From a virus: DNA of 64,000 nucleotides. The translations under genes were made by a program, and so were the position numbers. Positions 1 through 64,000 of the stretch are shown piece after piece (positions within the stretch are counted from its first letter, which is position 1; each line of letters starts with the position of its first letter). Location: the IMG/VR virus record IMGVR_UViG_3300012189_000001, positions 5,110 to 69,109 of that record. The stretch is one strand, 5' to 3'. The notes under the pieces were generated by a model. That model saw only the letters and a program-made list of their open reading frames with translations, was not told the DNA's origin and ran no database searches.

Positions 1-693
1 CCCTCTGGGAAATTGAAGAGTGCCCTTCAGAAATGGCTTGACAACGATGACTCAGAACTCAATGAAGTCGAAGCCTATTTAGCCAACGCAGCAGCACCAC
101 GCAATCCGGCAAAAGAAGAAGATGTCGAGAATATCGTCACACGTACACTACAAAAATTCGGCGCGAAATCGACATTGCAAAGTCGCATTGGCGTGATTCA
201 TCCAGAGATGGGGGATACAAACAGCGAACTCTATCATGCAGTATTTGAAAACTATGAAGAGTATGCGAATGATCCCCAGAACAAAATGTTTTTTCCTGAT
301 GATGATCAGTTTCTTGTCCCCGTGCCCGATCCGGCTGGTGGAAAAGCAAAGATGATGGACGCACGCATTGTGCGTCAGCTTGCATCTGAATTGAAAGTAC
401 AAAGTGGCATCACAGAGGGCAGACGGCAAGGGCAAGAATCACGTTCTGCTACTTACGGTGCTGCACAAACAGGGAATGGTCGTACCACATCGACGGCACG
501 AAATCGTAGTGTCGAGGCGCTTGAGTTACTCACGCAAAATGAGCGCAATGAAATAGCCAATTTAAAAAGTTTGAAAGCCTGGCCTAAAGAGTGGCCTACA
601 GACGACAAAGCGGCAGCGAAGATGATTTTTGACAATCTTTCTGCTCCTGAAAAGTCAAGACGCCTGACGGAATATCGTCGGGTAAGGAATTAA
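1..693 (+). CDS. Probable capsid scaffolding/assembly protein, 5'-truncated by the window edge
   Basis: Frame is open from base 1. Charged and helical, with a scaffold-like C-terminus (LLTQNERNEIANL...YRRVRN), upstream of the decoration and capsid genes. Confidence 0.5.
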   Translation, partial: PSGKLKSALQKWLDNDDSELNEVEAYLANAAAPRNPAKEEDVENIVTRTLQKFGAKSTLQSRIGVIHPEMGDTNSELYHAVFENYEEYANDPQNKMFFPDDDQFLVPVPDPAGGKAKMMDARIVRQLASELKVQSGITEGRRQGQESRSATYGAAQTGNGRTTSTARNRSVEALELLTQNERNEIANLKSLKAWPKEWPTDDKAAAKMIFDNLSAPEKSRRLTEYRRVRN

Positions 694-695
694 GT

Positions 696-851
696 ATGTC
701 CAAGGATACATTGACGACTATATGCGGCGCGGCATTGGCTATTCTCCATCAAGTAGGGATCGTCGGGGCTCTTCCTCAGACCAAGACTGACTGGACGAAT
801 ACGGGCGTGAGTGCTATGATGCTGGCACTCGGATACTTCACAAATAAATAA
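696..851 (+). CDS. 51-aa two-helix membrane protein, holin-like (not in ORF track)
   Basis: MSKDTLTTICGAALAILHQVGIVGALPQTKTDWTNTGVSAMMLALGYFTNK. Two hydrophobic segments; starts 2 nt after the previous stop. Confidence 0.55.
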   Translation: MSKDTLTTICGAALAILHQVGIVGALPQTKTDWTNTGVSAMMLALGYFTNK

Positions 852-867
852 TAATTGATGAATTCAT

Positions 868-1200
868 ATGAGTTACTCAGCAGGCTTTGGAAAGGCAAGA
901 TTAAGAAGGTTCCCGAATGCTGCCTACTCACCGTTTGAAACCAAGTACGACTTACGTGCGACCTGTACGGTATGCGGCTTCAAGGGTATTGACGCGGTTG
1001 CTACGCAGGAGCCCGAAATGCAGTCATTTGGTACAGTCATCACTGGATCTGTCTATCAGATTCCTGTGGGTACCCCGGCTGACCAGCTTTCGAGTGCTAT
1101 TGACAAGGATGTCTTTACGCAAGTGGGTGCGTTTGCAGGCTGTCCATTTTGTGGTAGTCCAAACTGGTCATGGGCCAGGGAAAATGGGCTCCAATGGTAA
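868..1200 (+). CDS. Hypothetical protein with a split zinc finger
   Basis: CTVC...CPFC motifs, 110 aa. Confidence 0.6.
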   Translation: MSYSAGFGKARLRRFPNAAYSPFETKYDLRATCTVCGFKGIDAVATQEPEMQSFGTVITGSVYQIPVGTPADQLSSAIDKDVFTQVGAFAGCPFCGSPNWSWARENGLQW

Positions 1201-1220
1201 GTGCGTAGATGCTATTTTGG

Positions 1221-1229
1221 TGGTATAAT
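1221..1229 (+). promoter_or_regulatory. Extended -10 promoter of the HNH gene
   Basis: TGGTATAAT (TGnTATAAT) about 40 nt before ATG 1269. Confidence 0.5.
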
Positions 1230-1268
1230 CTTCTAAGGTGGTTAGTATTTAACTTCTTAGGAGATAAT

Positions 1269-1862
1269 ATGAGAAATCAAAATAGTGAAGCTCAACGTAA
1301 ACGTGCTACAACGCATGGAATGACAAAAACATCGACGTATACAGCTTGGCGTTCTATGAAAAGACGCTGTACCCTTAAAACTGATCATTCTTATACACGG
1401 TATGGCGAACGAGGAATTACTATTTGTGCACGTTGGCTTTTATCTTTCGAGAATTTTTTAGCTGATATGGGTGAAAAGCCTGAAGGTTTTTATTTAGACA
1501 GGATTGATAATAACGGCGGTTATGAATTAGGAAATTGCCGTTGGGTCGATGCAAAAACTTCAACATGGAATCGTGAATGCACGCGTTATGTTGAAGTAGA
1601 AGGTAAGTCAGTACCGATTATGGAAGCGGCACGTTTACTCGGTCTTGGCGAGTTAAGGCTTTACCACTTTATTAACAAGTACGGGGAAGTGGAAGGTATA
1701 GAACGCGCAAAAAATGCTATAGTTAGAAAACATTGGAGCATGACATACAAAGGTATTACACAAAGTGCTTCTCGTTGGGCCGAAGAATATGGAATTGATC
1801 GGGGTACTGTGCGTTATCGTATATCACGTGGATTAAGCCCTGAAGAAGTATTAGGTGTATAG
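1269..1862 (+). CDS. Free-standing HNH homing endonuclease with C-terminal DNA-binding modules
   Basis: THGMTKTSTYTAWRSMKRRC...YGERGITICARW...LDRIDNNGGYELGNCRW. AGGAG RBS before ATG 1269. Confidence 0.85.
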   Translation: MRNQNSEAQRKRATTHGMTKTSTYTAWRSMKRRCTLKTDHSYTRYGERGITICARWLLSFENFLADMGEKPEGFYLDRIDNNGGYELGNCRWVDAKTSTWNRECTRYVEVEGKSVPIMEAARLLGLGELRLYHFINKYGEVEGIERAKNAIVRKHWSMTYKGITQSASRWAEEYGIDRGTVRYRISRGLSPEEVLGV

Positions 1863-1878
1863 TGGTAAGGAAAACTGA

Positions 1879-2070
1879 GTGAAATTAACCACTGACGTTG
1901 ACCATTACGTTAAAAATTATTCTGTTCAATTGTGTTTTCATGAGGATACACTTACTTTCACATTACGAAAATGTGGTATTAATGACATAAATGATGAAAT
2001 GCTTGAAACCTTAGAAGCATTTGCTGCTAAATTTCGTAATTGTAAGAAGGAAGAGAGCGATGCTGTATGA
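1879..2070 (+). CDS. Hypothetical protein
   Basis: AAGGA RBS with GTG start; operon packing. Confidence 0.55.
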   Translation: MKLTTDVDHYVKNYSVQLCFHEDTLTFTLRKCGINDINDEMLETLEAFAAKFRNCKKEESDAV

Positions 2071-2269
2071 CAATGAAGCACATGATGATCGCACACGATA
2101 TGCTTCTTGTTTCAGTGTGCAAGGAGAAGCAGAGGCTAGTGGTACTTTGTATCTGGATGACAAAAAAATTATTCTTACGTTTACTTCTGGTGCCGGAAAA
2201 GTCGAAAATGATTCATTGTCTCATTGCATAAATCTGGTTATACGGGATTTGTTAGCGTGTCTCGAATGA
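2060..2269 (+). CDS. Hypothetical protein
   Basis: ATG 2060 overlaps the upstream gene end; resembles the 2369 ORF. Confidence 0.55.
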   Translation: MLYDNEAHDDRTRYASCFSVQGEAEASGTLYLDDKKIILTFTSGAGKVENDSLSHCINLVIRDLLACLE

Positions 2270-2368
2270 GATTTGATACCGATGGCGGGGTCGTTTATAG
2301 AGTAAGACACCGTATTTATACGAAGAACCGGGCGCAAGTCCCGCATCGCCTCCTCGGTAAGGAGTATT

Positions 2369-2641
2369 GTGGTGAGACAAGATACCGGAATACGCCATAT
2401 GCAAATTGGAACAGCGGCATCGCGTATTGACGGGATTCTTGATGTACGCGAGAGCAAAATTCGGTTGACTATTCGCAATAAGACAATGCCAGATGAGCAG
2501 GTGGAAGAAATAACGCTCACCATCGTCAAAGACTTTTTACGTCAACTGCGGGAACATCGTGATGAAAATCGGCCAAACGATAAAGACAGGCGCTGGGTAC
2601 CTTACGAAGGCATTGCCGCTGCACAAGTGGAGACGGCCTGA
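2369..2641 (+). CDS. Hypothetical protein
   Basis: AAGGAG RBS with GTG start. Confidence 0.6.
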   Translation: MVRQDTGIRHMQIGTAASRIDGILDVRESKIRLTIRNKTMPDEQVEEITLTIVKDFLRQLREHRDENRPNDKDRRWVPYEGIAAAQVETA

Positions 2642-2666
2642 CGGGCTTTCGTCCTTTCTTACAGAT

Positions 2667-2945
2667 ATGATTCAGCTACGAAAAGCCCTTTGTTTGTGCT
2701 CTTCGTGCGAATACAAAATGCCGCGAAAGTGGCAGGAGCGGTATAATTACACCCTCGTTAAAAATTTCCATGCGGATAACACAGGGTGTGACTATTGCCG
2801 TCAAGAGACCTCGACGAACCTTTATGTGTCAACTGAAGGTAAGTATTGTCAAGAGATGTTGCTCACCGAAAAGTCGGTACGTGAAACAAAGGCTCGTGAG
2901 AGGATACAAGCAGAGCGTGATCGCGCTATGCTATTTGTTGGATAA
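2667..2945 (+). CDS. Hypothetical zinc-finger protein (start uncertain, frame open from 2559)
   Basis: LCSSC and GCDYC motifs. Confidence 0.55.
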   Translation: MIQLRKALCLCSSCEYKMPRKWQERYNYTLVKNFHADNTGCDYCRQETSTNLYVSTEGKYCQEMLLTEKSVRETKARERIQAERDRAMLFVG

Positions 2946-2969
2946 TTGCCAGACTAAGGGAGACTAGAT

Positions 2970-3716
2970 ATGGCAAGCGTAGTAGGAAGTTTTTCCGGCG
3001 GAAAAAGTTTTTTGGCGGATTATTTCGCCAGCGCAGCGCTTACGGCTGGCCAGGTTGCAGTGCGCGAAGCAACAGCATCGAACATCGGCGAAGCAACGAA
3101 CCCCTCCAGCACAACTTCGGTAACTGATGTTGTTGGTGTGCTGCTTGATCAGGCTACTTCGAACACCGCGCCGACAAAAGAGCCGGGTTTGCTTCTTGTC
3201 GTAACGACTGGTGGTCTTGAGAATATAGTGCGTGTGGATTCCAATCCGCTGGCTATTTTCCGCTTCATCGTATCGGGTGGGACGGCAGACAACACCGCAT
3301 TGCCGACAGCAGCTCCTGCCAATATTTTGACGAATACTGTGCTGAGTTCCGGTGGTACTGTTATTACGGCATTTGTAGGTACAGTGGATATGTCTGGCGG
3401 GCTTATTAAGGGTCGCACTGGCAACAATGCCGGTTCAATTCGCAAAATGGTAAGCCAGATTGCGAGCACTTCGACAACTGTGGGTATCGCATTTGTCAAC
3501 GCAATTGCTGTGAACGATACGTTCATTCGTGTGCCTTTTAGTCGTGTGGCTGTTGCAATGACATTGACCACGCCTTTTGATCAGGCGAATGGTAATGTGG
3601 CATTTTCTACGTCTACTGCGAAGTTCCGCGTTGTCAATGTGAATATTGACGAGCAGAATAGTATCGTGACTGTGGATGTGATTGCTACACTGCATTTCTA
3701 TAATAAAAATTCTTAG
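2970..3716 (+). CDS. Capsid decoration/cement-like structural protein
   Basis: Ala/Thr/Gly-rich, beta-type, 248 aa, directly upstream of the MCP. GGAG RBS. Confidence 0.6.
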   Translation: MASVVGSFSGGKSFLADYFASAALTAGQVAVREATASNIGEATNPSSTTSVTDVVGVLLDQATSNTAPTKEPGLLLVVTTGGLENIVRVDSNPLAIFRFIVSGGTADNTALPTAAPANILTNTVLSSGGTVITAFVGTVDMSGGLIKGRTGNNAGSIRKMVSQIASTSTTVGIAFVNAIAVNDTFIRVPFSRVAVAMTLTTPFDQANGNVAFSTSTAKFRVVNVNIDEQNSIVTVDVIATLHFYNKNS

Positions 3717-3782
3717 TATAATGATGGGATTTAGGGGTTTATACCCCTTACTCCTTAATTCTTACTAAGTTTTTCGTTGAAA

Positions 3783-3889
3783 AGGAGCGGCAAGGGTTGG
3801 CCGACCCTGTTGGAGTTCATCGCCCAACAGCCGCTTCTGTTTATAGTGATGAATCGTAGATGAACGATACAGATGGACATCACTATAAA
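3783..3889 (+). ncRNA. Structured RNA leader of the capsid gene (three-way junction plus long hairpin)
   Basis: P1 3783-3791/3830-3838, P2 3793-3808, P3 3808-3829. Perfect 12-bp stem 3840-3851/3878-3889. Confidence 0.6.
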
Positions 3890-3906
3890 TAAAAGGATTT
3901 TGCAAC

Positions 3907-4824
3907 ATGGCAATTTTAGATCTTGCTAGTTTTCAGACATTAGTCGATAGACGTTATCGTGAAATAAAGGATTTTGAGCTTGCGTCTGTCACTGATCAAC
4001 TTCCCTTGTGGTTTGGGATGGAGACTTCAGATACGTTCGAAGAGCGCCGCTCGACTATCGGCGAACTTCCGATATGGGATACCTTCGGCGGTAATCTCCA
4101 GTACACACGTTTTTTCGAGCAGTACAATGCAGTGGCAACGCACATTGAGTTTACGCAGGGACTGCGTTGGACCCGTCGTATGATGGATGACGATCTCACG
4201 GGAATTATGCGTGGGGACCGTTATCGTAAGATGGTGCGTTCTGGTGTTATTACTCGCCAGATTCACGGCGCTCGTCTTTGGAACTTCGCGGCCTCGAATG
4301 ACTCCTTCTTCTATAATCGTTCTGAAGGCGTTCCTCTTGCCTCGGCAGCACACACTACTCGGGCAGACGGTGTGTCAACGGCAACCGGCTTCAACAACAT
4401 CACGGTATCCGATTTAGCTCCTACCTCGTATCGCGCTCTGCGTCAACAGATGCGGCGTTTTGCGAATGATCGCGGGTTCATCATCAATGTTATTCCTGAT
4501 TGCCTCGTTGTGCCAATTGAACTTGAGCAACGGGCTATGGAAATTCAGGACTCTCCCGGCGATGCAGACACCGCTCGTCGTTCCAGCAACCCGGAAGCCA
4601 GCACGGCGTCTATCGAAGTCCCTCTGTATTGGACGTCAACTACCAACTGGGCACTGTGCAATAAAGCATTGATGCATGAGAATCTGATTTGGTTTGACCA
4701 CACAACCCCAGATTTCAACAGCGTCGTGGATTTTGAAACTTTCCAGCTCAAGGCAAGTGGTTATATGCGCTATTCTTGGCTCGCGTTGGACTGGCGGTGG
4801 TTAAGTTACGGCAACGTTTCGTAA
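3907..4824 (+). CDS. Major capsid protein (HK97 fold, Mu gpT-like family)
   Basis: 305 aa with FTQGLRWTRRMMDDD, EGVPLASAAH, IINVIPDCLVVPIELE and GYMRYSWLALDWR, a pattern typical of gpT-like capsids. Confidence 0.85.
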   Translation: MAILDLASFQTLVDRRYREIKDFELASVTDQLPLWFGMETSDTFEERRSTIGELPIWDTFGGNLQYTRFFEQYNAVATHIEFTQGLRWTRRMMDDDLTGIMRGDRYRKMVRSGVITRQIHGARLWNFAASNDSFFYNRSEGVPLASAAHTTRADGVSTATGFNNITVSDLAPTSYRALRQQMRRFANDRGFIINVIPDCLVVPIELEQRAMEIQDSPGDADTARRSSNPEASTASIEVPLYWTSTTNWALCNKALMHENLIWFDHTTPDFNSVVDFETFQLKASGYMRYSWLALDWRWLSYGNVS

Positions 4825-5382
4825 TCCAATTAACTTAGTTGGGTTACTTAGCGTAAGAAGTAAGGGTTGTACGGGAACTAATGGCCCTTTGTCATGTTTA
4901 CTCGCATTGCAACTACGACACGCAGGTACGATATTATGAAGAGTATGTGATCCGCCTTGAGATATCGCGGTAATATGATCCATTTCCAGGCGGATGCACT
5001 CTTTATCGCAGTACGCGCAGCGGTTTTCAAAAGCGATTTTCATTTCTTGCCATTGAGCAGAACTAAAATCGTTTATAGGTGCCCTAGCTTTACGGGCGCG
5101 GCGCGCAATAGTATAGGGTACCTGTTTTTGAGCAAGTTCTTTTCGATGTTGTTCTCTGTAACGACGATTTCGTTCTCGCGCTTCTTTGAGATGAGTTTTA
5201 CGCCATTTATTCATGTCCTGGCGTTTTTGTTCTTTCATTACTTCTTTGTTTGCTGCATATTTAGCGGCATTGAAAACTTGATTGTAGCAAGCATGTGTGC
5301 AATATTGTTTGACGCGGCCACCGCCGCCTTTACGTGGTGTGTATTCGAATGGCGTACCGCAATTAACGCAGAGTTTTTCCAT
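4801..5382 (-). CDS. HNH endonuclease (CxxC/McrA-type) convergent with the MCP
   Basis: CAYCD...MDHITAISQGGSHTLHNIVPACRSCNASK and an N-terminal CVNC...YCTHAC zinc finger. AGGAGG RBS. Confidence 0.9.
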   Translation of the reverse strand: MEKLCVNCGTPFEYTPRKGGGGRVKQYCTHACYNQVFNAAKYAANKEVMKEQKRQDMNKWRKTHLKEARERNRRYREQHRKELAQKQVPYTIARRARKARAPINDFSSAQWQEMKIAFENRCAYCDKECIRLEMDHITAISQGGSHTLHNIVPACRSCNASKHDKGPLVPVQPLLLTLSNPTKLIGLRNVAVT

Positions 5383-5507
5383 GAGATACCTCCTACTTAG
5401 GTTATGTGGATTGTCGGGCTTCCTACAGAAGTAGGCTGCGGGAATTTAGAGTGATCAGCTCAACCCGACATTGTTGAATTGTACCATGGGTGTTATATTT
5501 TTGGCAA
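5383..5507 (-). promoter_or_regulatory. Sigma70-type promoter and three-way-junction 5' leader of the HNH gene
   Basis: Minus strand TTGCCA-18-(TGg)TACAAT at 5507-5478. Leader stems TGTCGGG/CCCGACA, GAG-CTGATCA-CTC and CCTAC-TTCT-GTAGG. Confidence 0.6.
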
Positions 5508-5517
5508 AGGAGTAAAT

Positions 5518-5916
5518 ATGGCAAAGACCATTGTGGTTGATATTACCTATGATGGTGTACTGAATCAGCCCTGCTCATCGGCATTTGCAAGCGCATATAC
5601 TCGCTTGTATAACCAGATTAGTGGTGATGCAACGCTATCGGCTGGTCGTGTTATCATGGCACTTGCTGGCGATAAATTCGCAGACAAATTTGGTAGTGAG
5701 TCTACTGTTACACGAAGTGACAGTACTCACGACATGTATCGCGTCTTGATCACCTTTGCACAGGCAGTAGGCACACCATGTGATGCAGATATTGTCACAG
5801 CTTATAATGCGTTGCAAGCAATGATTGCAGGTGACAGCGTACTTTCTTTAGGTCATTATATTACTTCATTGTACGATACTGCGTTGTATGGTGGTGAATC
5901 TGGTGGTGACGAATAA
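5518..5916 (+). CDS. Hypothetical virion-module protein
   Basis: AAGGAG RBS with ATG 5518. Confidence 0.65.
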   Translation: MAKTIVVDITYDGVLNQPCSSAFASAYTRLYNQISGDATLSAGRVIMALAGDKFADKFGSESTVTRSDSTHDMYRVLITFAQAVGTPCDADIVTAYNALQAMIAGDSVLSLGHYITSLYDTALYGGESGGDE

Positions 5917-5929
5917 AAAGGAGTAAACT

Positions 5930-6133
5930 ATGTGGAAGACACATAAAGTTGAGCAGTATAAGGGTCTTTATGGCGATCCAGGTTCGATAAAGAGTAAAAA
6001 TCCTGGTGTGCCATTTGATTACCTCCCTGCCCCCGGCGCAAAGCCAGCAGGAAAAATGACGGGTGGAGGCACTGGCGTGAAGAGTCACAAGACACGCCAG
6101 GATCATGGCAACAAAAAGATGAAGGTTAGCTGA
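5930..6133 (+). CDS. Small Lys/Gly-rich basic protein
   Basis: AGGAG RBS; 67 aa, Lys-rich. Confidence 0.65.
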   Translation: MWKTHKVEQYKGLYGDPGSIKSKNPGVPFDYLPAPGAKPAGKMTGGGTGVKSHKTRQDHGNKKMKVS

Positions 6134-7164
6134 TGACGACCTTGACAGAACATGATCTTTCAGTCGGAGAACTTGCGAAAAAGGCATACTTTAATGTTGA
6201 TCAAAGGAAAGAGCTAGAACTGTCCATTGATACAACGCAAACGATGCTTAATGAGACTCGCGCTGGTCGTGTCCAAGGCGAGGTTGAGGCAATGGAAAAG
6301 CATCTGTTGCGTGAACGACAGATGCTAGCTACGGGTACGCCTCCGCAACTTGATACGCAGACAAAAAACAAGGTTTTTCGAAAGGTCCAAGAGCTAGAAA
6401 CCAAGTTTACACATGCGCTTCCGACGTATGAGCAGATGCAAATCCCCAGTCCAAATCATATTGACTGGCACGTGGCGTGGGAACGCCAACACCAGCAGGA
6501 TGTATTGGCGTGGAAAACAGGTTTGCTGATGCTCGATCCAGACAATAGCGAGCCTAATTTTCGCAATATTGCGCGTCTTCGTGGCAATAAGATAGCGGGG
6601 ACTGATCCTCGCAAATACTGGCAAGGTTTCGAGGCGATTAAGTTCGCGCAAACAGAGCAGCAAATCCTCGAAGATATGATTGCGACAATGGATGATGCTG
6701 CTTACATGAGTTTTTTGCAGTTAAAAAGTGCAAATTGGTCAAAGAAGAACATTCTTCGAAAGCTTGACTGGTCTGAGCCGATGTACGAGGCTGCCGAGTC
6801 GCGGTACGAGCAAGCGATTCGTAAGTTATCTGAAGATGAGGACTCTCCTACGCCTCGGGCCGCGATTTTACCAGAGCTCGATGTCGAAGAGGTCGAGGAA
6901 ACAGAAGTAGTCGAAGAGGTAGAAAAAGGTTGGCCAATTCCTCTGATTAAGAGTTATGGACTGAGTGTCAATAAGTTTGTCGGGTTGGCAAAAATCAATC
7001 CAGGTCGTTTTTATAACCTCACGAAAACTCAAAAATGGCCTGTTGACGTGAAGAAGAAGATTGAAAAGACATTGCAATCATTGCAAAAACACCAGGAAGA
7101 GACGGAGCCTGTTGCTGTAACAGAGCCCGTAATTGACATTGTTGCGGAGCCTGTCAAAGCATAG
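6133..7164 (+). CDS. Hypothetical protein with an acidic linker and C-terminal HTH-like domain
   Basis: 343 aa, coupled to the upstream gene (TGATG). YGLSVNKFVGLAKINPGRFYNL is HTH-like. Confidence 0.65.
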   Translation: MTTLTEHDLSVGELAKKAYFNVDQRKELELSIDTTQTMLNETRAGRVQGEVEAMEKHLLRERQMLATGTPPQLDTQTKNKVFRKVQELETKFTHALPTYEQMQIPSPNHIDWHVAWERQHQQDVLAWKTGLLMLDPDNSEPNFRNIARLRGNKIAGTDPRKYWQGFEAIKFAQTEQQILEDMIATMDDAAYMSFLQLKSANWSKKNILRKLDWSEPMYEAAESRYEQAIRKLSEDEDSPTPRAAILPELDVEEVEETEVVEEVEKGWPIPLIKSYGLSVNKFVGLAKINPGRFYNLTKTQKWPVDVKKKIEKTLQSLQKHQEETEPVAVTEPVIDIVAEPVKA

Positions 7165-7191
7165 AGCCCGCACACCTGAGAGGAAATTCAG

Positions 7192-8868
7192 ATGCCTTTA
7201 GCCGGTTATCCAAGTCTTCTGGCAGGGTTTGGCCCGCCATTTTTGAACGTGTCTCCCCAAGTTACCACTGGGAAGATGTTCTTTGTATCATCTGTGGTTG
7301 GTAAGGCGAACAATGTTGGCGATGATCCGCTTCGCCCTCTTGCTACCTTGACTCAGGCTCTTGCTAAAGCCCGTGCAAATAAGGGTGACTATATCATCTT
7401 AATGCCCAGTCACGCAGAAACGGTGACGGCTATTGGCGGCATTACCGTGAGTACGGCGGGTGTTACGGTTATCGGCATGGGTGTTGGTGCGCAGCGTCCT
7501 ACCTTCACGTTCAGTACTGTTGCAGGCGCTTCGTTGCTTGTCAATGCCGTCGATTTTAAGATGTATAACGTTGTAGGCGTATGCGGTGTGGCCCTCCTGA
7601 CCCAGCCGTTTGATATCGAAGCGAGTGGATGTTATCTGGATGTTGAATGGCAAGATCCTTCCTCAGCGCTTCAGTCGGTGTCGCCTTTCGGTATAGCTCT
7701 CACGTCGGCAGTGAGTAACGTCTACTTGCGAGCGCGTATTCTCGGCCAAACCTCTGGTGGCACCGCTCCTGTGCAGGGTGTGGTCATTGGTGGTACGGCT
7801 GTCACACTTACGACGGGTGTTATTGATCTTGATTTTTACGGTCGCGCTTCGACAGCGGTTGTCAACTTTGTTTCGCAGGCGGCTATTGATATTCGTGTTA
7901 TCGGCACGATCTACAACAGCGGTGTAACGGACGGCTCGAAGAATGTTGTGGATACGGTAACGGGCTCTACCTGGTTTGCTTCAGTCAATGATGCAGCGGC
8001 TGGACAGGTGTGGTCTGGCGGTAGCGGCGCAGCGGCTGGTCTCGGCAGCACCTCTCTTCTTGTGCCTACGGCTAACTCGACCGCCGACTTGTTGGAACGC
8101 GATGTTATCGGTAATAAGACTGACACAACCGTTGATGTTGTCGGGACTACGAAGTCCCTTCTGGCATATGCAAAGGGTTCTATTGCCAATCTGAGCGGTG
8201 CAGCAGGTGTTGCGACCTATCCTACGGCGGCTGCATACACCAACGGTGTATCGATTGCGGCTGTTCTTGGCTACGTTCAGGATGGTGTGCGTCGTGGTTC
8301 CGGTACCATTATGCCTGCGAATACATCGGTATGGGATGTGCTGGGTTCGGGTACTGGCACATTCACGTTTCCGGCTGCGGCAACCCCTGCAAACAACGTG
8401 AGTATCGCTCAGGTTGTGCGCGAATTGTTTAACCAGACTGACCAGGCGGTCAATACTACTGCTGGTGGTGTGGCAATTTCGCTGGCAACCGTCAGTATTT
8501 TTACCATCGCGGGCGGTCCTATTGAAGTGCTTGGTCTCTACTGGATTTGGCAGACAGCGGCTCAAGCAGTAGCGACAACGTTGCAGTTTAATGTGAATGC
8601 AACATCCGGTGGCGCAACAACTGTCTCTGGGGCATCCGCTTCACAGTCTGGTGTTGCGGCTGGTACCTCAGGTATGTGTGTTGGAACTTTTGTTACCGCA
8701 CCAACAATCACCACTGGTGGCACAGTCGCTACTGGCACTGTAAAGTTCATGGTACCAGCAGGGTCTATTCAGTATATTGCTGGTACGAGCGCGAATACGG
8801 GCTTGGTGACATGGTATTTGCGGTATCGCCCACTAGCTCGCGGTGTAACCGTTGTAGCGGCCATCTAA
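7192..8868 (+). CDS. Virion fibre/spike-like structural protein (beta-helix-like N-terminal region)
   Basis: FFVSS...GDDPLRPLATLTQALAKARANKGDYIILMPSHAE is typical of phage pectin-lyase-like fibres. Ala/Thr/Gly-rich, 558 aa. Confidence 0.65.
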   Translation: MPLAGYPSLLAGFGPPFLNVSPQVTTGKMFFVSSVVGKANNVGDDPLRPLATLTQALAKARANKGDYIILMPSHAETVTAIGGITVSTAGVTVIGMGVGAQRPTFTFSTVAGASLLVNAVDFKMYNVVGVCGVALLTQPFDIEASGCYLDVEWQDPSSALQSVSPFGIALTSAVSNVYLRARILGQTSGGTAPVQGVVIGGTAVTLTTGVIDLDFYGRASTAVVNFVSQAAIDIRVIGTIYNSGVTDGSKNVVDTVTGSTWFASVNDAAAGQVWSGGSGAAAGLGSTSLLVPTANSTADLLERDVIGNKTDTTVDVVGTTKSLLAYAKGSIANLSGAAGVATYPTAAAYTNGVSIAAVLGYVQDGVRRGSGTIMPANTSVWDVLGSGTGTFTFPAAATPANNVSIAQVVRELFNQTDQAVNTTAGGVAISLATVSIFTIAGGPIEVLGLYWIWQTAAQAVATTLQFNVNATSGGATTVSGASASQSGVAAGTSGMCVGTFVTAPTITTGGTVATGTVKFMVPAGSIQYIAGTSANTGLVTWYLRYRPLARGVTVVAAI

Positions 8869-8876
8869 GTGACGTC

Positions 8877-8903
8877 GGGGCACCTTAAGGTGCCCCTGCT
8901 TTT
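8877..8903 (+). terminator. Rho-independent terminator
   Basis: GGGGCACC-TTAA-GGTGCCCC stem followed by TGCTTTT. Confidence 0.7.
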
Positions 8904-8919
8904 CAGGGAGGATACGAAA

Positions 8920-9093
8920 ATTCCTGCAAAATCGAAGGCTCAGGCGCGGTTCATGTTCGCGGAGATGGGGCGTAAGAAGAAGGGCAAGAAGACAGAAACT
9001 GGTATGAGTGAAGATCAGTTGAAGGATTTCACGAAAACGAAACAAAAAGGTCTTCCCGAAAAAATAAAGAAAACTAAGAAGGGAAAGAAGTGA
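8920..9093 (+). CDS. Small basic DUF3008-like protein with a probable ATT start codon
   Basis: (I/M)PAKSKAQARF...MSEDQLKDFTKTKQKGLPEK resembles the DUF3008 pattern. GGAGG lies 8 nt before the ATT. Confidence 0.7.
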   Translation: MPAKSKAQARFMFAEMGRKKKGKKTETGMSEDQLKDFTKTKQKGLPEKIKKTKKGKK

Positions 9094-9251
9094 TGGCGAA
9101 GGCAATGAAGAAAGAAAAGCACGGCAAGATGTCGGGGCGTACTCCTCACGAAGAGCCACATGAGAAGACGGGTGGCAAGGGCATGATGGAGCAGAAGTCT
9201 CGCGGCAAAAAGGGTGGCAAGTCCAAGAAAATGAGTGGGAAATCCTACTAG
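9093..9251 (+). CDS. 52-aa Lys/Gly/Met-rich basic microprotein (not in ORF track)
   Basis: MAKAMKKEKHGKMSGRTPHEEPHEKTGGKGMMEQKSRGKKGGKSKKMSGKSY, coupled by TGATG. Confidence 0.7.
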   Translation: MAKAMKKEKHGKMSGRTPHEEPHEKTGGKGMMEQKSRGKKGGKSKKMSGKSY

Positions 9252-9265
9252 GGAGATGAGAGATC

Positions 9266-9436
9266 GTGGGGAAGACCTATAAGAACAAGTCATCTTCAAA
9301 GATGTCTGGACGTAGCAGTGAGAAGAGTGGTCGTACTGATGACCCCGATCTCGCTCTTGATATGTTGATGCAGAAGAAACAGAAGTCTACGAGTCGTAAG
9401 GGTATGAAACACAATCAATCGGGACGATCAGAATAA
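9266..9436 (+). CDS. 56-aa Lys/Ser-rich basic microprotein (not in ORF track)
   Basis: GGAG RBS, GTG start. MGKTYKNKSSSKMSGRSSEKSGRTDDPDLALDMLMQKKQKSTSRKGMKHNQSGRSE. Confidence 0.65.
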   Translation: MGKTYKNKSSSKMSGRSSEKSGRTDDPDLALDMLMQKKQKSTSRKGMKHNQSGRSE

Positions 9437-9437
9437 T

Positions 9438-9740
9438 ATGATTGATGAAAGACGTTACACGGTAGAAGACTGTACGGAAGAAGACACGATTTATCTTAAC
9501 GTCCACATATCTCAACAATATGTAGATGGGTATTGTCGTGTCGGCAACCGCATGCTTCAGGGACGATTGGAAGTGAATCCGGCGTGGTTTTCTTCGACAA
9601 ATCTTGAAAAGGCTATTGATACGCAAACGCGTTCGGGTCAGTTGAGCTTGAATGACATGCACGGTTTTGATTGGGAAGCCGATTACAATCTTGAAGATTT
9701 AAAATTGGATTATCCAGTCATTATAACTGAGATGGAATAG
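9438..9740 (+). CDS. Hypothetical acidic protein
   Basis: 100 aa; abuts the ATP-grasp gene. Confidence 0.6.
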   Translation: MIDERRYTVEDCTEEDTIYLNVHISQQYVDGYCRVGNRMLQGRLEVNPAWFSSTNLEKAIDTQTRSGQLSLNDMHGFDWEADYNLEDLKLDYPVIITEME

Positions 9741-11072
9741 ATGCCAAGATTTTTCCTGTGGAGCCCAAACGGTGATGGTGACTGTGTAAGTTACAGGCTT
9801 CATCTTGAGGGCGAAGATGTGGTATTGCGCATCGACGAGGCGTGGTCTCGGCCAAATCTTGAAGGAATTGTCGAGCACACAACGGCGTATCCACGAAAAG
9901 GCGATATCGTCATTTTTGGGTCGAGCAAACTCGGACAGGAAGCGGCGAAACTCCAAAAGGCAGGTTTTGGTGTTATTGGAAGTTGCCCGTATGCGGACGA
10001 TCTTGAAATGGACCGCTGGTTTTTTATTCAAGAATGTAAACGTCTCGGCATTAAAACCCCAGAAACACACCGATTTAACAGTTACGATAAAGCCCGTGCT
10101 TTTGTGCAACAACGGGGTGAGCGGTGGGTGTTTAAACCGTCTGGTGATCAGGAATCTGCCTGTACTTTTGTGGCAAAAGACGATGAAGAACTGCTTTTTG
10201 CGTTTGACCATCTTGAAAAGCAAATTCCAAAGGCTGATTTCCTCCTTCAGCATTTTGAAGAAGGTATTGAAATCTCTCTTGAAGGATGGTTCAACGGGCA
10301 CGATTGGATCAAAAACTCCTGGAATGCCACCAAAGAAACCAAGAAACTCATGGCCGGTGATATCGGACCCGCAACCGGATGTTCGTCAAATGCGGTATAC
10401 TTATTTGAAGGTACCCCGAGTTGGGTTCGCAAACTCCATGATAAATTCACTCCCATGCTTCGACGGGATAAGTACAAAGGCCCTTTTGATCTCAATATGA
10501 TCGTGACGAAGGATGCAATGTATGCATTGGAAGCAACGCCTCGTTTTGGCCTTGAAGGCATTCAAAACTTTATCGAACTCTGGCATACCTCAGCGGGCGA
10601 AACATTTGAAGAGTTGGCCGCTGGTACATTGGGGTCCTTTGACGTTGATACCGCTTCCCTCGCTGCCGCCGTTCGCTTGGCTGTAGGACCCTACCCATTT
10701 GGGAGTAAAGAACACAGGACATCCGGCGATATCCCCGTCCTCATTGATGAAGCTGATACATGGACATTATGGATGTCAGGTGTTTGGAAAGAAGATGATA
10801 TGTATTGTGTCGCTCCTACCGATGGTTGCATTGGTGCGCTCGTAGTGAAAGATACAACGATTGACAGAGCGGCAAAAACGTTGATGGAGACGGCAAAACG
10901 TATTCACATCCCTGATCTTATGTATCGCAATGATGTCGGCGCAGGGCATCTGAAGATGTGGCAAGAGTTAGATGGGTATGGTTTTGACATTCCCCCAGCA
11001 GTCGAGGCTATGCTCAAACGTAAGCCTGTGCTTGATCAGGGATCACCTTTTAAGAAAATGGTATGGGTGTAA
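9741..11072 (+). CDS. PurD (GAR synthetase)-like ATP-grasp ligase, divergent
   Basis: ADDLEMDR..CKRLGIKTP, WVFKPSG, KKLMAGDIGPATG (PurD KR..DGD.GPNTGG) and LEATPRFG (PurD EFN.RFG). Lacks the PurD GSGGREHA and GLAAGKGV motifs. Confidence 0.8.
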   Translation: MPRFFLWSPNGDGDCVSYRLHLEGEDVVLRIDEAWSRPNLEGIVEHTTAYPRKGDIVIFGSSKLGQEAAKLQKAGFGVIGSCPYADDLEMDRWFFIQECKRLGIKTPETHRFNSYDKARAFVQQRGERWVFKPSGDQESACTFVAKDDEELLFAFDHLEKQIPKADFLLQHFEEGIEISLEGWFNGHDWIKNSWNATKETKKLMAGDIGPATGCSSNAVYLFEGTPSWVRKLHDKFTPMLRRDKYKGPFDLNMIVTKDAMYALEATPRFGLEGIQNFIELWHTSAGETFEELAAGTLGSFDVDTASLAAAVRLAVGPYPFGSKEHRTSGDIPVLIDEADTWTLWMSGVWKEDDMYCVAPTDGCIGALVVKDTTIDRAAKTLMETAKRIHIPDLMYRNDVGAGHLKMWQELDGYGFDIPPAVEAMLKRKPVLDQGSPFKKMVWV

Positions 11073-11084
11073 GGAGAATAAGCA

Positions 11085-12122
11085 GTGGCATCCAGTGATT
11101 TTTACCCGTTCGAATCCACTTTTGAAGTGTCAGACTTCACAGAATGGACGAGTACTGTTGATACGCAAAGCAAGATGGAAGTTATCCATCTTCTTGACAT
11201 CGTCAAAAAGTGGGGAAATGGCTTTCCCGGCGTTGCGCCATATCGTGGGAACTATGTCGATCACATCAATATCGCTTTGGGTACGGCTGACGCCTATGCG
11301 CAGACGACAGTGGTAACAGCCGCGCTCGGTACGACGATATGGGTACGATTTTTCTTGCAGGTTACAAATAACCTGGTTATGGCTACAAGTGACCGTTTCA
11401 CCATACTTTCAGTGCAATCTGCTGGTGCAGTTGAGCAAGGCACTATCAGCATTCTCAACAATGTTGGTATTATACAACTTGTCGCAGCACAGACGGGATC
11501 GACTGCCATTGGCGCACTTACGGTACAAGCTGAATTTGAGCGCGATATTTATCACCTTGTTGAACTCGGCATGACCATTGATTCTGGCGCGGCAGACGGC
11601 ACATTACAGTTTTGGTTGGACGGCAATCAGGTGGGTTCGACGATTACTGGATTAACGCAGGCAGCGATTACTCAGATGCGCCTCGGAGCTATAGGCATTG
11701 ATGCAGGCACCACTGCTGGGCATCTCCTATTCGATCAGGTTGTTCAAGCACTTACACACGTTGACGGTTTTTATCGGCGCTACCCCCAAGTTGTAGTGCT
11801 TACAAAGAGCGGATTTATAGCTCTTGGCCCAGGTAAAATCGAAGAATACACGCTTGTGGCCGGTGGGGCTGTCGATAATCATATGAGTGTCTATGATCTC
11901 GACAGACAACCTCTTCTAGGTCTTAGCGATTTTCTCGGCCCAGAGTTGACAAATTCCCATGCGTTTGAAGCAAAGGTATTTGCCTACTCGAAAAAGGATG
12001 GCTATTTCAACAGAGGCTTGTACGTGAGACTGATAGGCACAGCCCCTAGAGCCACAGTGACACTAGGAGCTGGGCAGACGACTTTGGGTACCCTCAGACA
12101 GTACGCCATACGGAAATATTAG
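11085..12122 (+). CDS. Structural protein with a ConA/LamG-like beta-sandwich
   Basis: YHLVEL..IDSGAADGTLQFWLDG motif. AGGAG RBS with GTG start. Confidence 0.6.
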   Translation: MASSDFYPFESTFEVSDFTEWTSTVDTQSKMEVIHLLDIVKKWGNGFPGVAPYRGNYVDHINIALGTADAYAQTTVVTAALGTTIWVRFFLQVTNNLVMATSDRFTILSVQSAGAVEQGTISILNNVGIIQLVAAQTGSTAIGALTVQAEFERDIYHLVELGMTIDSGAADGTLQFWLDGNQVGSTITGLTQAAITQMRLGAIGIDAGTTAGHLLFDQVVQALTHVDGFYRRYPQVVVLTKSGFIALGPGKIEEYTLVAGGAVDNHMSVYDLDRQPLLGLSDFLGPELTNSHAFEAKVFAYSKKDGYFNRGLYVRLIGTAPRATVTLGAGQTTLGTLRQYAIRKY

Positions 12123-12143
12123 AAAGAATAAGGAGACGACAAC

Positions 12144-12935
12144 GTGCGGCGATTACTTTATGCATTCATAACACTTGGTGCTCTACTCTGCGCATCTCAG
12201 GTGTTTGCCCAGCAATCAGTAGGCCCCATAACACTCCAATCGACAGGGGCTATTGGAAATGGTACTGCTCCTTCAACTGTGGGACTTACCCTCGCCACTG
12301 TGCAAGTTGTCGCGGCTGGAGGCTTTGATCGCACCTTGAATTTTGAAGTAACAGAAGATGCTACGAATTATCAAGCTGTATCTTGTTTAAATGTTTCAAC
12401 GAGTATGCAGTCAACGACAGCGACAGTAAGTGGTATTTATACGTGTTCTATTGGTGGGGCTCAGCTTTTTCGAGCGCGAACAAGTGATGGCGCTGCGAAT
12501 GGCACGTTGAAGGTAAGTGTTACATTCAATCAGGGTGTTATTTCTGCAGGCGTTGCATCAGCATCTTCGGGTACAGCTTCATCGACAACATCTGCGGTAT
12601 CGCCTGTTGAAGGGTCAACCCTCTTTAATACTTCTACCGTAAGTGCGGCAGCTACTGCTTTGACGACATCTATCGCGGGAGCTGCAACTACTCGCGTGCA
12701 CCTCTACAGTGCAAGTGCGTACTGCTCAGCAGGTTCAGCAACTTTGACAATCAAAGATGGAGTGGCAGGTACAACGATCTGGGTTTCGCCAGCCGGATTT
12801 GTCGGAACAGTGGTTACATCCCTTACGTGGACTGCCGGTTTGACAAGTACTACAGCGAATGGTATGGATATCGTGCTTGGCTCATGCGGTGGGGCGAATA
12901 CCGGAACATTACAAGTTGAAGCAGATAGATTCTAG
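12144..12935 (+). CDS. Signal-peptide-bearing structural-type protein
   Basis: MRRLLYAFITLGALLCASQVFA|QQ is a Sec/SPI-like leader; the mature part is Thr/Ser/Ala-rich and beta-type. Confidence 0.7.
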   Translation: MRRLLYAFITLGALLCASQVFAQQSVGPITLQSTGAIGNGTAPSTVGLTLATVQVVAAGGFDRTLNFEVTEDATNYQAVSCLNVSTSMQSTTATVSGIYTCSIGGAQLFRARTSDGAANGTLKVSVTFNQGVISAGVASASSGTASSTTSAVSPVEGSTLFNTSTVSAAATALTTSIAGAATTRVHLYSASAYCSAGSATLTIKDGVAGTTIWVSPAGFVGTVVTSLTWTAGLTSTTANGMDIVLGSCGGANTGTLQVEADRF

Positions 12936-12950
12936 CAACAAAGGTGGTCT

Positions 12951-13211
12951 ATGAATCGCGCAGTCGGATATTTCGTTGTGTGTGCGTTGTTCGCGGGAGT
13001 TACAACAGTATTTGCGGAAGATGCCAAACCTTCTAACTGTGCAGAAGACCTCGAAGTAATGAAGCTGGTGTACGCCACTTCTCGGGGCAATGCTGAATCG
13101 TATCTAGAGACCTTGGCACGTACTGATATCAAATTGAAGGCGATTCAAGCACAACTTGCGGAGGCCAACCAGAAAATAAAGGCGTTTGAAGAGACGAAAT
13201 CCAAGGAGTAA
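12951..13211 (+). CDS. Signal-peptide-bearing small coiled-coil protein
   Basis: MNRAVGYFVVCALFAGVTTVFA|ED leader with C-terminal heptads. Confidence 0.65.
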   Translation: MNRAVGYFVVCALFAGVTTVFAEDAKPSNCAEDLEVMKLVYATSRGNAESYLETLARTDIKLKAIQAQLAEANQKIKAFEETKSKE

Positions 13212-13216
13212 ACTCA

Positions 13217-14737
13217 ATGCGAAAATGGTTAGGCAGTCTTCTCATTATTGGGATGATGCTTGTTGCTCAGTCTGTGCAGGCGCAAATAGTGTCACAAATA
13301 CCGTGGACGGCTGGATACGGCGGTACGGGATTTTCGACGTATACGATTGGTGATATGCTGTATGCCGATACAGCAAGTACATTGGCTAAGTTAGTGAGTC
13401 CCGTGACAGGACAAGTTATCACATCTGGTGGAGCAGGAGTCGCACCCGCGTGGAGTGCTAGTCCAACACTTACAACAAGTTTGACAACACCGTTGTTTAT
13501 TGGTGGGACAGCAGTTGGCTCAACACTTACATTCAAGTCAACAAGTGCTGTTGGGACAACCGACGCTATTATTTTTCAAGTTGGAAATAACGGCGGAACT
13601 GAGTCAATGCGCATTATCGACAGCGGCAATGTAGGTATTGGGCAGACAGTGCCGACTGCTTTACTCGATATTAAGGGAACTGCTGCGGGCGCAGAAATGA
13701 TCATAGGTCCTTGGGCTGGAAGTACGGCCTACATGGCAGTTGGCCTCGCTAATTCTGTTGCAGCAACTACCTACAACTTTATAAGTAGTACAACTGACAC
13801 GAATTTGTATCTCAACAGACCAACGGGCAAGGATATTGCTTTTCGAGAGGCCAATCAGGGTAATATCAATGCAGTAATCTTTAGAGGTACGACCGGATTC
13901 GTCGAAATATCGGGGGACGCGGCAAAGACTGTTAGTATGGCCCGCAATCCGGTTGCAAATACCGCAGGAAATGCTCTCACTGTGCAGTCCGGTTCGGCTA
14001 CCTCTGCTGCGACCGATAAAAATGCAGGTACCCTTGTTTTGGCGTCAGGTCTTTCGACAGGTACAGGATCGGGAGGCATAAATCTACAAACATCCTCACA
14101 ACAAGCAACGACAAATACGACTGATAATGCAGTTGCTACACGGCTCGCACTTGACGGATACGGGCATATAACTCACACTCCTGCGGTAGGCACTGCCACT
14201 GTCGCGGCGAGTTTTACGCTCACAGGAGCGGCACACACCGCATTAACTGCGAGTACTGAGCGCTTCGATACCAACTTCAATAGTGCTCGTACTGTGCAAT
14301 GGGCAACAGGGGCATTGACAACTCAACGCTTTAACCTCTTCCAGGCTCCTACAGTCGGTTTTGTCGGCGGCAGTACAATAACGAATACGTGTACCCTCTG
14401 TGTAACTGGAGCTCCAGTATCGGGCACGAATGCAACACTTTCAAGTACGCATGGCTTGCTTATCCAGGCGGGAGCAGTGACAGCAGCAACAAATGCCTTT
14501 GGATTAACGGCAAATGCTCCTACAGGAGGTACCACCAATTACGCTGGGCAGTTTATTGGGGAAGTTCTTTTGGGTTCGACAGCTTTTGCAAGTCTCGGCA
14601 CGCCAGCAAATGGGGCAATAACGTTTTGCAATGATTGTGATGCCCCGACGCTTGTTGATAGTACTTGCACTAGTGCAGGGGCCAAAACAGGTAGTTTTGC
14701 GGTGCGCGCAAACGGAGCCTGGAAGTGCATTTCATAG
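13217..14737 (+). CDS. Signal-peptide-bearing tail-fibre-like protein
   Basis: MRKWLGSLLIIGMMLVAQSVQA|QI leader, GGTG..YTIGDMLYA and RIIDSGNVGIGQTVPTALLDIKG fibre motifs, Cys-rich tip. Confidence 0.75.
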   Translation: MRKWLGSLLIIGMMLVAQSVQAQIVSQIPWTAGYGGTGFSTYTIGDMLYADTASTLAKLVSPVTGQVITSGGAGVAPAWSASPTLTTSLTTPLFIGGTAVGSTLTFKSTSAVGTTDAIIFQVGNNGGTESMRIIDSGNVGIGQTVPTALLDIKGTAAGAEMIIGPWAGSTAYMAVGLANSVAATTYNFISSTTDTNLYLNRPTGKDIAFREANQGNINAVIFRGTTGFVEISGDAAKTVSMARNPVANTAGNALTVQSGSATSAATDKNAGTLVLASGLSTGTGSGGINLQTSSQQATTNTTDNAVATRLALDGYGHITHTPAVGTATVAASFTLTGAAHTALTASTERFDTNFNSARTVQWATGALTTQRFNLFQAPTVGFVGGSTITNTCTLCVTGAPVSGTNATLSSTHGLLIQAGAVTAATNAFGLTANAPTGGTTNYAGQFIGEVLLGSTAFASLGTPANGAITFCNDCDAPTLVDSTCTSAGAKTGSFAVRANGAWKCIS

Positions 14738-14756
14738 GAGGCAAAAACGCAAACAT

Positions 14757-15173
14757 ATGAAGTACTGGATTTTTGTTGTGTTATTTTTACTAGGCGCTAC
14801 GGTAAGTTATGCGCAATATAATGTCGCGCCGCCCACAAGTTGCCCAACTGGGCAATCAATCACATGGGATGGAGCCAATTGGTCCTGTGCTATACAAGTA
14901 CCAAGCGGTTCTATTTTCATGTTTCTCACTGGGTGCCCATCTGGGTTTTCAGAGGTGCAGCAGGCAGCAGGCTCGATGTTACTTTCAACAACTGCCGGGC
15001 AGCAAAATGCTGGGAGTTTTAGTTCTTTTGCTGTGATTACGCCTTCAACAACGAACATACTCAATTCCCAGTTAGGAGGTCGTCCTGTTTTGGGGTTTCC
15101 GCAGGCTGTTCCTGACGCGCTGAATGGGAAGTTTCCAACAACAATACGTGTTATTTTGTGTCAAAAAAACTAA
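14757..15173 (+). CDS. Signal-peptide-bearing protein with a tail-collar-like domain
   Basis: MKYWIFVVLFLLGATVSYA|QY leader; VPSGSIFMFLTGCPSGFSEV is collar-like. Confidence 0.65.
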   Translation: MKYWIFVVLFLLGATVSYAQYNVAPPTSCPTGQSITWDGANWSCAIQVPSGSIFMFLTGCPSGFSEVQQAAGSMLLSTTAGQQNAGSFSSFAVITPSTTNILNSQLGGRPVLGFPQAVPDALNGKFPTTIRVILCQKN

Positions 15174-15187
15174 CAAAGGAGTTTACG

Positions 15188-15652
15188 ATGAAACGTGGAT
15201 TACTGATGACTTTAGTCGGTGGGTTGTTTCTCATGTCCGCTCAGTTTGTGAATGCGCAGGGTATCCCTGGCACTCTGGTACAGCAGACGCCTACACGACT
15301 CGATTCTGCTACTCAGTCAGCGAGCAGCGCAACGTCGGCTGCTACCTTGACGCTGACCCCCAATGGCGGTGAATACGTGTATATTTATGCAGTTGACGTT
15401 GCTAATTGCGCCGGTGCGTCTAACGTGGTTGCCGCTGCACCAACGACGATCACTACGACGAATATTTCTGGATCTCTTAGTTTCACGTTGGGATCTGGCA
15501 CAACTGCGGGTCAATGTACGCAGTTTGAAGCAATAGCCTATCCTACGGGCTTGAAAAGTCAGACATCGGGTGTCGCAACGACGTTTATATTACCGACATT
15601 TGCAACAAATCAAACAGTGCGTTTGAATGTTATCTGGCGTTCTGCACCGTAA
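15188..15652 (+). CDS. Signal-peptide-bearing structural-type protein
   Basis: AAGGAG RBS, MKRGLLMTLVGGLFLMSAQFVNA|QG leader. Resembles the C-terminal domain of the 12144 ORF. Confidence 0.7.
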   Translation: MKRGLLMTLVGGLFLMSAQFVNAQGIPGTLVQQTPTRLDSATQSASSATSAATLTLTPNGGEYVYIYAVDVANCAGASNVVAAAPTTITTTNISGSLSFTLGSGTTAGQCTQFEAIAYPTGLKSQTSGVATTFILPTFATNQTVRLNVIWRSAP

Positions 15653-15661
15653 GGACGAGAC

Positions 15662-16333
15662 GTGACCACCCTTGCAGTTCTTGTCAACGAACTTCGACCA
15701 CGAGCACAGCGGCTGGGTCTCCAAGATCCAGTCACTGGGCTCGTCGATGATAGCGAATTATCAACATATCTCGTAGAATCAATGCGATATTTGGCGAATC
15801 GTTATCAGTTGCAGCATTTCATACGGATTAATCGCCAGCTCTTCATTACCCAAGCCAATGTTGAGCAATATGATATCCCAGATAACTACGGTTTCTGGTC
15901 ACCAGAAGAAACCTATCGCTCGGGCTTGTCTGTAACAAATACGGATGGTACGCAGACAACGAATTTGACGTATTACAATCCGGCAAAGTTCAACCTAGTA
16001 CGGAGTCCTGGGCTGACCAACAAGCCCTCATGGTTTACGGTAACGCAAGGATTGATATACTTTGCACCAATACCGGATGCCTCCTACATTATTGAGGCTA
16101 TTGAGCGACAGGTGCAGGACGGAACAGATATCCCCGTGCCTTATGCAGAGGCAATTAAGATTGAAGCCCTGCTGAAACTGGCATCTGACACCGGAAAAGT
16201 TACACCTTTGCTTGTCGATGAGCACACACAGATTCTGCGGACCCTTGTAAATGGGGAGTCTCGTTTTCGCCAGAGATTCTACACCTCACGCGAGCGTTTA
16301 GGGTTCAGTCGCTATAGGCGATATGGCCTGTAA
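15662..16333 (+). CDS. Head-tail adaptor/tail ring protein, paralogue 1
   Basis: YDIPDNYG...[25 protein letters not shown] adaptor motif. Confidence 0.7.
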
Positions 16334-16828
16334 TTGTTTCTTTGTTCGTCTTGGTCGTCTGTTATTTGCTTGCTCTTTACGAGTTGCCCATCGACAGTTT
16401 TTTAGGCTGTAAGGACCGTTGTTATCTATACGTTCTAGAGTATGATAAGGAGACGGCCTTTCACCTACATCCGCACAAAAGGTTTTTAAGTTATGCCAGC
16501 GTTCGTCAACAAAAATACCCCTTCCTCCGTAGTCGGGGTAGGATTTATTTGTCGGTGTATAGCAGCGTTTCATAAGGTTGTACCAAGTTTTACAATTTGG
16601 AGTATAACATAGTCCATGTTTTGTCTGTCTTTGTATAACACCTTCTAATTTAAGACAGCCACAACTTTGAGAGCGGCCACATCTAAGTCGATGGCCATAA
16701 ACAGGTTTTTGTGTTCCACAGTCACACTGGCACATCCATATCGCATTGCCATTTTTTGTGCTACAATAGTGTAAAACTGTCCAACGCCCAAAACGGTGTC
16801 CATTAATATCTTTTGTGTGATTAGTCAT
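16298..16828 (-). CDS. Free-standing HNH homing endonuclease, antisense to the tail operon
   Basis: [60 protein letters not shown]. Confidence 0.9.
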
Positions 16829-16835
16829 GTTGAAC

Positions 16836-16864
16836 AGTATACCAAGAACGGATAGGATTGTCAA
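16836..16864 (-). promoter_or_regulatory. Near-consensus sigma70 promoter predicting a leaderless HNH mRNA
   Basis: TTGACA-17-TATACT-7 nt-ATG; no SD. Confidence 0.75.
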
Positions 16865-17067
16865 TGGAACGATTTCCTACAGCACAGGATACTATTATCT
16901 TTGAGGTAGCACCCTCACTTGGTTGGTGTACAGTATGCGAGCATCAACGATACGAGTATATGAAGCATCCAGCATGGATGTCTTGTCATTGTGCTACACC
17001 AACGTATGAGCCGCCACCTGTTGTGGCTACACCGAATCCTATGGCGGATTTGGACTACTACTGCTAA
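16864..17067 (+). CDS. Small Cys-containing hypothetical protein
   Basis: AGGA RBS; CTVC and CHC motifs. Confidence 0.5.
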
Positions 17068-17459
17068 TGAAACGCATAGCTATTGAGTTCATAGAAAATA
17101 TTGATCAACGCTACGACACCTGTGGCGATTACTGGGAAGAACCTCAGGCTTTCGAAATGCGAATTACACAATATCGCAATGAGAAATATGCGCATCTTAT
17201 TCTCATTCATGAACTCGTTGAAATGCTTTTAGTGAAACAACGCAGTATTAAATTTTCGGTGATTGATGATTTCGATATCAATTATCTCGATGAGGGCGAG
17301 CCTGGAAACGACCTGAGTGCTCCCTACCATAAGGAGCACGTTTTTGCGACCGCAATTGAACGTCTCTGCGCCCAAGAAATGGGTGTGGATTGGGCAGAGT
17401 ACGAAAAGGTTGTTGACGAGGGAGAAAAGACTGCGATCTACACAGAGGATTATGAATAA
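17067..17459 (+). CDS. Zincin-like (HExxE) hypothetical protein
   Basis: LILIHELVE...APYHKEH. Confidence 0.55.
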   Translation: MKRIAIEFIENIDQRYDTCGDYWEEPQAFEMRITQYRNEKYAHLILIHELVEMLLVKQRSIKFSVIDDFDINYLDEGEPGNDLSAPYHKEHVFATAIERLCAQEMGVDWAEYEKVVDEGEKTAIYTEDYE

Positions 17460-17462
17460 CTC

Positions 17463-18074
17463 ATGTTGAAATTTTCAGACCTTGTAGACATCATGATCCA
17501 GCGAGCAGAGCGTCTTGGTCTCGTCGAGCCCGATTCGAAAAAAGCCGACGCGGCAGAGATTGAACTTTATCTATTTCAAGCGCTCCTCGACATTACTGAC
17601 GGCGGGGATTTGCCTGCCTACATGATACAAAATACGTCCATTGCTACGACAACAATCGGAGTGGCACAGTATCCTCTTCCCGCAGATTTTGGGCGTCTGA
17701 TTACCCCCCGTGTGCAGAACAAGCGGGGTATCTATCTATTCGACACGTTTGAAATAGACGACTTGACGTATATTGAACCGAATGCGTTTGCCCGACAGGT
17801 ATCCACAACGAATGCCAAGCCGGAGCAGTTTACGGTCACACAGCGGAATCTATTCGTGTTCCCAACACCTGACAAAAACACCTACACGATTCGCGGTCTC
17901 TATATCCAACGTGTAGATCGACCCGAACTTGATGATGAGGTATTGATTATGTACCCCACAGCCCTCATTGATGAAGGGCTTTTTCGTCTGGCGTCGGACA
18001 TGAATCGCGCTACCCAAGCACTTACAATAATGCGCACAGAAGCTCTGGCGCGACTTACAGGGGGATCGAGGTAA
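17463..18074 (+). CDS. Head-tail adaptor/tail ring protein, paralogue 2
   Basis: RAERLGL and YPLPADFG...KPEQFTVTQRNLFVFPTPDKNTYTI; clearly similar to 15662. Confidence 0.75.
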   Translation: MLKFSDLVDIMIQRAERLGLVEPDSKKADAAEIELYLFQALLDITDGGDLPAYMIQNTSIATTTIGVAQYPLPADFGRLITPRVQNKRGIYLFDTFEIDDLTYIEPNAFARQVSTTNAKPEQFTVTQRNLFVFPTPDKNTYTIRGLYIQRVDRPELDDEVLIMYPTALIDEGLFRLASDMNRATQALTIMRTEALARLTGGSR

Positions 18075-18298
18075 TGAACTACACAGAGGTAAAGTCGGGA
18101 CACATTGCCGGTATTGCTTATGAGCATGAGACGCAAACCTTGGGTGTGAAGTTCAAAACGGGTGAAGAGTACATTTTTTCAGGTGTGCACCCAGTTATCC
18201 ATACCGAAATGATGGAAGCGGAATCTCCCGGCAAATATTTTCACAGCAATGTGCGTAATATTTTCCAGACAAAGCGTATTAATAGTGATCGGGGGTAA
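18074..18298 (+). CDS. KTSC domain protein
   Basis: VKSGHIAGIAYEHETQTLGVKFKTGEEYIFSGV...MEAESPGKYFHSNVR. Confidence 0.9.
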   Translation: MNYTEVKSGHIAGIAYEHETQTLGVKFKTGEEYIFSGVHPVIHTEMMEAESPGKYFHSNVRNIFQTKRINSDRG

Positions 18299-18306
18299 CA
18301 AAAATA

Positions 18307-19500
18307 GTGGCAGCGGTTACGCGGGTGAGCGCTAAAATATCCTCAGTAGAATTATTAGAAGTTGTCGAACCTCTTGATGTACTTCGTGAGTCGAGTAGCA
18401 ATGTGGCTATGGGTCCTATGCAGATTCAGGTGCAGCCGGGTGTTACCGGGCAGGAATTGCGCATTGTTGGTACTCAGGGTGTAAGCTCCATCAAGACGAT
18501 TTTTATCACAACTGATACGGATATTACGGTTTTGTATAATGGTACCGCGTCAGTCGCATTAGTAGCGGGGGGTTTCCATCTCATATCCGGTACAACACTA
18601 TCAACTGTGACACTTACGAATGCAACGGCAGATATTGCCGATCTCACTGTGTGGATTTTAGCTGGTTTCGAACCTCCTAACCCCGCAGGAACCGGCGTAT
18701 TTATTGTAGTCGGAAATGTACTTGGAAATGATGGTGCAACTTTAACACGGGACCTGCATCTAGATTTTCCTGCCGTGCCTTCTGGCGTATTTATGGTAGT
18801 TGGAAATGATGCAACTTTAACACCGGATATTCATATGACGTGTACTGCCGTGTCTTCTGGCCTTGTCGCTTGTTGGGATTTGGATGAGGTATCAGGTACA
18901 CGTGTGGACCATATAAGCGCGTTTAATCTCGCTGAAATGAATAGCATTGCTGGGGTTACGGGACATATTAGAAATGCGGCACAATTTTTGCTGACGAACC
19001 CTAATCACTATCTAGTAAATGTGAATAGCCCATTGTTTAATCTTGGTAGCAATCCTTTCACCATCGCTTTTTGGGTGCAGTTAACAAGTGTAGCTGCAAG
19101 CAATCAAATGGCCATTATCAGTCAAGGTACTACAGCAGGTGCGGGTCAATTTAATTGGTACATATACGCTCTGGGTGCTACACCAGCAATACGAGCAGTA
19201 TTTGAAGGGGGTTTCGCTGGTACAATTACGTCTTCAAGTACTCTCACTCTTGGCAACTGGACTTTCGTTGTGATATGGCATGATGGCGTCAATCTTCAGT
19301 TACAAATAAATAACGGAACTATTGATTCAGTTGCTGCCCATTTCGCAAATTTAGGTGCCGCTGGAGGCACGTTTGATTTTGGAGCTATTGGTGCCGGAAC
19401 TGATCCGTTAAGCGGACTTATTGATTCTACACAAGTTTGGAATAGGGTTTTAACGGCGGGAGAGAGAAGCACTGTGTGGAATGGCGGAGCGGGAATATAA
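18307..19500 (+). CDS. Virion protein with a C-terminal LamG/ConA-like domain
   Basis: GLVACWDLDEVSGTRVD...FTIAFWV...GLIDSTQVWNRVLTAGE. Confidence 0.75.
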   Translation: MAAVTRVSAKISSVELLEVVEPLDVLRESSSNVAMGPMQIQVQPGVTGQELRIVGTQGVSSIKTIFITTDTDITVLYNGTASVALVAGGFHLISGTTLSTVTLTNATADIADLTVWILAGFEPPNPAGTGVFIVVGNVLGNDGATLTRDLHLDFPAVPSGVFMVVGNDATLTPDIHMTCTAVSSGLVACWDLDEVSGTRVDHISAFNLAEMNSIAGVTGHIRNAAQFLLTNPNHYLVNVNSPLFNLGSNPFTIAFWVQLTSVAASNQMAIISQGTTAGAGQFNWYIYALGATPAIRAVFEGGFAGTITSSSTLTLGNWTFVVIWHDGVNLQLQINNGTIDSVAAHFANLGAAGGTFDFGAIGAGTDPLSGLIDSTQVWNRVLTAGERSTVWNGGAGI

Positions 19501-19521
19501 CGGAATATATAGGATAGGATT

Positions 19522-19884
19522 ATGGCAGGGATAGCACGGCTTGAAGCAAAAATGTCTACAACGACACCGCTTGGTATTACCGGGCCGCTAGATATCGTCC
19601 AAGCACTCGCAATAACGATTGATACCGGTCCCCTCCTTGTGCAAGTGGTTACCGGGGTAAGTGGACAAGCTGTACGTATCATAGGCACACAGGGTATTAC
19701 CACGGTGACGGGTCTACTTATCACGTCGGATCAGACCATTTCAGTGGGCTACAACGGTGGAACCGCTATAACACTCATTGCCAGCGGATTTCATATGTTT
19801 TCTGACACAAGTGTGACCGCGATAGCGATTACCAACGCATCTGGTAATACGGCGAATGTCACTATGTGGCTTGTCGGTTCATAA
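19522..19884 (+). CDS. Small structural protein, paralogue of the 18307 N-terminus
   Basis: Shares IxGTQG...ITxDxxIxVxYNG...GFH. Confidence 0.65.
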   Translation: MAGIARLEAKMSTTTPLGITGPLDIVQALAITIDTGPLLVQVVTGVSGQAVRIIGTQGITTVTGLLITSDQTISVGYNGGTAITLIASGFHMFSDTSVTAIAITNASGNTANVTMWLVGS

Positions 19885-19900
19885 TAGGACGAAATAAATT

Positions 19901-20323
19901 ATGGCAGCTTTTCAGAAATTTCAGTTTTTTGTGGAAGATGTTGGTAAGAAGTTGCACAATCTCAATACGGATACCCTTAAAGTTCTACTAACCAACACAG
20001 CGCCGGTTGCGGGAAACCACGTCTATGCGGATATCAGTGCTACAGAATTGGCGAATGGCAATGGCTATCTCACTGGTGGTACGGCCATTGGCGCGAACGC
20101 GTATTCTCAAGCTTCGGGTATTGCAAAACTCACAGGCAACAGTGTAGTATTTACGGCAACTGGCGCGATGGGACCATTTCGGTATGTTGCCATATATAAT
20201 GTCACGGCAACCAACAAAAACTTGATTGGTTTTTATGATTACGGACAGTCGATTACTCTAGCTAATGGTGACACCTTCACGGTTGCTTTTGACGCGACTG
20301 CGGGTATCCTTACGATTACGTAG
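19901..20323 (+). CDS. Conserved phage tail/fibre-associated protein
   Basis: HNLNTDTLKVLLTN...ELANGNGYLTGG...GPFRYVAIYN...LIGFYDYGQSITLANGDTF. Confidence 0.7.
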   Translation: MAAFQKFQFFVEDVGKKLHNLNTDTLKVLLTNTAPVAGNHVYADISATELANGNGYLTGGTAIGANAYSQASGIAKLTGNSVVFTATGAMGPFRYVAIYNVTATNKNLIGFYDYGQSITLANGDTFTVAFDATAGILTIT

Positions 20324-20331
20324 GGGGTGCC

Positions 20332-20793
20332 GTGAGTGCATTTACTATCACTGCTGCCAAGGGTTCATTCACCCTAGACGGAAAAGCTGCTCAATTGCGT
20401 GGCCCACTCCAAGCAATTGTGGGTGCGTTTACTTTACTTGGAAGTGTTGCAGGGGTCCGAGTTGATGCACAGGTATCAGCGAACGTTGGTACCTTTGTAG
20501 AAGCAGGGCAAAATGCAACGTTAAACGTAGTACTAGGTATGCCAGCCGCTGTTGGCGTCTTTGTGCTAACAGGCCAAACAGCGCAAATAGGTCGCGCTAC
20601 ACCTCCCCTTTCCGCTGTTGTGGGAGCATTTGTTGAGGCAGGTCAAAGCGCAACTTTTAATGTGACTCTCACCATGACGGCTAGTGTAGGGGTATTTACA
20701 GAGATTGGAAACGACGTCAGTTTTATAGCGAAACAAGCACTCATGCCAACAGCGCCTGGCATCATCTTCGATGCTCTTTTTGGCGGATTTTAG
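20332..20793 (+). CDS. Repetitive fibre-shaft-like structural protein
   Basis: About 20-aa repeats of A.VG.F...G..A. Confidence 0.65.
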   Translation: MSAFTITAAKGSFTLDGKAAQLRGPLQAIVGAFTLLGSVAGVRVDAQVSANVGTFVEAGQNATLNVVLGMPAAVGVFVLTGQTAQIGRATPPLSAVVGAFVEAGQSATFNVTLTMTASVGVFTEIGNDVSFIAKQALMPTAPGIIFDALFGGF

Positions 20794-20801
20794 AGGGGTC
20801 T

Positions 20802-21179
20802 ATGTCAGCACTTATTAAAGCGGAACTCGATCTCAAAGGCATTATTGACTCTCTCCCAATTGGCCCCTGGCCTTTTGCAAACTCGGGAGTCTATTCTATC
20901 TTTTTCGGCGCGAATATAAACCTGGCGACTGTTACTGCGGTGCAGGTTATTGGTGGTGTTAGTCCCATCATCTCTTCTATTACGACGATACAATTTCTGT
21001 TGATTGTGCCGACACAAACCATCAAAGTTGGTCTGCACGGGGTGAGTGCACAAGCAAATGGTTTTACACTGAATGCAAATGCTCCTCTATGCATTAACGG
21101 TGGAAGTCTCACATCCTTGAGTTTGTATAATTTGTCCACAGCCTCTGCAAGTATCTTTCTTGGCATTGGCGGAGTATAA
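20802..21179 (+). CDS. Small structural protein, distant paralogue of 19522
   Basis: Similar length and beta pattern; GAGG RBS. Confidence 0.6.
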   Translation: MSALIKAELDLKGIIDSLPIGPWPFANSGVYSIFFGANINLATVTAVQVIGGVSPIISSITTIQFLLIVPTQTIKVGLHGVSAQANGFTLNANAPLCINGGSLTSLSLYNLSTASASIFLGIGGV

Positions 21180-21181
21180 TC

Positions 21182-21847
21182 GTGAATCTTGGCGCTCTTG
21201 TAACTCTCGTGGAACAGAAATTAGGCAGTCAAACTACTTTTTATACCGATGCTGAAATCGTAGACCATGGGATTAACCCCGCGCAGCGACTTATATGTCT
21301 GACCTATCCTATGCTGAATTATGTGCGTACAACGGTAGCTGTCACGACGGATCAGCCAATTATTGACTTGCGAGAACTGCTTGACGGAAGCCTGAATATT
21401 ATTGGAAACCGATTTCGCCATGTGCGCCGTGTTTCTCTGGGCAATGTGACAGACAACCTTTCAACGCCCACTGCGGCAACTGGAGAGTTGCAAAAATTGG
21501 AACAGACAACAGTGAAACGCCTCGCCGGGCGTAATGACTGGTTCGCTTTGCACGGCGAAGTGCGAAAGTATTGGATGTGGGGTCAATACTTCCTTGGTGT
21601 GTATAAACGACCCATCGCTGCGACAACCTTGACGATCATATACAGCGCCGCTCCTGCTCCTCTTGCTCTTGCAGCACCAACAGGCATCCCAGACATTCCC
21701 GCTGTCTACCACCCTGTTATCGCGGAAATTGCCACGGGTTTGCTGATTATGAAAGAAGGTGCTCCACAGACAGAGCGTGGATTGGCCCGAATTAAAGCAG
21801 GATTAAATCTCGCACTACAAGATCCTGTCGCAGAAAGGCTAGGATAG
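21182..21847 (+). CDS. Adaptor/tail ring protein, paralogue 3
   Basis: MNLGALVTLV...GEVRKYW...LGVYKRP...PDIPAVYHPVI. Confidence 0.65.
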   Translation: MNLGALVTLVEQKLGSQTTFYTDAEIVDHGINPAQRLICLTYPMLNYVRTTVAVTTDQPIIDLRELLDGSLNIIGNRFRHVRRVSLGNVTDNLSTPTAATGELQKLEQTTVKRLAGRNDWFALHGEVRKYWMWGQYFLGVYKRPIAATTLTIIYSAAPAPLALAAPTGIPDIPAVYHPVIAEIATGLLIMKEGAPQTERGLARIKAGLNLALQDPVAERLG

Positions 21848-22491
21848 TGACCACTCTTGCCAATGAAATCACCCGTGTGCAACTCATGCTTCAAGATATT
21901 GATGTATCAGGCGGTAATATCACCCTGATAACTCAGTCAATCACTGAAGCTGCTCAGAAACTTGCGCGGCTAAATTACTTTCCACAAATCAGTTGGCTGC
22001 AAGGGATCACAGGCCAGAGTATCTACACATTGCCCGCCACCAATGTGAATATATCACATGTATTGTACAATGAAAAAGTTTTACGCTACGTTACTGAATC
22101 TTCCTTTGATCGACATATCACTGGATGGGAAAAACTCATAGGGGAACCTCGATACTGGACATACGACAACATTACACGAAATACCGTGCGGATCATCCCT
22201 GCCCCTTCGCGCACCGGAGCGGTTGTGGTGTTTGATCCTGATGACCCACTCGCCAATGCGGGTGTGAATAATTTAATTGTGTTCGCATCTGATGATGTGA
22301 GCGCTAACCTTGGCGCTGTTGTTATGCCCACGCTTCTTGATTATGATGACTTTATCGTGTATTATGGGGTATATTTACACGCAATGAAGGAAACAACTCA
22401 ACAGAATCAGCCTGTAGCCAATGCTGCAAACTTACTAGCAGAAATGTGGCTTCAACTCATGGAAAAGAGGAAAGCTAGTGGCCCGAACTAA
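21847..22491 (+). CDS. Adaptor/tail ring protein, paralogue 4
   Basis: GQSIYTLP...GEPRYWTYD...VRIIPAP. Confidence 0.65.
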   Translation: MTTLANEITRVQLMLQDIDVSGGNITLITQSITEAAQKLARLNYFPQISWLQGITGQSIYTLPATNVNISHVLYNEKVLRYVTESSFDRHITGWEKLIGEPRYWTYDNITRNTVRIIPAPSRTGAVVVFDPDDPLANAGVNNLIVFASDDVSANLGAVVMPTLLDYDDFIVYYGVYLHAMKETTQQNQPVANAANLLAEMWLQLMEKRKASGPN

Positions 22492-22666
22492 ATCATCTGA
22501 TATAGGTATGTGGAAAGAGCCTACGCATAAAGAACAAGCTGATCATCATATTGATGAGGCGGTCAAGCATGCGGCATTAGAGCATCCTCAGACCAAAAAA
22601 CTCATGAAGAGTATCAAAGCAGATATGTTGAAGGCGTCGAAAGCCCCAAAAATAAAGAAAAAGTAG
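22478..22666 (+). CDS. Small Lys/His-rich basic protein
   Basis: GAGG RBS with GTG start; ends KASKAPKIKKK. Confidence 0.6.
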   Translation: MARTKSSDIGMWKEPTHKEQADHHIDEAVKHAALEHPQTKKLMKSIKADMLKASKAPKIKKK

Positions 22667-22667
22667 C

Positions 22668-23465
22668 ATGAAGAAGTACCCTACTGGGCTTGTTATTGCT
22701 CAAGATTATCAAATGGAGTTGGTGCGCAGTTTTCTTTTTGGTGGTCAGTTAGATGGGCATCTTCCTTTTTTCTTTGTTGGACATAATGAAAATATAAATA
22801 TAGCAACTGTTCCACAAGATATATGGCCACTTGGTGGGCTCTACCAATTTCCAACAAGTGCAGTAGCTGTCGAAGTTCTTTCGTCATCGGCGAATGATAC
22901 AGCGGCTGGAACAGGTTTGAGAACGGTCTCAGTCAGCGGTCTCGACGCTGATTACAACCCCATAGCTCAGATCGTGACATTGAATGGCACCACGCCAGTG
23001 GCACTTACACAGCAATATTTCCGCATTAACGGTTTTATTGGTTTGACTGTCGGTTCGGCTGCGAGTAACGTTGGCGACATTACAATAAGAACGGCATTCA
23101 GTCAGACCATTCTTAGCCGTATTCCTGTTGGCCAAGGGCGAGCACAACAGGCGATATGGACTGTGCCTGCGGGAAGAACATTTTTTGCAAAACATGTTTC
23201 AGCGGGGATTAAAAGGATCAAGGCGGGTGATTTTGTAAGTATTGTTATACACACACGGGCAGCGGGAGGGCCGTGGACCCGACGAATCACTTTGCCACCA
23301 GCGAATACGGGTACCAACTTTGTCATATTTGAAACTAACATACCGGCTGTAGTCGCAGAAAAAACGGATTTGCGCTTTACGGCTGTGGATGTGGCATTAG
23401 ATGCTACTGCGGTGCAAGCTACGATTCTCGGCGTTCATGTGGCCAACGCAGACACTTTTTGGTAA
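22668..23465 (+). CDS. Conserved phage structural protein
   Basis: SSSANDTAAGTGLRTVSVSGLDADY...VTLNGTTPV...FRIN motif, common in phage virion modules. Confidence 0.7.
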   Translation: MKKYPTGLVIAQDYQMELVRSFLFGGQLDGHLPFFFVGHNENINIATVPQDIWPLGGLYQFPTSAVAVEVLSSSANDTAAGTGLRTVSVSGLDADYNPIAQIVTLNGTTPVALTQQYFRINGFIGLTVGSAASNVGDITIRTAFSQTILSRIPVGQGRAQQAIWTVPAGRTFFAKHVSAGIKRIKAGDFVSIVIHTRAAGGPWTRRITLPPANTGTNFVIFETNIPAVVAEKTDLRFTAVDVALDATAVQATILGVHVANADTFW

Positions 23466-23470
23466 TCACT

Positions 23471-24871
23471 ATGGCTGTACAAAGTCTAGGAAATCCGCAA
23501 ATTAGTGGACGTACCGTCGATGAATTGCGCGTATCGACACAATTTTGGCTGCAACAAGTTTTCAACCATCTTGATAGGGTCACTGGGTTACGCGGTAACC
23601 CCAAACTTTTCAGTTCCCTTGATGTGGGCGGCAATAGTATCATAAATGTGGCAGCAGGATCAAATCCTACTGATGTTATTGTAAAATCGCAAGCATTGAC
23701 ATTGCAAACAACGCCGACGGGTACGGTGTTTAACGCGAACACAACGCCCATTGTCAACGCAGCCCCTGCTGTGCAGCCCACAGATGTCCCGACGTTGAAC
23801 CAAGTCGTGACTCTTATTACGACGACAATCAGCACAACGACATCAGGATTGACATTTACCGCGTTGGCTGTTGGATTTTCGATTAAGGGCGGTGTAGCCC
23901 CCAAAACCTTAACGGTTGATCTAAACCTTACTGCATCAACGAGTATCAGTGTAGCGGGAACTGCGAATCGAATCAGTACGAGTGGAAGCACCTCACTTTC
24001 TGTCGGTGGTACGATTAGTACTATTGACATTGCAGCTACCTATGTTGGACAGGCCAGCATTACCACGCTGGGAACTATCAGTACTGGTACATGGCAGGGG
24101 TCAGTCATTGCTGGACAGTATGGCGGTACAGGTGTAGCAAACACCGGGGAAACAATTACGCTTGGCGGCAACCTCACAACCACTGGGGCATTTGCCTCGA
24201 CTTTTACGGTTACAGGAGCTTTTACATACACTTTTCCTGGTGGCACAAGCACATTACTGGCGAACAACTTTGGTATCACTGGCGGTACCACCTTAATTGG
24301 AGACACCGCAGCAAGCGGCAATTTGACTTTTCAGTCTACAAGTAATGCTACTCGCGGTGCTGTGCTCTTTCAAATAGGGCAATCGACAGGATTTGCCGGG
24401 CTCGTTGGCATTATAGACGTGCAAACGAGTAGCGCAGGCATTGGTAACACCGCAGACACGAATGATGATACGCTTTTTACGTACACGTTACCCATTAATG
24501 CGTTAAACACAAATGGAAAGTCACTACGCGGTATCGCCAACGGTCATTTTGCGACAAATGGTAATAACAAACGAGTCAAATTCTTTTTTGCCGGGACAGC
24601 AATTGCTGATTCCGGTGTTGTGACTTCGAACAATGTTGACTGGACATGCACTTTTGAACTTGCACGTATAGACAGTACCCACGTATCCGCTGTGGGGGTA
24701 TTTACGGCCAACGGTGTTGCTTCCGTTGTCACAGTGACTCCCAATCTGGTGGTAGCAGATTTGACTGCGAACACAAGTATCGTTAAAATTACTGGGGCGT
24801 CTCCAACCACTGGAGCAGCAAATGACGTGTTGGGTTACCAAATGCGCACACGCTTTGAACAGCTAACATAG
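23471..24871 (+). CDS. Tail fibre protein (no signal peptide)
   Basis: YVGQASITTLGTISTGTWQGSVIAGQYGGTGVANTG fibre repeat; Thr/Gly-rich. Confidence 0.75.
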   Translation: MAVQSLGNPQISGRTVDELRVSTQFWLQQVFNHLDRVTGLRGNPKLFSSLDVGGNSIINVAAGSNPTDVIVKSQALTLQTTPTGTVFNANTTPIVNAAPAVQPTDVPTLNQVVTLITTTISTTTSGLTFTALAVGFSIKGGVAPKTLTVDLNLTASTSISVAGTANRISTSGSTSLSVGGTISTIDIAATYVGQASITTLGTISTGTWQGSVIAGQYGGTGVANTGETITLGGNLTTTGAFASTFTVTGAFTYTFPGGTSTLLANNFGITGGTTLIGDTAASGNLTFQSTSNATRGAVLFQIGQSTGFAGLVGIIDVQTSSAGIGNTADTNDDTLFTYTLPINALNTNGKSLRGIANGHFATNGNNKRVKFFFAGTAIADSGVVTSNNVDWTCTFELARIDSTHVSAVGVFTANGVASVVTVTPNLVVADLTANTSIVKITGASPTTGAANDVLGYQMRTRFEQLT

Positions 24872-24879
24872 GCAGATGT

Positions 24880-25035
24880 ATGAAAAAGCTTTGCATACTG
24901 ACCCTCGAAGAATCTGATCAATTGATTGCACTGCTTGTAGAGCTCCCAATTAAGTACCTCCCCCTTGTGCAGCAGATTCAGCAGTTTCTCCAAGGAAAAT
25001 TTCTTGAGGAAGCTGAGCCAGTAAAAGAGAATTAA
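24880..25035 (+). CDS. 51-aa helical protein, possible fibre chaperone (not in ORF track)
   Basis: MKKLCILTLEESDQLIALLVELPIKYLPLVQQIQQFLQG; fills the gap between fibre and nozzle. Confidence 0.6.
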   Translation: MKKLCILTLEESDQLIALLVELPIKYLPLVQQIQQFLQGKFLEEAEPVKEN

Positions 25036-27777
25036 ATGTCTTTCAACCCTTTTCATTTGAATAAGTGGCTTCGAGGTTCGACACTCGTAGGAAATAGTGA
25101 CGCTATTCCTGATGATGCTTTACGACGTGCAAATAATGTACGTCTTGATCGCACGCTAGGGCAAATAGAGGCACGTCCGGGTTGGACGTTTATTTTTAAT
25201 CCTTTTATCCCGCCGCTTATCTGGATATCAAAACTCTTTGTATCCGCTACCACCATCATTAGTTACATCCAACAAAACAACCTTTTGACACGACATAATG
25301 ATACATGGGGCGCTGGCTTAGGTATTATCGGCGTGGGATCACAAGTGCTTTCTGATGCCAATTCCCCCGATGGGGCTGGGCACTTCCTCAAATACTTCGT
25401 CAATCAGTCTGTTGCCATAAAAGACGATGGCGCGACATCAACCTTCATTGGAATACTTCCTGCAACTCTCGCGCCAACCACAGCCGCTCTCGCAACCGAT
25501 CTGTTTACACAAATAGACAGCTTTGAAGCTGGTGGCGCTGCAACGTGGACGGGTTCAGGCCTCTCTGCTGGCCCTGCTGATGATGCGACTGTCTTTCAGG
25601 AAGGTACAGGGAGTATGTCTTTTTCTATTGCTGCTTCAACATTTGGCACTGTGGTAAAAGACTACGTCGTGGCCATCAATCTCGATACATTAGTTGGTGG
25701 TGATGCACTTGTAAAAAATGATGACTACATTTTTCTTTGGGTCCGTGTCGATAACCCACAAAATCTCACATACATCCAATTGGATATTGATATTGATAGT
25801 GCGACAACGAGTATTGCGGATGCCTGGCGGCGTAACTATTTCAGTTTTAAAGGCGCAGCTCTGACGAGACTCTCGGGCGGTACAAATGAGTGGACGAAGC
25901 TTCAAATTCGTAAATCAGAATTTACGAGGTACGGTACGGATATAAATCGCAGTTTCGCCAATGCTCGCGTGTTTCGTATTGGTTTTCTCACAAATAATTC
26001 CGGGACTGTGGCAATTAATATTGATGACTTAAAACTACGAGGTGGTATCGGGCTTGAAGGAACGATCAGTTACACAACATGCTATCGCAATTCGTCAACA
26101 ATGGGACGTGGAAATCCGCCAAAAGATGGCAGTGGCGTTGTTCTTTACACAGCCCCTCTCGTTGTAGATCGCCAACGGGTCAATCTCACCACAACCAATG
26201 TGAGAACGGGAGGTGCAAACAATCCCGGCGACTCTCAGAACGACAGGCTCCTTATTTTTCGCAAGGGAGGCATTTTTACAACGGCTGTACTGGTAGACAC
26301 AATTACATCGAATGATCCGTCTCCATATCTCGATGCGAAGTCTGATGCAACTCTCGTGTTGACCAACATCCAGCTTGAAACAGATAATGATGTGCCGCCA
26401 GCAGCTACCACGACTCGTGTTATCTTCGGACCCGACGGGTCTGGTCATTTCTTTATGATTGTGGATGGTTTCAAGTTGTACATCTCGAAACCCTATGAAC
26501 GTTTGGAAAACCGAGCTGATAATTGGCCTGCTAAGGGCTTTGCTCTTGTAGGTGATGGTTCAACCCAGGTTGTAGCCGGGCTTGCAAGTAGCACCCAGGT
26601 ACGTATATGGTCCACCGCGCTCAGCTACAATGTAGTGGGTGTCGGGCAAGATACCTTTCTACCAGTAGCCCTCGATGGCACACGGGGTACGGTGGGGAAA
26701 GATTCGGTGGCAGCAGGGGACGGTGTGATATTTTTCGTTTCCCAGGATGGTATCTACGAAGATGTCAACGGCCAGCAAGTCAAACTTACATCTGCCATCG
26801 ACAAATTCTTTCAGGGTATCACGGTTGACGGCCAATTGGGCTGGAGCACAGTATCGACAGATTTGTCTGATGTGCGCCTTGCTTTCTTACACGAGCCAAC
26901 TGGGTCTGTATTGGTTATGGCTTATGTCGAGGCGACTACCGGCACAAGGAAGCATCTCACGCTTAAGCCAAATATCCAGACAGGGCGTCTCACCGAGATC
27001 TTTTTCGACTCAAGTAATGTCGCGTCTATTCGATCATTTTTTCTGGATACTCTTCGCCGCAAACTCATCATAGGGGGGTCAGACGGTAGTGTGTACCAGA
27101 TCGAAGATCCCACCGCATATTCAGACAACGGAACGGCTATTGTAATAACAGCACGCGAAAAATCCTATGACATTGGACAGCCACAACGCGGAAAGTTTAT
27201 CTCACACACAGAAGTCGAAGGAAATACGACTTCGCAAAACCTCACCCTGAAAGCATACTATGATCGTGCTCAATCATCAGAAACTCTTGGCACGTTAAAT
27301 ACTTCAACGGATACCAGTGTACAGCAGTTTCCTACGGCAAATCCTACAGTATCTCGACGTGACATAGCACTGGAGGTGAGTGGTTCTGTAACAGGACGAG
27401 TGATGATCAGCCGTCTTGGACGCTACTGTGAGCCTCAACCTGAAGCGCTGACTTTCTGGGATTCAGGTGTTGTCACATTTGATTTTATCCATCAACTTAA
27501 GCGACTCCAACTCGATGTGCTCGCGGCTGCCGACTGCACAATTAAAATCTTTTTAGACGGGTCAGTAACACCAGCATTTACTGGCACCCTCACTGCCGCG
27601 GCACAAAGGCGGTCGATGCCGTTCTATCTCACCTCAGGATTGCAGGCTTCAACGTTTCGAGTTACAATAGTATCTAGCACATCTACGACATTTATCCCCT
27701 ATAAATTTTCGGGCTTTTTTAAACCTCTAGGTGTGGATCAAGATTATCAGGAAAAAGTGCTGCTACAAGGGGTGTAG
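25036..27777 (+). CDS. Tail nozzle/stabilization protein (P22 gp10/T7 gp12-like role)
   Basis: 913 aa with IPDDALRRANNVRLD..GQIEARPG and GTVGKDSVAAGDGVIFFVSQDGIY propeller motif; precedes the ejection proteins. Confidence 0.75.
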   Translation: MSFNPFHLNKWLRGSTLVGNSDAIPDDALRRANNVRLDRTLGQIEARPGWTFIFNPFIPPLIWISKLFVSATTIISYIQQNNLLTRHNDTWGAGLGIIGVGSQVLSDANSPDGAGHFLKYFVNQSVAIKDDGATSTFIGILPATLAPTTAALATDLFTQIDSFEAGGAATWTGSGLSAGPADDATVFQEGTGSMSFSIAASTFGTVVKDYVVAINLDTLVGGDALVKNDDYIFLWVRVDNPQNLTYIQLDIDIDSATTSIADAWRRNYFSFKGAALTRLSGGTNEWTKLQIRKSEFTRYGTDINRSFANARVFRIGFLTNNSGTVAINIDDLKLRGGIGLEGTISYTTCYRNSSTMGRGNPPKDGSGVVLYTAPLVVDRQRVNLTTTNVRTGGANNPGDSQNDRLLIFRKGGIFTTAVLVDTITSNDPSPYLDAKSDATLVLTNIQLETDNDVPPAATTTRVIFGPDGSGHFFMIVDGFKLYISKPYERLENRADNWPAKGFALVGDGSTQVVAGLASSTQVRIWSTALSYNVVGVGQDTFLPVALDGTRGTVGKDSVAAGDGVIFFVSQDGIYEDVNGQQVKLTSAIDKFFQGITVDGQLGWSTVSTDLSDVRLAFLHEPTGSVLVMAYVEATTGTRKHLTLKPNIQTGRLTEIFFDSSNVASIRSFFLDTLRRKLIIGGSDGSVYQIEDPTAYSDNGTAIVITAREKSYDIGQPQRGKFISHTEVEGNTTSQNLTLKAYYDRAQSSETLGTLNTSTDTSVQQFPTANPTVSRRDIALEVSGSVTGRVMISRLGRYCEPQPEALTFWDSGVVTFDFIHQLKRLQLDVLAAADCTIKIFLDGSVTPAFTGTLTAAAQRRSMPFYLTSGLQASTFRVTIVSSTSTTFIPYKFSGFFKPLGVDQDYQEKVLLQGV

Positions 27778-27780
27778 AGA

Positions 27781-29097
27781 ATGGCTGCTCCGATTTCAAC
27801 ATCTGCGCTAGCTCCAGGGCAAAGCCTTGAGGACTTTCAGCGCATATACAGCGTCTATGCCAATGGCGGCACATGGGACCCCAGTGCGGCGCAAGGGCCG
27901 AGAGGTGGCGTGTACGATCCACAAGGAAACTTTGTGGGCATTCTCGCGCCTCCTGGATCATCTGGTGCACAGCCGGGGGGGAGTGGAAGCTCGGCGCGAC
28001 TCAATCCGCAGACTGGGCAATATACCTGGACCCCAGACGATTTACCTCTTGGACTGAGCGATGCGGGCCTCGCCGGATTATTGGGCGGGGCAGTCCTCAC
28101 TGCTGGTGTGGGAGGCGGGCTTCTCGTGGGCGGTGGAGCAGCCGCTGCGGGAGCGGGTGCCGCTGCCGGGGCAGAAGCGGGTGCTGCCGGGGCTGAAGCA
28201 GGTGTTACTGGCGCAGAAATCGGGACGGCGGGGGCAGAATTAAGTACGGCTGCTGGCGCTACTGGAGAAGTCGGTGTAGGGGGACTTGAGGCTGGTGGAG
28301 CTGCGGGCGGAGCAGGGGCCTATGCGGGAGCAGGAGGAGCTGCGGGTCTTCCATCACTAGGGCAGATTGCTTCGGGTGCAAGTACGGCAAGCACATTAGC
28401 AAAACTTGGTGGGGGTTTATTGGGTGGCGGAGCAGCGGTTGCCGGGCTGGTGGGTGGCGCAGGCGGAACAGGCGACCTGAAGAACGATCCAAATAGTGCG
28501 GCTATCCTCCAAGAAGGGCGGAATCTTGCCGTAGCAGGCGTCCCCCTACAAGTGAGTGGTGTTCTCGAAGCACTCGCCGCTCTGCGTGCAAAAGCATCAG
28601 GATCGGCTGCGGAGATTTTACCGAGTATTATTGATCGTCTCAGTGCGTTGCGTGGTCAATACTCTGGTGCCTCACAAGCCATTGCGCGAAAACTTGGCTA
28701 TGCTGGTGGTGGTCAAACAGAACGAGAACAAGGAAAAGCGTTGGCCGGGGCAACCCGCCAATACGGCGGACTTATTCAGGGTGAGCAACAAGCAGGACTT
28801 GCAGGCATGTACAAGACACTCGGTGGGTTCTCACCGCTGGTCTCTGGTGTAGCAAGAGAACCAAGCCGCAGTCTTAGCACGTCACCCTTTGCAACAAATG
28901 CAGAAGGGTTGGGTAGCCTGCTCGCGGGTACTCCAGGACTTATTACACAAGCGGGTAAGCTCTTCGGTGGAAGTGGCACTGGCGGTGGAGGTGGCGGCGG
29001 GGACACATATACGACACCTTCAGGACTAGAAACGATTGATGTACAACCAACAGTAAGTGATACTACCATTCCATTGGATCTCTTACCGCCGTCATAA
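27781..29097 (+). CDS. Gly/Ala-rich internal virion (ejection) protein
   Basis: Hydrophobic GLLGGAVLTAGVGGG segment and low complexity; follows the nozzle. Confidence 0.65.
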   Translation: MAAPISTSALAPGQSLEDFQRIYSVYANGGTWDPSAAQGPRGGVYDPQGNFVGILAPPGSSGAQPGGSGSSARLNPQTGQYTWTPDDLPLGLSDAGLAGLLGGAVLTAGVGGGLLVGGGAAAAGAGAAAGAEAGAAGAEAGVTGAEIGTAGAELSTAAGATGEVGVGGLEAGGAAGGAGAYAGAGGAAGLPSLGQIASGASTASTLAKLGGGLLGGGAAVAGLVGGAGGTGDLKNDPNSAAILQEGRNLAVAGVPLQVSGVLEALAALRAKASGSAAEILPSIIDRLSALRGQYSGASQAIARKLGYAGGGQTEREQGKALAGATRQYGGLIQGEQQAGLAGMYKTLGGFSPLVSGVAREPSRSLSTSPFATNAEGLGSLLAGTPGLITQAGKLFGGSGTGGGGGGGDTYTTPSGLETIDVQPTVSDTTIPLDLLPPS

Positions 29098-29107
29098 GGA
29101 CGTTGTT

Positions 29108-29689
29108 ATGGCCTACGAAATAGAGTCGGCTATCCTGCACAGCACGGGGAATATGCCCGAAATGTCTGGCCCCCAAGCACCCTCTGGCCAACAGGCGACC
29201 GGCACAGGTATATCAACACAGGAGTTCCCAGAGGAAACACGGCGTCTTATACAATCGACTGAATTTCCCCTCCTTGCGGACTTTTTAGGGCAACAGGCTG
29301 CAACGACACAACCCTTTCTTGGCGGTGCGGCAACCTCGCCGTTTGTGAATCAGCAGTACGGCCAGGCAGCGCCCAATCTTGCCCTTGCGGCTGGCCGAGA
29401 AGGTGCCGCCCAGGGGGGTATCAGCGATTTCGGGCCTATAAATGAAGAAACGAGTGGCATGGCTCCACAGTTGGTGGCGGCTTTAAGACAATTAACCCTG
29501 GCACGTGGAGCACAAACTCAGAGTGTGATTCAGCCTGGGTACGGAAATTTCTTAGCGCCAAGCAGTTTTAATATTTCCGCAAAGCAAAAAGAATTTAATC
29601 CCTTTAAAACAGGTTTTGATTTGGCCAGCGGTTTTACCAATATTGCAAGCGGTATTTCGGATTTGACAAGCAACAATACAAGCGCGTAG
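29108..29689 (+). CDS. Internal virion (ejection) protein
   Basis: Gln/Ala/Gly-rich; AAGGA RBS; synteny. Confidence 0.55.
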   Translation: MAYEIESAILHSTGNMPEMSGPQAPSGQQATGTGISTQEFPEETRRLIQSTEFPLLADFLGQQAATTQPFLGGAATSPFVNQQYGQAAPNLALAAGREGAAQGGISDFGPINEETSGMAPQLVAALRQLTLARGAQTQSVIQPGYGNFLAPSSFNISAKQKEFNPFKTGFDLASGFTNIASGISDLTSNNTSA

Positions 29690-29698
29690 GTACTTTTT

Positions 29699-32461
29699 AT
29701 GCCGGGATTTGGGGATTTTGCCCAAGCATTGCAATTTGGCGCAGGGCTTGTGCATGGATTTCAAAAACAGACCGAAGAGTTGAAAGCCTCCCATGAGCAG
29801 CAGCAACTTGAATTGCTCAAATTATTGTCGCATGACAAGAGCAAGTCAATCGAGCCGATACCTCAAGAAGACATCGTGGGCACGGAAGGTTTCTTCGGTA
29901 AAGGCGCGCTTAAAAGCAAGGAAGGTCATCCCGTCTTCAAAGTTGGGGGCAATGCCTTTGCTGTGAAAAGCAGAGCGCCTTTTCAGCTTCCAGGCACTGA
30001 CGAGGAAGAAACAGCAGCTCCAGCCCCTGTAAAAGGTCTTGAAGAAGAAATCCCAAGTACGCCTACAGCACCCACAGCGCCATCTGCACCCACTGCGGCA
30101 CCACCGTCTCCAGCGGCACCCACACTCCCACAACCGCAGCAACCAGCCGCACAAAAAACAAAAAAGCTTGACTGGACCGCAGGCTATAAGAATCTCACAC
30201 CTGACCGCCGACTGGAAATAGACACAGCTATTCACGCATCGGCGGCTAAATACAAAGTGCCGCTGCACGAAGCATACTCGCTTTTCGGCACAGAAAGTAA
30301 TTTTAACCATGCTACTCGCAGTGAAAAAGGCGCAATTGGAATCGGCCAGCTCATGCAAGACACAGCAGACGAACTCGGCGTCGATCCTGAGAACCTCCAA
30401 GAAAATATTGACGGCAGTTTGAAATACTATGCTCAGCAAAAGACCCGCTTTGGGTCCACCCAGCTTGCTCGTGCCGCGTACAATGCCGGACCTAAAGCTG
30501 TGGAAAAGGCGGGCAATAAGATTCCACCCTTCAAGGAGACGATGACCTACGTGCAGCGTGGGGCGGATGCTGAGGGTCAATTTCAACGCCATTTTGCGAG
30601 TCAGCAACAAGGTAATGTGCAAGCGGCCACCGGGAAACCTGCTGATACCTCCATGCTAGTAGCAGGAGGCCCCGGCGCGCCTGCCCCTAAACCATCAGCG
30701 CAGCCCCAGGAAGGCGAACCTGATACCTCCATGCAAGTAGCAGGAGTCCCCGGCGCGCCTGCTCCCAAGCCAGGAAAGTCGGTACGCGAGGATTACGGCT
30801 TAGGGCCGGAACTGACTATTCAAGATGCGAAAAAGAAAGCGGCCCTAGAATCCGATAAGACATTTGTGGGCTCATACGAAGAACCAAAAGCTATTCTCGC
30901 CGCACGTCGAGCTGCCGTGAAGGATGCAGAGACACGATTTTTTCAAGAAGAACGTGAGATTGCCGCAGCGAAAAAAGCCCTAAAACCGGACATACACAAT
31001 TTGAAACTGCTCGACATGCTCGATCATGTGCATAGCGCAGCCGATTTTGCTCATTTCCTTCACACAAAAGACGCAACAACAGAACGTGATGCACTCGCAC
31101 CTGCGCGAGAGCAGGTTGCAGCGGCTGTGGCTACTGGTGATCCAGAAAAGCGTGAACGTGCAGTAATCAATGCGTATGCTGATCTTACCAATCGTAATTA
31201 CACTGACGCGCAAATTAAAGAAACGCTCCAATCTGCTGGGGTGAACGATGCGAGAGAGCTGGCAAAAGCGAAAAAGCTCGGACAACAACAATCTGAACAG
31301 CAAATTGCAACCGCCAAAGCTGAAATACCCGTTAAAGCCGAAGAAGCAGCCGCAACGACAACAGCACGTATGCAGGCTGAAGAAAAAGCCAAGCCTATCG
31401 TTACGAATGAAGCACATCGTGAAATCATTGGCCAGAAACTTGCCGAAGAAATTAATGCAGGCAATGTGGCAAAGGGCACGACGGTGGATGCGTATGCACG
31501 AGATAATCCTGACGTGATAACCTTTGCACGCAATACAACGCAAGCGGAAAAAGATCGTGAAAATGAAAGTACTGATCCCTACAAAATGGAAGCACGTGTG
31601 AGTTTTCCTGGAAAGCGTTTTAACGATTTGACGGGACCAGAGCTTGCTGCTGTTCGAGAGAAAGTAAAACAACAAAAGTCAGACGAAAAACTTGGCGATG
31701 CGGAAACGATAAAGCGACTCGATGCCAGTATCAAGAGTGAAGCAAAAATGGATGAGCCCTTCCCGGCCAAAGACGCCCAATACTTTATGCACAAAGACAC
31801 GCTTGCACCTGTCCCAGCAGAATTTTCCAAGGGTGATTTTCGTGCGCATGCCGCAGACTATATACGAGTGACACCATCAGAGCGCAAACAAATTGAAGCG
31901 GCTATCCCCGTGCTATCTCAGGTGGCAGAAATGCGTACTCTTGTTCCGCGAGTGTACGGGCCAGGGGGCACTTTGCATAATATGTACAAAGACACAGCGC
32001 TCATGAAACGGGTAGGCAACAATTTTGATAAACTTGTCAGCTACGCCAAGGAAAATGATCCTGACATGATCCAACTTGATAAGCTTCTTGCAGAATATGG
32101 GGCCAAGTCTTCACGTATGTTTGATGGAGCATCAGGCAATGTCGCATTTAAATTTTTAGAGCCTACAATTAAATTACAACCGCGTATCAATGTCGGATCA
32201 GCTTTTCTTCCTGCGACACGCGAGCGACTCGAAAGTGACTTTAGAACTGCGGAAAATCAAATCAAACGCAATATGCGCATGCTACTAGGCATTACGTCTG
32301 TTGATGTTTCAGAACCGATACCGCCTGGTGGTGGTACTGCTCCAAAACCAGTAGCAGCAGTTGCGCCGACAGCCGCTCCAGCAACGCAGGCACCTCCAAG
32401 TCCCCCACGCTCAAAAGGAGAGATTGAAGCGGACGATATTTTGGGTACGGAGAAAAAATAA
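29699..32461 (+). CDS. Ejection protein with a soluble lytic transglycosylase (SLT) domain
   Basis: TESNFN...SEKGAIGIGQLM...NIDGSLKYY...AAYNAGP...PFKETMTYV. Confidence 0.85.
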   Translation: MPGFGDFAQALQFGAGLVHGFQKQTEELKASHEQQQLELLKLLSHDKSKSIEPIPQEDIVGTEGFFGKGALKSKEGHPVFKVGGNAFAVKSRAPFQLPGTDEEETAAPAPVKGLEEEIPSTPTAPTAPSAPTAAPPSPAAPTLPQPQQPAAQKTKKLDWTAGYKNLTPDRRLEIDTAIHASAAKYKVPLHEAYSLFGTESNFNHATRSEKGAIGIGQLMQDTADELGVDPENLQENIDGSLKYYAQQKTRFGSTQLARAAYNAGPKAVEKAGNKIPPFKETMTYVQRGADAEGQFQRHFASQQQGNVQAATGKPADTSMLVAGGPGAPAPKPSAQPQEGEPDTSMQVAGVPGAPAPKPGKSVREDYGLGPELTIQDAKKKAALESDKTFVGSYEEPKAILAARRAAVKDAETRFFQEEREIAAAKKALKPDIHNLKLLDMLDHVHSAADFAHFLHTKDATTERDALAPAREQVAAAVATGDPEKRERAVINAYADLTNRNYTDAQIKETLQSAGVNDARELAKAKKLGQQQSEQQIATAKAEIPVKAEEAAATTTARMQAEEKAKPIVTNEAHREIIGQKLAEEINAGNVAKGTTVDAYARDNPDVITFARNTTQAEKDRENESTDPYKMEARVSFPGKRFNDLTGPELAAVREKVKQQKSDEKLGDAETIKRLDASIKSEAKMDEPFPAKDAQYFMHKDTLAPVPAEFSKGDFRAHAADYIRVTPSERKQIEAAIPVLSQVAEMRTLVPRVYGPGGTLHNMYKDTALMKRVGNNFDKLVSYAKENDPDMIQLDKLLAEYGAKSSRMFDGASGNVAFKFLEPTIKLQPRINVGSAFLPATRERLESDFRTAENQIKRNMRMLLGITSVDVSEPIPPGGGTAPKPVAAVAPTAAPATQAPPSPPRSKGEIEADDILGTEKK

Positions 32462-35400
32462 TGGCTGACAATCCCCTTACGACTCCTGTTGATACCACTG
32501 CGACCAAAAAGCAACCAGAAACCCTCGCGGATATTGTTAATGATCCCGCATTTAAGGCATTGCCTTTTGATATGAAACTTGATCGCTTTCATAAAGCGAC
32601 CAAAAACGACATGAAATATCAAAAGGCATCCGATGAGGGGAAGAGCGCCGTTCATAAACGTGTGTTTGGTCCAGGTGCGGAGCCTTCAGCAACAGAAGGA
32701 GCCCCATCCCCACTCCAGGCGGCGGGTACAGCGGCGCTTGATTTGTTGGGAAAAGTTGCACCTGGCCACGCAGAAGCGCTTAAGAAGAAATTTGGTCTTG
32801 AGCAAATACCCCCACAGACACTCGCAACGCCAAAAGAAGCAGCCGGAATGAGCCCAGAAGGCGTCCTTGCTGGGGAATATTCGCCTCCAGGACCAGAAGA
32901 GCCCAGTGAAGAAAAAGGTGTACTGAGTACCATCGGCGGAGCTGTAGTAAAAGGCGCGGAACAAATTCCTGGTCTGGTGACAGCCGCAGGGTCTTTTGTA
33001 ACACGAAGCGCCGAAGACTTAGGACTTGTGCCTGAATTTGCCAAAATGTCTCCTGAAACACGAGCAAAAGTAGAGACAATAGGCAGTAAACCTCTTGAAC
33101 AACTTACAGGGGAAATAAAACATCCCAGCTCTCCTGGATTACGTGTCTTAGAACACGTTGTCGAAGAGGTAGTAGGCACGACTATTTCCGTACCACTTGC
33201 CAGAGCACTCATCCCCGCACTCAAAGCTGGCACAACACTAAGTAAAGACCTTATTAAGCAAATACTTACAACGCTTCCAGCGGCAACAGTCGGCCAGGGA
33301 GTTCGTGAAATGGGTGGCGGTGGCGGTGTGCAGATGGCCGCTGAATTGAGCACGATGGAACTGACTCAGGCCGCAACACGAGTCGCAAAGGCGCTTGCAA
33401 ACAAGACCGGCATGCTTGAATCGGTTCGTGACATGTTGAAAACAGAAGTGCCAGACATTGCCGAAAAAGTAGAAACTTCGGGTAAAGCAAAAGAGCTACT
33501 TGGTTCCCGTGGCTACGAGCCCACAGCACCAGAGCAAACTGGTTCACCAATACTTGGAAAGGTTGCAGCGGCTCGATCCGCAGAAGACCCCGCAGGCTTT
33601 GGTATTCCCGCAAGCCAACGTTCTGCCGCCAACATTAAAGCAGCACAAGAAGCAACGGGTGAAATGCTCGGTGCCGCGCCACCGGAAGTACTCGAACCCA
33701 TCGTTGAACAAGCAAAAACCACTGTCCAAGAAGCGGCTGCAACTTCTGCCGCAAGCCAGGAAGCCCTTGCACAAGCGAAAGCGCAGGCGGACGCTCTGCA
33801 AAAAAATGAGATTCTCGGCAAACGCGCATTGGCTGATTCTCGCTCAAATGCTGTCTTGACCGCAGAAACCAAGATGCAAGATGTTGAAGACAAGATGCGT
33901 GAAGCAAATAAGCAAATGCAGCAAGAAGCGCAAAAAGCTCAACAACAAGGCACACAACTAGATGATGCGAAAATTGCGGAACATCGCAGACTTCAAGATC
34001 AGTTGACTCAAGACCGACAAGCAGCGCATGATGAATACACCGTTGCTGTGCGTGCTGCCGATACCGAAAAAGAGGGTGTCAAAGCTGAGGTCAAAGCGAC
34101 TCAAAAGAAACAAGAAATTATCATAGCAAAACAGACAAAAGCCAATGAAGATGAAATGGGCACATTACTTGCGGATGTGAGCGATGCCGCAGCCATGCGT
34201 GCTCCTGGCGCGGTTGCCGGTGGCGAGAAAGCTGTGCGAGCATCACAAAAGGAACGCGGCGAGAAAGCGGGAACGTTTTTTTCCACCCTCTGGGACAAAA
34301 CTTTTGGTAACAAAGAAAAAAAAGTTGAGGGGTACTTTGGGAAAGAATACGGAAAACTTCACGAAACCTATAAAGACCTGGTAACGACACCAAAAGACAC
34401 TAGCACATTCATGAACGACATACGACCTGGTGGCAGTTTTGATGAAAAAATGAAATTGCAAATGCGTGAAAGGTACGAGCCTGATCCTCTTTTGCACGAT
34501 ATACATAACTACGTGGTGACAAAAGCGGAAGCAATGGGAACTGAGGTTGACAAGACCCCACTCGCTCTTTCCGATTTTTCACAGGTGCGTTCAAGTATTT
34601 TAGCGGATATGCGCAATACGCCTATTGACAGTCCTCGCCGCATCGTGCAAAAACAGCTCTTCGATCTTGTCGAAAGTCATATGGAATTACTTGCAGAGGG
34701 CACTCCCGCACTTGACGAACTTCGTGGAATTAATGGGCGCTATCGTACAGAGATGCATCGTTTCGTTGGAGATACACCGGGCAATTATGCGACAGTTATC
34801 AATCCTCGTACTGGTGAGCCTTTCCATAATCCTGATCATATTGGCGCTTATGTGGCTGGTCCGGGTGCAACATCAGGAAATCTGTCACTAAAGGGTTTAC
34901 GAAATGAAGACGTGTATAGAACGTATCTTTCTGATCTCAATGACGTCATAAAAGGCAATGTGCTTAAAGGTGATGCAAGTGCACTCGCTGCGGCCAAAGA
35001 CGCAAAAGCACGTCTTTTTGACTCAATAAAAAACGAATTTTACCAAGAGACGATGAGCAGCGGAAAATTTGACATAAAAAAAGCCGAAAAATGGATTCAG
35101 CAACGTCAATCCATGATCGACGAAACCCCTGAACTTCGTCGTTCCTTTAGCTCAATCAGTGATAGACTACAAACAATAGCAGATGTAGCCGCAGTACACC
35201 AAGGGCAGCAAGTCGCGGAATCGGGCATCCTTACAAAACTAACAGAAGAAGGCAAAGAAACAATCAGCACAAGCAAGCTTGCTGCGAAAGCGCTAAAAGA
35301 AGGTGCAATAGATGAACGTACTTTGGCGGAGCGCACTGCGGATAGCGCGTTTAAAGCACGTGAACGCACTCTTGATGATGTGCTGCGTGATCAGCAAAAA

Positions 35401-36387
35401 CGTGAGCAAGACATCACACTTCAAAAAAACCTGCAAAGTCAGACTGGGACAGACGCGGTTGTTGCGGCAAAGCGAAAACTTCTCGAAGAAAAAAGAGCTG
35501 CTGCACGTTCAGAAACGGGACAAGTACGACAGCTTGAAGATATTCGTATGGCGCACGATGAGAAAGTGCAACTTCTCAAAGTGAAAGCAGATGCCGATGA
35601 ACTCCATTACAAAGATATGAATGATGCGTACCAACAGGTATTTGGGAAACAAGGAGCAGTCGCTAACGCTCTTGAACACGATTCGACATTTAAACAACTT
35701 GGTATTGGGGTCGATGACTGGCTCAATCGCACATTGGGGCTTCCTGTGGAAGACCAACTTGTACGCTTTGCAAACTTTAAAAAGTTGACGGGAAGCGACC
35801 CGGTTGCCACAAAAACACTCATGGGGTCATTGTGGCAGCGTTTTGTCGAAAGGGAAAGTGCGGGGGCTGCGGGAGAAGCTCTGAGTAAACGTCTCGGTGG
35901 AAATGCGGCTATTGCACCGCCAGATGTTATGCGAAAATTTCTCAGTAATGAGCAAGGCTATGGGCGTATCATTAAGCGCATAGCTCCAAAGCACGCAGAA
36001 AATATGAAACTCATTGACTTTGCACTTCAACGTTCTGCTGAACTTGAATCGGCCACGGCATCTGGTGTCCCAGCCGCGTTTACCTCTATACCACGCGGTG
36101 TACGACGTATTCAGGATGTCGCTGTTATGACGTTTGCTCATATGTTTGGTGTGCCATATAACATTGCGGGTGTTGCTGGCTTGACGACAGAAGCTGCGGC
36201 ACTCATGTCCAATGCACGAAAAGCAGCAGTGTTGAAAGAATTACACTTTAACCCGCAATCTGCCAAACTTGCCGTAGACATTCTCAGTTCGACGAAAAGT
36301 GAAACCTGGAAACTAGCGGTTGCACGAACAATTGTTGCGCGTGCAGGCGCTCAAAATGCAGTATACCAACAAGAGCCGCAACAATAA
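32461..36387 (+). CDS. Large helical internal virion (ejection) protein
   Basis: 1308 aa, Ala/Glu/Lys-rich with coiled coils; last large gene of the virion module. Confidence 0.7.
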   Translation: MADNPLTTPVDTTATKKQPETLADIVNDPAFKALPFDMKLDRFHKATKNDMKYQKASDEGKSAVHKRVFGPGAEPSATEGAPSPLQAAGTAALDLLGKVAPGHAEALKKKFGLEQIPPQTLATPKEAAGMSPEGVLAGEYSPPGPEEPSEEKGVLSTIGGAVVKGAEQIPGLVTAAGSFVTRSAEDLGLVPEFAKMSPETRAKVETIGSKPLEQLTGEIKHPSSPGLRVLEHVVEEVVGTTISVPLARALIPALKAGTTLSKDLIKQILTTLPAATVGQGVREMGGGGGVQMAAELSTMELTQAATRVAKALANKTGMLESVRDMLKTEVPDIAEKVETSGKAKELLGSRGYEPTAPEQTGSPILGKVAAARSAEDPAGFGIPASQRSAANIKAAQEATGEMLGAAPPEVLEPIVEQAKTTVQEAAATSAASQEALAQAKAQADALQKNEILGKRALADSRSNAVLTAETKMQDVEDKMREANKQMQQEAQKAQQQGTQLDDAKIAEHRRLQDQLTQDRQAAHDEYTVAVRAADTEKEGVKAEVKATQKKQEIIIAKQTKANEDEMGTLLADVSDAAAMRAPGAVAGGEKAVRASQKERGEKAGTFFSTLWDKTFGNKEKKVEGYFGKEYGKLHETYKDLVTTPKDTSTFMNDIRPGGSFDEKMKLQMRERYEPDPLLHDIHNYVVTKAEAMGTEVDKTPLALSDFSQVRSSILADMRNTPIDSPRRIVQKQLFDLVESHMELLAEGTPALDELRGINGRYRTEMHRFVGDTPGNYATVINPRTGEPFHNPDHIGAYVAGPGATSGNLSLKGLRNEDVYRTYLSDLNDVIKGNVLKGDASALAAAKDAKARLFDSIKNEFYQETMSSGKFDIKKAEKWIQQRQSMIDETPELRRSFSSISDRLQTIADVAAVHQGQQVAESGILTKLTEEGKETISTSKLAAKALKEGAIDERTLAERTADSAFKARERTLDDVLRDQQKREQDITLQKNLQSQTGTDAVVAAKRKLLEEKRAAARSETGQVRQLEDIRMAHDEKVQLLKVKADADELHYKDMNDAYQQVFGKQGAVANALEHDSTFKQLGIGVDDWLNRTLGLPVEDQLVRFANFKKLTGSDPVATKTLMGSLWQRFVERESAGAAGEALSKRLGGNAAIAPPDVMRKFLSNEQGYGRIIKRIAPKHAENMKLIDFALQRSAELESATASGVPAAFTSIPRGVRRIQDVAVMTFAHMFGVPYNIAGVAGLTTEAAALMSNARKAAVLKELHFNPQSAKLAVDILSSTKSETWKLAVARTIVARAGAQNAVYQQEPQQ

Positions 36388-36403
36388 CTAAATAGGTGCA
36401 ATA

Positions 36404-36604
36404 ATGACGAGCAGTGACCAGATTCTCTACAGCGGAATTGGGGCTTTGGCAGGGGCCCTCGCCTTGCTCTATCGACGGCTCGAAGCCGCGATGAAAACAT
36501 GCGAAGACGATAGACGTTCTCTGTGGCAGGCAGTGGTGACCCTACAAGTGAAAGACTGTAACAAAGCAAATTGCCCCAATCACAGCCCTTCACTTGGTGT
36601 GTAA
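36404..36604 (+). CDS. Small single-TM protein, possibly holin-like
   Basis: ILYSGIGALAGALALLY followed by a coiled coil; AGGT RBS. Confidence 0.5.
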   Translation: MTSSDQILYSGIGALAGALALLYRRLEAAMKTCEDDRRSLWQAVVTLQVKDCNKANCPNHSPSLGV

Positions 36605-36803
36605 TAGCTAATGAAATGTCGAAAACCGCATGGTATCTGGGGGCGCGTTTTCGTCAGCAAAATGCTTGCGCATTGCCCCCATCCTCTCGTTCCACTCGAT
36701 GAGATGCTGTCCGCTATCGAGATACAGCTCTGCCCATCGCTCGATATCCCCGACAACTGTTGTTCTCTCGGGCTGCATCACCGCCTGCAAAAACGTGTAG
36801 TTT

Positions 36804-36899
36804 TTAAAATTTGCCACGGGTGGGTACCCCGCGCAATGCGTAGACAAGCATAGTCACATAAAACGTAATGCCAACCGTGATAACAAGCACATCAATCAT
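36804..36899 (-). CDS. 31-aa TM micropeptide
   Basis: GGAGG RBS; MIDVLVITVGITFYVTMLVYALRGVPTRGKF. Confidence 0.5.
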   Translation of the reverse strand: MIDVLVITVGITFYVTMLVYALRGVPTRGKF

Positions 36900-36978
36900 T
36901 TTTACCTCCAAAACACCACCACACTGCCAAGCACACTAACGAAACAGCAAGCATCACATATATTCCAACATCAATCAT
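36892..36978 (-). CDS. 28-aa TM micropeptide
   Basis: MIDVGIYVMLAVSLVCLAVWWCFGGKND; ATGA-coupled. Confidence 0.5.
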   Translation of the reverse strand: MIDVGIYVMLAVSLVCLAVWWCFGGKND

Positions 36979-37172
36979 TTGCAACCCCCAAATACTGCCA
37001 TTAAACCTATGACGATAATACACCCCACAATGACCGCAAATTGCGTGGTCCATGACCAATCAACACCTAGCGGTCCCGGTGTCAGAAGAACACTCCAATC
37101 ATTATCATTGAGCACATGGGGAGGTGTATCCAACTTATTCTGCGCCGCTTCAAACCTTTTTTTACGAGACAT
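36975..37172 (-). CDS. Small protein with a C-terminal TM helix
   Basis: FAVIVGCIIVIGLMAVFGGCK. Confidence 0.55.
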   Translation of the reverse strand: MSRKKRFEAAQNKLDTPPHVLNDNDWSVLLTPGPLGVDWSWTTQFAVIVGCIIVIGLMAVFGGCK

Positions 37173-37464
37173 TTTTACCCCCTTCTTCGATATCCCACGC
37201 ATACAGCAGGCGCAGATAATTCATGACATCGACATACCGGCCCTTCATATCCTCCCGCAACGACACACCTTTCTCAATAGAGATAAGATGTTTCGTAAGA
37301 AATATGAGGATGACATGACGCACAGACAGCCCACACAATGTGGCAATTTTACGAAAATTCTCAAAGCGGTCTCCCTTCGATGCATATTCCTGCTGTGCAA
37401 GAGCAAGAACGGCATACCCCGTTGTATCTAAATCCTTCCATAACTCCGTATAGTCCAACGGCAT
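37162..37464 (-). CDS. All-alpha nucleotide-modification-associated protein (DUF1599/DUF6378-like, MazG-fold-like)
   Basis: EYASKGDRFENF...TKH...EDMKGRYVDVMNY pattern; near dcd. Confidence 0.55.
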   Translation of the reverse strand: MPLDYTELWKDLDTTGYAVLALAQQEYASKGDRFENFRKIATLCGLSVRHVILIFLTKHLISIEKGVSLREDMKGRYVDVMNYLRLLYAWDIEEGGKNVS

Positions 37465-37473
37465 ACATATCTC

Positions 37474-37824
37474 CTACTGACAGCGATCACACGCCACTTC
37501 TTGGATTGTTATTTGCTTCTCACAACCATACGTCTTTGCATAGGCCAAAGCGAATGCGACCATAAACCGCGTCATTGGGTGCCAGAAGCTCACTTTCTCA
37601 ATGACAGGCTCTCGACACCAGGCCACCTCATGTGTTGGACACCAAAGCATCACACCAGGCGTAACAGTGCGATCTTCCAAAGGAGTTTCAAGAGCTTTGT
37701 CGATGGACCATCCAAGTTTTACCAAACGAAACCACAACGTTTTTTGGTCACATCCTTTTCGACGTGCCCACGCAGTCATAGAGAGCTTTTCACCCTGATA
37801 CGTGTAATATGTACACTTTGGCAC
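37474..37824 (-). CDS. DNA-binding protein resembling a homing-endonuclease C-terminal module, plus Cys/His motifs
   Basis: YQGEKLSMTAWARRKG...RLVKLGWSIDKAL; CPTH and CDRC. Confidence 0.55.
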   Translation of the reverse strand: MPKCTYYTYQGEKLSMTAWARRKGCDQKTLWFRLVKLGWSIDKALETPLEDRTVTPGVMLWCPTHEVAWCREPVIEKVSFWHPMTRFMVAFALAYAKTYGCEKQITIQEVACDRCQ

Positions 37825-37838
37825 AATATCAGTCCCCT

Positions 37839-38402
37839 CTACGCTTGTGCAAGAGTGATGTCTTGTTGTCCCTGATATTTGCCTTTCTTATCTGCGTAAC
37901 TCACATTACAGATACTGGTCGCGGTGTGAAAAGTGAGCTGTGCAATACCCTCATTTGCGTAAATCAGCACGTCATTTTTGCCCGTATTGCTGATTTCCAG
38001 CGTTAAATACCCTTCCCATTCGGGCTCCAGTGGTGTGACATTGACAACAACGCCACATCGGGCATAGGTAGACTTCCCCGTGCATATCCCCATAATGTCA
38101 CGCGGAATCTTGAAGTACTCAATACTACGTGCCAGCACAAAGCTATTAGCACTCAGCACAAATATGGGTAACGAGAACTTCATAAACTGCCGCTCATTCG
38201 GATACTTCGGATCAATAGACATCGGATGTGCAATAGGCATCATAAACTCTTCACTAAGCCGGATATCGTACCCATAACTACTAAGCCCGTAGCTAATAAG
38301 CGGCTTTGCTCCCTGTTTACGAACTTGGAAACCGACAAACGGATCAATCATATTGTGAAAAGTGACTCGATGGATGATATCTTGATCTGAAAGTACGCTC
38401 AC
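37839..38402 (-). CDS. dcd: dCTP deaminase
   Basis: ISYGLSSYGYDIRL, GKSTYARCG, NVTPLEPEWEGYLTLEISN, YANEGIAQL, SYADKKGKYQGQ. Confidence 0.95.
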   Translation of the reverse strand: MSVLSDQDIIHRVTFHNMIDPFVGFQVRKQGAKPLISYGLSSYGYDIRLSEEFMMPIAHPMSIDPKYPNERQFMKFSLPIFVLSANSFVLARSIEYFKIPRDIMGICTGKSTYARCGVVVNVTPLEPEWEGYLTLEISNTGKNDVLIYANEGIAQLTFHTATSICNVSYADKKGKYQGQQDITLAQA

Positions 38403-38569
38403 TCTTCTTCCCCTTCTTCGTCGTTTTCATAGAGCCAATCGCCACACGCCAGGCAGTCACCGATCTCTCTGCTCTCACTTACGCATTGCTCACACATCAG
38501 ACACTCACAATAAAACGCCCTCACAGATACACCCCTTTTTCCACAGTGCTCACACGAATCAAGTGTCAT
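38399..38569 (-). CDS. Small Cys-rich zinc-finger protein
   Basis: CEHC, CEC, CEQC, CLAC. Confidence 0.55.
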   Translation of the reverse strand: MTLDSCEHCGKRGVSVRAFYCECLMCEQCVSESREIGDCLACGDWLYENDEEGEEE

Positions 38570-38948
38570 TGCGCACCTTCCAAGCAGGGAAGTCCTCAAT
38601 TAAATCTAGTAAGTTGTGAAAAACTGGCATACCTAAGGAACGCGCCAGTTCCATTTCTTTTTCCACACCCTTACTATAACCCGGCAGCACAAGTAAGGCA
38701 TCACAAGCACGCAAAAAATGGCAATCAAGCTCGTACCAATACTCTGGTAAAACTTCCGGCATGATAACCTCATTGTGAGCACTATGCACATGCGGAGCGA
38801 AAAATCCGTACCCAAGTCTCGCCAACGCAGCACTCACTTCGTGCACACGGGTGATATTGGCCTGAATTTTGAAGTAACTCGCCGCGTCGTGGGTGTACTC
38901 ACCCACATACGGGCCAGAGATGAACACATAGTGACGTCGTTGTGCCAT
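38559..38948 (-). CDS. Nucleoside 2-deoxyribosyltransferase-like protein (DUF1937/DUF4406-like)
   Basis: FISGPY...FAPH...LRACDALLVLPGYSKGVEKEMELARSLGMPVF. Confidence 0.75.
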   Translation of the reverse strand: MAQRRHYVFISGPYVGEYTHDAASYFKIQANITRVHEVSAALARLGYGFFAPHVHSAHNEVIMPEVLPEYWYELDCHFLRACDALLVLPGYSKGVEKEMELARSLGMPVFHNLLDLIEDFPAWKVRNDT

Positions 38949-40414
38949 TAGAGTAATCCTATCTTATGAGCCATATCTGCCAGTGTGACGCTGGCGAGCT
39001 GAAACTGATACCGACTCTCTGTCTCGGGTGTTGCATCTCGGGCATTAATCGGATATCGAAAGGATACCCCACGCTTTGGATGTACACCAAAGAACAATTG
39101 CTCAGGTTCACTCCCTTGTTGAAGCACATCTAAACTGTACTCGTCTGGACCTTTAAGGCTTCCTGTCATGAGCAGCTCGCCGCCGCTTTTGGGGAACATA
39201 CCAACCTGGTGAAAATGTCCAATACCAAGGTACTTAAAATACTCCCCTCTCTGTGCGTGCATCGTGGTAAAGTTTGCATTCATTCGATACATCCCGTAAA
39301 ACGGTATTTGATTCCACGCCTTCAGATTATCTCCATGGAGAAACACAAATGGCACCTCATTGATCACCTGGCGTACCCAGTAGGCGGGAGGAATCGTCAT
39401 CGTAAAGTTTGCAATGTTTGCACACAACAAACCCACTGTCTCATAGGTCATACGGTCGAAGCTGTCCTCCGTCTTCAGTTTGTGCATAGGCTTCTTACGA
39501 TTGCGCCCATGATTGCCAGGTAAACCCACCATTTCAACACATTCAAAGTTCGCGGCCAGGTCTCGAATACCCAAAGCAAGCAAATAAGCAGCAGACAGAG
39601 TTTGAGTAATAACAGGTCGTTCATTGGTTATTGACAACTCCTCATGTATATCACCAGAAACATTATCACCCAGATTAATAACCCAGAGCTTCCTAATTCG
39701 TTCGCCGCGATGATGATCACGCACCAGGTCAATAACGCTATCAACAACACTTTGAAAACGCGCTTGAGCAACGGCCATATTATACTCACCAAAGCCGTTC
39801 GTTTCTGCTGCACTCACAACCTCCCCCATGTGCAAACAACACAACATAAGGACTGCTTCTTGTTCGTGTTTATTCTCGACAATTTTGAACGTATGAGGCT
39901 CTGGCGGAGGAGGAAATGCGCTGGCTACTTCACGCACTGTCTCACGCACAAGCTCAGTGACCGTCGATTGTTTTTGCACTTCCTTCCACTTGCGCTCTGT
40001 AGCGTTCAGCGTTGCTCGTAAATTCGCCACCACCTGTTCTTGCGTATCGCTCGATTTTCGAGATTCCAGTTCGTCAATGCGCTTTTGCAAACATTGCAAA
40101 GTGTCATCAGCCACATTTACCGTTTTAGCACCTAGCAGTCTGATATCTGGATTTTTAATCCAACGCTTGTAGCGCTTTCGTACTGCGTCACCCGTAAAAT
40201 GCGTATTAAAATCCTTATTGAGACAGCGGGCTATGTGCGAATACGTCAGAAATGGCGAAGGCATTGACTCAAAGTAGATTTTTAACGCTCGAATAAGAAC
40301 TTCTGTGTCATCAGTCACGCAATCTCCTGATTCATGTAGTGTCGAATTGCTGTATGGTAATTTTCTAGTGTCACATATTTCCTCAACACCGTCTGAATGT
40401 CTGACATATGCCAC
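38948..40414 (-). CDS. Calcineurin-like metallophosphoesterase with N-terminal HTH/coiled coil (start uncertain)
   Basis: CLHMGE, LGDNVSGDIH, PGNHGR, HGD, GHFH. Confidence 0.8.
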   Translation of the reverse strand: MAYVRHSDGVEEICDTRKLPYSNSTLHESGDCVTDDTEVLIRALKIYFESMPSPFLTYSHIARCLNKDFNTHFTGDAVRKRYKRWIKNPDIRLLGAKTVNVADDTLQCLQKRIDELESRKSSDTQEQVVANLRATLNATERKWKEVQKQSTVTELVRETVREVASAFPPPPEPHTFKIVENKHEQEAVLMLCCLHMGEVVSAAETNGFGEYNMAVAQARFQSVVDSVIDLVRDHHRGERIRKLWVINLGDNVSGDIHEELSITNERPVITQTLSAAYLLALGIRDLAANFECVEMVGLPGNHGRNRKKPMHKLKTEDSFDRMTYETVGLLCANIANFTMTIPPAYWVRQVINEVPFVFLHGDNLKAWNQIPFYGMYRMNANFTTMHAQRGEYFKYLGIGHFHQVGMFPKSGGELLMTGSLKGPDEYSLDVLQQGSEPEQLFFGVHPKRGVSFRYPINARDATPETESRYQFQLASVTLADMAHKIGLL

Positions 40415-40635
40415 ACAGCTTTCAACTTATTTGATTTCGGCATAACCCCCCATGCCTCATAAAAGAGTTTGCCTAATAGAAGCAATGAATCATCTGTAAA
40501 GATAATTCTCCCTCCTTTAGACCCGTTAGAAGGCACAAGGCTGTGGTACGCAACTATCAGTGCAGCCATTGCGGCACTATTGATCGGTTTTCTTGGGGCC
40601 CTTATGTGATACTTTTTTTGTGCTTTTGTGGTCAT
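40315..40635 (-). CDS. Hypothetical protein
   Basis: 106 aa; ATGA-coupled. Confidence 0.5.
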   Translation of the reverse strand: MTTKAQKKYHIRAPRKPINSAAMAALIVAYHSLVPSNGSKGGRIIFTDDSLLLLGKLFYEAWGVMPKSNKLKAVWHMSDIQTVLRKYVTLENYHTAIRHYMNQEIA

Positions 40636-40829
40636 TCTGCTATCACCATTTGATAAAATGAGCCGTTAAGGTCAAAAACCCATTTTACATAAAAACCCAA
40701 ATAACCACCCACAAGACCGTCACCAGTTTCCGCCTCAATTCGCATAAATATCCGTCCAACTTTTATCTCGGCTGTAAAAGGGATTTTTAGCGTGGTTAAC
40801 AAACCATGAACCATCTCTAAATCAGTCAT
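40632..40829 (-). CDS. Hypothetical protein
   Basis: Coupled to the RNR stop (TAATG). Confidence 0.55.
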   Translation of the reverse strand: MTDLEMVHGLLTTLKIPFTAEIKVGRIFMRIEAETGDGLVGGYLGFYVKWVFDLNGSFYQMVIAE

Positions 40830-43468
40830 TATGAGCACCCCGTTGTTGTGCCACAACTACCACAGACCCAGCAGGAACCGTTGCGCTGCGTCAGTCCAAA
40901 GCATTGCGGACATGCAGGCCCCACAACTTTACCGTCTATATACACTTGACCCCCTCCAACTGCGTACTCCTGGTGCTGTAACTCCGCAAGTTTGGTTTCA
41001 AATAATGCAGTAACAAACTTCTGCTCTAACCACTGAGCAATGTAATCCGTCAAAGAGCTAGCAGTGTGGATCTCTTTGTTTGTGGTAAATCCGTGCGGTT
41101 CATACCGTGTGTGGCGCAATTTCGCTATCAACACCTCCAGAGGCACACCGTATTGAAGTGCCATAGACACCATTGAAGCAAAAGCATCCATAAGCCCGCT
41201 GAGTGTGGACCCTTCTTTCGCCATAGTGACAAACACTTCCCCAGGACTTCCGTTGGGGTAAAACCCAACGGTCAGGTACCCTTCGGTTCCCCCCACTGAG
41301 AACTTATGTGTGAGAGAGTTGCGCTCATCGGGCAATGACTTCCTCTGTGGTATTGCAAGTGGGCGATGGGCATTTAAGGCATCTAGCCCCTTCTTTATTG
41401 CCCGTGAGGGATTTGCTTCTGCAACTGCCGTATTTGAAAGTATTGGCGTTAACTTACGTAACTCCGTATCGTCTACTGGGACCTCGACATCGTGTTCAAC
41501 ATATGCCAGGGTGCCAGAGAACATCGCGTGACCAATGGCGTCATGTTCAACATATGAGTCTGTTCGCGTTTCGTGAACATCTTTCAATTTCTTAACGGTC
41601 ACCGGCTGTTCTCCCTTGCAACCATCTCGATAGACAGCAATTGACTTCAAACCGAGTTCCCAGGCCATGACATAGGCGTCCTTGATATCGTCAACGGTCG
41701 AGTCTGCGGGCATATTAATGGTCTTCGACACGGCTCCTGACAAAAAAGGCTGTACCGCAGCTACCATCTTTACATGCGCCTGCCATGGCAGGGCATTCTC
41801 ACCCAATGCACATTGGGAATTATCGGTAACTGCCTCGTTTGTAACGTGGATATTTCCGCCACCAACCAGTTGTTTCGTTGTCGAAACACCAAGATACGGT
41901 TCAATGCCCGTCGTTTCACAATCCATCATAAAACTGATTGTCCCACATGGTGCGAGCAGCGTTACCTGTGCATTGCGATATCCGCCGCCCTTTCCAACAT
42001 TCATTGCTGCCCGCAAAGACTCCGCAGCCGAAATAGCGAGTGCGTGCGTAAGAGCGTCAGACCAAAAAAAGATTGGTTTTGCGTCATAATGCGCTTTCAA
42101 AACACCCCACATAGGGTCGCTATTTACTTCGTAACCACCAAAATGCCCCTTTATGACCGCAATACGCCCACTTTGTATGTACGCCTCTCCCGTCATGAGT
42201 GCCGTAATGGCTGCTGCCACGTTACGCCCAGCATCAGAATCGTAGGCAATCCCTTTCTCCATGAGCAAGCCGCCAAGATTGCCGTATCCCAACCCCAGGG
42301 GCCGGAAACTTTTTGCTATGTGTGCAATCTTTTCAGTGGGATAACTTGAACGATCAACAAGAATATCCTGTGCTGTAATGAGTATATCAACAACATGCTT
42401 GAATACCGCGACATCAAAATCTCCATCTTTGCGGCGGAACTTCATCAAATTGATTGACGCCAGATTGCATGCCGCGTTATCCAAAAATACGAACTCTGAA
42501 CATGGATTGCTCGTAGTAATTGGGCCACTATTGGGGCACGTATGCCAGCGATTAATCGTATCAATGAATTGCAAACCGGGATCACCGCACAGCCAGGCCG
42601 CATTAGCAATGTCATTCAATAACCACTCACTATCGGGAGCTTGCATAAATACGTCTGTTACGGCTACGGAATTGTTGGAATTTTGGAATGCAACTGATGT
42701 CAGGGCCTCGCCCTCAATTCCACCACTGTATCCAGCAGCTCTGAGTACTGCCGCTTTTTCTTCTTCGTTTACTTTGCAACGAATGAAATCACGAATCTCA
42801 GGATGGTCTATATTCAGAATGCGCATACAGGCCGCTCTGCGCGTCGTACCACCGCTTTTAATAGCCCCGGCATTGGCATCAGCGACCTTCATGAATGACA
42901 GCACACCGCTGGCCGTACCGCCGCCAGAAAGGGGAGAACCCTTCGCTCTAATATTTGAGAGATTAATTCCAGCACCTGAGCCCCCTTTAAAAATCATCCC
43001 CTCTTCCTTGTACCAGTCGAGAATAGATTCCATCGTATCATCAACAGCCAACAGAAAGCATGCGGATGTTTGGGGAATCGCCTGCACGCCAACATTGAAC
43101 CACACCGGGGAATTGAATGATGCATATTGATGCAGCAGAATGTGAATAAGCTCATCATAAAATATGAGGCCGTTTTCAGCATCAAAATACCCGTCTTGAA
43201 CTCCCCACTGGTAAATAGTGTGTGCAACGCGATTAATTATCTGCGCAACAGAAGATTCTCGTACCCCGTCAACAATACGAAAATACTTCGACGCAACAAT
43301 TGTTGACGCTCGTTGTGACCATGACCGTGGAAAAATCGTGTCTTTTGCCTCAAAAACAGTTTTGCCTTCAGTATCAGTAATACAAATATTTCGATTTCCC
43401 CATCGAACACTTGTAAACGGACTAAACCCTGCAGACGTGAAATACCTATCCCATTGCAGCAACGCCAT
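40829..43468 (-). CDS. nrdJ: Class II (adenosylcobalamin-dependent) ribonucleotide reductase with TSCPD domain and zinc ribbon
   Basis: FNSPVWFN, QTSACF, KSGGTTRRAA, SNPCSEF, ACNLASIN, APCGTISFMM, SGAVSKTINMP, C-terminal CGTTTGCS. Confidence 0.95.
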   Translation of the reverse strand: MALLQWDRYFTSAGFSPFTSVRWGNRNICITDTEGKTVFEAKDTIFPRSWSQRASTIVASKYFRIVDGVRESSVAQIINRVAHTIYQWGVQDGYFDAENGLIFYDELIHILLHQYASFNSPVWFNVGVQAIPQTSACFLLAVDDTMESILDWYKEEGMIFKGGSGAGINLSNIRAKGSPLSGGGTASGVLSFMKVADANAGAIKSGGTTRRAACMRILNIDHPEIRDFIRCKVNEEEKAAVLRAAGYSGGIEGEALTSVAFQNSNNSVAVTDVFMQAPDSEWLLNDIANAAWLCGDPGLQFIDTINRWHTCPNSGPITTSNPCSEFVFLDNAACNLASINLMKFRRKDGDFDVAVFKHVVDILITAQDILVDRSSYPTEKIAHIAKSFRPLGLGYGNLGGLLMEKGIAYDSDAGRNVAAAITALMTGEAYIQSGRIAVIKGHFGGYEVNSDPMWGVLKAHYDAKPIFFWSDALTHALAISAAESLRAAMNVGKGGGYRNAQVTLLAPCGTISFMMDCETTGIEPYLGVSTTKQLVGGGNIHVTNEAVTDNSQCALGENALPWQAHVKMVAAVQPFLSGAVSKTINMPADSTVDDIKDAYVMAWELGLKSIAVYRDGCKGEQPVTVKKLKDVHETRTDSYVEHDAIGHAMFSGTLAYVEHDVEVPVDDTELRKLTPILSNTAVAEANPSRAIKKGLDALNAHRPLAIPQRKSLPDERNSLTHKFSVGGTEGYLTVGFYPNGSPGEVFVTMAKEGSTLSGLMDAFASMVSMALQYGVPLEVLIAKLRHTRYEPHGFTTNKEIHTASSLTDYIAQWLEQKFVTALFETKLAELQHQEYAVGGGQVYIDGKVVGPACPQCFGLTQRNGSCWVCGSCGTTTGCS

Positions 43469-43556
43469 ACGCCATCCTTTGTGTGTGGAAACGCGAGAGG
43501 AGAGAGCAAAAGTATAGCATTTTTGCCCCTCTCCTGCTCATAACACTTTTTAATAG

Positions 43557-43775
43557 CTAGTGCTTCTCTCGCGGCATTTCATGCGTCAAAAGAATAGGTG
43601 TTTGCGGCTGCATTATTTGCTTAAATGCCTCAATAATCGCCGCCCCTTGTGCCTGAACAAGCAATTGCGCGACACTTGGCCAACCTCCATCAATGTCAGT
43701 ATGCTTAATCTGTAAAGTCGTCTGACCAGTTATGAGACTGGTTTCAAGGCTAATGGTAATGACAGGATTAGGCAT
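43557..43775 (-). CDS. Hypothetical protein
   Basis: GAGG RBS; MPNPVITISL. Confidence 0.5.
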   Translation of the reverse strand: MPNPVITISLETSLITGQTTLQIKHTDIDGGWPSVAQLLVQAQGAAIIEAFKQIMQPQTPILLTHEMPREKH

Positions 43776-44061
43776 TGAGTTCTTCCTCTTTCCACAATTC
43801 GAGTTGATGTTCCGACGCCACAAAAATAGGCCCGTTGGATTCACATTTTCCTGTGTCTGTGACATCCCATCTCTGCACATGAAAATATTTTGTGTAGCCC
43901 AGGGTAACCCATGAAAACGACAAATTCGCCTTAAGTACACGATATGGCTGCGTTGCCCACTGTTGTGGTGTCTGCGTTTCCCCATAAGATGGGAGATAAC
44001 GCACTTTTGTCCCAGGGAAAAACTGAAAGGTCTTTTCTGTTTCCGCGTCACTTATCTGCAT
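43768..44061 (-). CDS. Hypothetical protein
   Basis: 97 aa, overlapping its neighbours. Confidence 0.5.
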   Translation of the reverse strand: MQISDAETEKTFQFFPGTKVRYLPSYGETQTPQQWATQPYRVLKANLSFSWVTLGYTKYFHVQRWDVTDTGKCESNGPIFVASEHQLELWKEEELNA

Positions 44062-44398
44062 ATCTCAACTTCCTTTCTATCCAAATACCAGGATAAAAGT
44101 CACGCGCTATTTGACGAATCCGCTCTCGGGACAGTCCGTATCCACGACCAATGAATGCATAGGAATACCCATTGCGCAAAAACTCTTCAAGATCGTACAG
44201 CGCAGTCTCGCCGTACTTCGCCGCAAAATGACGCTCAAATTTTTTTGCCCGTGGGATACCCAGAGCTTTGTGCCATGCTCCAACTGTAACCTCAGAAACG
44301 CCAAGTGTAGTCGCAATTTCTTTCCCAGTGAGTTGTTTCTCAGTGGTGAGGTGTCGTAAGCTCTGTTCGATAAGAGCTTTATCAGTACGTAAACGCAT
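44048..44398 (-). CDS. Double-HTH protein with a sigma70 region-4-like motif
   Basis: LTGKEIATTLGVSEVTV and IGRGYGLSRERIRQI. Confidence 0.7.
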   Translation of the reverse strand: MRLRTDKALIEQSLRHLTTEKQLTGKEIATTLGVSEVTVGAWHKALGIPRAKKFERHFAAKYGETALYDLEEFLRNGYSYAFIGRGYGLSRERIRQIARDFYPGIWIERKLRYADK

Positions 44399-44399
44399 C

Positions 44400-44756
44400 T
44401 TAGACCGCCTCTTCGATGATAGATATCCGCGATACCTTGCCAACTGTATGAAAACTCTTATGCAGAATCGCAGCAATTTTTCGCAAAGACAAACCTGTTT
44501 GTCTCAAATCGCGCACTTGTTCGATCAACGCTCTTGAAAAGTGTGTCATGCCAATTTCCCCATTTGCATATTGCACACGTAAATGGCCATTTCCATACAT
44601 AATTTCATGAACCACCAGGGGTTCTTCGGGAATGCGATTTGCCCACTCATGGCATGCAGGACACACCCTCAGCGTGGGACTGCATGTGCAGGGTTCACGT
44701 TCAACAGTCTTTTCACCACTGTTTCGAACTCTTCTCTCGCTGGTAATATTTTCCAT
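44400..44756 (-). CDS. Zinc-finger plus HTH protein
   Basis: CTC...CPAC and GLSLRKIAAILHKSFHTV. Confidence 0.6.
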   Translation of the reverse strand: MENITSERRVRNSGEKTVEREPCTCSPTLRVCPACHEWANRIPEEPLVVHEIMYGNGHLRVQYANGEIGMTHFSRALIEQVRDLRQTGLSLRKIAAILHKSFHTVGKVSRISIIEEAV

Positions 44757-47179
44757 TCGTATTCTCCAACCCAAGTCAGGCCGCATTTAAATTCCACTGG
44801 TATGCTCAACTCTGCTCCATTGTACACCCTTGAACGCTCAAGTGAGCCTTGTAAGAACACGGCCACATCGTATGCCTCATCAGGGTCAACACTCATAACG
44901 AGCTCGTCATGGATGTGCAGAAGAATACGACTCTTCATCTCATGCTCCTTAAGCCAGTACCACAAAGCTATAAAACCGTACTGATTCATAAGGTCTCCGC
45001 ACTCCGATTGAAGGAGCCATGAGTACGCACGACGAAATAATTCGTCATTAATCTCCTCGTAGTACACATCCCAGATGCGACCCCACGAATTAATGAGGAG
45101 TTTATTCTGCCGTACTTCTTGACGAATTCGTTGGTGCCACTTCCTGATACCTGGAAATGCCTTGTGGTATTCCTCAATAAGCTCATCACACTCTTCCGCA
45201 GAATAAACGTATCCCTCCTTCATAAGGGTTTCGGCCATCCTCACCCCTTGCATAGCCCTCTGAGCGCCGTGGCCAATACTTTTGCATACTTGCCGTTCAC
45301 CAGGTTCGACAGCTTCAATGACCTTCTTAAACACAAGAGCAGCAACAAACTTATGCTGGTCAAATTCTGTCGAGCGTAAACGAGCCAGTCGAATAAGCTC
45401 AGAGTCGCCAGTATACGCAAAGCAAAAACGAGACTCCACCTGACTTAAATCTGCGTCAAGTATAATATGACCTTCTTCAGGCAATACCATACGACGCACA
45501 CGCTTATCTCTCGGCCAGTTTTGCGAATTTGCTCCAGTACCGTCTGGCGCGGCACTCGATGAAAGACGTGCTGCTTCAGTGTTCACTTTTAAGGTGAATC
45601 GAAATCGCCCATCTGCGCTAAAATGCTTATCATAGCAAAATGTTGCCGCTTTCTGTGCTTTGCTATGAGTAATCGCAAGGTCAACGACTTCGACAACATC
45701 GGGCCGCGTCTTAGCATATTCGGCCTTAATTTGTAAGAGCGTCGTAATATCGCTTGTTTCCGTAACCTCCCCTGATGCTCTCTTCTTAAACTTGGCCGCA
45801 ACACCCATCTTCTCATACAACATCTTTTTGAGAAGAGCTCCCGAGACCGTAAAACCACTTGTGTACAAAGGAGCCCCATTTATCTCACCGAGTTTATCGC
45901 GTGCTTCCTCTGCTTCATGCAACAAATACCCCATGAGCGCTTTTCTATATTCCTGGTCAATTCGTACTCCACAACTCGACAGATCCAGGATAGGATCGTA
46001 CAGACGCTTATAATGAGCATGATAAAACTTGTCGAGGTGGTGCGACTCAAGTTGGCTCCATAAAATGTCATGTAGTTCTCGGGTAACACAACTATCAAGC
46101 CCGCAGTACTCGTAGTAGGCTTGCTGCGTTTCCGGCGTTTTAAGAATGGCATTTTCATCGTGCCCCTTCGCCTCACTCTTATAGAAAGGCTCCCACGTAT
46201 ACCTTGACGTGATAAATTCGAGACTGTGCCTACTCGCCGGATCAAGACAATGGTGCATCGCAAGCGTATCTCGTATCTCACCCCCTACCTTGATGCCCTC
46301 CTTCTCAAACCACCACCTGTCAAAGGATATGAAATTGTGCCCCACTTTGATGCACGGTGATGCACACAAAGAGTGGATGATGTTGCCCACGACAATATCA
46401 AACGGCAACACAAGACTTTCATGCGGAGTGTACGCAAAACTCACACAGACAATCTGACGTTTGCCTTTCACCTTTGGTGTTTCAATATCAATAGCCATAA
46501 TTGTCTGGGGATCTTGCGCTGCCTCGCAATAGCGATAAATCGCGTCATTATACGCGCGTATATCCCCATAAGGCGTTATGTGCTCTCTTTCAATCCTGTG
46601 AGCACACCCGCAATACCTATGGTGTGTCGTGTGCTCTGTCGCCATGAGCTTCGCACGCTCCCAATCAATCCGTGCGTGCTTCTCGTACTCCTTTCTAGCA
46701 TAGATGACGCTAGGATCAATCATAGCCAGGACTTTTATGCCTCGCCATTCGTAGACTGATCCACGCCGTCTGAGGCTGTCTCGGAAACCTGTAAATGCCT
46801 CAAGCGGGTCATCCCCAATCGTAATGATAAAAGAGGGCGCTCCCACATGGTTATAAAGTCTTTCTCGCTCAAAAATTCTCTTGTCCAAATCAGTGTGTTC
46901 AACACGTATGTCGACATGGACTCTCGGGTATACGTACTCGACTCTACATTTTCGAAGGTCGATTCCGCCGTATCGGGCATGTTGTACCACCTTTGTGCCC
47001 CGGCGTCCAAGCCAGGGCTGTTGTTGTTCGTACTCATCATAGTTCGGAGCATCGCACACAATGACTATCTGGGCATCCGCAGGACCAAAACCGTACAGTG
47101 GCTCAGCGTGATCAACCCTGTCTGGAATAGCAACCACTGTTCCACTCGCCTTTGTAAGTAATGCCTCTAAACGAGTCAT
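44669..47179 (-). CDS. polA: Family A DNA polymerase with an N-terminal uracil-DNA-glycosylase-like domain and 3'-5' exonuclease
   Basis: UDG4-like GPADAQIVIVCDAP; exonuclease DIET, GHNFISFD and YCGLD; motif A DADLSQVESR; motif C HIHDEL. Confidence 0.9.
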   Translation of the reverse strand: MTRLEALLTKASGTVVAIPDRVDHAEPLYGFGPADAQIVIVCDAPNYDEYEQQQPWLGRRGTKVVQHARYGGIDLRKCRVEYVYPRVHVDIRVEHTDLDKRIFERERLYNHVGAPSFIITIGDDPLEAFTGFRDSLRRRGSVYEWRGIKVLAMIDPSVIYARKEYEKHARIDWERAKLMATEHTTHHRYCGCAHRIEREHITPYGDIRAYNDAIYRYCEAAQDPQTIMAIDIETPKVKGKRQIVCVSFAYTPHESLVLPFDIVVGNIIHSLCASPCIKVGHNFISFDRWWFEKEGIKVGGEIRDTLAMHHCLDPASRHSLEFITSRYTWEPFYKSEAKGHDENAILKTPETQQAYYEYCGLDSCVTRELHDILWSQLESHHLDKFYHAHYKRLYDPILDLSSCGVRIDQEYRKALMGYLLHEAEEARDKLGEINGAPLYTSGFTVSGALLKKMLYEKMGVAAKFKKRASGEVTETSDITTLLQIKAEYAKTRPDVVEVVDLAITHSKAQKAATFCYDKHFSADGRFRFTLKVNTEAARLSSSAAPDGTGANSQNWPRDKRVRRMVLPEEGHIILDADLSQVESRFCFAYTGDSELIRLARLRSTEFDQHKFVAALVFKKVIEAVEPGERQVCKSIGHGAQRAMQGVRMAETLMKEGYVYSAEECDELIEEYHKAFPGIRKWHQRIRQEVRQNKLLINSWGRIWDVYYEEINDELFRRAYSWLLQSECGDLMNQYGFIALWYWLKEHEMKSRILLHIHDELVMSVDPDEAYDVAVFLQGSLERSRVYNGAELSIPVEFKCGLTWVGEYEWKILPAREEFETVVKRLLNVNPAHAVPR

Positions 47180-47182
47180 GGA

Positions 47183-47269
47183 CTACCTTTCTATCCACGA
47201 ACCGACAGCTACACCCACCCAGAAAATCAAAATCCCCGCCGCAACCATAGACGTCCAAAACATCCACAT
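47183..47269 (-). CDS. 28-aa TM micropeptide
   Basis: GAGGAG RBS; MWMFWTSMVAAGILIFWVGVAVGSWIER. Confidence 0.5.
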   Translation of the reverse strand: MWMFWTSMVAAGILIFWVGVAVGSWIER

Positions 47270-47280
47270 ACTCTCCTCAT

Positions 47281-47553
47281 TTAATATTTCCACTCTTCCT
47301 CATCCGTGTCCTCATTGAGATCGACATACCATTCTGTTTCTACATCAATAATGCGACCCTCGACTTCCTCAGGTGTCTCTCGGACTTGAAAGTGAACACC
47401 GTTCGACAAGGCCACCGTAGATCCATCAACAAAAGAAAGCCTTTCATCCTCATCATGTATCGTAAGATGAGAAGCACGAATAGCGATAATGGTGTCGAAA
47501 GCTACACGTATAACTTGACCGTTACTTTCAGTAAACTGCACAAAACGAGACAT
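47281..47553 (-). CDS. FlbD/SwrD-like small protein
   Basis: FVQFTESNGQVIRV..DTII...STVALSNG..FQVRETPEEV matches the FlbD family pattern. Confidence 0.55.
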   Translation of the reverse strand: MSRFVQFTESNGQVIRVAFDTIIAIRASHLTIHDEDERLSFVDGSTVALSNGVHFQVRETPEEVEGRIIDVETEWYVDLNEDTDEEEWKY

Positions 47554-48348
47554 CTAGTTATCCCCCGGGTGTAAGGCATCATATTGATTCAATGCTTTTA
47601 CGAGCGCGCCAATGGTGAAAGACAGCGTACCACCATTTTCATTAAATACATCAACCACATCCTGAGCTGCGCACAGGAGATCATGCAGTGCCGAAACCTG
47701 CTGCCCCTTCACATATTTCCTCGTTTTATTGACCGCTGCCTTGTGCTCTTTTGCGGCGGCGAGTTCTTCTGGTGTTACTTCCTTGCCTTGCTTCTTTCCT
47801 TCTCGTATAGCCTCGACTGCCTCGACAACACCAACCTCGCCTTGGTGGACAGCTTCTTGGAGCTCCTGCCCCGCCTCAAGGAGCTTTAATCGCCCATAAA
47901 CATGAGCCAGCGATTTTCCAATTTTCTGCGCGATCTTCTTGGAATCCCACCCAAAATTTTGCAATCGTAAGAAAGCATGCGCCTCGTCAAGAGGACTGAG
48001 CGACTCTCCCTGATTTGCAATGATGCTGCTAACGATCAAATCGGGAGCAGAGCCATTCTTCTCTAACATAACGGGAACCGCAGATATTTCCACACCTTCT
48101 TCAATGAGCTGAAGCACAGCCCGAAGCCTTCGCTCACCGTCAATAAGTTCAAGGCCGCTTCCCCGCTCTTTGACAAGAAGCGGCTTCCACTGAAAAAACC
48201 CATGCTCTCGTATGGATGCTACCAAATCCGTAATGTCAAATTGTGTGCGAGGATTCCACCCTTCGCACACAGAGATGGCCTGAGGGTCCACCTTAAAAAG
48301 ATCCGTCTTCCCGACGTAACCTTCAATTTTTAAAATTGATGCGGGCAT
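47554..48348 (-). CDS. ParB/Spo0J-like protein
   Basis: NPR..FDITDLVASIREHG, LIDGERRLRA, LSPLDEA, HTH IAQKIGKSLAHV. Confidence 0.85.
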   Translation of the reverse strand: MPASILKIEGYVGKTDLFKVDPQAISVCEGWNPRTQFDITDLVASIREHGFFQWKPLLVKERGSGLELIDGERRLRAVLQLIEEGVEISAVPVMLEKNGSAPDLIVSSIIANQGESLSPLDEAHAFLRLQNFGWDSKKIAQKIGKSLAHVYGRLKLLEAGQELQEAVHQGEVGVVEAVEAIREGKKQGKEVTPEELAAAKEHKAAVNKTRKYVKGQQVSALHDLLCAAQDVVDVFNENGGTLSFTIGALVKALNQYDALHPGDN

Positions 48349-48518
48349 TATTGACCTCTTTTCGCATTAAGGTACTGCTTTTTCGCCTTTTGATACGCCT
48401 GTCGAATCAGGTCAGCGTGTATAGTCTTGCCGTTATTGTCGAGGTAATACGTGCGTGCCTGTAGTGACTTGTCGCCGTATATCACCTTTCTCAACTTCTT
48501 CGCCTTTTTAACGTTAAT
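48348..48518 (-). CDS. 56-aa basic protein with a probable ATT start (not in ORF track)
   Basis: GGAGGT-5 nt-ATT; (I/M)NVKKAKKLRKVIYG...RQAYQKAKKQYLNAKRGQ. Fills the gap exactly and is TAATG-coupled to parB. Confidence 0.6.
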   Translation of the reverse strand: MNVKKAKKLRKVIYGDKSLQARTYYLDNNGKTIHADLIRQAYQKAKKQYLNAKRGQ

Positions 48519-48885
48519 AACCCACCTCCACGCTTACTAATTTATCATGCAATTCTATGACCTTTTCAATAACCTCTTCCCTGGTGCGTCCAAGATCATC
48601 GTTGAACCACATTAACTCATTTAATTGTTCTGATGTTACGTGCCCGCACGTATCAGCATATAGGAAAATGGGCTCTGCAGAAAGAGTATGTCTAAGGCTG
48701 TTTGCCAATGCGTACATACCCCACACACAGTACCTATCAATAACATCCTTACCGTATGTCACCGCTACATTATGAAGCGCATTTTGCCCCCATGAGATTT
48801 TGGGGTCTTTCACAATTGCGAGCCAGCGATCATATTGCTCTTGATTCATGCTACACACCCTCGGATCTGCAATCAACTTCGTCAC
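48514..48885 (-). CDS. Hypothetical protein
   Basis: YCVWG...WFNDDLGRTREEVI, a phage-type motif. Confidence 0.6.
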   Translation of the reverse strand: MTKLIADPRVCSMNQEQYDRWLAIVKDPKISWGQNALHNVAVTYGKDVIDRYCVWGMYALANSLRHTLSAEPIFLYADTCGHVTSEQLNELMWFNDDLGRTREEVIEKVIELHDKLVSVEVGY

Positions 48886-49144
48886 AGTTCTCTAAAATCT
48901 TATCGTAGTCATACCCCATTTTAGAGACGAGAGCTTCGACAAAGAGTCGTGATGCCCGCTCAATCCCTAAAATTTTTGCAATCTCTTCGACAATGTACAC
49001 AAAGCGCGTTGTCGTTGAAAAGGCATGAAGACCTACAGGAGGCTGCGTGTTTTGCAGCATAGCTACCAACCACGTATTGGCGCGCAGTTGGTCGTCTGAC
49101 CACATACGCCCTGGCCTTGGAGTAGCATCTTCGTCGTAATGCAT
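48851..49144 (-). CDS. Hypothetical protein
   Basis: AAGGGA RBS; 97 aa. Confidence 0.5.
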   Translation of the reverse strand: MHYDEDATPRPGRMWSDDQLRANTWLVAMLQNTQPPVGLHAFSTTTRFVYIVEEIAKILGIERASRLFVEALVSKMGYDYDKILENCDEVDCRSEGV

Positions 49145-49145
49145 G

Positions 49146-49409
49146 TTATTTCCCTTCTTTCAATAGTGTTTGTAAATCTGAGTCCCAGTCTGTTATCCAT
49201 TCTTCTTTTATCGACTCTGCTGTTATTACAGGTGTCGGCTCTGCCTCCATAATAAAGCCCTTGCCTGTTTTGACCATATAATGTGCACTATAGCTGTCGA
49301 TAATCTTCAAATAATGAAGTATATTTCCATGCTCATGATATAACATTTGCTTAGGTTCTACAGATGTCATCTGCTGCAAAGAACGACATACACTACAAAA
49401 GGCAAACAT
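49146..49409 (-). CDS. Hypothetical protein
   Basis: AGGAG RBS; N-terminal CSVC. Confidence 0.5.
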   Translation of the reverse strand: MFAFCSVCRSLQQMTSVEPKQMLYHEHGNILHYLKIIDSYSAHYMVKTGKGFIMEAEPTPVITAESIKEEWITDWDSDLQTLLKEGK

Positions 49410-49588
49410 TATTGTGCACTCCTATTCATTTCTCCACTGGACCAACAAGGCAGTGTGTGTCCTCCCGCTGCCTTACGTACAGCTTCACATTGTTCCTGAG
49501 TTCCAAAAGGTCCAACTGTGTAAGCACCCATATTGATATAAAGAAACCACCACGCAAACACAGTCATAAGGATATTAGGGTTGTACAC
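49409..49588 (-). CDS. Small membrane-anchored two-Cys peptide, copy B
   Basis: ...AWWFLYINMGAYTVGPFGTQEQCEAVRKAAGGHTLPCWSSGE. Confidence 0.55.
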   Translation of the reverse strand: MYNPNILMTVFAWWFLYINMGAYTVGPFGTQEQCEAVRKAAGGHTLPCWSSGEMNRSAQ

Positions 49589-49725
49589 TCCTATTCATTC
49601 TCCCTTGGTCCAACAAGGCGTTGGTGTGTATCCTCTCACTGACGCACGTGCTGCTTCACATTGTTCCTGAGTTTTAAAAGGTCCAACTGTGTAAGGAGCC
49701 ATATTGATATAAAGAAACCACCACG
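49417..49725. repeat. Tandem direct repeat of about 140 bp (49417-49554 and 49586-49725)
   Basis: Shared blocks cactcctattcatt, gcttcacattgttcctgagtt, aaaaggtccaactgtgtaag and ccatattgatataaagaaaccaccacg. Confidence 0.9.
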
Positions 49726-49756
49726 TAACCACAATGACACACTTTCGTAAACGCAT
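49595..49756 (-). CDS. Small membrane-anchored two-Cys peptide, copy A
   Basis: MRLRKCVIVVTWWFLYINMAPYTVGPFKTQEQCEAARASVRGYTPTPCWTKGE. Confidence 0.6.
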   Translation of the reverse strand: MRLRKCVIVVTWWFLYINMAPYTVGPFKTQEQCEAARASVRGYTPTPCWTKGE

Positions 49757-49767
49757 CTCATTCCTCT

Positions 49768-51390
49768 CTACCACAAAACGGCTAGTTTAGACCCTGGTGA
49801 ACACAACAGTAGTGAATCTTTTGCACGTGTCAAGCCCACGTAAAATACCCGTCTCATTTCCTCTGCTGCGTCTGAGGACTGCCGTATAGCCTCATATGCC
49901 TGCATGGATATATCAGGGCACATCACCACAGTCGAAGCTTCTGCACCTTTAAGGCTGTGCACAGTTCCCACTATTACTTGTGGTCTCTGTCGCAATGTCG
50001 CGACCCCGCGCCTGTCGATAATCTTCAACACATACTCACGTAGCACATCACTACCCTTACTCATGTGCTCCATATACCAACTAACATCAGGTTTCGGTAC
50101 AATGTGTGCGAGTGCTTCTGGGGTAAACCATGAAGGTATCATGTCTGCAATGTCTTCATCAGTCGCTTTATCGGAAAGCGACTCAATTTCTTTACGCTTC
50201 CCCCGTGCTAAAATATTTTCAACAGGGAGGCCCGCTGCCCAGGCTTTAATGTCTCGCACAGACCAGAAACGCGCCTGCTCATTCCATATAAGGCTATCAG
50301 GCCGTGTAAACGCTAACACTCGATCTATCACTGTCAGGCTACCACTGCGACCTTTCGGAAGCGGATTCCACTTCCCGTGGTTTGGCCGACTTGGGTTGTG
50401 GAAAGGGATACCCGCATCGCGCAAACGGGTAATAACAGCATGAAGCATGTAGCCGCATGTCGTCTGAAACATCAGCGTATTGTCATCTTGCGTATACTGC
50501 TCTACAAGACGTTCTATCTCCCCCTGTGAAAACTTTTTAAAACTGCTCGAAAGACGTTGGACACTCCCCTCCACATCACGTGGCACAAAGGCAATAGGTA
50601 TCGTCTGCTCGAACCTCTGTGCCCATCTATACGCCTCAGCGTAGACAGCTCTGGACAAGCGATACGATTGCTTTAATCTGTCCTTTACTTCTACAGTTCC
50701 TTCATATTTTAAACACATATTCTGTAAAAGTAGAGGGTCGCTTCCCCTCCAACTGAAGATAGCCTGCTGGCTGTCACCTAAAAAAACAAGATGTTCAGCC
50801 TTCTCCCCCCACTTCATGAGGAGTTTCATTTCAAGCCCACCCGTATCCTGTGCCTCATCGCACAAGATAACGGCGGGATCTCCCGGTGCTTTGTCGCAAT
50901 CTGTATACGCAACCTCGATCAAATCTGTAAAATCAAGATACCCACATTGCTTTTTCCAGTCTGTCCACTTCTCGTAAAAGCCTGCAACACTCTCAGGCCA
51001 TTGTGTCATAGGGATACCCATTGTGCGATACCACGATGCCTGAAGCTTCGCGTCATCCCCGTAGGTTTCCCCATCCTTAGACCCATAACTGTCATCAGTT
51101 GTTCCACTATGTGCGGATAGCGCATACGTAGGGTATGCCTCATTCCATTCTTTGACTTTCGCCTCGGCGATGGTTGGCGAGCCAAGGGCTCTTGAGGCAA
51201 AGCCATGCACTGTGCCAAGTTGGCTATATGGTAATGCTACATCACGTGACGCTTGCTTAGCGCCTGCCTTCGTCAACGAGCACACAAGCACACGATCATG
51301 CCCATAACGTGTCGTGGCTCTAGCAGCCCACCTTGCACATTCAGTGGTCTTACCACACCCCGGTGGTCCTAATAGGACTGATATTTTCAT
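49768..51390 (-). CDS. UvrD/Rep-like SF1 helicase
   Basis: GPPGCGKT, DEAQD, GDSQQAIFSWRG, QSYR, TVHSLKGAE, YVGLTRAK. Confidence 0.92.
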   Translation of the reverse strand: MKISVLLGPPGCGKTTECARWAARATTRYGHDRVLVCSLTKAGAKQASRDVALPYSQLGTVHGFASRALGSPTIAEAKVKEWNEAYPTYALSAHSGTTDDSYGSKDGETYGDDAKLQASWYRTMGIPMTQWPESVAGFYEKWTDWKKQCGYLDFTDLIEVAYTDCDKAPGDPAVILCDEAQDTGGLEMKLLMKWGEKAEHLVFLGDSQQAIFSWRGSDPLLLQNMCLKYEGTVEVKDRLKQSYRLSRAVYAEAYRWAQRFEQTIPIAFVPRDVEGSVQRLSSSFKKFSQGEIERLVEQYTQDDNTLMFQTTCGYMLHAVITRLRDAGIPFHNPSRPNHGKWNPLPKGRSGSLTVIDRVLAFTRPDSLIWNEQARFWSVRDIKAWAAGLPVENILARGKRKEIESLSDKATDEDIADMIPSWFTPEALAHIVPKPDVSWYMEHMSKGSDVLREYVLKIIDRRGVATLRQRPQVIVGTVHSLKGAEASTVVMCPDISMQAYEAIRQSSDAAEEMRRVFYVGLTRAKDSLLLCSPGSKLAVLW

Positions 51391-51746
51391 AATAAAAAAG
51401 TCCCCTGTCGCAAAAGAGCCTGCTCACTTTCAGACAACAGCGGCCAACTCCGCAGTACCCCAATAATTCGTATTACTTCCTCAGCACTGTGGGCTTCAAT
51501 GACCATCGCACCAAAAGACCTCATATTGCGTGCCCACGCTTTCTGGAGTGAGGTAGATTCCTTTCCCTGCTGCTTGACCTCGACATACAACGAAACAGGC
51601 CATGACTGATATGGGACAGGCACCGTAATGTAGAGGTCAGCCTTGCCCGCCTTCCCGTAGGCACCACCATGCGTTTTTTCTACGTTGCATCCGATGTTTT
51701 TCACGTTTTTCATAATGGACTTGACGATGCTGGCTTCGAGAGCCAT
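51387..51746 (-). CDS. VRR-NUC nuclease/resolvase-like protein
   Basis: E..I...GKADL...YVEVKQ...LQKAW. Confidence 0.8.
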   Translation of the reverse strand: MALEASIVKSIMKNVKNIGCNVEKTHGGAYGKAGKADLYITVPVPYQSWPVSLYVEVKQQGKESTSLQKAWARNMRSFGAMVIEAHSAEEVIRIIGVLRSWPLLSESEQALLRQGTFLL

Positions 51747-51747
51747 G

Positions 51748-51948
51748 TCATTCCTCCAATTGCTCTATACGCTCAAGTAGTTTGTCCTGAAGCTCCTCAA
51801 TAGTGACAATACCCTTCTTTAACAACAATTCAATAAGTGTTCCAACACTTTCGGTGAGCAATTCTTGCTGCGAAAGGTGCTTTATGCGCTTCTCCATATC
51901 GTACAGCGGTATCATATCTACAGCTCCTGTTCTATCATCCACAGACAC
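51748..51948 (-). CDS. Hypothetical protein (start uncertain)
   Basis: LIELLLKKGIVTIEEL motif. Confidence 0.5.
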   Translation of the reverse strand: MSVDDRTGAVDMIPLYDMEKRIKHLSQQELLTESVGTLIELLLKKGIVTIEELQDKLLERIEQLEE

Positions 51949-52169
51949 GTTTCAATAAATAGACGCCTACGTTTTGCCTCGTCACCAGGGTATTTTTTCA
52001 TAGTGAGACACGTGAGCAACAGGCCCATATGACCCGCTAAAACCTGTCCTTCCGTTTTGAGATGATCATAACATCCCTCAAACAATTTCATCTGCACGTT
52101 TGCAGGCGTATCCTCAGTCGCATCAGTAATAATAAGCGTATCTGTTTCATACCGCACATCATAATCCAT
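51918..52169 (-). CDS. Hypothetical protein
   Basis: AGGGG RBS; 83 aa. Confidence 0.55.
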   Translation of the reverse strand: MDYDVRYETDTLIITDATEDTPANVQMKLFEGCYDHLKTEGQVLAGHMGLLLTCLTMKKYPGDEAKRRRLFIETCLWMIEQEL

Positions 52170-52217
52170 GAAAACCCCTTGAGAGAAAAGGAGGGGATTT
52201 CTCCCCTCCCTCGAAGA

Positions 52218-52952
52218 TTAATACTGTATATCGTCTTCCTGCGCGGTGGGTACCACCGACTTTGCGGTAGGATCAATGACCTCAGTTGATTCGAAGGTGG
52301 GATACGCGAGGCTGCCTGCCAGCATACGCGCATAACCACGCGCAGCATCAGCTACCTCGCCGGTAAGCGGGTAGAGCGTCTTGAAAGCCGCAACCATACC
52401 CAAACCTTGCTTGCGTTTCTCCAGGCTAATACGTGTCATGAGTTGATTAAGAAACTGGCCAGACATGCCCACAGTGTTACGGTATTTCTCGAAATTGGCA
52501 ATACTGGTACGCGGCACATTAAACTTCACCGGCATCGTGCGGTCAGGAAAAAGCAGATACACGAAATAGCCAGGATTGCACCCGCCTTGAAATTTACCAA
52601 GAGGGCACCGCGCACAATCTCCACCAGGATTACCAACACCGTGGCTCCCATCATACGAAACACAATCGGGAGGAGATGCTTGGGGATTTTTGGTATCGTA
52701 GGCCGCACTGTAATATTGCCTCGTTGCGTGTGCATGAAGAATGACCACATCAAGATACTGCATCGGCACTTCGCCGTCTTCTGTTTTCACAACATACGAC
52801 AAAGAGCCCGCGCCGGGGACCCGGATTTGATCAAACTGGAAGGGGTTAAAACCTGTAAGTCCACTCTCGCGTAAACTTGAAATTACGTTATTCACGTCAA
52901 TTTTCTGGATTGCCAAAGTCTCGATACGTGCTAACGCTTTCGATTCAGTCAT
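52218..52952 (-). CDS. Probable single-stranded DNA-binding protein
   Basis: PPDCVSYDG..G...CARCP...C motif and acidic tail EDDIQY; lies in the replication module. Confidence 0.65.
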   Translation of the reverse strand: MTESKALARIETLAIQKIDVNNVISSLRESGLTGFNPFQFDQIRVPGAGSLSYVVKTEDGEVPMQYLDVVILHAHATRQYYSAAYDTKNPQASPPDCVSYDGSHGVGNPGGDCARCPLGKFQGGCNPGYFVYLLFPDRTMPVKFNVPRTSIANFEKYRNTVGMSGQFLNQLMTRISLEKRKQGLGMVAAFKTLYPLTGEVADAARGYARMLAGSLAYPTFESTEVIDPTAKSVVPTAQEDDIQY

Positions 52953-53003
52953 TGGGATTGATCCTTGTAATTTGTGTTTTCTAACCATTTTGTTTCTGCC
53001 TAC

Positions 53004-53177
53004 TTAGTAAATGGGCTTTGCTAAAAACGTTGAAATCGCTTTAATAGCTCCTTCTATGTCTTCGAGTAAACGCTTGAAGAAGGCCACGCCTTCCCCATCC
53101 CCGTCAATAATAGCCTCGCACAGAGATTCCTGAATGCTACCTCTCTGTTCCCGCAATTCAGCTAACTCATCTATCAT
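53004..53177 (-). CDS. Small helical hypothetical protein
   Basis: GAGG RBS. Confidence 0.5.
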   Translation of the reverse strand: MIDELAELREQRGSIQESLCEAIIDGDGEGVAFFKRLLEDIEGAIKAISTFLAKPIY

Positions 53178-53209
53178 ACAATATCCTCGTTCATTTGTCA
53201 ATAGAAAAA

Positions 53210-53560
53210 TTAACCCCCCATTAGTGGGCTGTACCACTTATCCCCGTCCTCTGTCTCCTCGTACTCTGCCGTCGTCAACGCCTGGTGCAAAAGCAAAGCC
53301 ATTCTGTCAACAAGCACTTCATTATCCCTTAATTCATCTTCCCCAAGGAAATGAAAGATGAGATGTAGCATCTCATGGAGGAAGGTCTTCTCGCTGAGAG
53401 ACCGTGGACGCTTCAACGAAGCACAATTTTGATTTTGTAGTTCGATCTCATTGCGCGTCATACGCGCTAAGCCGCCTGCCCCCTCCTTTTCAATCAAATC
53501 ATCTCGCCACGTCACCACAATACGCTGGCCGAATAATGTAAAGGCTAATGGTATCTTCAC
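53210..53560 (-). CDS. Zincin-like HExxH metallopeptidase-domain protein
   Basis: KTFLHEMLH...NEVLVD. Confidence 0.65.
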   Translation of the reverse strand: MKIPLAFTLFGQRIVVTWRDDLIEKEGAGGLARMTRNEIELQNQNCASLKRPRSLSEKTFLHEMLHLIFHFLGEDELRDNEVLVDRMALLLHQALTTAEYEETEDGDKWYSPLMGG

Positions 53561-53564
53561 TCCT

Positions 53565-53729
53565 CTACCTCTTACTTTCACGTGTACAGATAAGTATTGC
53601 CAGCAAGATCTGCCCTGTACAAAAACCTACCATACCCAGAACTGACCCTGTTGCAACAAGAATTCCTCCACCTAGAAGGTTAACGAGAGCCAATACTCCT
53701 AGTAAATTACGATGTGTCATATCTCGCAT
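53565..53729 (-). CDS. 54-aa two-TM protein
   Basis: LLGVLALVNLLGGGILVATGSVLGMVGFCTGQILLAILIC. Confidence 0.5.
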   Translation of the reverse strand: MRDMTHRNLLGVLALVNLLGGGILVATGSVLGMVGFCTGQILLAILICTRESKR

Positions 53730-53739
53730 ATTTTACCCT

Positions 53740-53943
53740 TCAATCGCAATGAATATGAACAAACCCTGTCCCGGTATTCCACGCAGTGCAATAGGGGTCA
53801 CGATATTGCAGCACATAGACCGAACGATGTCTATGGTAATACCCTTCATTGAGACCGTCTGCAAACTGACCCCATTGCTGAGCATTCCAGCCGCAACCAC
53901 TTAACGCTAAAAGTAAACTTCCGATGCCCATAATTCGACGCAT
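53740..53943 (-). CDS. Small lipoprotein
   Basis: MRRIMGIGSLLLALSG|C lipobox. Confidence 0.65.
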   Translation of the reverse strand: MRRIMGIGSLLLALSGCGWNAQQWGQFADGLNEGYYHRHRSVYVLQYRDPYCTAWNTGTGFVHIHCD

Positions 53944-54602
53944 GTTTCGATTTCCTCATCTCCATAAGTGTTAATAAATTCCCGCGCCCATGCGAGCTTG
54001 TCATCTACACGCTGACCAGGTGGTTGACTTGTAGTCCATAGTTCTAAATTCTCTATGCGATTGTCATCTCTGATTCCATTGATGTGATGAACGTTTTCCC
54101 CCTTCCGCAAAGGACGTCCTAAATATTCAGACATAACTAGTGTGTGCTCAGCTATTTGACCCCATAAACCGGCGTTAGGGTGTTCTTTATAGTCATACAA
54201 AATTACATAACCTAACTTACTCTTATATCTCTCTTTTTTGGTGGGCTTCTCCCATAAAAGACCATCATCCCCATGAGCAAGTTGACGTCTGTAATGTATA
54301 TTACAATACCCTTTACTGTAATGATCTTTTAAACAACCATCTACTAGACAGCCAACTAAGCCGTATGTATTACGTGCCTCTAATGTGTCATATAAGCGCA
54401 TACGCTTGTAATGGACATTGCAGTATCCCTTAGCCTCATGACGTTTACCGCAGTCAGGCACAGCGCAAAAAACAGGGTTGTGCCCATACCGTGTTTCTGC
54501 GCCACCAACAGTTTTACTCTTGCGTAAACGCTGATAATGCATACTGCAATAACCTTTCCCTAAAAGTTTACGGTCGCACCCCTCTACTTGGCATTGTTTC
54601 AT
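53907..54602 (-). CDS. HNH endonuclease with three N-terminal C-x4-C...C-x2-H zinc fingers
   Basis: Repeated C.V.GC......KGYC..HY; EHTLVM...ENVHHINGIRDDNRIENLEL. Confidence 0.9.
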   Translation of the reverse strand: MKQCQVEGCDRKLLGKGYCSMHYQRLRKSKTVGGAETRYGHNPVFCAVPDCGKRHEAKGYCNVHYKRMRLYDTLEARNTYGLVGCLVDGCLKDHYSKGYCNIHYRRQLAHGDDGLLWEKPTKKERYKSKLGYVILYDYKEHPNAGLWGQIAEHTLVMSEYLGRPLRKGENVHHINGIRDDNRIENLELWTTSQPPGQRVDDKLAWAREFINTYGDEEIETCVELWASEVYF

Positions 54603-56206
54603 AATCTCACCTCTAAAAGCTCCTCTAAAATATCACGCCGTTTGTCCAGCGCATCTCGAATACGCATGTCTACAGTATTATTCGCTAATATGTGGTGATA
54701 CCACACAGTAGTACTTTTTTGTCCCGGACGATTAATCCTCGCCATTGACTGGGAATAACTTTCTAAGGAAAAATCGTAATTCCAATATATTACCCGTGCT
54801 GCACGGGTAAGATCCACTCCCACACTTCCTGCGCGGAGCTGTGCTACCAATATGTCGCTTTCACCTTTTTGCCACTTCTCCACATCTTTAACGGCACCAG
54901 ACAGTTCACTACTTGTATAACCCATCGTTTTAATCGTATTAGCGATTGTCCGTAAATCATACCTAAAGCGACAAAAAATTACAAGGGGTACACGCCCTAA
55001 ATCTTCAAGAAGATCGCGTAGCGCATTGTGTTTTGCATCATGTACGTCTTGCATGATTCTCATACCGTTATTATCATCTATTGGCAAAAACCCACTCGCT
55101 ACAGCCTGTAGGCGCGTTAATAAAACAGCAGCGTTCGCCACCGAAAGGGACCCAGTTTCAAGCTGGATAAACAACTCCTTTGCGAGTTTGTCGTATAATC
55201 GCCTTGCACTAACAGGTAACTCGACAACAATATCAGAATGCACAGCCTCTGGAAGATCATAGCCTTCAGGTTCAATAAGGACGCGAATAGTGTTGAGTTT
55301 TTGTCGTAAATCATCCTGGTTAATCCACTGAAAAACCTGCTGATTATTAAACCCTCCCATCACAGCATAGGTTGCGCGAAAACGATGAAAACTTGTGCCA
55401 AAAATAGGGCTACCGACGGCACGGCACACCCCGTAGGCGTCAAGCGGCGAGTGAGGTAGTAACGTACCACTCATGCCAAAGCGTAGGGGTATTTTTTTAC
55501 TAAGCCGCGCCAAACACCGCGAAATGACCCCTCCAGGTGCTTTCGCTCTGTGTATCTCGTCCCCTACCAGTAGATCAAATTTTGCATCAAACATTGCGTC
55601 TTCAAGCGGCTCGCGCCATATTGCCTCATAGTTCACCACAATGATCGCAATACGATTTTTTCGCTTTGCCTCTTCCAATACCACGGGGATGACCGCAGCT
55701 CGTTCTCTTATCGTGCCTCGGTCTAATTCGCATATTTCGACTGGCTTACCACCGTGTACGGCAAATTGCCGGGTCCACACAGGTACAACACTTAATGGGC
55801 ATACAATCAATACTTTATGGATATCTGGTTTGTTGAGCACGTAATCCACAATAATCTTTGATTTGCCACACCCCATAATCCCGTCAATAAGTGCCGATTC
55901 CATGTTCCAAATAGTTCGTAAAGTCTTGAGCTGGTGACCCCACGGTCTATTCCTGCTACACGTAGGATACACAGTACTCGCATCCTGCTCCACAATGGGA
56001 ATTCGCTCTTCCGCCACAATAGGACTTTCCCACTTCGCCACAATCCGCTGTAGTGCCTTTACCTGTGCCAGAGGTACCTTCCAACTCTTTGTGGGTGCAT
56101 CGTATTTTCGCCCAGGGATCTCTTTAATCTCCTCGACAATATCCCGATTGTAGGGAAAACTGACCACAAAGTACCTATCTGTCTGCTGCACCGTGATTTT
56201 GACCAC
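54599..56206 (-). CDS. SNF2-family helicase with a HARP-like N-terminus
   Basis: IKEIPGRKYD..KSW; MGCGKS, DEIH, SGT, GVDLT, QSMARINRPGQ. Confidence 0.9.
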   Translation of the reverse strand: MVKITVQQTDRYFVVSFPYNRDIVEEIKEIPGRKYDAPTKSWKVPLAQVKALQRIVAKWESPIVAEERIPIVEQDASTVYPTCSRNRPWGHQLKTLRTIWNMESALIDGIMGCGKSKIIVDYVLNKPDIHKVLIVCPLSVVPVWTRQFAVHGGKPVEICELDRGTIRERAAVIPVVLEEAKRKNRIAIIVVNYEAIWREPLEDAMFDAKFDLLVGDEIHRAKAPGGVISRCLARLSKKIPLRFGMSGTLLPHSPLDAYGVCRAVGSPIFGTSFHRFRATYAVMGGFNNQQVFQWINQDDLRQKLNTIRVLIEPEGYDLPEAVHSDIVVELPVSARRLYDKLAKELFIQLETGSLSVANAAVLLTRLQAVASGFLPIDDNNGMRIMQDVHDAKHNALRDLLEDLGRVPLVIFCRFRYDLRTIANTIKTMGYTSSELSGAVKDVEKWQKGESDILVAQLRAGSVGVDLTRAARVIYWNYDFSLESYSQSMARINRPGQKSTTVWYHHILANNTVDMRIRDALDKRRDILEELLEVRL

Positions 56207-56275
56207 TCTATTACCCTTTATTCACCGCAATGATGCTATACTCTTCCATCTAAGACCTTTCATTACAAGGTGCAC

Positions 56276-56326
56276 TTGACAATCTTTGTATAGTAGATTA
56301 TACATTGTGGTCTGACACGCTGTCAA
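56276..56326. promoter_or_regulatory. Face-to-face promoters with a palindromic operator candidate
   Basis: Minus strand TTGACA-18-TATAAT (56326-56297); plus strand TTGACA (56276)-17-TATACA; TGACA-cgc-TGTCA at 56313-56325. Confidence 0.6.
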
Positions 56327-56347
56327 CACCTATTTTAAGGACAATAT

Positions 56348-56575
56348 ATGGATACCCACTTTGACGAAACGCACCTTGATGAAATGATTATCGGACTCCG
56401 AGACGATTTGCGTAAATGCCCACAGGACTGGGCGACCATCGCCGAACATTCCGGCCTTTCTCCCCTCACTGTTCGCGCCTTTGCGCACACGTGGGTTTGT
56501 TCCAGAAATCCCACAATACAGACACTCAAACTCCTCTCTAGAGCTGTGCAGACTTTACACAGAGAGAAGGCCTAA
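56348..56575 (+). CDS. Cro/Xre-like HTH regulator
   Basis: WATIAEHSGLSPLTVRAF...NPTIQTL. Confidence 0.7.
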   Translation: MDTHFDETHLDEMIIGLRDDLRKCPQDWATIAEHSGLSPLTVRAFAHTWVCSRNPTIQTLKLLSRAVQTLHREKA

Positions 56576-56576
56576 C

Positions 56577-58064
56577 ATGCTTTTCGACCCCGCACATATC
56601 TCAAATATCCCACAGGAACTCCGCGATATCCCCCGGTGGATATGTTGGCGTGCGGTACCCTCGACAGACGGCACAATAGGCAAGATCCCTAAAAACCCGC
56701 ACCACCCAACGCATAACGGCTCCACAACGAACCCCAAGTGCTGGGGTACCTTTAGCGAAGCTCTTGGCGCAAGTATGGCGAGCATGGGTGAGCTTGGCAT
56801 TGGCTTTGTCTTTGTCGACGACGACACCATCTTTGGTCTTGACTTGGACCACTGCCTCGACAAAGACACCCTCACACCAGACGCACAAGAGATTCTGCGC
56901 CAGGTAAAACATACGTATGGCGAAGTCAGTACCTCAGGCACTGGTGTGCATGTCTACGGGTACGGCGTACTGCCGAAAACCCTCAAGACCAAACTGGGCG
57001 AATTGTACGCGACCGGTCGCTATTTTACGGTTACAGGACAGCATTTACCAGATTCAGCACAATGCCTTGCTGAATGCCCACCCTCCCTCATTGACTGGTT
57101 AATGAACTACCTGAGTAAGGGGGCCACAAAGCCCTCAGTTTCCCTCCAGCCACAACACGGCACATACCAGGATATCGACATCAACGAGGAAGATGATTCT
57201 CCTCCCGCTGGCACGCAGTTCCACCAACTCTGTGACAAGTACCCTTCCTTCTACGCCGTATGGGAGAGGAAAAGTACGAAGGAGTACGCCAGCCCTTCAG
57301 AGGAAGAGATGGCCATCGCTCGCTACGCCTATAACGCCGGATGGTCTCCTCAGGATATCTATCGTCTCATGAAGCATTGGCGCACAACGCATAATCTCGA
57401 TGGCAAACACCTGACCTCATACCGCTTGACCATTTTTAATCTCCATGAAACTCCCCCTCAGCAAGCTATCGTCATTGACAAGATGGAACGCGCCGCTGCG
57501 CTCCAAGTGCTTGCACAGACAGTACCCTTACCGATTGACCGGGTTATCTGCCTGGGGTCTGATGACGGCCACTACCGACTTGTGCTCACCTCTGGGCAGC
57601 AAGTCGACCTTGGGAAATTCGACGCCGTAGAGAAGCAACCTCTCTGGCGTAGACTTGTTGCTGAACAAACCAGCATGTACCTGGCTCCCATCCCTGGCAA
57701 AGCTTGGAACAAAGTGGTAGAGGCTCTTATAGCGCTCAAGGAGGTTGAAGAGAATACCGATAGTAACACCACTACCGAGACACAACAGTGGTTGCGAGAA
57801 TTTGCAAGCAACCTTCTCAAGAGTGGTTTGTCCTACGACATTATTCGCCGTAACGAAAGCTTCTATCAAGACACTCAGCTCCATGTAAGTATCAGCAAGT
57901 TCCTTGCCCATGTCAAAGTCAAGTACAACCCAAGTATGACTCAAGCAGGACTCGCGCAGCGTTTACGGATGATAGGGTGGGCTCAAACATCAATCACGCT
58001 TCCTGACGCAGCAGGAAAGACTCTTACACAAACATACTGGAAGCAAGAAGAGGAGATAGCTTAG
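56577..58064 (+). CDS. Primase-polymerase (AEP/PrimPol-type) with C-terminal domains
   Basis: IPQELRDIPRWICW, KIPKNP, GIGFVF, GLDLDHC, EVSTSGTGVH, ELYATGRYFTVTG. Confidence 0.88.
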   Translation: MLFDPAHISNIPQELRDIPRWICWRAVPSTDGTIGKIPKNPHHPTHNGSTTNPKCWGTFSEALGASMASMGELGIGFVFVDDDTIFGLDLDHCLDKDTLTPDAQEILRQVKHTYGEVSTSGTGVHVYGYGVLPKTLKTKLGELYATGRYFTVTGQHLPDSAQCLAECPPSLIDWLMNYLSKGATKPSVSLQPQHGTYQDIDINEEDDSPPAGTQFHQLCDKYPSFYAVWERKSTKEYASPSEEEMAIARYAYNAGWSPQDIYRLMKHWRTTHNLDGKHLTSYRLTIFNLHETPPQQAIVIDKMERAAALQVLAQTVPLPIDRVICLGSDDGHYRLVLTSGQQVDLGKFDAVEKQPLWRRLVAEQTSMYLAPIPGKAWNKVVEALIALKEVEENTDSNTTTETQQWLREFASNLLKSGLSYDIIRRNESFYQDTQLHVSISKFLAHVKVKYNPSMTQAGLAQRLRMIGWAQTSITLPDAAGKTLTQTYWKQEEEIA

Positions 58065-58095
58065 GCTATCTTCCCCTCCTCTCCATCCACAGATG

Positions 58096-58455
58096 TTAGG
58101 GAATTTTATATCCCCTACGTTCATACATCTCAATGAGTGTCCCCATGTCAATAATATCCCAACGCTTTTGTAAGTCACTGCGATACACGACGGTTGTCAT
58201 GCGCATATGACCAGTATTAAGGTAGTAAAAACACCCATGATTCCCAAACTGAACTGTTTCTACTCCGTAACAGTTCAGTACTTCATTCAGAGCTACCATG
58301 ACACACTCGTCATACCGAGGCAGGTAATGCTGTTTCAGCCAGAGCTGCACTGAAGCATAGGTATGTGGGTGTACCCGGCCATTAATAAGGGCGAGGGCTT
58401 TTTTCTGCTGTTCAGATGTCGCCCATGTCAAGCGTTCTATAGACTTCTTTGTCAC
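58096..58455 (-). CDS. Hypothetical early protein
   Basis: YGVE...YLNTG; GAGG RBS with GTG start. Confidence 0.6.
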   Translation of the reverse strand: MTKKSIERLTWATSEQQKKALALINGRVHPHTYASVQLWLKQHYLPRYDECVMVALNEVLNCYGVETVQFGNHGCFYYLNTGHMRMTTVVYRSDLQKRWDIIDMGTLIEMYERRGYKIP

Positions 58456-58458
58456 AGC

Positions 58459-58662
58459 CTATTCCTCTTCTTTGTACCAGCCGCGTATGAGTACTTCTTG
58501 TGCACCGTACACGGTCTTTTTGCCGCAACCATCGCAGGGGTAACGTTGTGCATCCGGCTCGCAATTCCCCATAATATCCCCACACGCAACGCACACACCT
58601 TCGTTGTCATCGTTTTCAAGGAGTTCTTCCAGCTCGGACCATACGATAAGATATCGAGGCAT
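58459..58662 (-). CDS. Zinc-ribbon protein
   Basis: CVACG...CEPDA..YPCDGCG..VYGA. Confidence 0.7.
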   Translation of the reverse strand: MPRYLIVWSELEELLENDDNEGVCVACGDIMGNCEPDAQRYPCDGCGKKTVYGAQEVLIRGWYKEEE

Positions 58663-58874
58663 TATTCAATCCCCTCTTCTTCTATCACAGTGAGGTTGTG
58701 GTCGAGGTAGCTTCCCCGACAGTTTGCCTGCCATAGAACGCGAACAACAGAAAACGGCGTCTCTTTCAGGATAGTTATCCCTGTGATAACCCCTACCCAA
58801 CCAGCTACCTCCTGGTTCGCTTTCATCTGCTGCCAGAACTTTGCCGACAGTTTGACCTTATTCCCGATTTTCAT
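58662..58874 (-). CDS. Small SH3/KOW-like protein
   Basis: MKIGNKVKL...GVITGI...VRVLW. Confidence 0.55.
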   Translation of the reverse strand: MKIGNKVKLSAKFWQQMKANQEVAGWVGVITGITILKETPFSVVRVLWQANCRGSYLDHNLTVIEEEGIE

Positions 58875-59479
58875 GCTCTATCTCCTATGATACATTGCAC
58901 ATGGAGTTTGCTTACACTTTCGACATTATCAAAAACCTGTGGACGCAAGGCAGCAAGGTGCCCGCACCAACGGTCCCACAGTGGCTCACTCCCGCCAAGC
59001 TCTCGACAGAGTGCCAGGTACGTATTTATTTTGCGGGTAACACCGACAATGGATGTAGGCACAGTAGAGAATGCCCGTTCTGAGAGTCCATAGAGCCGCA
59101 GGTTGTGTCGGTCGAGGCACCCCACTCCAGAGTGGGGCAGGAGAAGTTGTGCGAAAAATGACGCCTTGACAATGCCAAAACCGGGGTATTCGATAAGGTC
59201 ACGCACTGCGTAATGAGCTGCACTCCTTCCTCGCTTTCTCCACCCTTGTGCAGCAGCAAAAAGCGCATCTTGCTGTAAAGCAAGGGTACGTATAGCTACT
59301 TTTTGCCAACCCATAAACTGCCTCGACTGAATGCCGTATCGTTCATAGTTCGTCATCATGCGTGGCACAAACTCAAAATGTTGGTTAATGGTGCTGAGGA
59401 CAAAAAGCCCAACGCGAAATGTATTTACGGGACTCTTCGCCGCGTAGTCGGCAATCATGAGAGCATCAGGGTTGTACAC
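58871..59479 (-). CDS. HhH DNA glycosylase-like protein (OGG/AP-lyase-like)
   Basis: YPGFGIVKASFFAQLL...VGCLDRHNLR resembles the archaeal-type Ogg G.G.K.ASHFL...LDRH motif. Confidence 0.65.
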   Translation of the reverse strand: MYNPDALMIADYAAKSPVNTFRVGLFVLSTINQHFEFVPRMMTNYERYGIQSRQFMGWQKVAIRTLALQQDALFAAAQGWRKRGRSAAHYAVRDLIEYPGFGIVKASFFAQLLLPHSGVGCLDRHNLRLYGLSERAFSTVPTSIVGVTRKINTYLALCRELGGSEPLWDRWCGHLAALRPQVFDNVESVSKLHVQCIIGDRA

Positions 59480-59551
59480 AACTCTACTCCTTATCTATAC
59501 GCTTTCTATTTCCACGCTATCAGATGTGCCGTGATAGCACATACTTTCCCT

Positions 59552-60451
59552 TTAGTTATATGCCTCAGCTTCTTCCCGCGTCAAGAAAAAGTGAATACCT
59601 CCCCCGCATTCCACCCATCTGTCCTCATTCCACTTATCACAATGCACACGACTACCAACTCTGTAAACTATTGTAGGGTTATGAATGGAAATACCCTCCT
59701 CCCCCCCAAAAATTCCAATGACATCTACATACGCAGCCCTACATTTTCTGCTTATCGCATTTGAACGTTTTGCATCCGCTGGAATGGATACTTGGACAAT
59801 GACGTCACCTCGACATTTTTTCCATCCGATAAAAGCACCTTCAACAGGCACAATAGTTAAACGCGCAACTGTGAGAGCAGTGAGCTTTGCACCACTCAAG
59901 CTAGCACCACGCAGATTTGCACCAATCAAATCTGCACCCCTCAAATCTGCCCCACTCAAATCTGCGCCACTCAAATCTGCGTAACGCAAATCTGCACCAC
60001 TCAAATATGTGCCACTCAAGCTAGCACCACTCAAATCTGCGCCACTCAAGCTAGCACCACTCAAATATGCGTAACGCAAATCTGCCCCACTCAAATCTGC
60101 ACCACTCAAGCTAGCACCACTCAAATCTGCGTAACGCAAATCTGCACCACTCAAATATGCGTTACGCAAATCTGCACCACTCAAATCTGCGCCACTCAAA
60201 TCTGCACCACTCAAATCTGCGTTACGAAGATTTGCCCCACTCAAATATGCGTTACTCAAGCTAGCACCACTCAAATCTGTGCCCTTCAAGCTAGCACCAC
60301 TCAAGCTAGCACCACGCAGATTTGCACCAATCAAATCTGCACCCCTCAAATCTGCCCCACTCAAATCTGTGTTACTCAGATTTGCGCCGGATAAAACTTT
60401 TTGAGCAATCGTTACAAGCACTTTACCGTTTCTATCAAGAATATCCATCAC
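59552..60451 (-). CDS. Pentapeptide-repeat protein with a C-terminal DUF5758-like domain
   Basis: About 33 A(D/S/Y/N)L(S/R)G repeats (15-bp DNA repeats); FIGWKK...RKCRA...RWVECGGGIHFF. Confidence 0.9.
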   Translation of the reverse strand: MMDILDRNGKVLVTIAQKVLSGANLSNTDLSGADLRGADLIGANLRGASLSGASLKGTDLSGASLSNAYLSGANLRNADLSGADLSGADLSGADLRNAYLSGADLRYADLSGASLSGADLSGADLRYAYLSGASLSGADLSGASLSGTYLSGADLRYADLSGADLSGADLRGADLIGANLRGASLSGAKLTALTVARLTIVPVEGAFIGWKKCRGDVIVQVSIPADAKRSNAISRKCRAAYVDVIGIFGGEEGISIHNPTIVYRVGSRVHCDKWNEDRWVECGGGIHFFLTREEAEAYN

Positions 60452-60513
60452 TTCTCCTTAGAATTAGGCAATAATGTTTATGTGCACATAGTACTGCACA
60501 AAGGCTGGCTTGG

Positions 60514-60714
60514 TCACGGTGAATCTTCTTCGAGAATAAGGTGGTAGACCAAGCGCACATGGGCGGGTGGAGGATAGACATTTACTTCTTTCCACCCATT
60601 GTACGCTGCCCGTGCTTTCTGCTCATTCTCATAGCGGCCAATTTCTGCGTCAGAGAGCGTCAGCCAGTTTTGCCCAGCCCATGAAAATTCCACCGTGTAA
60701 AAATCTCGTTTCAT
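60514..60714 (-). CDS. Small early protein
   Basis: 66 aa; resembles 60718 and 61062. Confidence 0.55.
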   Translation of the reverse strand: MKRDFYTVEFSWAGQNWLTLSDAEIGRYENEQKARAAYNGWKEVNVYPPPAHVRLVYHLILEEDSP

Positions 60715-60717
60715 GAT

Positions 60718-60909
60718 TTATGCCTTCTTGGATGTGTGTGTTGCTAGCACTTGTATCTCTGCGAGTTGTAGCTCGCATCTAGTGTAAGACTTATCTTCAA
60801 CGAGTAGCCGAAAGGCTGTAAGAGCCTCTGGAATATTGTCATAGACTTCTATCGTCTCCCACCCTTCATAGTCATACCATTCCTGGATACAAAATTGACG
60901 CGTATTCAT
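60718..60909 (-). CDS. Small early protein
   Basis: 63 aa; GAGG RBS. Confidence 0.55.
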   Translation of the reverse strand: MNTRQFCIQEWYDYEGWETIEVYDNIPEALTAFRLLVEDKSYTRCELQLAEIQVLATHTSKKA

Positions 60910-61061
60910 TCCATTGCCTCATTCTCTTTTTCGTATACAAGTTCGATATTGGCTTCGCACACCAGGGCGAATGCCGTCTCCGCGTCCATACGAGTTGCCC
61001 ACAAACACCCATCAACATACACCGAGTAGGTAATCATGACCGTCCATCCTTTCCAATACTC

Positions 61062-61514
61062 TTACATGCGTACAATGGCTGTGCCTGTCTCGAAGGCACG
61101 CCGTACTTCAACCCACGTGGCACCAGCGACCGTGCCCCCGTCCAATCTCAACACAACCTCAGGTACCGCGTTGGTTTCTTTCCCGTCGGTCACCAATGCC
61201 CATGCATGATGAGGACCAAATTTGACCACCTGTCCGATAAGAGCACGTTTCCACGTTTCCATTGTCGATTCCTTCCTCAGGTTAGACGAGCTTTCGTCGA
61301 TAGGGCCTAGAGTATGGTAGATGACACGTATACCGTCTGTATCGTCAGCGAGTGCGCACACTGCTGGGTAGGCTGTCAGAGCTTCTTGCTCTGTATCGAA
61401 TATGAGTAAGCCCCCAGTGTGTGCGTCTTCCATAATTGCCCATAAAGGGTCTTGGTCATAGGCTGCTTCTTCAAGCAGCACCTCAATGGACCAAAACCCC
61501 TCTCTCGTTTGCAT
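61062..61514 (-). CDS. Early protein, possibly with an internal second start at METWKR
   Basis: 150 aa; internal GAGGAAGG before an in-frame ATG. Confidence 0.55.
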   Translation of the reverse strand: MQTREGFWSIEVLLEEAAYDQDPLWAIMEDAHTGGLLIFDTEQEALTAYPAVCALADDTDGIRVIYHTLGPIDESSSNLRKESTMETWKRALIGQVVKFGPHHAWALVTDGKETNAVPEVVLRLDGGTVAGATWVEVRRAFETGTAIVRM

Positions 61515-61515
61515 G

Positions 61516-61635
61516 TTAGTTGCTCTTTCTTTCGTACTGATAATATACGGCGATAGCGTCTACGAACCGCACGAAGCCAACAAAGACATGCCAGCCTACG
61601 AAAAGCCCAACACCTAAAAGCACTGCTGCGATCAT
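61516..61635 (-). CDS. 39-aa TM peptide
   Basis: AAGGAG RBS; MIAAVLLGVGLFVGWHVFVGFVRF. Confidence 0.5.
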   Translation of the reverse strand: MIAAVLLGVGLFVGWHVFVGFVRFVDAIAVYYQYERKSN

Positions 61636-61652
61636 GATTCAATCTCCTTTGG

Positions 61653-61955
61653 TTAGACCAGTTTGCTTTGCACAAGGGTTTTGACGACCAGAACGCATTC
61701 CTGGCTGAACGTCATCTTGATGTCTTCGGCGATGGCATCAATGGCCGCATCATCTTCGAACTGAATACTTGTAAGCGTGTAGGATGGTTCCGTTGTACCG
61801 GCCCAACCCCCGTGACCCTCAAAGATTGTGTAGCCGTACAGAGTCCTGCCAGCTATGTCATGCACAGCGGCGATGGCGCTCTCCTTTGCCCAGACGTCCG
61901 TGGAAAAACAGATGTCATACCGATAGCGATTCATATCCTTGTTCCAACGTTCCAT
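61653..61955 (-). CDS. Putative SAM lyase (T3 SAMase/Svi3-3-like, PII-like fold; DUF3574-like)
   Basis: GYTIFEGHGGWAGTTEPSY...IKMTFSQECVLV; early position. Confidence 0.55.
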   Translation of the reverse strand: MERWNKDMNRYRYDICFSTDVWAKESAIAAVHDIAGRTLYGYTIFEGHGGWAGTTEPSYTLTSIQFEDDAAIDAIAEDIKMTFSQECVLVVKTLVQSKLV

Positions 61956-61958
61956 ACC

Positions 61959-62168
61959 TTAGCTCCTCATTGTTGGTGATACGGACCATGGCGCGGACCA
62001 TACCGTGTACTCGTATGCTGGGTGTACATGCAAGCGTGTGCTTGCAATGCCACATATGTTGCATGTCGAGCCAAGCGATGTTGCTTGTGCTTCGAGATAC
62101 ATATGGCTCTTGGCATCAAAAGACAGAGCCGGTTTTTCTTCTCTTTTCCCTACCTGTGTCTCATTCAT
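61959..62168 (-). CDS. Small hypothetical early protein
   Basis: First ORF after the strong leftward promoter; CNIC. Confidence 0.4.
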   Translation of the reverse strand: MNETQVGKREEKPALSFDAKSHMYLEAQATSLGSTCNICGIASTRLHVHPAYEYTVWSAPWSVSPTMRS

Positions 62169-62217
62169 ACCCTTGCTCCAACCTTTCGTGTTATACTGTG
62201 ATTCACGACCTTGATTA

Positions 62218-62246
62218 ATAGTATCCAGTGGCAATCCCGCTGTCAA
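62218..62246 (-). promoter_or_regulatory. Sigma70-type early promoter
   Basis: TTGACA-17-TACTAT on the minus strand, heading the early operon. Confidence 0.7.
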
Positions 62247-62279
62247 CTAAAAAACAAATAAAAATGAGGGAAAGATTTC

Positions 62280-62888
62280 GTGGCGATGAAACAGCTTCAA
62301 AATCAAGAAGATACAGGCATGGCGTGGCTGAAAAAATTGACGCCGAAGCAGCGCTCTTTTGCCGAGATGTATGCGGTGCACGGGAATGGCAGCAAAGCGG
62401 TGTTACTGGCTGGGTATGAGACTGCGAATGATGGCCATGACATTGCCAATGCTCTCAGACATAATCCCCTAGTGCTCCAGGCTATTGAGTATTATCGCGC
62501 TTTGTTTGCCAGCGAGTCTGATTTCAGTCCTGAGAAGGTGCTCAAGTCCCTCGCTGAGATGGCCTCTGTGGATGTCTCAGCCTTCGTGACGGATGAGTGG
62601 GACCTACGACCTAAAGGGCAACTGAGCGAGGCACAGAGGAGGGCTCTCGTCGGTCTAGAGGTCATTGAGAAGAAGGATGGCCGCACAGTCAAACCCAAAT
62701 TTGCCAAGCTGGAGGCTCTTAAGGAGCTGGCAAAGATCATGGGGATGTATGCAGATGTGGACGAGAATCGAAAGGATGGGCTGGCAATCACGATTAACCT
62801 CGGCCAGCAAGTCAACGTTAATGGTGAGGTTGCGGCTGAGGAGGTAGCGGTTGGACATCTACGGATCGGGAAAGCCCACTCGGAGTGA
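62280..62888 (+). CDS. terS: Terminase small subunit (start 62280 or 62319)
   Basis: LTPKQRSFAEMY..GNGSKAVLLAGY...LRHNPLV...KLEALKELAKIMGMY. Confidence 0.85.
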   Translation: MAMKQLQNQEDTGMAWLKKLTPKQRSFAEMYAVHGNGSKAVLLAGYETANDGHDIANALRHNPLVLQAIEYYRALFASESDFSPEKVLKSLAEMASVDVSAFVTDEWDLRPKGQLSEAQRRALVGLEVIEKKDGRTVKPKFAKLEALKELAKIMGMYADVDENRKDGLAITINLGQQVNVNGEVAAEEVAVGHLRIGKAHSE

Positions 62889-62916
62889 ATGGGCTCTCAC
62901 CGGGCACACAGAGGGG

Positions 62917-63555
62917 TTAGGGTTGAGCCGTCTGGCATGCGAGAGTTCGACGTGGGTTAATGTCTGTACGACTATCCCACCAAAAACATTTTGGATACTG
63001 AAGAGTACCTATCTTCAGGATAACGCGATTCATACTGTAGTGTGCGTTTTCAAGCACACGCTTTATTTCATACTCATTCATGACTGTTCGGTTGCTGTCC
63101 TTGAGCCAACGGGCAAAATGGCGAAAGCAAAAAGCGCTTATTCCCCCCACACATAAAGACGATTGTCGCGCAATGTCGAGGGGAGTGTAATTCTCAGGTG
63201 CTAAAGGCGGAAAAATATAGAAATAATCCCGAATCATTGTATCAACGTTCTGCACACTAAAAGTTGCGGGCTCCTTAAGGAAACTCTCCCTAGACTCGCA
63301 CTCATGCATATGTGCGGAAATTTTCTCAAAGAGCGTGTACATAGCCTCAATCTCAATCTCAAGTGATTTATGGCTTGTACATTCGAGGTCAGTACGCCTT
63401 TCAAGGATATCAAAAGCCTTCGCTACTGCGCCATGCGCTTCAACCAACTCCTCAAACGCGAGATATGTGCGATCACGTACACTCTGCGCTCTTGCTTCAA
63501 TGCGTATTATGCGCGCAGTCTCTTCACGATCTACTAACGGTATAAATCTGGGCAT
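62917..63555 (-). CDS. Hypothetical protein convergent with terS
   Basis: AGGAG RBS; 212 aa. Confidence 0.55.
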   Translation of the reverse strand: MPRFIPLVDREETARIIRIEARAQSVRDRTYLAFEELVEAHGAVAKAFDILERRTDLECTSHKSLEIEIEAMYTLFEKISAHMHECESRESFLKEPATFSVQNVDTMIRDYFYIFPPLAPENYTPLDIARQSSLCVGGISAFCFRHFARWLKDSNRTVMNEYEIKRVLENAHYSMNRVILKIGTLQYPKCFWWDSRTDINPRRTLACQTAQP

Positions 63556-63579
63556 CGGTCAGTCTCCTACAGGGAAATA

Positions 63580-63677
63580 TTGAAGTACTACTTACGTTCT
63601 ATAAACAAAACATATGTCATCTTCTATTCTACTTCTTAAAAATATGTTATTTGTATAGAACGTAAGTAGTACTTCAA
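63580..63677. repeat. 36-bp inverted repeat (3 mismatches, 26-bp spacer)
   Basis: ttgaagtactacttacgttctata... at 63580-63615 versus its reverse complement at 63642-63677. Confidence 0.9.
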
Positions 63678-63920
63678 AAAATGCCATATGTAAGAGCCCC
63701 CAAGCGTTTGTGCGAAAAGCCCGTCGTTATTGGGCGAGGAGCTTTTACCCCTTGTGCAGACAGCCCACCCTGTTGTACCTATTATATATTTATATACGTA
63801 TGCGGTACGATTATTGCTACGCGCGCGCGAAGTACTCATTAGAGTGCTGCGTCTCCTGTGCTGTGCCCTCAGCTCCATTATGTACTAGATATATCTAAAA
63901 AAAGTTATCTGGTACATACA

Positions 63921-64000
63921 GATGAGTAGATGAGTAGATGAGTAGATGAGTAGATGAGTAAATGAGTAAATGAATAAATGAGTAGATGAGTAGATGAGTA
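63921..64000. repeat. 8-bp tandem array (G/A)ATGAGTA x10, running off the window end
   Basis: 5x GATGAGTA, then AATGAGTA, AATGAATA, AATGAGTA and 2x GATGAGTA. Confidence 0.95.

Follow-up and report, generated by a model that had tools for sequence, protein, structure and literature searches.

The window analysed here, a stretch of 64,000 nucleotides from a phage genome that is complete at 69,109 bp, carries a closely packed gene cassette within the late virion operon of the + strand. First comes a strong terminator hairpin, then three Lys-rich micro-ORFs, an acidic 100-aa ORF and a 443-aa ATP-grasp ORF, an arrangement that had been reported in a preliminary description of this DNA and that both the sequence and hairpin folding confirmed. 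The intrinsic-terminator-like hairpin with its T-run (8877..8904, + strand) lies directly after the stop codon of a 558-aa ORF; our terminator scan placed a stem of 8 pairs (7 GC) with a 4-nt loop at 8877-8896, with the T-run following, and the fold was far more stable than chance (ΔG of -19.4 kcal/mol, z = -3.92, with 0/200 shuffles equally stable). The terminator-consensus scan overall showed no enrichment (9 sites vs. 8.9 expected).

Micro-ORF 1 (8920..9093, or from 8869 with GTG, + strand; K 32%, net charge +14) probably starts at ATT. The micro-ORFs had been described as 52-57 aa long; they are present, and the first reaches 57 aa only with this non-canonical ATT at 8920, which lies 8 nt past AGGGAGG, while the alternative canonical GTG at 8869 falls within the terminator. 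The ATT start is supported by a close relative (locus L107, ligase 79% identical), because the homologue there has ATG at the equivalent place. The product resembles DUF3008 (PF11450; 20.3 bits, E 6.4e-4, profile positions 31-56 of 57), a likeness and not a membership since it lies below the 24-bit Pfam gathering score, and a homologue search returned 4 proteins, with a word index that is weak for short low-complexity queries. Micro-ORF 2 (9093..9251, + strand; 52 aa from ATG 9093, or 53 aa from GTG 9090; K 26%, Gly 17%, net charge +11) has its ATG overlapping the stop of micro-ORF 1 (TGATG), and its counterpart in L107 is diverged and 44 aa long. After a 14-nt gap with AGGGAG comes micro-ORF 3 (9266..9436, + strand; 56 aa; K 18%, Ser 20%, net charge +8), which ends in GRSE, as does its 55-aa counterpart in L107 with an identical C-terminus. 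Micro-ORFs 2 and 3 have a K-M-S-G-R motif in common and look like paralogues.

The acidic ORF (9438..9740, + strand; 100 aa; D+E 20%, net charge -12; C-terminal ..TEME) begins 1 nt after micro-ORF 3, and its stop abuts the start codon of the ligase (TAG-ATG). It had no family match, PHROGs giving only a weak hit to phrog_36326 (E 0.0085), and its counterpart in L107 is 80 aa long with 36% identity. The 443-aa ORF (9741..11072, + strand) encodes a PurD-fold ATP-grasp ligase of a phage-specific family with intact catalytic residues. In PHROGs, neither the ligase nor any of the three micro-ORFs or flanking ORFs had a corresponding family.

Upstream of the ligase, on the same strand, are TerL, portal and MCP; downstream of it come adaptor paralogues, a fibre-like protein and an SLT internal protein. 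The ligase gene adjoins neither TerL nor portal in this window. The adjoining ORFs (558, 345, 263 and 506 aa) had no family or PDB match in profile and PDB searches, so the placement inside a virion module, as initially proposed, holds by gene order and not by the identity of the immediate neighbours. That no other pur gene accompanies the ligase was corroborated: purF, purN and purM were not found in the complete genome, in a search whose controls were positive in 12-14/14 genomes, and other Pur families had no match among the 58 window ORFs scanned. Nor did the window contain a stand-alone HAD gene.

We found that the ligase has the four-domain N-B-A-C fold of PurD (AF2 model with pLDDT 92.7, and Foldseek). 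The 14 highest-listed Foldseek matches in the PDB were all PurD chains (13 entries; TM 0.66-0.75, 17-20% identity over 423-449 aligned columns), and hhalign against 8 true PurDs gave a probability of 99.84 over 394 columns with 21% identity. PurD (EC 6.3.4.13; TIGR00877; PDB 2QK4, 2YW2, 2XCL, 1GSO) and the ligase are therefore alike in fold over ~440 columns, and they have in common the ATP-grasp Lys residues, G-D-x-G-P-x-T-G, E-x-x-x-R-F-G, a P/G-Y-P motif and a C-terminal Y/F-R-x-D motif; the acyl-phosphate chemistry is presumably the same. The ATP-grasp domains of PurT, PurK, biotin carboxylase and CPS, which belong to the same fold class, were the next-best structural and profile matches, much weaker in Foldseek than PurD (E 1e-15 to 1e-17), and NCBIfam CPSase models matched 10/39 family members. 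TIGR00877 matched all 39 of these members (best E 6.2e-27); the ligase itself scored 78.4 bits and did not reach the 288-bit equivalog cut-off, vs. 460-543 bits for 13 true PurDs. Among the Pfam domains, GARS_A was above its cut-off (34.5 vs. 27 bits), GARS_C was under it (19.4 vs. 34.8 bits) and GARS_N had no match in the ligase. In a phylogeny, a check that the preliminary description had proposed, the family stood apart from 12 PurDs on a branch of ~2 substitutions per site (SH-aLRT 100).

The residue pattern follows the same division. The ATP-grasp core was located as first described (VFKP at 130-133, KK..GD.GPATG at 201-213, E.TPRFG at 264-270), and alignments verified that the GSGGREHA and GLAAGKG loops of PurD are missing. 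Residue replacements were taken from MAFFT and hhalign alignments, and their roles were interpreted through passages on human GARS, in which Arg13/Glu14 form the anion site and a ribose contact (PMC2978367). The N-terminal loop S8..G11-D12-G13 (9762..9782, + strand) replaces PurD G-S-G-G-R-E-H-A, so that Arg-Glu becomes Asp-Gly; MAFFT and hhalign concordantly align D12 with the invariant Arg of PurD, and this position is D or E in 114/131 family proteins. At K132-P-S-G (10134..10145, + strand) the ATP-binding Lys is retained, and P-S-G plus a variable loop replaces the B-loop. The stretch E199-x-K201 ... G-P-x-T-G-C214-x-x-N (10335..10391, + strand) replaces DHKR ... GPNTGGMG: the Asp of DHKR becomes E199 (E-x-K in place of DHKR), and TGGMG becomes T-G-C-x-G-N, with Cys214 present in 130/131 family proteins and serving as an intein insertion point in other members. 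Inteins occur in active-site motifs of some other family members. The metal and acyl-phosphate motifs, D250-x-N252 and E264-x-T-P-R268-F-G-L-E-G (10488..10559, + strand), retain R268 and replace the N, D and E of PurD EFN.RFGDPE; in RFGDPE, Y/L takes the place of D and A/G that of E, the acid being displaced by one place. The Arg of PurD GGRVL becomes V, I or L, and both alignment methods found the APGN motif and the VGPE.PL helix replaced as well. Across distinct family proteins, K132, Q170, E199, K201, D250, N252 and R268 are present in 131/131 and E264 in 130/131. With its ATP-binding lysines, metal acids and acyl-phosphate Arg conserved, the ligase is predicted from sequence to be an active ATP-grasp enzyme.

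Automatic annotation and viromics catalogues would make of such a gene a divergent but genuine GAR synthetase, that is, a purine auxiliary metabolic gene. PurD is the best match in every library, JGI names the relatives phosphoribosylamine-glycine ligase, and both the retention of the glycine-carboxylate Arg (R268) and the conservative Asp to Glu change at DHKR agree with such an activity. We nonetheless conclude that the ligase is not a PurD equivalog, because of its low score against the equivalog cut-off (78 vs. 288 bits) and because the PurD signature residues are replaced (the N-loop Arg-Glu, APGN, VGPE.PL, the B-loop, the RFGDPE acids and the GGRVL Arg, at 17-21% overall identity). Further against GAR synthesis, the gene is viral, sits among late genes without pur pathway partners, and has no phage purF to supply PRA, whose half-life is given as 5 s in the GARS passages (PMC2978367). 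A genuine GAR synthetase is thus very improbable, the label 'purine metabolic gene' is probably wrong for this ligase, and the preliminary description was right to reject it.

The distribution of the family argues in the same direction. At E<=1e-30 the family comprises 1,049 representatives, or about a thousand clusters at 50% identity, and it is overwhelmingly viral: atlas clusters are 80-97% Viruses, and a motif search of 185,579 species genomes of cellular organisms yielded 10 MAG contigs. MAG binning is also the one hint at soil Acidobacteriota as possible hosts. The family occurs in at least 500 metagenome stretches and in 334 IMG/VR stretches; the latter required an alignment-based scan, as an IMG/VR scan with the single protein returned no relative. 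Searching GenBank phages with tblastn gave 5 weak matches and no clear cultured member, the only cultured-phage match being Pseudomonas phage Y6 (a weak match, 23% identical across 59% of the query), and BFVD held no close viral model of the ligase (best TM 0.46).

We then asked what the ligase might act on. According to the preliminary description, this is a peptide-ligation cassette, in which the ATP-grasp enzyme takes the Lys-rich micro-ORF peptides, the acidic 100-aa protein or both as substrates; in one version, the C-terminal Glu of GRSE and TEME would be activated and linked to lysine side chains, as RimK, LysX or graspetide enzymes might do. Translational coupling connects the five ORFs, and the cassette recurs in L107, where four basic micro-ORFs and the 80-aa acidic ORF lie upstream and two peptides retain the C-terminal GRSE; in locus L106 (ligase 60% identical), basic ORFs of 69 and 60 aa lie upstream. 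Judging from the alignments, Asp12 in place of a phosphate-binding Arg would also suit a cationic acceptor. However, L107 and L106 are the two closest relatives with upstream sequence and the only ones with basic micro-ORFs there, synteny in such close relatives is explicable by inheritance alone, and no homologue of the acidic ORF was seen in L106. Upstream ORFs vary across the wider family, and in the 159 loci inspected we found no recurrent upstream partner, whether basic, acidic or with a C-terminal Glu/Asp. As the Lys-rich ORFs are conserved in the closest relatives only, they offer no evidence of being substrates, and micro-ORF 1 moreover resembles the stand-alone DUF3008, if below its cut-off. 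A complex prediction of the ligase with the acidic protein, run without controls, scored 0.00 and speaks neither for nor against binding.

The peptide-ligation proposal drew on an analogy with other ATP-grasp enzymes. RimK, LysX, tubulin-tyrosine-ligase and graspetide (microviridin-type) enzymes form ATP-dependent amide bonds on protein or peptide carboxylates. They belong to a different ATP-grasp superfamily branch from this ligase, whose profile matches are of PurD and CPS type; RimK- and graspetide-type families were the best match for no member of family alignment A1. Ligation of the cassette's own peptides is therefore quite unlikely. We also considered the amidoligase/GATase/ATP-grasp module of LUZ24-like phages, PA11, PhiRIO-1 and PhiM6 (Iyer et al. 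2009, cited in PMC3890496, PMC6256558), whose phage ATP-grasp enzymes are likewise proposed to form peptide bonds. In the relevant passages of the citing papers, the module is placed in early or nucleotide-metabolism regions, next to amidoligase and GATase partners, and its ATP-grasp protein is ~290 aa vs. 443 aa here (PMC3890496, PMC6256558). This window contains none of the amidoligase/GATase partner genes, and we set the module aside as a different system. The V-score paper names the ATP-grasp superfamily in general terms only.

Another reading takes the gene to be a moron whose product is a ligase for a small molecule or nucleotide metabolite, making an amide-linked metabolite in the infected cell (possibly an amino sugar, nucleoside or polyamine bearing an amino-acyl group), with the late operon as a convenient insertion site. 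Within this fold class, the enzymes characterised so far (PurD, PurK, PurT, biotin carboxylase, CPS) are all known to act on small molecules and not on proteins. In 8/168 loci, and in the database proteins P0100 and P0117, the ligase is fused to a putative HAD phosphatase domain that resembles Pnkp/GmhB. The motifs that define HAD phosphatases (DxDGT, T/S, K, DD) are invariant in 7/7 fused sequences, and 7/7 fused domains matched PHROG 1238 and PHROG 415 (polynucleotide kinase; best E 8e-10). The top Foldseek match of the fused domain was the T4 Pnkp phosphatase (prob 0.91, E 0.05, from a model with a pLDDT of only 72), and the domain had no Pfam match at E 0.01 and no PDB sequence match. Of 301 Acidobacteriota genomes searched, 9 contained bacterial cousins of the ligase, which were 41-100% identical to the query cousin, and at 4 loci these cousins lie between two MFS transporter genes. 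A Tricorn protease and a metallopeptidase adjoining one bacterial cousin were not conserved in the other 8, and this lead was dropped. Together, the HAD fusions and the MFS-flanked cousins fit a small, possibly phosphorylated metabolite, and the fusions lend some weight to the nucleotide role that the preliminary description had kept as a fallback. The fusion is limited to one subclade, and the window ligase lacks the HAD domain. Against the metabolite reading, no stand-alone HAD gene lies near unfused ligases.

Of 62 distinct loci flanked by at least 2.5 kb on each side, 44 have a recognised head or virion gene on the same strand, so that the homologues are, as anticipated, linked to structural and packaging genes, whereas the basic peptides expected alongside are not recurrent. 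In a lineage defined by its portal, the gene lies between TerL and portal in 44/50 distinct loci (20 intact and 24 degenerate copies), a figure that may be biased because the portal alignment was built from loci first found via the ligase. The gene is missing from the other 6/50 and is thus not indispensable, which would fit a moron, and TerL-portal slots and operon ends are common moron sites too. Yet its position is kept across portals of 34-60% identity. The degenerate copies form a single clade (SH-aLRT 98) that has lost the Lys, the Mg ligands, the Arg and the whole B domain while keeping its length and place, with dN/dS of 0.06-0.085 in the 7 pairs with estimable dS. By these losses and ratios they are predicted to be catalytically dead derivatives under strong purifying selection. 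A dead metabolic enzyme should instead decay, and we consider a moron-borne metabolite ligase somewhat unlikely.

We therefore favour, with a probability of about 0.5, a competent PurD-derived ATP-grasp amidoligase of a separate viral family that is not a GAR synthetase and whose job is tied to head or virion assembly. The head/virion role is suggested because the family lies between terminase and portal in a whole lineage, and because a dead, B-domain-less clade is kept there under strong purifying selection. The protein keeps the ATP, Mg and acyl-phosphate residues (K132, K201, D250, E264, R268) and has lost both candidate phosphate-binding arginines of PurD (N-loop Arg to Asp12; GGRVL Arg to a hydrophobic residue). 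Its gene is co-transcribed with the late virion genes, at a dose that the upstream terminator should lower. The enzyme would turn a small carboxylate, which is probably amino-acid-like, into an acyl-phosphate and then join the acyl group to an amine carrying no phosphate; candidate acceptors are a virion protein, the Lys-rich peptides and a component bound to the packaged DNA, and the job would serve head or virion assembly rather than host purine supply.

Retention of the dead clade implies that the protein binds some component of the morphogenesis machinery. A more specific version, which we put forward tentatively and regard as unlikely in its full form, is that a PurD-derived head-morphogenesis component binds portal, terminase or procapsid, and that active members, the present ligase among them, use ATP to attach an amino-acid-like group covalently to a virion-associated amine; the binding function would then survive in the dead clade, and the target in this phage could be co-translated Lys-rich internal peptides. 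For the recruitment of a purine enzyme to a new task, there is a precedent in the PurZ of dZ-genome phages, which derives from PurA but serves 2-aminoadenine synthesis and is thus a phage-specific purine-enzyme paralogue with a new substrate. PurZ differs in its fold and reaction, in having kept nucleotide binding and in sitting with replication genes, and no DNA-modification link for the ligase was found here.

Viromics papers treat purD/GART as a viral auxiliary metabolic gene (PMC11360552, PMC11097641). In passages of an ocean catalogue, phosphoribosylamine-glycine ligase (purD/GART) is more than 2.8-fold virus-enriched and is counted with the pathways for which viral copies exceed cellular ones in number (PMC11360552), and in a passage on a snow virome purD is one of the metabolic genes given for complete viral genomes (PMC11097641). 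If most viral 'purD' genes belong to the family described here, the view that phages boost host purine synthesis through purD would be unfounded. In one phage lineage the family's place between terminase and portal is almost fixed, and this position, the pseudoenzyme clade and the inteins point to an apparently important step in uncultured soil and freshwater phages. If the morphogenesis reading is true, an ATP-grasp ligase would perform an enzymatic post-translational maturation of the virion, and the PurD-derived family would be a hitherto unrecognised component of tailed-phage head assembly.

The 443-aa ATP-grasp protein (window 9741..11072, + strand) is PurD-like in fold yet is not PurD. 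Pfam returned GARS_A (34.5 bits), GARS_C under the cut-off and no GARS_N, and the top PDB sequence match was B. subtilis PurD (E 1.9e-11, residues 70-408). When its AlphaFold2 model, built from 39 family sequences (pLDDT 92.7), was compared with the PDB by Foldseek, the 14 highest-listed matches were all PurD (TM 0.66-0.75, 17-20% identity), followed by biotin carboxylase, PurK and CPS. On TIGR00877, the NCBI purD model, the protein scored 78.4 bits vs. a cut-off of 288, with the same outcome for all 39 family members; 13 real PurDs of Acidobacteriota genomes scored 460-543 bits. A maximum-likelihood phylogeny against true PurD, as suggested in the preliminary description, set the family apart, with a branch of ~2 substitutions/site (SH-aLRT 100) dividing 12 PurDs from 45 family members.

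The replaced residues were located in an alignment whose register is shared by MAFFT and hhalign (hhalign probability 99.84, 394 columns, 21% identity), with PurD residue roles taken from PMC2978367 and PMC8880213. The PurD N-loop G-S-G-G-R-E-H-A becomes S-x-x-G-D-G: Asp12 (D or E in 114/131 family proteins) stands in place of an Arg (human Arg13) that, according to PMC2978367, helps hold sulfate or phosphate, and Gly replaces the Glu proposed there to orient the ribose. Missing too are APGN and the VGPE.PL helix that in PurD caps this anion site; the B-loop GLAAGKG is replaced, DHKR is E-x-K, TGGMG is T-G-C-x-G-N (Cys214 in 130/131 family proteins), and EFN.RFGDPE retains its Arg but has lost N, D and E. 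GGRVL, whose Arg is the sole basic residue at PurD's other proposed PRA-phosphate site, carries V, I or L at that position in the family. Because K132, Q170, E199, K201, D250, N252 and R268 occur in 131/131 family proteins while the PurD acceptor-site residues are replaced, we read the protein as a putatively active, still acyl-phosphate-forming ATP-grasp enzyme whose acceptor pocket would no longer suit a phosphoribosyl compound. The complete phage genome has no purF, purN or purM, and PMC2978367 gives a PRA half-life of 5 s. With a score of 78.4 vs. 288 bits, PurD residues replaced and these partner genes absent, the earlier assertion that this is not a purine auxiliary metabolic gene is very probably right, and it is highly improbable that the protein, for all its likeness to PurD in fold, is a GAR synthetase.

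The family is large and overwhelmingly viral. In a set of 1.84 billion proteins its profile matched, at E<=1e-30, 1,049 cluster representatives (50% identity); it also matched 334 stretches of IMG/VR and no fewer than 500 of JGI metagenomes, and ESM-Atlas neighbours fell into clusters of 50-170 members that were 80-97% 'Viruses' and lacked GARS_N. Searching 185,579 species genomes by motif, which detects solely members with the family's active-site motifs, gave 10 loci, every one on MAG contigs (four binned as Acidobacteriaceae, the rest as Planctomycetota, Saccharibacteria and further groups). Among GenBank phages, five weak matches and no cultured family member turned up, and PHROGs and BFVD held nothing close to the protein; the literature covered, with subscription journals outside it, offered only catalogue entries for viral purD/GART and unrelated phage ATP-grasp systems. 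A chromosomal cousin (L198:5662-6951 and L201-L208), present in 9/301 Acidobacteriota genomes searched, reached 323 bits on the family profile yet lacks GDG, EGW and Cys214; two MFS transporter genes flank it in four loci, one on each side.

Intein-like insertions of roughly 310-445 aa, bearing LAGLIDADG-type endonuclease motifs, occur in five long members, placed precisely at the junction of G213 with the invariant C214 (database proteins P0229, P0231 and P0161) or inside the E-x-T-P-R-F-G motif (P0190 and P0256), which marks these motifs as the functional core. A putative C-terminal HAD domain of ~105 aa is fused to the ligase in 8/168 loci and in the database proteins P0100 and P0117, a single clade in the tree. 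Its DLDGT, TAR, KD and YDDR motifs are invariant, 7/7 domains match PHROGs 1238 and 415 (polynucleotide kinase; best E 8e-10), and its model, of modest confidence (pLDDT 72), has T4 Pnkp phosphatase as top structural match, a weak one (E 0.05).

Open reading frames, fold energy and composition all bore out the layout first described for the cassette (window 8920-11072). Past the end of a 558-aa Gly/Ala/Thr/Val-rich ORF, a terminator-like hairpin (8877-8896) with a T-run (ΔG -19.4 kcal/mol, z -3.92, 0/200 shuffles as stable) is followed by a ribosome-binding site, AGGGAGG, and then by micro-ORFs of 57, 52 and 56 aa (18-32% Lys), the acidic 100-aa ORF and the ligase, consecutive stop and start codons abutting or overlapping. 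At 57 aa, micro-ORF 1 requires an ATT (8920), 8 nt past the perfect AGGGAGG (window 8905-8922), which seems a rare, non-canonical start; its homologue in L107, a locus whose ligase is 79% identical, has ATG at the equivalent codon. The strongest sigma-70-like match of the region (11/12, TTGGCA-16-TATAAT) lies antisense over the ligase start (window 9747-9720, - strand) and is probably due to chance, since promoter-like sites are fewer here than in shuffles (8 vs. 12.3).

In L107, the 890 bases upstream of the ligase contain four basic micro-ORFs plus an acidic ORF of 80 aa in the same order, tightly packed and with visible protein-level conservation. Two basic ORFs (69 and 60 aa) lie ahead of the 60%-identical ligase of L106, with no evident homologue of the acidic ORF upstream; there, a ~220 nt tandem duplication (L106:8436-8880) gives two ORFs with a near-identical ~30-aa segment. 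Given this conservation, the whole-codon indels and GRSE C-terminus common to window and L107, and the basic ORFs in L106, the micro-ORFs are real, fast-evolving genes of a cassette conserved within a small clade. Micro-ORF 1 has a weak likeness to DUF3008, and its homologue search returned four proteins only. Beyond this clade (159 loci), the ORF ending right before the ligase is TerL or one of assorted unrelated small ORFs. Peptides and enzyme are tied by adjacency in close relatives only, and the dedicated peptide-ligation cassette originally proposed, acting on the Lys-rich peptides, is unlikely; just as conceivably, the peptides are basic virion proteins of an internal or DNA-associated kind.

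The other proposed link, to structural genes, held among the relatives. In 72 IMG/VR loci the commonest same-strand neighbours were the terminase large subunit directly upstream (24) and the portal directly downstream (21); in 18, an internal virion protein of 1,600-1,780 aa whose N-terminus is lysozyme-like lay upstream on the same strand, and in 12 a major capsid protein came five genes downstream. Profiles made from these neighbour clusters were then applied to loci flanked by 2.5 kb or more on each side, and 44/62 distinct loci had a recognised same-strand head or virion neighbour. Among 80 IMG/VR loci drawn by portal similarity (34-60% identity), 50 distinct ones had upstream room: 20 held an intact ligase, 24 a degenerate homologue and 6 neither, a 44/50 share possibly biased by a portal alignment derived from ligase-containing loci. 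All 44 copies sit between TerL and portal.

The virus record itself is complete (69,109 bases, direct terminal repeats; the window covers 64,000). On the + strand, TerL and portal (within the 5 kb preceding the window) are followed by an HNH endonuclease with the major capsid protein (3907-4824), several ORFs without annotation and then the cassette; downstream lie four SU10-adaptor paralogues (15662-16333, 17463-18074, 21182-21847 and 21847-22491; PF24175, E 1e-6 to 1e-10), a fibre-like protein (Laminin_G_3) and large internal proteins, of which one has an SLT domain. The ligase is also followed by two ORFs rich in Ala/Thr/Ser/Gly (12144-12935 and 13217-14737), without matches to families or PDB, whose N-termini resemble signal peptides, with a basic residue and a hydrophobic stretch ahead of A-Q-Q or A-Q; this is unusual among virion proteins, and similar ORFs follow the ligase in L106. 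Replication genes occupy the - strand, including family-A DNA polymerase, ribonucleotide reductase, helicases and a dCTP-deaminase-like protein. The last lies near a DUF4406/DUF1937 (nucleoside deoxyribosyltransferase-like) gene (37839-38402 and 38559-38948, both - strand), a possible nucleotide-pool or DNA-modification module; no thymidylate-synthase-like gene was found among the window ORFs scanned. A pentapeptide-repeat protein with a C-terminal DUF5758 (59552-60451, - strand) lies among the early genes; some members of this class can mimic DNA.

The degenerate homologues (24 distinct loci, L217-L281; e.g. L279:2281-3348 and L269:3151-4233) score 86-195 bits on the family profile, lack K132, K201, C214, D250, N252, E264 and R268, and in about two thirds have the B-domain region deleted; W183, G247, the Y-D pair and the C-terminal R-x-D are retained (L279 protein inspected by eye). 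They form one clade nested among the active enzymes encoded between TerL and portal (SH-aLRT 98) and evolve under strong purifying selection, dN/dS being 0.06-0.085 in the 7 pairs with estimable dS (the other 20 pairs are saturated). The gene could instead encode a small-molecule ligase for which late operons are just a parking place, an account we consider possible though doubtful; a metabolic enzyme with its catalysis lost would not be expected to persist this way. Our preferred reading, at a probability of about 0.5, is that the protein is an active amidoligase from a PurD-derived, phage-specific family with a function tied to the assembly of head or virion. The persistence of the dead clade under purifying selection is the best available hint that the family may have a binding role among morphogenesis proteins.

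Follow-up and report, generated by a model that had tools for sequence, protein, structure and literature searches.

Five neighbouring late genes of an uncultured phage may encode exported proteins of virion type that act on the host envelope

An uncultured phage with a 69,109-bp genome (IMG/VR record IMGVR_UViG_3300012189_000001) carries five neighbouring late genes whose products all begin with a predicted Sec signal peptide and, in several cases, continue into domains of virion type. We tentatively propose that this cassette encodes exported, non-virion binders acting on the host envelope. Positions are those of the window, the whole stretch of 64,000 nucleotides that was analysed (positions 5,110 to 69,109 of the record), and genes are named by their first nucleotide.

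Results

All five genes lie on the + strand and were found where an earlier note on this DNA had placed them: 12144 (12144..12935, 263 aa), 12951 (12951..13211, 86 aa), the fibre-like 13217 (13217..14737, 506 aa), 14757 with its collar-type motif (14757..15173, 138 aa) and the jelly-roll gene 15188 (15188..15652, 154 aa). Pfam and tblastn landmarks confirm the position claimed for them between capsid and adaptor genes, namely between the major capsid gene (3907..4824, + strand; Pfam Mu-like_gpT/Phage_capsid_4, tblastn to annotated phage major head proteins) and a leaderless SU10_adaptor-like gene (15662..16333, + strand; Pfam PF24175), itself one of four paralogues, the others starting at 17463, 21182 and 21847 (E values for the four 1.4e-6, 2.1e-10, 9.8e-11 and 3.2e-10). 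The immediate upstream neighbour (11085..12122, + strand), in the same transcription unit, encodes a leaderless protein of 345 aa with no match in Pfam or PHROG; neither it nor the adaptor-like protein of 15662 contains a Cys. Intergenic gaps around and within the cassette measure 5-21 nt, 21 nt upstream of it and 9 nt downstream. The strongest upstream terminator-like hairpin lies at 8877..8896 (+ strand), and neither a comparable terminator nor a good promoter was found inside 12144..15652, so the cassette appears to be co-transcribed with the neighbouring structural genes. Its G+C content is that of its surroundings, and the leaderless fibre-like and tail genes of the same phage lie separately, downstream of the cassette.

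Every one of the five ORFs has a ribosome-binding site (RBS; Shine-Dalgarno-like motifs AAGGAG, AAGGTGG, AAGGAG, TAGGAGG and AAGGAG, in gene order) and an n/h/c leader of 19-23 residues ending in an AxA-type site. With the cut marked by a slash, the N-termini read MRRLLYAFITLGALLCASQVFA/QQ in 12144 (22-aa leader, VFA/Q), MNRAVGYFVVCALFAGVTTVFA/ED in 12951 (22-aa leader, VFA/E), MRKWLGSLLIIGMMLVAQSVQA/QI in 13217 (22-aa leader, VQA/Q), MKYWIFVVLFLLGATVSYA/QY in 14757 (19-aa leader, SYA/Q) and MKRGLLMTLVGGLFLMSAQFVNA/QG in 15188 (23-aa leader, VNA/Q); the predicted mature ends are Gln23, Glu23, Gln23, Gln20 and Gln24, with Gln at +1 in four of the five. Leaders were judged by a rule set of our own (positive n-region, uncharged hydrophobic core, small residues at -3 and -1, no Pro at +1) over 98 ORFs picked greedily from the complete 69,109-bp sequence. 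Only the cassette ORFs scored above 5 at an RBS-bearing start, and none of the other 93 combined a score of at least 4.5, an n-region charge of at least +1 and an RBS; arithmetically, five such genes placed at random among 93 would all be consecutive with P = 1.7e-6. The leader scan of the late proteins thus upholds the earlier observation of five consecutive leader-bearing ORFs flanked by leaderless structural genes. In all five, the heuristic delimits a short core of 8-9 uncharged residues; none of the N-termini has a lipobox, and no RBS was found at in-frame starts downstream of the leaders, which answers the concern that the true starts might lie there.

Homologues keep the leaders, with diverged sequence, in 5/5 relatives of 12144 and 55/57 relatives of 15188, the two exceptions being a 5'-truncated entry and a hydrophobic leader that the heuristic rejected. 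Gln at +1 is invariant in the alignment of the 12144 family (A2) and at least 90% conserved in that of the 15188 family (A1); because contigs that carry 15188 relatives with this residue reach 71% G+C, the Gln may be a trait of the 15188 family rather than a host marker. By these patterns, the leaders look like genuine Sec/SPI signals.

Mature cassette parts hold 1.64 Cys per 100 aa vs 0.27 in 22 flanking late proteins, a sixfold excess, and the counts (4, 1, 6, 4 and 2, in gene order) are mostly even. Among the relatives of 13217 that were listed, an even, non-zero count was found in 19 of 23 leader-bearing vs 32 of 96 leaderless proteins, the Cys density also differs between the two classes (Mann-Whitney p = 0.0013), and only the leader-bearing lineage has a paired C-T-L-C in the fibre module. 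Both the excess and the pairing suggest an oxidising compartment. Tailed-phage particles assemble in the cytoplasm; given their secretion signals and paired Cys, the five proteins very probably fold outside it.

The fibre-like protein 13217 combines GGTG and GNVGIG shaft motifs (YGGTGFSTYTIGD and SGNVGIGQTVPTALLDIKG), a widespread fibre module and a Cys-rich C-terminus with 6 Cys. It has 177 relatives, on which precomputed Pfam domains include Peptidase_S74, collagen and fibrinogen; a full-length relative (P0003, 56% identity) retains the leader. Leaderless, fibre-like proteins match its shaft (residues 35-174 with 405-544 of P0033, 58% identity, E 9e-33; residues 40-236 with 100-306 of P0023, 52% identity, E 1e-37), and such leaderless phage tail fibres, Peptidase_S74-ended relatives among them, share 52-58% identity with 13217 over 140-208 shaft residues as well as the module '...TALTASTERFD...QAPT.GFVG...'. 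The homology starts about 12 residues past the cleavage site; the N-terminal 100-400 residues of the leaderless fibres are missing from 13217, which instead has a leader and has acquired paired Cys. A leader-like N-terminus is present in 23 of the 119 relatives listed, the remaining 96 being leaderless with long N-terminal regions, and the statement that phage fibres lack signal peptides was therefore too absolute. The only solved chain matched by sequence is the Bdellovibrio fibre Bd2133, a marginal hit (E 0.01, residues 125-204). To the phage's own 470-aa fibre-like protein, 13217 is similar along a shaft stretch only (E 0.078), the C-terminus not being included.

The product of 14757 consists of an N-terminal Cys-loop module, a PSGxIxMF..CPSGF motif (here VPSGSIFMFLTGCPSGF) and a C-terminal C-x-K-N, with 4 Cys. 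A phmmer search against 1.84 billion representatives gave 34 matches; the small relatives begin with a leader or a membrane anchor, and within the family C29, C60 and P61 are invariant, C44 and C135 nearly so. Pfam Gp10_C (PF21939) is matched by 2 of 10 family members (best E 2.4e-6), 14757 itself having no Pfam match, and the family profile weakly matches a solved tail fibre (9qgo_A, E 0.069). The family has the motif PxGxIxMF...CPxGW in common with the T4 gp10 C-terminal and collar-type tip domains, and its longer members also carry the HxH stretch; 14757 is without the HxH insert, and the family differs from the T4 gp10-type domains in opening with leaders or membrane anchors.

Two beta domains make up the mature part of 12144, which contains 4 Cys and ends in an invariant Phe. 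It has five non-self relatives at 53-67% identity, save P0126 (43% over 53% of the query), with Q23, C194, C248 and F263 invariant in A2; a pattern scan of 185,579 species genomes with this family gave no match. Residues 7-116 match the N-terminus of P0011 (33% identity, E 7e-10), which runs on from this domain into a fibre module of the 13217 type. The clusters closest to 12144 in the ESM Atlas are about 90% viral; one of 115 aa, aligned with residues 23-130 (TM 0.83 as given for that match), has Pfam XepA on 30% of its members, a lead only. Single-sequence AF2 gave a pLDDT of 38. The second gene, 12951, encodes a charged mature part of 64 aa with one Cys, which is probably helical; it has no Pfam match, one weak PHROG match to a helical stretch (E 0.0093), and no relatives in the loci fetched.

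The product of 15188 has a conserved, flexible N-terminal stretch followed by a jelly roll of eight strands; 2 Cys are conserved. In the AF2 model (40 sequences, pLDDT 84.3), a leader helix at residues 4-20 is separated from the fold by a linker of low confidence reaching to about residue 40, after which the eight strands follow. The fold matches are generic jelly rolls (best Z 7.8), and the protein models as a self-associating trimer (score 0.56 vs 0.00 for the best control, runs agreeing in no fewer than 74% of contacts, partner pLDDT 76 or higher). Capsid cement and decoration trimers (Pam1, KHP40) and TNF-like knobs resemble it in size, in the eight-stranded jelly roll and in the modelled self-association; the scores of Pam1 (7eel_H, Z 7.2) and KHP40 (7dou_4, Z 7.0) are tied with those of many unrelated jelly rolls, and neither these cement proteins nor TNF-like knobs have a leader.

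For 15188, 57 relatives of about 150 aa were found; the family is present at 8 viral and 25 metagenome loci, and tandem paralogues occur at L003, L005/L006, L007, L012, L016, L024 and L028. A pattern scan of 185,579 species genomes and 50,697 GenBank phage records gave no match, the closest clusters in the ESM Atlas are 95-100% viral, and all known members come from viral or metagenomic contigs. Identities stay at 45-68% across contigs of 47-71% G+C, on which no other window protein found a match, capsid proteins included (BLAST, E 1e-3); as judged from these searches, conservation of the family far exceeds that of its carrier phages' capsids. The capsid family of the window (PF25209) was found in 0/5 further records with the 15188 family, one of them complete and four fragments. 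Within two genes of family members, 14 of 45 ORFs have leaders vs 9 of 99 other ORFs at these loci (Fisher p = 0.0024, from crude gene calls). The family adjoins capsid genes in some phages and, in a complete 96.5-kb phage, replication protein O and the DnaB helicase, outside the structural block. Unlike cement proteins, it is bound neither to one capsid family nor to the structural block, and it behaves like a mobile accessory gene.

Discussion

The earlier note had read most of the mature parts as virion hardware, and all the motifs that it quoted are present; this reading holds for several of them (the shaft of 13217, the collar motif of the 14757 family, the first domain of 12144 and the jelly roll of 15188). 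It had also envisaged an exported fibre kit that either joins virions at lysis or stays on the infected cell: the leaders and the architecture stand, and neither of the two fates is borne out. What follows on export, compartment, target and benefit is inferred. The host Sec system would carry the five products across the inner membrane, signal peptidase I would cut the leaders, in four cases before Gln, and disulfide-bonded folding would follow outside the cytoplasm. The building blocks are of virion type: a trimeric-fibre shaft without a virion-attachment end (13217), a collar-motif protein (14757) and a self-associating jelly roll (15188), accompanied by 12144, a beta protein of two domains, the first of which is joined to such a fibre elsewhere, and by the short, charged 12951. 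Late in infection the phage would thereby load soluble or envelope-associated binders into the periplasm, to act on host envelope structures from inside, or on debris and neighbouring cells after lysis; if, for example, receptors or glycans were occupied, progeny would not be lost on debris and rival phages would be excluded.

The same parts could mature in the periplasm and yet belong to the particle, folding and forming disulfides there and docking, as head or neck fibres or decoration, after holin opening or lysis. We consider this unlikely, if far from negligible. The cassette is co-transcribed between capsid and adaptor-like genes, the four adaptor-like paralogues offer possible docking sites, the products include a fibre shaft, a collar motif and a jelly roll of cement-protein size and fold, and the trimer model of 15188 passes. 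Other phages likewise have leader-bearing genes between capsid and neck genes. L002 and the closely related L004 carry them some 3-5 kb past a fusion of capsid and protease, for which Pfam and PHROG were both run on L002 alone; L007 has them flanked by the capsid gene and a gene for a PHROG 'virion structural protein', and in L035 they are bounded by the gene that follows the capsid gene and by one resembling a head-tail connector. These positions and the virion-hardware folds count against non-virion binders, and so do the lack of an own promoter or terminator, the G+C content and the shared structural transcription unit, unlike classical morons. However, replication genes are the neighbours of the 15188 family in a complete phage, the family is far better conserved than its carriers' capsids, and leaderless fibre-like and tail genes are present in this phage besides the cassette, so that the evidence tilts against an obligatory role in the virion. 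The missing N-terminal region of 13217 likewise speaks for a non-virion accessory character; the window's capsid family was common to none of the five other records, four of which are fragments, and a limited literature search found no such route for a tailed phage.

It is less probable still that the set helps the phage out of the cell by weakening or reorganising peptidoglycan or outer membrane, like spanins or the XepA protein of PBSX. The operon is late, 12951 is laid out like an inner-membrane spanin (N-terminal hydrophobic segment, charged and probably helical part, one Cys), and no endolysin, holin or spanin was recognised by Pfam and/or PHROGs in about 65 window ORFs, the sole wall-cutting domain seen being an SLT within a 920-aa internal virion protein; small ORFs were not all among those scanned, so lysis genes may have gone unrecognised. 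Weak fold leads connect residues 23-130 of 12144 (ESM Atlas) and 15188 (VIA Z 6.2) to XepA, which is cytotoxic and has an N-domain resembling membrane-binding C2 folds, according to PMC6834076. The XepA matches nevertheless have scores that unrelated jelly rolls reach as well, and neither a lipoprotein partner nor a lipobox was found among the cassette and its scanned surroundings. We know of no role in lysis for fibre shafts or collar motifs. Finally, the leaders might be uncleaved anchors, pro-peptides removed by a phage protease, or over-read by the heuristic, a home-made one by which alone they were judged; in the extract of PMC10367356, the authors read capsid signal peptides of Porphyromonas phages as likely cut by the prohead protease. 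This we regard as highly improbable here: all five leaders have short cores of 8-9 uncharged residues and AxA-type sites, the families conserve the pattern and not the sequence, Cys are enriched and paired, and the leader helix is detached from the fold in the 15188 model.

Exported, non-virion binders would have relatives in function. Llp of T5, Cor (T1/phi80/N15) and Lom and Bor of lambda are Sec-dependent, encoded among structural genes and active on the host envelope; they are single small lipoproteins or an outer-membrane barrel, and T5 Llp and Cor block receptors from genes adjoining tail genes. The cassette differs in its five SPI-type proteins, its fibre, collar and jelly-roll folds and the absence of a lipobox, which, unlike in Llp or Cor, counts against the non-virion reading, and no homology to these proteins was found in Pfam or PHROG. 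In a diderm host Sec alone delivers no further than the periplasm, a further point against. Late expression fits exclusion oddly in time, and the likeness of 13217 to the 470-aa fibre-like protein, limited to the shaft, lends no support to competition for the same receptor.

In phages of Porphyromonas gingivalis, functionally unassigned genes encode proteins that SPI is predicted to cut just before a Gln (Matrishin et al. 2023, PMC10367356, in extract), as in the Bacteroidetes Q-rule (PMC5837995, PMC10653852). Gln at +1 in four of five cassette proteins, conserved in their families, recalls that rule; in the extract of PMC10367356, the P. gingivalis phage genes are neither called fibre-like nor presented as a virion-block cassette.

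There is a published precedent for a fibre built like those of phages that reaches a bacterial surface by way of Sec. In the extract of PMC10769870, the mosaic adhesive trimer (MAT) fibres of Bdellovibrio bacteriovorus show phage-tail-fibre architecture on the cell surface, and full-length Bd2133 (PDB 8OND/8OK3) was expressed as residues 21-1031 behind a PelB leader. MAT fibres and 13217 share this architecture and an N-terminal leader, and MAT fibres work outside the cytoplasm. They are bacterium-encoded, about 1000 aa long and provided with an invariant N-terminal anchor domain, unlike 13217, which lies in a phage late operon, has 506 aa and no such anchor identified, and matches Bd2133 marginally in sequence. 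The beta-sandwich tip of Bd2133 is also among the jelly-roll matches of 15188, with Z 6.7.

Genome setting of the cassette

The 69,109-bp record carries terminal repeats and is rated complete, the window covering its bases 5110-69109, and its source is a novel tailed phage. A DNA search of 50,697 GenBank phage records found no similar DNA, and single-protein scans of IMG/VR, with 13217, an adaptor-like gene and a 345-aa gene as queries, returned no close relative. The closest relative fetched, locus L010, is 98-99% identical and uninformatively close where the synteny of the cassette is concerned. The major capsid protein is encoded at 3907-4824 and the small terminase at 62280-62888; a 920-aa internal virion protein with an SLT domain is also encoded in the window, and the replication and nucleotide-metabolism arm occupies the minus strand.

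The five cassette ORFs, named here by their starts, follow one another on the + strand (12144-12935, 12951-13211, 13217-14737, 14757-15173 and 15188-15652) with gaps of 5-19 nt. The cassette begins 21 nt past the leaderless 345-aa gene and ends 9 nt ahead of the first of four adaptor-like paralogues (SU10_adaptor, PF24175; 15662-16333, 17463-18074, 21182-21847 and 21847-22491). Consensus scans placed a strong terminator at 8877-8896 but found none of similar strength within the cassette; by these scans alone, 12144-15652 contains no good promoter or terminator. The G+C content is flat across the cassette and resembles that of the flanks. Given the even composition and the lack of an internal terminator, the five genes look co-transcribed with their structural neighbours.

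A single adaptor per phage is the norm. Lectin-like and fibre-like late proteins are encoded downstream of the paralogues found here. The surplus copies may serve to dock distinct fibre sets. Each paralogue adjoins different small or fibre-like genes. The transcription unit of the cassette opens after the 8877-8896 terminator, and its first genes (region 8869-11072) are three micro-ORFs rich in Lys, an acidic ORF of 100 aa and an ATP-grasp protein of 443 aa (GARS_A, E 2.4e-8).

The cassette proteins are predicted to be exported

Proteins exported by Sec and processed by signal peptidase I share a positive n-region, an uncharged hydrophobic h-region and small residues at -3/-1 (the von Heijne rule), within about 18-30 residues. 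The earlier note had read such leaders, with AxA-like cleavage sites, into the five ORFs, and a leader rule of our own, a heuristic built on n-region charge, hydrophobic core and the -3/-1 positions, bears this out for 5/5 proteins with RBS-supported starts: basic residues lead into a short uncharged hydrophobic core that ends, in cassette order, at VFA|Q, VFA|E, VQA|Q, SYA|Q and VNA|Q, and a Shine-Dalgarno-like motif precedes every start. Over the 98 ORFs of the whole genome, the rule picks exactly these five genes, leaving the flanking structural genes leaderless, as had also been claimed; no further ORF scores comparably while also having a positive n-region and an RBS, and the chance of five such genes lying consecutively among 93 is about 1.7e-6. 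None of the five has the Cys at +1 of a lipobox, and none has the Tat consensus (S/T-R-R-x-F-L-K); the 12144 leader does contain RR, where its relatives have KK. That the proteins are not exported at all is very improbable. The true starts do not appear to lie downstream of the leaders, no in-frame start there being preceded by an RBS, and homologues keep leaders of their own.

This retention, likewise anticipated, is clearest in two families. All five non-self relatives of 12144 have a different leader sequence ending before the same invariant Gln (identity is 53-67% in four of them and, in P0126, 43% over 53% of the query), and 55 of the 57 relatives of 15188 carry a leader, the exceptions being an entry truncated at its 5' end and one whose hydrophobic leader fails the rule. 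P0003, a full-length relative of 13217 (56% identical), also retains its leader. Among matches of 14757, 19 of 33 have a leader by the rule and several more by eye (leaders behind mis-called starts, or membrane anchors), small relatives beginning with one or the other. What is conserved in homologues, to judge from these alignments, is the leader pattern and not its sequence. AF2 models the 15188 leader as a helix (residues 4-20) detached from the fold, with a low-confidence linker between the two. Because the pattern is conserved without the sequence, because of this detached helix, and because of the cysteines described below, we take the leaders to be real. Export of the five proteins by the host Sec system and their cleavage by signal peptidase I thus seem secure, and we hold the export to be highly probable; the exported proteins would then fold in an oxidising compartment, which is likely too.

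Gln occupies position +1 in four of the five proteins, which recalls the Bacteroidetes Q-rule (PMC5837995, PMC10653852, PMC10367356). Since Gln +1 is also kept in 15188-family members whose contigs reach 71% G+C, we name no host. Leaders of 19-23 residues and an ejection protein with SLT would, in general, point to a diderm, in which case the periplasm would be the first destination. O-glycosylation of the Bacteroidota type was considered and set aside: the 1039 mature residues contain D-[ST]-[AILVMT] 3 times where about 3.4 would be expected, with no enrichment, and at a density of 0.29 per 100 aa in the cassette vs 0.37 in flanking proteins.

The mature cassette proteins contain 1.64 Cys per 100 residues, vs 0.27 in 22 flanking late proteins, with counts of 4, 1, 6, 4 and 2 in cassette order. 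In the family alignments, C194 and C248 are invariant for 12144 (A2), C74 and C110 are at least 90% conserved for 15188 (A1), and for 14757 (A3) C29 and C60 are invariant and C44 and C135 nearly so. The relatives of 13217 offer an internal comparison: among the 119 listed (23 with and 96 without a leader), an even, non-zero Cys count is found in 19/23 leader-bearing vs 32/96 leaderless proteins, and Cys density is higher in the leader-bearing ones (p = 0.0013). C-T-[LV]-C occurs in 4/12 fibre modules of the leader-bearing lineage vs 1/36 others, the lone exception belonging to P0002, an N-truncated orthologue. The site in 13217 comprises residues 390-395 (14383-14400); leaderless relatives have A-T-[VL]-A there. 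From this distribution, the Cys pair seems to have arrived along with the export signal.

13217 is a fibre-type protein without the usual N-terminal region

By its homologies, 13217 is a fibre. Domains present among its 177 relatives include Peptidase_S74, collagen, fibrinogen and T9SS-tail; 13217 itself has no Pfam match. Residues 35-174 match an internal part (from residue 405) of the leaderless fibre-like protein P0033 (E 9e-33), and residues 40-236 an internal part (from residue 100) of another, P0023 (E 1e-37), at 52-58% identity. The N-terminal region that precedes the shaft in the leaderless kin is thus missing: only the leader precedes the homology, which starts at residue 35-40, and it occupies the place of 100-400 extra residues. 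In known fibres, the N-terminal end is the one that attaches to the virion. Descent of 13217 and the phage's own 470-aa fibre-like protein from a common duplication was considered and not established (34% identity over 121 residues, E 0.078).

The sole solved chain matched by 13217 is the Bdellovibrio surface fibre Bd2133, at E 0.01 over 80 residues. MAT fibres of that bacterium combine a leader with a trimeric beta-helix shaft, an invariant N-terminal anchor domain and an S74 chaperone or alternative tip; 13217 has the leader and may at most be a putative relative of theirs. In working principle the MAT fibre is the nearest described system, being, according to PMC10769870, a leader-bearing fibre of phage architecture that works outside the cytoplasm.

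The smaller cassette members

No annotated relative of 12144 was found. Its first domain recurs (E 7e-10) at the N-terminus of the metagenome protein P0011, which continues into a 13217-type module, and this gene fusion links two cassette members, 12144 and 13217. P0011 (592 aa) bears a leader and shares its C-terminal domain with the leaderless proteins P0006 and P0020. In the ESM Atlas, the clusters around 12144 are viral, and there is a weak lead to XepA; XepA of PBSX is called an 'exported protein'. A single-sequence AF2 run gave no usable fold (pLDDT 38). The C-terminal Phe (last codon 12933-12935) is invariant in 7/7 aligned family members. It resembles the ends of outer-membrane proteins, and we considered a barrel for 12144. 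We set this aside, since by eye the alternation ahead of the Phe does not keep register and the fold in the Atlas is a two-domain sandwich.

The 14757 family consists of small proteins with a Cys-loop module, a PxGxIxMF..CPxGW motif and a C-x-K-[ND] end, and its members are, as far as their N-termini tell, exported or anchored. Gp10_C of Pfam is matched above its curated cut-off by 2/10 members, 14757 itself giving no Pfam match up to E 0.1, and the family profile reaches E 0.069 against a solved fibre (9qgo_A). A 162-aa relative, P0187, agrees with 14757 through the leader and some 28 residues of the mature part (67% identity over residues 1-47); beyond this common part it has an unrelated Thr/Asn-rich body, the exchange point lying directly after the N-terminal Cys-loop module.

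AF2 folds 15188 as an eight-stranded jelly roll (pLDDT 84). Foldseek matches in the PDB reach TM 0.21-0.37, the best in BFVD (TM 0.55) being an uncharacterised Curvibacter phage protein, and VIA gave a best Z of 7.8, with satellite-virus coats, nucleoplasmin, phage cement proteins, TNF-like ligands, the Bd2133 tip, Ena pilins and XepA all within about one Z unit. As these matches are generic, we assign no family. The homotrimer model scores 0.56 (runs of 0.46, 0.56 and 0.74, in a set-up that, according to the tool, differs from its calibration), with 0.00 for the best of three controls; the runs share at least 74% of their contacts, with partner pLDDT of at least 76. Three copies of 15188 are thus modelled as a self-associating assembly. 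A small oligomeric jelly roll fits a cement or decoration protein, but the feature is generic, and a role in capsid decoration is weakened by the placement of family members beside replication genes, by the lack of a constant capsid lineage and by the finding that no other window protein, those of the capsid included, matches the contigs that carry the family.

Distribution of the cassette families

The 15188 family was found at 8 IMG/VR and 25 metagenome loci; it was found neither in GenBank phages nor, by a peptide-pattern scan, in 185,579 species genomes. The scan for the 12144 family was likewise empty; as each scan used one or two peptide patterns, the two results do no more than hint that bacterial genomes lack these families. 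By ESM Atlas labels both families are mainly viral, the 30 clusters nearest to 15188 being 95-100% so. The 15188-, 12144- and 14757-type families are large and have no Pfam or PHROG annotation. Identity within the 15188 family is 45-68% though its carrier contigs span 47 to 71% G+C; no other window protein matches these contigs (BLAST, E 1e-3), and tandem paralogues are common. Of the genes up to two positions from a 15188 member, 14/45 bear a leader vs 9/99 elsewhere in the same loci (p = 0.0024), a count that covers the 21 of 28 non-duplicate loci with a called member and is based on crude gene calls.

The genomic context of the families varies. At locus L002 (with its close relative L004) and at L007, 15188 genes lie a few kb past a Phage_capsid_4-type capsid gene, and at L035 a 12144-like leader-bearing gene sits between a post-capsid gene and a head-tail connector-like gene. 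In L005, a complete 96.5-kb record, and its relative L006, two 15188-family members and a third leader-bearing gene adjoin the genes for replication protein O and DnaB helicase. These three small genes (L005 5050-6311; L006 9589-10850) are divergent from the replication genes, and the 96.5-kb record also encodes a 612-aa protein with a papain-type Peptidase_C1 domain. PF25209, the Phage_capsid_4 family to which the window's capsid protein belongs, was found in 0/5 further records, of which only one is complete. The 15188 family thus shows no constant association with one capsid lineage and head block. Of the traits expected of a moron, an autonomous accessory gene within a late operon, the cassette lacks, by the consensus scans, a promoter and terminator of its own, and it lacks a deviant composition; patchy distribution and variable context are seen, for the 15188 family only. 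On this evidence 15188, for which sampling is best, behaves like a mobile accessory gene.

Possible functions of the cassette

We favour, with somewhat less than an even chance of being right, the view that the cassette is a non-virion accessory set whose products bind the cell envelope, because 15188 behaves as a mobile accessory gene, because 13217 does without the N-terminal region of its leaderless kin, and because the phage has leaderless tail gear of its own. Phages are known to encode exported, envelope-acting proteins among their tail genes (T5 Llp, Cor, lambda Lom and Bor), although these are neither fibre-like nor arranged in a five-gene cassette.

The gene position, the co-transcription and the fold argue instead for virion appendages that mature in the periplasm, a reading we hold to be rather unlikely on balance. 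Unlikely, too, is its fuller form, in which part of the tailed particle is built outside the cytoplasm and a fibre, a collar protein and a jelly-roll trimer attach late to DNA-filled particles. On this route the proteins would pass through Sec, be trimmed before Gln and form disulfides in the periplasm; docking, perhaps via one of the four adaptor-like paralogues, would follow when the holin opens the inner membrane or after lysis. Holin lesions do open the inner membrane, and if the route were true, virion appendages would have the periplasm as a place to fold. A role in egress we consider quite improbable. Spanins comprise an inner-membrane component, with a TMD and a periplasmic coiled coil, and an outer-membrane lipoprotein partner; 12951, whose mature part is 64 residues long and charged with one Cys, fits in outline the inner-membrane half, but a lipobox ORF is neither embedded nor adjacent, and 12951 has no family match in Pfam or PHROG and no relative in the fetched loci.

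Phage-encoded exported proteins are known; the families described here are new. Tailed phages are taught to assemble wholly in the cytoplasm, and fibres are treated as cytoplasmic in host-range prediction and engineering. This phage has an entire cassette of fibre-type proteins with export signals and the Cys signature of an oxidising compartment, and the leader-bearing fibre-type habit, as read from homologues, recurs in unrelated uncultured phages. A literature search on exported tail fibres and periplasmic virion assembly found no exported fibre cassette in tailed phages and no such assembly route. The Q-rule signal-peptide genes of Porphyromonas phages (PMC10367356) are a further phage precedent, but are not fibre-like and form no five-gene cassette. 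If the proteins stay off the virion, they would represent a new class of phage-made envelope binders and might account for the escape of progeny from debris or for the shielding of infected cells; should they join particles, the textbook account of assembly would have to be extended, and fibres stabilised by disulfides would be an option in design. Under either reading the 15188-, 12144- and 14757-type families merit a name and a test.

Other features of the genome

Compared with L010, the window has a 529-bp insertion at 16334-16862, exactly between the stop of the first adaptor-like gene (15662-16333) and the next gene. A 188-aa minus-strand ORF (16298-16864) lies nearly all within it, its 3' end overlapping the adaptor gene; it is Cys-rich with HNH/AP2-like motifs by eye, and no Pfam family was found for it. 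The insertion looks like a presence/absence polymorphism of a putative homing endonuclease. Another minus-strand ORF, at 37474-37824 in or beside the + strand late genes, matches a PHROG HNH endonuclease, and a third, at 4801-5382, overlaps the end of the capsid gene. Outside the cassette, the sole other membrane-like N-terminus with an RBS that the leader rule brings up genome-wide belongs to a 51-aa ORF at 696-851, which has one hydrophobic stretch without a positive n-region; its product could be a small membrane protein.
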